A stretch of DNA of 5,077 nucleotides from a virus: the IMG/VR virus record IMGVR_UViG_3300029843_000124, positions 1 to 5,077 of that record. One strand, written 5' to 3'. The notes under the pieces are model-generated. The model was not told where the DNA came from, did no database searches, and saw only the letters and a list, made by a program, of their open reading frames with translations. Positions 1 to 5,077 of the stretch are shown piece after piece (position 1 is the first letter of the stretch; each line of letters opens with the position of its first letter). The position numbers were made by a program, and so were the translations under genes.

Positions 1-99
1 TAAGCTCGATTCTCAGCAGGATTTACAAGAAGGTTCTTCTCCTGAAGGTCTTTTTTCTGTTGAACCTGCACAAAACATTTCTGAAAGTCCCGACCTTCG
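1..99. repeat. Terminal direct repeat, copy 1 (identical to 4979..5077); assembly overlap of a circular molecule
   Basis: Base-by-base comparison shows taagctcgattctcagcagg...gaaagtcccgaccttcg at both window ends, offset exactly 4978 nt. Confidence 0.95.
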
Positions 100-475
100 C
101 GAAGACTATGTTCCGCAGGAAGATGATTTGCCGTTTGAAGGGAGTTTAACTTCTTATGATGACCGCGCCGCAGATACTCCGGCTTTGTATGCTAATCTCC
201 CTAATGTCTCTAATAGTTTCACTTCTATTATGGATTGGTTTGGTGATACGTTTTTCATCGAACGCTCTGAGACGGTGCACAAGTCCGGCTATACGTCTGA
301 AAGGTACTCCTATAATAGTTCGACTCAACTTATTCAGCTTCCTTATGAGGAGGATTCCACTACTACAACTCAGGTTCTCAACCCGCAAGCTTGCGTTTCT
401 GCTTTGCTTGTTGTCCTTGTCTTCGTTACTACTGTTACTTGGATTAAAAACGCGATTTGGGGGCGCATGAGTTAA
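2..475 (+). CDS. 3' part of the same junction-spanning 204-aa ORF; C-terminal TM helix (ACVSALLVVLVFVTTVTWI) followed by KNAIWGRMS
   Basis: This is the same frame as track ORF 128..475, whose TTG start is an artefact of the linear window. Codons 2..127 are open (KLDSQQDLQEGSSPEGLFSVEPAQNISESPDLREDYVPQEDD). Stop TAA is at 473..475. Confidence 0.75.
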   Translation, partial: KLDSQQDLQEGSSPEGLFSVEPAQNISESPDLREDYVPQEDDLPFEGSLTSYDDRAADTPALYANLPNVSNSFTSIMDWFGDTFFIERSETVHKSGYTSERYSYNSSTQLIQLPYEEDSTTTTQVLNPQACVSALLVVLVFVTTVTWIKNAIWGRMS

Positions 476-588
476 TGGAAATTCTTCCTCTTCAGTATTG
501 TTTCGGAATCTTCTCTGTTCCCGAAGTTGGTTATTTCATTATTTTCGCTGCTGTTTTTTCTATGTTGGTTCTCCTGTTTCGTTCGTGA
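475..588 (+). CDS. 37-aa hydrophobic protein, pVII/pIX-like minor virion or assembly protein candidate
   Basis: ATG at 475 overlaps the preceding TAA (TAATG). Hand translation gives MEILPLQYCFGIFSVPEVGYFIIFAAVFSMLVLLFRS, with stop TGA at 586..588. It has one TM-length hydrophobic segment. It is below the ORF-track size cutoff. The SD is weak (GGGGG at 459..463). Confidence 0.5.
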   Translation: MEILPLQYCFGIFSVPEVGYFIIFAAVFSMLVLLFRS

Positions 589-686
589 CAGGTGCCATAA
601 ATATTTTTTTGAAAGGGTGATGACTTCAGGCCGCTACGTCTATTCTCGCTACGCTGCTTTCCTTGGTCGGTGAGTTCTTTACATCG

Positions 687-815
687 ATGGTTACGTGGAT
701 GGGTCAGCTCATTGATTTTTATGAGTCCCAGCCTATTCTTCTCGTCTTTGTTATTCTCACTATCGCGGGTATCGTTCTCCGGATTCTTCGTCGCTGGATT
801 CCCGGTCGTAGTTAA
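687..815 (+). CDS. 42-aa protein with major-coat-protein (pVIII/Pf3-coat-like) architecture
   Basis: Hand translation gives MVTWMGQLIDFYESQPILLVFVILTIAGIVLRILRRWIPGRS. It has an acidic N-terminal part (D10, E13), a hydrophobic core and four Arg in the C-terminal tail, which is the classic inovirus coat layout without a signal peptide (as in Pf3). A strong terminator follows immediately, as after Ff gene VIII. GGTGAG at 669..674 is a possible SD 12 nt upstream. The start is uncertain: the frame is open back to 624, with alternatives TTG 663 and ATG 699. Confidence 0.55.
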   Translation: MVTWMGQLIDFYESQPILLVFVILTIAGIVLRILRRWIPGRS

Positions 816-824
816 ACGTTGAGA

Positions 825-866
825 GAAAACGCCGCCGACCATTTTAATGGTCGGCGACGTTTTCGC
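825..866 (+). terminator. Rho-independent terminator (A-tract / long GC hairpin / T-tract)
   Basis: gaaaacgccgccgaccat-ttta-atggtcggcgacgttttc. The arms 825..842 and 847..864 pair with a single C:A mismatch (832:857). The upstream AAAA pairs with the downstream TTTT. It sits 10 nt after the stop of the coat-like ORF. Confidence 0.7.
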
Positions 867-887
867 CTTTAGAAAGGATTATTTGTT

Positions 888-1511
888 ATGCTTTATGGTC
901 TTCTTATTTTTTGCATTTGCTGGCTTTTTGTTTATATCGATAACTATTGCAAAAACCCCTACAAACTTGAGGCTGTTGTTGGTTCAAAAGGCTCAGGCAA
1001 ATCTCTGTATATGTCTCGCGTTGCTAATAAGTGGCTTCGTTCTAATAAGGGGCTTATATATAGCAATATGGGTATTGGTTATGAGTTAGAGTCGGAATAT
1101 TGGCAACAGACCTTTCTCCCTGATTCCCTTATTCTTATTGATGAAATAGGCGTTCTTCATTCCAACCGCGACTTCAAAAGTATGCCCCGAGAAGCTGTCG
1201 AGTTTTTCAAGATGCAACGCAAGTATCACTTGACTATTATTGTATCGTCTCAGACCATGGACTTTGACAAAAAGATCCGTGACCTTTGCGACCGCATTTA
1301 CCTTTGCAACCGCATTGGCTGGTTCTGCCGTCTTACTCCTTATCGCTCTTGCATTGCTATGGAGCATCGCCCTGAGGGAGGTCAAGAGCTGGTCAACACG
1401 GTGCGCAAGGCAGGCCGGGCAAGGTGGTATACTATCCCCAAGTCCGTGAAGCAGGTAAGTGCTTTAGAATACGATACAGAGCAGGTTATCAGCAAGACCC
1501 CATCTAAATAA
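888..1511 (+). CDS. Zot / gene I (pI)-family P-loop NTPase, assembly/extrusion ATPase; short form (207 aa) with N-terminal TM helix
   Basis: Walker A GSKGSGKS is at 981..1004 and Walker B LILIDE at 1128..1145. The downstream block QRKYHLTIIVSSQTMDFDKKIRDLCDRIY resembles the Zot-family HRHxGxDIxxxTQ...ID..IR block. SD AAAGGA is at 873..878, 9 nt before the ATG. Residues 1-17 (MLYGLLIFCICWLFVYI) are a hydrophobic helix. Confidence 0.85.
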   Translation: MLYGLLIFCICWLFVYIDNYCKNPYKLEAVVGSKGSGKSLYMSRVANKWLRSNKGLIYSNMGIGYELESEYWQQTFLPDSLILIDEIGVLHSNRDFKSMPREAVEFFKMQRKYHLTIIVSSQTMDFDKKIRDLCDRIYLCNRIGWFCRLTPYRSCIAMEHRPEGGQELVNTVRKAGRARWYTIPKSVKQVSALEYDTEQVISKTPSK

Positions 1512-1518
1512 AAAACTT

Positions 1519-1559
1519 CCCCCCGTGCCCTTTAGGGTCAGGGGGGTTGTTTTTTTTTT
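1519..1559 (+). terminator. Rho-independent terminator
   Basis: The CCCCCC (1519..1524) and GGGGGG (1541..1546) stem has an inner ccct/aggg pairing. It is followed by ttg plus a run of ten T (1550..1559). It begins 8 nt after the Zot-like stop codon. Confidence 0.85.
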
Positions 1560-1613
1560 AGCAGTTGCTACGTTTATTCACGCGATAGCGTCTTCACCGC
1601 GTCCCCCGTCCCC

Positions 1614-1632
1614 GCAAGGGCAAAGCCCTTGC
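1614..1632 (+). promoter_or_regulatory. Perfect 8-bp hairpin in the intergenic region (candidate ssDNA origin/packaging element)
   Basis: GCAAGGGC-aaa-GCCCTTGC. The 3' arm is part of a tandem GCCCTT GCCCTT (1625..1636). Confidence 0.5.
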
Positions 1633-1693
1633 CCTTCCAAAACAGGCTTGCAGGGTCTTCCGATACGTAGTGTCTGTCGTGGCGGCGGGAGGC

Positions 1694-1720
1694 GGTGGGC
1701 GTGCATGTAATACGCCCACC
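1694..1720 (+). promoter_or_regulatory. Perfect 9-bp GC-rich hairpin with 9-nt loop (candidate plus-strand origin / Rep nick-site stem-loop)
   Basis: GGTGGGCGT-gcatgtaat-ACGCCCACC, followed by CTTTTCC. It is immediately preceded by tandem GGCGGCGGGA / GGCGGTGGGC repeats (1681..1700). It lies 17 nt upstream of the promoter -35 element. Confidence 0.5.
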
Positions 1721-1736
1721 CTTTTCCAATTTCCTC

Positions 1737-1765
1737 TTGACAGCTCCTTCATATTGTGGTAACAT
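1737..1765 (+). promoter_or_regulatory. Sigma-70/SigA-type promoter for the rep-ssb operon
   Basis: The -35 is TTGACA (1737..1742, perfect consensus). The spacer is exactly 17 nt and contains a TGTG (TRTG) extended -10 element at 1755..1758. The -10 is TAACAT (1760..1765). It lies about 32 nt upstream of the rep ATG. Confidence 0.7.
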
Positions 1766-1796
1766 TTAGCCATGGTAGTGAAAGGTGGTTTCTTAT

Positions 1797-2930
1797 ATGA
1801 AAACGGTTGTTAAGCTTGATTATGCTACGTTAGCTTTTGAGCAAGGTTCGATTTCTATTTCCATGATTGAAAATGCGCTTGCTCAGTGCGATTTACATTT
1901 TTCGCAGACTTCTAACGCAAGTGAGAATTCCCCATACAATTCCCCTGCTGGCCTTTTCTTTAAGCCGAACAACGGCGCGAAACAGGCTCCGCACTCTTTG
2001 CAAGTGTCTGGGCATGGTTGTGAGCTTTTCCGCTCCACCTTGCCGCGTCTCGCGTCGCTGATGAAAGGACATGATTTCGGCCATTTTTCCCGTCTTGACT
2101 TTTGTTTTGACGTTGTTATGACAAAGCAACGTTGGCGCGAGTTTTATCTGGGTGTCATTTCTGCTTCTGTTGATGAGATGAACAACCCTGAAAAAGCCCG
2201 AAAGGTTCGTAAGATTATGTATCAGGGCTATGGCGATTCTACTACCGTTTATATCGGTCGCAGAACGTCTTCCGCGGTCTTCTGTCGCATTTATAATAAA
2301 TCGCTTCAAGACCCCGAAAAAAAGCTTTGTGTCGCTTCTGGTGAGTTTCTGGACTGCCCTGATGATTCCTATATCATTCGTTATGAGATGGAATTGAAAT
2401 TTACTTCTCGTGTCCGTTCTGGTTCTCGTTCCGTCTATGACCCTTCTCCGCTTTTCTGGTTTTACTATGAAGACCCTGATAAGCTTTTCGCTTATCTTCG
2501 TAAAGTTTGGAATCGTTACGGAAATGAATTTCTTCTTCCCGATGGCTGGGACGATATGGAGTTCGTGACCGATATTGTAGCCCGTGGCATTCATTACACT
2601 GATGATTCTTGTCATCCCCTTAGCGCTGACCTTGCTAAAAAGTTCTTCGTTTCTATCCATACTGAAGAGCAAAAAATGTCCTACGTAGCTAATGTGTTCG
2701 GTCATCGGATTATTGATATTTTGCTTTATCGTCCTGAGCTCCTTTTACTCGCTTGTTTTAAGTGGGAGCAGTTCTATGACGAGCGTCTCCCGTTCTCCCC
2801 TATGGCTTTGATACAGGAAGTTGCGCAATTCTCGGAATCTTCCCGCATTGCCGTTGAGGAATTTGCCGAAGTTGCTGATGACCCCTCTCCCTTTAGTGAA
2901 GTCGGGTTTGATGATATAACTTTATTCTAA
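1797..2930 (+). CDS. Rolling-circle replication initiation protein, Rep_trans (pT181 RepC / CTXphi RstA-like) family
   Basis: Motifs typical of the Rep_trans family as I recall it: N-terminal KLDYATLAF, LQVSGHGCELF, RLDFCFD (2091..2111), TVYIGRRTSSAVFCRIYNK and IIRYEMELK. I prefer ATG 1797 over the track's GTG 1785, because SD AAGGTGG (1782..1788) overlaps the GTG and sits 8 nt before the ATG. That gives 377 aa. Confidence 0.8.
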   Translation: MKTVVKLDYATLAFEQGSISISMIENALAQCDLHFSQTSNASENSPYNSPAGLFFKPNNGAKQAPHSLQVSGHGCELFRSTLPRLASLMKGHDFGHFSRLDFCFDVVMTKQRWREFYLGVISASVDEMNNPEKARKVRKIMYQGYGDSTTVYIGRRTSSAVFCRIYNKSLQDPEKKLCVASGEFLDCPDDSYIIRYEMELKFTSRVRSGSRSVYDPSPLFWFYYEDPDKLFAYLRKVWNRYGNEFLLPDGWDDMEFVTDIVARGIHYTDDSCHPLSADLAKKFFVSIHTEEQKMSYVANVFGHRIIDILLYRPELLLLACFKWEQFYDERLPFSPMALIQEVAQFSESSRIAVEEFAEVADDPSPFSEVGFDDITLF

Positions 2931-2948
2931 TGAAAGGATGGTCGCTCT

Positions 2949-3191
2949 ATGAAAGTTACTGTAGTTGGTAAGTCCCGCCGCGCTGGCACTTCTAAGCAGG
3001 GCAAAGCCTATGATTTTACTACTCTTATGGCCGAATATTCGATGCGTGCAAACGATGACAATGATGGTGTGCAGGTTGATAGAATCAATGTTGACGCTCG
3101 TATGATGCCGTATGCGCTTATTGTTGTCGGCACTACGTATGACCTCGACTTTGACCGTAACGGGTTTCTTCTCGGAATTGAGGAAGTTTAA
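2949..3191 (+). CDS. Gene V-like ssDNA-binding protein (80 aa)
   Basis: Residues 10-23 (RRAGTSKQGKAYDF) match the DNA-binding wing of M13 gVp (TRSGVSRQGKPYSL) and Pf3 SSB (RQGTSAKGNPYTF). Its size and its position directly after rep are canonical. SD GAAAGGA is at 2932..2938. Confidence 0.8.
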   Translation: MKVTVVGKSRRAGTSKQGKAYDFTTLMAEYSMRANDDNDGVQVDRINVDARMMPYALIVVGTTYDLDFDRNGFLLGIEEV

Positions 3192-3197
3192 CTTCCT
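3181..3197 (+). promoter_or_regulatory. Stem-loop spanning the ssb stop codon (possible weak attenuator/terminator)
   Basis: AGGAAGT-tta-ACTTCCT is a perfect 7-bp stem. The TAA stop (3189..3191) lies at the loop/3'-arm boundary. It is followed by TTTGTT. Confidence 0.35.
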
Positions 3198-3226
3198 TTG
3201 TTCAAACTCCATTTCATTACCTATGG

Positions 3227-3246
3227 GAGAGCGCTTCGCCGCTCTC
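3227..3246 (+). promoter_or_regulatory. Hairpin 4 nt upstream of the tRNA 5' end (possible processing/leader structure)
   Basis: GAGAGCG-cttcgc-CGCTCTC is a perfect 7-bp stem. Confidence 0.35.
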
Positions 3247-3250
3247 ACAT

Positions 3251-3324
3251 GGCGGGGTGGTGCAATGGTAGCACGTCACACTCTGAATGTGAAACTTCTG
3301 GTTCGAATCCAGACCCCGCAACCA
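3251..3324 (+). tRNA. tRNA-Gln (anticodon CUG), 74 nt with genomically encoded CCA
   Basis: Cloverleaf folded by hand. Acceptor is GGCGGGG / CCCCGCA (six Watson-Crick pairs, G1:A72 unpaired), then T8. D stem is GTGC/GCAC with loop AATGGTA. Anticodon stem is TCACA/TGTGA with loop C-T-CTG-A-A. Variable loop is AACT. T stem is TCTGG/CCAGA with loop TTCGAAT. Discriminator is A3321 and CCA is at 3322..3324. Confidence 0.85.
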
Positions 3325-3371
3325 TTACGGATTGACCTCCGTTATTCGATGCCGTGAAAGGTGGTGTCTAA

Positions 3372-4550
3372 GTGATGAAAAAGAAGCGGTGCTTATTTAA
3401 GCGCTTCGCCGCCTTTGTCGCGTCTTTGATTCTTGTTTTCTCTCTTTCTGTTCCTGCCTTTGCCGTATCTGATACGGCAGCTGATATGCCCTCTCTTGAT
3501 GATTTTTATCGTCATCATGGTTCTTGGTTTGTTTGGCGTAAATTTAATTATCTTGGTGTAGATTACTTAGAACTTCTTTGCTCTCCTATTGCTGTATCTG
3601 GCTCTTCTTATACATTGCCGTATTCTATTTCTTATTCTACGAATGCGTTTGATGTTAATTATCAAGCTAATAGTTCTGACAAAACTTATGCTTATGCTTG
3701 CGCTTTTCCTTATCCTCTTCGTGGTGCTTCTGGTCTTTGGTCTGAACTTCCCTCTTTCTCTGTTGGTTCTGGCATTTCCGCTGAAACTTCTGTTGTCCGC
3801 GTTTATTCTTCTTCTGGGCAAGCGTCTGGCACTTATTGTTTTTTAACTTCTTCCTTTAGTCTTTCAGACCGTAATCTTTCTTTCGGTAATACTGCCGGTT
3901 CTTCTTCTGGTTCTTCTACCGATACTTTTGATGTTCTTAGTTTATCTTCCCCCTTTTATTCTTATCCTTTTGCATTTCGTCAGATTTCTTCATCTAATGT
4001 AACTGGCTATAGTTTACAGGGTGGTGCCTCTTCTTTTATTGTTCCTCCTGATAATTATTCTGCTGTTCGGTATATCGATCTCAGCTCTAATCGTTATCTT
4101 TTAAAGACTAGTTCTTTTGTTCCTTATCCCTCTGGGTATACTGTCCCTTCTTCTGATATCGGTTTTGTCTTTGTTCGAAAGCCTTCTAATTCTTTTGTTA
4201 CTTCTGCTTCTGACTTTAATACTACGGGTTCTTTCGCTTTTTCTCTCCTTGTTCCTGTTTCTCGTCTTCCTGAAGTTAAGCTTGGAGATTGGCTTTCCGA
4301 TTCCCCCGAGGATTTGCAGGATGCCATTACTAATGAATTTGGCATTGATTCCGGTACTCTAAAAGACTCCAAGGATAACTTGAATTCTTGGAATTCTGCT
4401 TCATCCGTAGATTCAGATATTGCTTCCGGTGCTTCTGGTCTTCTTGGCGGTCTTTTTCAGAATTTAGGCACGTTTCTCTTTTCTGTTTCTCTCCTTTGCT
4501 TTGGTGCTGTTGTTCTCCGAATGTTCATTAGAAAGGCGGTTGACGGATGA
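3372..4550 (+). CDS. pIII-like adsorption / minor coat protein: secreted, Ser-rich, C-terminally membrane-anchored (392 aa)
   Basis: The signal peptide is MMKKKRCLFKRFAAFVASLILVFSLSVPAFA|VSD (basic n-region, long h-region, AFA cleavage motif). There is a Gly/Ser linker (GNTAGSSSGSSTD). The C-terminal anchor plus basic tail (LGTFLFSVSLLCFGAVVLRMFIRKAVDG) has the same layout as Ff pIII. SD GAAAGGTGG is at 3356..3364. The start may be GTG 3372 or ATG 3375. The function call is by architecture only. Confidence 0.65.
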   Translation: MMKKKRCLFKRFAAFVASLILVFSLSVPAFAVSDTAADMPSLDDFYRHHGSWFVWRKFNYLGVDYLELLCSPIAVSGSSYTLPYSISYSTNAFDVNYQANSSDKTYAYACAFPYPLRGASGLWSELPSFSVGSGISAETSVVRVYSSSGQASGTYCFLTSSFSLSDRNLSFGNTAGSSSGSSTDTFDVLSLSSPFYSYPFAFRQISSSNVTGYSLQGGASSFIVPPDNYSAVRYIDLSSNRYLLKTSSFVPYPSGYTVPSSDIGFVFVRKPSNSFVTSASDFNTTGSFAFSLLVPVSRLPEVKLGDWLSDSPEDLQDAITNEFGIDSGTLKDSKDNLNSWNSASSVDSDIASGASGLLGGLFQNLGTFLFSVSLLCFGAVVLRMFIRKAVDG

Positions 4551-4678
4551 GTTTTCTTGATTTCTTCAAATCAGTTTTTGGCCTTTTCGGTTCTGGTGGC
4601 GCTCTCGTTATTGCCGTTGTCGTTTTTCTTGTCGGTCTTGGTATTTATAAGTTCGTTAAGGATTGGTTGCCATGGTAG
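4547..4678 (+). CDS. 43-aa single-TM protein; second coat-protein-like / minor virion protein candidate
   Basis: The ATG overlaps the upstream stop (ATGA at 4547..4550). SD GAAAGGCGG is at 4531..4539. Hand translation gives MSFLDFFKSVFGLFGSGGALVIAVVVFLVGLGIYKFVKDWLPW, with stop TAG at 4676..4678. It is below the ORF-track cutoff. Confidence 0.6.
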   Translation: MSFLDFFKSVFGLFGSGGALVIAVVVFLVGLGIYKFVKDWLPW

Positions 4679-4839
4679 ACTTTGTTTCGGCTCTTGGTGT
4701 TTTTACGTCGTTTATTGCTAATGTTCTTTCTATTTCCTTTTTTGGCTTTGGTACTTTTGGCAATTTTATTTTGGTTTGTCTTCTGCTTTCGCTTGTTGGC
4801 TTTGTTCTCCGTGGCCTTTGGGATGGAGGTGATAAATAA
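4672..4839 (+). CDS. 55-aa predicted two-TM-segment protein; pVI-like minor virion/assembly protein candidate
   Basis: ATG 4672 overlaps the previous stop (ATGGTAG). SD AAGGA is at 4658..4662, 9 nt upstream. Hand translation gives MVDFVSALGVFTSFIANVLSISFFGFGTFGNFILVCLLLSLVGFVLRGLWDGGDK. Stop TAA at 4837..4839 overlaps the next ATG. Confidence 0.6.
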   Translation: MVDFVSALGVFTSFIANVLSISFFGFGTFGNFILVCLLLSLVGFVLRGLWDGGDK

Positions 4840-5077
4840 TGGAAATTCCTACTATTATTAAAACTTGGGTTGATACTGACGGCGTTACTGTCTATACAGT
4901 GCAGTATAAAGACGGTAGTACCTGTGACATGACAGTCCAGCAGTACGATTATCTTAAGGCATCCGCCGACGCTGTTGCTAAGCTCGATTCTCAGCAGGAT
5001 TTACAAGAAGGTTCTTCTCCTGAAGGTCTTTTTTCTGTTGAACCTGCACAAAACATTTCTGAAAGTCCCGACCTTCG
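4839..5077 (+). CDS. 5' part of a junction-spanning ORF (204 aa in the circle: 4839..4978 joined to 1..475); hypothetical tail-anchored acidic protein
   Basis: ATG at 4839 overlaps the upstream stop (TAATG). A perfect SD GGAGGTGA lies at 4825..4832, 6 nt upstream. I translated the frame by hand with no stops to the window end, and it continues in phase at position 2. N-terminus is MEIPTIIKTWVDTDGVTVYTVQYKDGSTCDMTVQQYDYLKASADAVAKLDSQQDLQEGSS... Confidence 0.75.
   Translation, partial: MEIPTIIKTWVDTDGVTVYTVQYKDGSTCDMTVQQYDYLKASADAVAKLDSQQDLQEGSSPEGLFSVEPAQNISESPDL
4979..5077. repeat. Terminal direct repeat, copy 2 (identical to 1..99)
   Basis: Same 99 nt as 1..99. The repeat ends exactly at the window edges, which is typical of a circular contig reported with k-mer overlap. 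Confidence 0.95.

What the first reader, a model, noticed from the sequence alone, without database searches (positions are those of the whole stretch)
3251..3324. Complete tRNA-Gln(CUG) gene inside a ~5-kb filamentous phage genome
tRNA genes are common in large tailed phages, but I know of no precedent in such a tiny ssDNA filamentous genome, where every nucleotide is at a premium. It sits on the coding strand in a 180-nt non-coding gap between ssb and the pIII-like gene. The fold is canonical (GG in the D loop, TTCGAAT T loop, U33, A37, encoded CCA), except that G1 faces A72 unpaired and the discriminator is A. E. coli tRNA-Gln has a weak U1:A72 pair that GlnRS opens, so an open 1:72 is compatible with Gln identity, though it is unusual. 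By hand count, the three largest ORFs use about 18 CAG to 12 CAA despite the T-rich genome. That is compatible with codon supplementation in a host poor in tRNA-Gln(CUG). Alternatives are a captured host tRNA marking an integration target (attP-like), or a DNA cloverleaf in the packaged ssDNA acting as a minus-strand priming structure.
Basis: partly seen in the sequence, partly recalled or inferred. Interest (0 to 1): 0.85.

Follow-up and report, generated by a model that had tools for sequence, protein, structure and literature searches.

The report
Phage tRNA matched to private start codon
A tiny gut filamentous phage carries a real tRNA whose anticodon matches the unusual CAG codon where its coat-protein gene should start; related phages with other anticodons have correspondingly different start codons, which suggests a natural, virus-encoded "private start codon" system.

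Summary
The tRNA at 3251-3324 is real (ARAGORN; Rfam 60.7 bits). It is conserved in 65 of 67 near-full-length relatives and strongly supported by compensatory changes. It is a tRNA-Gln(CUG) body: 57 of 61 positions outside the anticodon stem match a cellular tRNA-Gln(CUG). Every phage copy has G, C or A opposite A72, and all CUG-class copies have A73, whereas 15 of 15 cellular homologues have U1:A72 and G73. The two changes give the acceptor end of a bacterial initiator tRNA. CAG:CAA usage is the same in tRNA-less relatives. An integrated copy uses an 11-bp core inside rep, with the tRNA internal. The 62-aa coat-like gene (627-815) has no usable ATG/GTG/TTG. Its frame is under coding selection back to an invariant CAG (91 of 91 contigs) at the normal Shine-Dalgarno distance, where tRNA-less relatives have ATG. 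Across lineages anticodon and start-position codon covary: CUG/CAG, AGU/ACU, AUG or GUG/CAU, and CGU/ACG (the last predicted, then found). Best explanation: a phage-encoded initiator-like tRNA that starts coat-protein translation at a private non-AUG codon. This is inferred, not shown; the window tRNA lacks the initiator's three G:C anticodon-stem pairs. No prior description was found.

The parts
3251..3324 (+). tRNA gene: tRNA-Gln(CUG) body with an initiator-type acceptor end (G1 unpaired opposite A72, G2:C71, C3:G70, A73, encoded CCA)
   Evidence: ARAGORN; Rfam 60.7 bits; covariation on 40 distinct homologues; comparison with cellular tRNA-Gln(CUG) and E. coli metY/metZWV
3283..3285 (+). Anticodon CTG (reads CAG)
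   Evidence: ARAGORN gives the anticodon at tRNA position 33. CTG is found in all window-clade copies.
611..619 (+). Shine-Dalgarno sequence GAAAGGGTG of the coat-like gene
   Evidence: Same motif as at the rep, ssb, pIII and zot starts; aligned spacing analysis
627..629 (+). CAG, proposed start codon of the coat-like gene, complementary to the tRNA anticodon
   Evidence: Invariant in 91 of 91 clade contigs, 1-2 codons after an in-frame stop. It has the same SD spacing as canonical starts. It occupies the position of the ATG of tRNA-less homologues of identical length.
627..815 (+). 62-aa major-coat-like protein gene (hydrophobic helix, basic C-terminus RILRRWIPGRS)
   Evidence: In window 639-686, 72% of codon differences are synonymous in this frame, against 3-6% in the other frames. 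Indels are in-frame and TTG663 is not conserved. It is homologous to the coat-like proteins of Dulem and bajarodino viruses. It has no Pfam or PHROG family.
3227..3246 (+). GC-rich hairpin ending 4 nt before the tRNA 5' end
   Evidence: Read from the sequence. Hairpins of unrelated sequence occupy the same place in most lineages. Its function is inferred: a stable 3' end for the upstream mRNA after RNase P cleavage.
3327..3342 (+). Small hairpin ACGGA-N6-TCCGT just after the CCA
   Evidence: Read from the sequence; conserved as 'aaacggat...tccgt' in clade members
1737..1765 (+). Only strong sigma-70-type promoter (TTGACA-17-TAACAT with TG), upstream of rep. It would drive one operon that contains the tRNA and the coat gene.
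   Evidence: Promoter scan
1527..1555 (+). Intrinsic terminator after zot, closing the operon
   Evidence: Terminator scan
2613..2623 (+). CATCCCCTTAG, the core found as a direct repeat at both ends of the integrated copy in L207. This, not the tRNA, is the attachment site.
   Evidence: Junction sequences of L207 compared with the window

Best explanation
The tRNA descends from tRNA-Gln(CUG). Its acceptor end has been converted to the bacterial initiator type: position 1 cannot pair with A72, and G73 has become A73. I propose that it works as a phage-encoded initiator(-like) tRNA. It is transcribed inside the single rep-ssb-tRNA-pIII-...-coat-zot operon and cut out by RNase P and 3' processing, with the CCA already encoded. 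It is then aminoacylated, most likely with Gln because the anticodon and body are Gln-like. The open 1:72 end would make it a substrate for formyltransferase and a poor one for EF-Tu. It would then be placed in the ribosomal P site on the CAG at 627-629, which lies at the normal distance from a strong Shine-Dalgarno sequence. That would start translation of the 62-aa major-coat-like protein, whose gene has no usable ATG, GTG or TTG. Coat-protein synthesis would thus depend on the phage's own tRNA, a 'private start codon'.

Shown here: the tRNA, its conservation and its acceptor-end changes; the coding frame that reaches back to an invariant CAG; the SD geometry; the co-occurrence of tRNA with a non-AUG codon, and of no tRNA with ATG/GTG/TTG; and anticodon/codon covariation in five anticodon classes.

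Inferred: aminoacylation, formylation, P-site delivery, and the biological benefit (timing or insulation of coat synthesis).
For: 1. The tRNA is real and under selection as a cloverleaf.

2. It is present in 65 of 67 clade contigs of at least 4900 nt. The two exceptions are a low-coverage copy with a corrupted D arm (L200) and an integrated copy cut by the contig end (L181).

3. Acceptor end. Position 1:72 is unpaired in 40 of 40 distinct sequences. Position 1 is G, C or A (A in L252) and never U. G2:C71 occurs in 40 of 40 and C3:G70 in 38 of 40, and CCA is always encoded. By contrast 15 of 15 cellular tRNA-Gln(CUG) genes with the same 5' half have U1:A72 and G73. Outside the anticodon stem the window tRNA matches one of them at 57 of 61 positions. 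E. coli's closest full-length tRNAs are the initiator genes metY and metZWV, whose acceptor end is CGCGGGG/CCCCGCA-A-CCA.

4. A mismatch at the acceptor end is the formyltransferase determinant. A G72G73 mutant initiator is not formylated. Anticodon-mutant initiators start translation at the complementary non-AUG codon, and the CUA mutant is charged with Gln (PMC2268962; PMC11744186).

5. Coat gene. In 639-686, 72% of codon differences are synonymous in the CAG frame, against 6% and 3% in the other frames. There is no conserved in-frame canonical start, and CAG is invariant directly after stop codon(s).

6. tRNA-less Dulem virus 75 has a homologous 62-aa protein with W24, P36 and the C-terminal RRWxPGR in register. 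Its ATG falls where the window has CAG.

7. SD spacing. The special codon lies 7-9 nt after the aligned SD in 11 of 11 genomes, which is the mode for canonical starts (46 of 70). Neighbouring ATG/GTG triplets lie at -4 to +1.

8. Covariation. tRNA(CUG) goes with CAG in four lineages (window clade; L005/L239/L245; L160/L163; L252). tRNA(AGU) goes with ACT (L007, L234). tRNA(AUG) goes with CAT (L235). tRNA(GUG) goes with CAT (L243/L244). tRNA(CGU) goes with ACG (L251), a pair predicted from L250 before L251 was fetched. tRNA-less L149, L150, L156, L164, L247, L248/L249 and L241/L242 have ATG/GTG/TTG at normal spacing. The codon frequencies are about 0.015 (CAG), 0.02-0.04 (ACT) and 0.01 (CAT), so four matched classes by chance is of the order of 1e-6 even if three positions are allowed for each.
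Against: The window tRNA lacks the three consecutive G:C pairs of initiator anticodon stems. It has C30:G40, and in E. coli G30:C40 is the critical pair and a C30:G40 mutant is defective in P-site binding (PMC5389676; PMC2268962; PMC6393288). Only the AUG and GUG classes have all three pairs. U11:A24 is of the elongator type. In several lineages (L005, L239, L245, L163, L243, L252) an in-frame GTG lies inside the SD, and in L251 an in-frame TTG lies 5 nt after it. In L007 an in-frame ATG lies 1 nt after the SD. A canonical start therefore cannot be formally excluded in those genomes. An out-of-frame ATG is conserved next to the SD in the window clade. The enzyme that would charge the AGU and CGU classes is unclear. 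The number of independent evolutionary switches is small (at least three codon changes). There is no experimental evidence of any kind, and the host is only inferred.
Confidence: 0.62

Rival explanations
1. The tRNA decodes the 5'-most codon of the coat gene, but not as an initiator. For example, translation starts at the ATG/GTG that overlaps the SD, and an abundant phage tRNA drives a +1 shift onto its cognate codon (as in Ty3). Alternatively, the tRNA enters an SD-positioned ribosome at the A site.
For: An out-of-frame ATG (620, and 617 in relatives) is conserved next to the SD in the window clade, and ATG/GTG occur near the SD in other lineages. This model explains the anticodon/codon covariation as well as initiation does. 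It would fit the elongator-like anticodon stem.
Against: Those ATG/GTG triplets lie at aligned spacing -4 to +1, too close to the SD. They are in frame in some lineages, out of frame in others, and absent in L234. The putative shift site is slippery only in a few genomes such as L001 and L024, and not in the window (ACT T). The model does not explain why all copies have an unpaired 1:72, which according to PMC2268962 and the work it cites marks initiators. Host tRNAs already read CAG, ACU and CAU in elongation, so a special elongator would not be needed.
Confidence: 0.15
2. An ordinary elongator tRNA-Gln that supplements CAG decoding in a host poor in tRNA-Gln(CUG).
For: CAG outnumbers CAA 28 to 15 in the window. 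The body is clearly of tRNA-Gln type. Codon compensation is the commonest explanation offered for phage tRNAs (PMC10264068 abstract).
Against: The CAG:CAA ratio is the same in tRNA-less relatives and in relatives whose tRNA reads ACU, ACG or CAU. Only about 28 CAG codons are at stake. Close relatives switch anticodon without any change in codon usage. The universal loss of the U1:A72 pair and of G73 is unexplained. The model does not explain the invariant CAG at a start position that lacks a canonical start.
Confidence: 0.07
3. The tRNA serves mainly as an RNA-processing signal. RNase P and 3'-end cleavage would separate the rep-ssb mRNA from the structural-gene mRNA. Alternatively it acts as a DNA cloverleaf in the packaged strand, for example as a minus-strand origin.
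For: It lies inside a single operon with no promoter of its own. It always sits directly upstream of the pIII-like gene's SD and is flanked by hairpins. Processing would necessarily cut the polycistronic RNA there.
Against: Neither role needs a particular anticodon, yet the anticodon tracks the coat start codon. Neither needs an encoded, invariant CCA or the specific 1:72 and 73 states. A GC-rich non-coding region at 1556-1735 is a better origin candidate. Processing is probably a side effect and not the reason the tRNA exists.
Confidence: 0.05
4. A captured host tRNA that marks an integration site (attP or an att remnant).
For: Many temperate elements integrate into tRNA genes (general knowledge). 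Integrated copies of these phages do exist.
Against: In L207 both junctions carry CATCCCCTTAG from inside rep (window 2613-2623), and the tRNA is complete and internal. It is also internal in prophage L252. The window encodes no integrase. No identical host tRNA was found in 185,579 species genomes; the hits were distant cellular tRNA-Gln genes with U1 and G73. The stems change by compensation, which is incompatible with conservation of an att core.
Confidence: 0.01

Closest known systems
Engineered anticodon-mutant initiator tRNAs of E. coli (tRNA-fMet with CUA, GAC, AAC and other anticodons) used for orthogonal initiation at non-AUG codons
   Same: A tRNA with an initiator-type acceptor end (1x72 mismatch, A73, G2:C71, C3:G70) and a non-CAU anticodon, paired with a complementary non-AUG codon at the normal SD distance. 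The CUA mutant is charged with glutamine and still initiates (PMC2268962; PMC11744186).
   Different: Those are laboratory constructs built on the tRNA-fMet body, which keeps the three G:C pairs. The tRNA here is natural and phage-encoded. It is built on a tRNA-Gln body by changing positions 1 and 73, and in the window it lacks the three G:C pairs and A11:U24.
Cellular bacterial tRNA-Gln(CUG)
   Same: Same anticodon, D arm, T arm and acceptor pairs 2-7. The window tRNA matches a Pacebacteria tRNA-Gln(CUG) at 57 of 61 positions outside the anticodon stem.
   Different: The cellular genes have U1:A72 and G73 in 15 of 15 cases. The phage copies have G, C or A at position 1 opposite A72, and A73 (U or C in the Thr-type classes).
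Bacterial initiator tRNA-fMet (E. coli metY, metZWV)
   Same: The acceptor end is identical in the C1 variants: CGCGGGG...CCCCGCA-A-CCA with an unpaired 1x72. These are also the closest full-length E. coli tRNAs.
   Different: The anticodon is not CAU. There are no G29-G31:C39-C41 pairs in the window, and U11:A24 replaces A11:U24.
Phage-encoded suppressor tRNAs that recode stop codons in late genes of some gut phages (from my own knowledge, not checked here)
   Same: A virus-encoded tRNA changes the meaning of one codon so that a subset of the virus's own genes can be read only in its presence.
   Different: Those tRNAs act in elongation at in-frame stop codons. Here the affected codon is the start codon of a single structural gene, and the tRNA has initiator-type features.
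Phage tRNAs for codon compensation or for evading anticodon nucleases (PMC10264068)
   Same: A tRNA gene carried by a phage genome.
   Different: Those are elongators in large tailed phages. Here there is no codon-usage signal, the genome is 5 kb, and the anticodon tracks one specific codon.

Membership tests
tRNA (Rfam RF00005) | Cloverleaf with conserved D-loop and T-loop nucleotides, scoring above the curated threshold | tested here: met
   60.7 bits against a gathering score of 29, full-length match; ARAGORN; 92% paired cells and 14 of 21 pairs with compensatory changes
Bacterial elongator tRNA-Gln | Gln anticodon (CUG or UUG) and a body homologous to cellular tRNA-Gln | tested here: met
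   Anticodon CUG; 57 of 61 positions identical to a cellular tRNA-Gln(CUG) outside the anticodon stem
Bacterial elongator tRNA-Gln | U1:A72 first pair and G73 discriminator, as in the cellular homologues found | tested here: not met
   Cellular: U1:A72 and G73 in 15 of 15. Phage: 1:72 unpaired in 40 of 40, position 1 is G, C or A, and position 73 is A in all CUG-class copies.
Bacterial elongator tRNA-Gln | Charged with Gln (by GlnRS, or by GluRS plus GatCAB) and delivered by EF-Tu | not testable with these tools
   Needs tRNA charging assays
Bacterial initiator tRNA | [quoted passage not shown] | tested here: met
   G1 opposite A72 in the window; unpaired in 40 of 40 distinct homologues. The determinant is as stated in PMC2268962.
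Bacterial initiator tRNA | A73, G2:C71 and C3:G70, as in E. coli tRNA-fMet | tested here: met
   Window: A73, G2:C71, C3:G70. Across homologues G2:C71 is 40 of 40 and C3:G70 is 38 of 40. The metY sequence was read from L146.
Bacterial initiator tRNA | Three consecutive G:C pairs (29:41, 30:40, 31:39) in the anticodon stem | tested here: not met
   The window stem is UCACA/UGUGA, with C30:G40. The three pairs are present only in the AUG and GUG classes (L235, L243). Their importance is described in PMC5389676 and PMC6393288.
Bacterial initiator tRNA | CAU anticodon and A11:U24 (the A11:U24 criterion is from my own knowledge, not checked here) | tested here: not met
   Anticodon CUG; U11:A24 in 40 of 40
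Bacterial initiator tRNA | Pairs with a codon placed at start-codon distance from an SD, at the 5' end of an ORF | tested here: met
   CAG627 at aligned spacing 9. The equivalent codon lies at 7-9 nt in 11 of 11 genomes, and canonical starts peak at 7-9.
Bacterial initiator tRNA | Formylation of the attached amino acid and IF2-dependent binding to the P site | not testable with these tools
   Needs biochemistry
Phage tRNA for codon supplementation | The cognate codon is enriched in the phage relative to relatives without the tRNA (or relative to the host) | tested here: not met
   CAG:CAA is 28:15 in the window, against 23:12, 30:19 and 47:26 in tRNA-less genomes. Host codon usage could not be tested.
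tRNA-derived attP site | The prophage border falls within the tRNA sequence, and a tRNA segment is identical to a host tRNA gene | tested here: not met
   The L207 junctions lie at CATCCCCTTAG inside rep. The tRNA is internal in L207 and L252. No identical host tRNA was found.

The most novel reading that the evidence does not exclude
A family of very small filamentous phages of gut Clostridia runs a natural orthogonal translation-initiation system. Each genome encodes its own initiator-type tRNA, made from an elongator tRNA body by unpairing 1:72 and changing the discriminator. The first coat-protein gene starts at the complementary non-AUG codon. The anticodon/start-codon pair has been switched several times during evolution (CUG/CAG, AUG or GUG/CAU, AGU/ACU, CGU/ACG), and lineages that lost the tRNA reverted to ATG/GTG/TTG. 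Similar initiator-like tRNAs with non-Met anticodons seen in larger phage contigs would suggest the principle extends beyond inoviruses.
Probability: 0.55. Interest if true: 0.95.

Novelty: categorically new. Interest (0 to 1): 0.9.

Why it matters
In bacteria, start-codon identity is regarded as fixed by the single cellular initiator tRNA(CAU). Initiation at unrelated codons such as CAG, CAU, ACU or ACG is known only from engineered anticodon-mutant initiators. A virus that carries its own initiator tRNA for a private start codon would be a new kind of natural genetic-code manipulation, at the initiation step instead of at stop codons. It would explain why a 5-kb genome spends 74 nt on a tRNA. 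It would explain why gene callers truncate or miss the coat gene in this abundant group of human and pig gut phages. It would also give synthetic biology naturally evolved orthogonal initiator/start-codon pairs that function in Firmicutes. Finally, it offers a directly testable case of how a tRNA changes role, from elongator to initiator, through two acceptor-end substitutions.

Tried and rejected
- I first thought the tRNA derived from an initiator tRNA, because the same 5' half occurs in phage tRNA-Met(CAU) genes with C1xA72 and three G:C pairs. The genome scan showed that the whole body is that of cellular tRNA-Gln(CUG), so I revised this to 'a tRNA-Gln body with two initiator-type acceptor changes'.
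- TGA read as a sense codon (genetic code 4 or 25), which would extend the coat ORF upstream: rejected. The long ORFs contain no in-frame TGA, Trp is encoded by TGG, and TGA closes genes in ATGA overlaps.
- TTG663 or ATG687 as the coat start: rejected. TTG663 is CAG in about a dozen relatives, and the coding signature extends upstream of both.
- Readthrough from an upstream ORF: rejected. There are two consecutive stops (TGA TGA) before the CAG.
- The search with the 8-sequence coat alignment failed because no stretch was conserved enough.
- The IMG/VR scans with the Zot alignments and the anticodon-agnostic tRNA pattern added few new lineages. The diversity came from the large protein database plus contig look-ups.
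- L250, with tRNA(CGU), could not be scored because its contig is open at the coat start. Its relative L251 was used instead.
- L007's tRNA looked degenerate (29 bits). The better copy in L234 (43 bits) showed that the AGU class is genuine.
- The L005/L006/L239-type tRNA is called by ARAGORN but does not reach Rfam's threshold; it has C at position 37.
- The small IMG/VR contigs with initiator-type tRNA-Met showed no similarity to these inoviruses.
- No prophage copy of the window clade was found in the GTDB representative genomes.
- The coat-like protein matches no Pfam or PHROG family, so 'major coat protein' rests on size, hydrophobic core, basic C-terminus, gene position and the hairpin that follows it.
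Full report
**1. What the window is**

The window is a complete circular genome of 4978 bp; bases 1-99 repeat at 4979-5077. All genes are on the + strand:
- a stand-alone Zot/pI ATPase (888-1511)
- a Rep_trans initiator (1797-2930)
- an 80-aa ssb-like protein (2949-3191)
- a 392-aa secreted pIII-like protein (3372-4550)
- several small membrane proteins

The genes have strong Firmicutes-type Shine-Dalgarno (SD) sequences, GAAAGGNGG. There is one strong promoter (1737-1765) and one terminator (1527-1555), which bracket a single operon.

The closest GenBank records are unverified porcine 'Inovirus sp.' genomes of about 81% identity. Their few annotations use microvirus protein names, and none annotates a tRNA. 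Relatives are common in human-gut metagenomes.

**2.

ARAGORN calls tRNA-Gln(CUG) at 3251-3324. Rfam's tRNA model scores it 60.7 bits against a gathering score of 29, end to end.

The gene is not a one-off. It is present in 33 of 37 IMG/VR relatives, and the four without it are short contigs. It is in all four close GenBank relatives. Among window-clade contigs of at least 4900 nt, 65 of 67 have it. The two exceptions are not clean. L200 is a 2.2x-coverage contig whose D arm is replaced by unrelated sequence. L181 is an integrated copy whose tRNA region lies beyond the contig end.

On 40 distinct sequences the cloverleaf is 92.1% paired, against 35-52% for slid partners. 14 of 21 pairs show changes on both sides, and no shuffle out of 500 reaches the observed values.

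**3. What kind of tRNA it is**

A scan of 185,579 species genomes for its 5' half plus the CUG anticodon loop returned 15 cellular tRNA-Gln(CUG) genes, from Patescibacteria, Gammaproteobacteria, Chloroflexi and others. They are very similar to the phage tRNA. Outside the anticodon stem, the Pacebacteria gene matches the window tRNA at 57 of 61 positions. But all 15 have U1:A72 and G73.

Every phage copy has a nucleotide at position 1 that cannot pair with A72. That nucleotide is G or C in the 40 aligned sequences and A in L252; it is never U. All CUG-class copies have A73.

Those two changes turn UGCGGGG...CCCCGCA-G into (C/G)GCGGGG...CCCCGCA-A. In the C1 variants this is exactly the acceptor end of E. 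coli initiator tRNA; the metY sequence was read from L146. Consistently, the closest full-length E. coli tRNAs are metY (between argG and rimP) and the metZWV triplet next to amiC, not a glutamine tRNA.

According to PMC2268962:
- a G72G73 mutant initiator is defective in formylation
- anticodon mutants of the initiator start translation at the complementary codon (UAG, GUC)
- the CUA mutant is charged with glutamine

**4.

*Codon supplementation.* CAG:CAA is 28:15 over the window's 1456 codons. The ratio is about the same in tRNA-less relatives (23:12, 30:19, 47:26) and in relatives whose tRNA reads other codons.

*attP.* In a 50.7-kb human-gut contig (L207) a phage copy is inserted between two copies of CATCCCCTTAG. 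This sequence lies inside rep (window 2613-2623), and the tRNA is complete and internal. In prophage L252, next to spoIVA in a spore-former contig, the tRNA is again internal.

*Host.* The Hsp20 gene that flanks L207 is 81% identical to proteins from Oscillospiraceae MAGs. This fits the CRISPR-based assignment of stand-alone-Zot gut inoviruses to Clostridiales (PMC8530359).

*DNA cloverleaf.* This idea explains neither the invariant CCA nor the result in section 6.

**5. A coat gene without a start codon**

Directly upstream of zot lies a 62-aa protein (627-815). It has a hydrophobic helix and a basic C-terminus, and a strong hairpin follows the gene (825-864). This is the profile of a major coat protein, although no Pfam or PHROG family matches it.

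Gene finders would start it at TTG663 or ATG687. Three observations from the alignment of 38 distinct clade sequences argue against both:
- The frame is coding well upstream of them. In 639-686, 72% of codon differences are synonymous in this frame, against 6% and 3% in the other two frames.
- Third positions vary most, as in the downstream part of the gene, and indels are multiples of three.
- TTG663 is CAG in about a dozen relatives.

Between the in-frame stop(s) at 618-623 and position 639 there is no ATG, GTG or TTG. The only invariant codon is CAG at 627, present in 91 of 91 contigs, while the codon before it varies (CTT, CAT, TTT).

CAG627 lies 10 nt after GAAAGG. The starts of rep, ssb, pIII and zot lie 10-11 nt after the same motif.

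A systematic alignment of upstream regions to the 16S 3' end gives the same picture. Of 70 canonical starts in eight genomes, 46 lie 7-9 nt from the SD. The special codon lies at 7-9 nt in 11 of 11 genomes. The ATG or GTG triplets near it lie at -4 to +1, meaning inside or directly against the SD.

The tRNA-less Dulem virus 75 has a homologous protein of exactly 62 aa, with W24, P36 and the C-terminal RRWxPGR in register. Its ATG falls where the window has CAG.

**6. Anticodon and start codon covary**

I widened the sample through Zot and coat homologues. Every genome with a tRNA at this locus has the complementary codon at the SD+7-9 position of its first coat gene.

| tRNA anticodon | Start-position codon | Genomes |
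|---|---|---|
| CUG | CAG | window clade; L005/L239/L245; L160/L163; L252/L254 |
| AGU | ACT | L234, L007 |
| AUG | CAT | L235 |
| GUG | CAT | L243/L244 |
| CGU | ACG | L251 |

L234 has no ATG anywhere near its ACT. In L235 the CAT comes directly after a stop codon and CTA. The ACG of L251 was predicted from the tRNA(CGU) of its relative L250 before L251 was fetched.

All classes keep an unpaired 1:72 and an encoded CCA. All but the L005 type pass Rfam's threshold, at 35-61 bits. Complete tRNA-less genomes (L149, L150, L156, L164, L247, L248/L249, L241/L242) have ATG, GTG or TTG at normal spacing, and Rfam finds no tRNA in the five of them that were scanned (L148-L150, L247, L248).

The second coat paralogue of the L005-type genomes always has a canonical start. 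CAG and CAT differ by one base, and so do the corresponding anticodons. The codon frequencies are about 0.015, 0.02-0.04 and 0.01. The four matched codon classes are therefore of the order of 1e-6 by chance, even if three positions are allowed for each.

**7. Interpretation**

The simplest model that explains everything found here is this: the tRNA is a phage-encoded initiator-like tRNA that starts coat-protein translation at a private, non-AUG start codon. The model accounts for four things together:
- a conserved tRNA in a 5-kb genome
- the specific unpairing of 1:72 and the change at position 73
- a coat gene with a good SD but no start codon
- the anticodon/codon covariation

The steps that are inferred and not shown are excision from the operon transcript, charging, formylation and delivery to the P site. 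Charging is probably with Gln for the CUG class. The AUG and GUG classes keep U35 and G36, and from my own knowledge these are the main anticodon elements read by GlnRS. The AGU and CGU classes are unclear.

Why the phage does this is open. The tRNA sits upstream of the structural genes in the same transcript. One possibility is that it gates or insulates synthesis of the most abundant virion protein. The conserved hairpins beside the tRNA suggest that its excision also separates rep-ssb mRNA from structural-gene mRNA.

**8. Weak points**

- The window tRNA does not have the initiator's three G:C pairs. It has C30:G40, which in E. coli is defective for P-site binding (PMC2268962), and G30:C40 is the critical pair there (PMC5389676). 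A 3GC mutant initiates in E. coli only under special conditions (PMC6393288). Only the AUG and GUG classes have the three pairs.
- U11:A24 is of the elongator type.
- In some lineages an in-frame GTG lies inside the SD, in L251 a TTG lies 5 nt after it, and in L007 an ATG lies 1 nt after it.
- The window clade conserves an out-of-frame ATG within the SD region, so a recoding event driven by the tRNA, such as a +1 shift, remains a possible alternative.
- The number of independent switches is small, and nothing has been tested experimentally.

**9. Novelty**

Nine full-text searches found no description of tRNAs in inoviruses or of natural retargeted initiator tRNAs. The closest literature is on engineered initiators. 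I therefore rate the tRNA itself as certain, its link to the coat start codon as very likely, and the initiator mechanism as the best but unproven explanation.

Noticed in passing
window 2613-2623; L207 778-788 and 5797-5807: In a 50.7-kb human-gut contig the phage is integrated between direct repeats of CATCCCCTTAG, a sequence inside the rep coding region, so integration splits rep. The window encodes no integrase. The mechanism (Rep-mediated, or a host recombinase) is unknown. The flank encodes an Hsp20 that is 81% identical to Oscillospiraceae MAG proteins.
   Followed up: partly
window 825-864: A 19-bp near-perfect hairpin (GAAAACGCCGCCGACCATT / AATGGTCGGCGACGTTTTC) lies directly after the coat-like gene and before zot. 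From my own knowledge this recalls the terminator or attenuator after the major coat gene of Ff phages. It produced only weak sub-threshold Rfam hits to terminator-containing sRNA models on the minus strand.
   Followed up: no
window 3227-3246 and 3327-3342; same positions in L002, L013, L234, L235, L243, L245: A GC-rich hairpin of unrelated sequence ends 3-5 nt before the tRNA 5' end in most lineages, and a small hairpin follows the CCA in the window clade. They are conserved in structure and position but not in sequence. They may be mRNA end-stabilisers after tRNA excision.
   Followed up: partly
L046, L048, L053, L055, L061, L066, L075, L092, L108, L116, L119-L120, L141, L144 (IMG/VR contigs, mostly 20-60 kb): Larger phage contigs carry tRNAs with the same initiator-like 5' half and an unpaired 1:72, but with non-Met anticodons: Arg CCU, Leu CAG and Thr AGU. 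Those with AGU keep GGG/CCC in the anticodon stem. They could be the same start-codon retargeting in tailed phages. The start codons of their genes were not examined.
   Followed up: no
L052, L056, L060, L085, L086, L123 (IMG/VR contigs of 5.6-7.4 kb): Small viral contigs with 2-3 tRNA genes, including an initiator-type tRNA-Met(CAU) with C1xA72 and three G:C pairs. They show no similarity to the Zot or Rep of this window or to the phiX174 major capsid protein F. Their nature is unknown.
   Followed up: partly
L011 5134-5207; L252 7055-7128; L005 1650-1723; L235 2828-2901; L250 3934-4007: Several family members have unusual anticodon loops: G33 or C33 in place of U33, or a pyrimidine at position 37. 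This is odd for elongators. Its significance for a P-site tRNA is unknown.
   Followed up: no
window 1556-1735: A GC-rich non-coding stretch lies between the zot terminator and the rep promoter, in an otherwise T-rich genome. Part of it recurs in L005 (5735-5770). It is a likely replication-origin region.
   Followed up: no
GenBank MT135290-MT135309 (L001-L007): The public records of these porcine inoviruses are marked 'UNVERIFIED'. Their few CDS are labelled with microvirus names (protein A, C, F, H). Neither the tRNA nor the coat-like gene is annotated.
   Followed up: yes
L005 4323-4505 and 4521-4685; L007, L234, L235, L239, L243, L245 likewise: The L005/L007 lineage has two tandem paralogous coat-like genes. 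Only the first uses the non-canonical start. The second always has ATG, GTG or TTG.
   Followed up: partly
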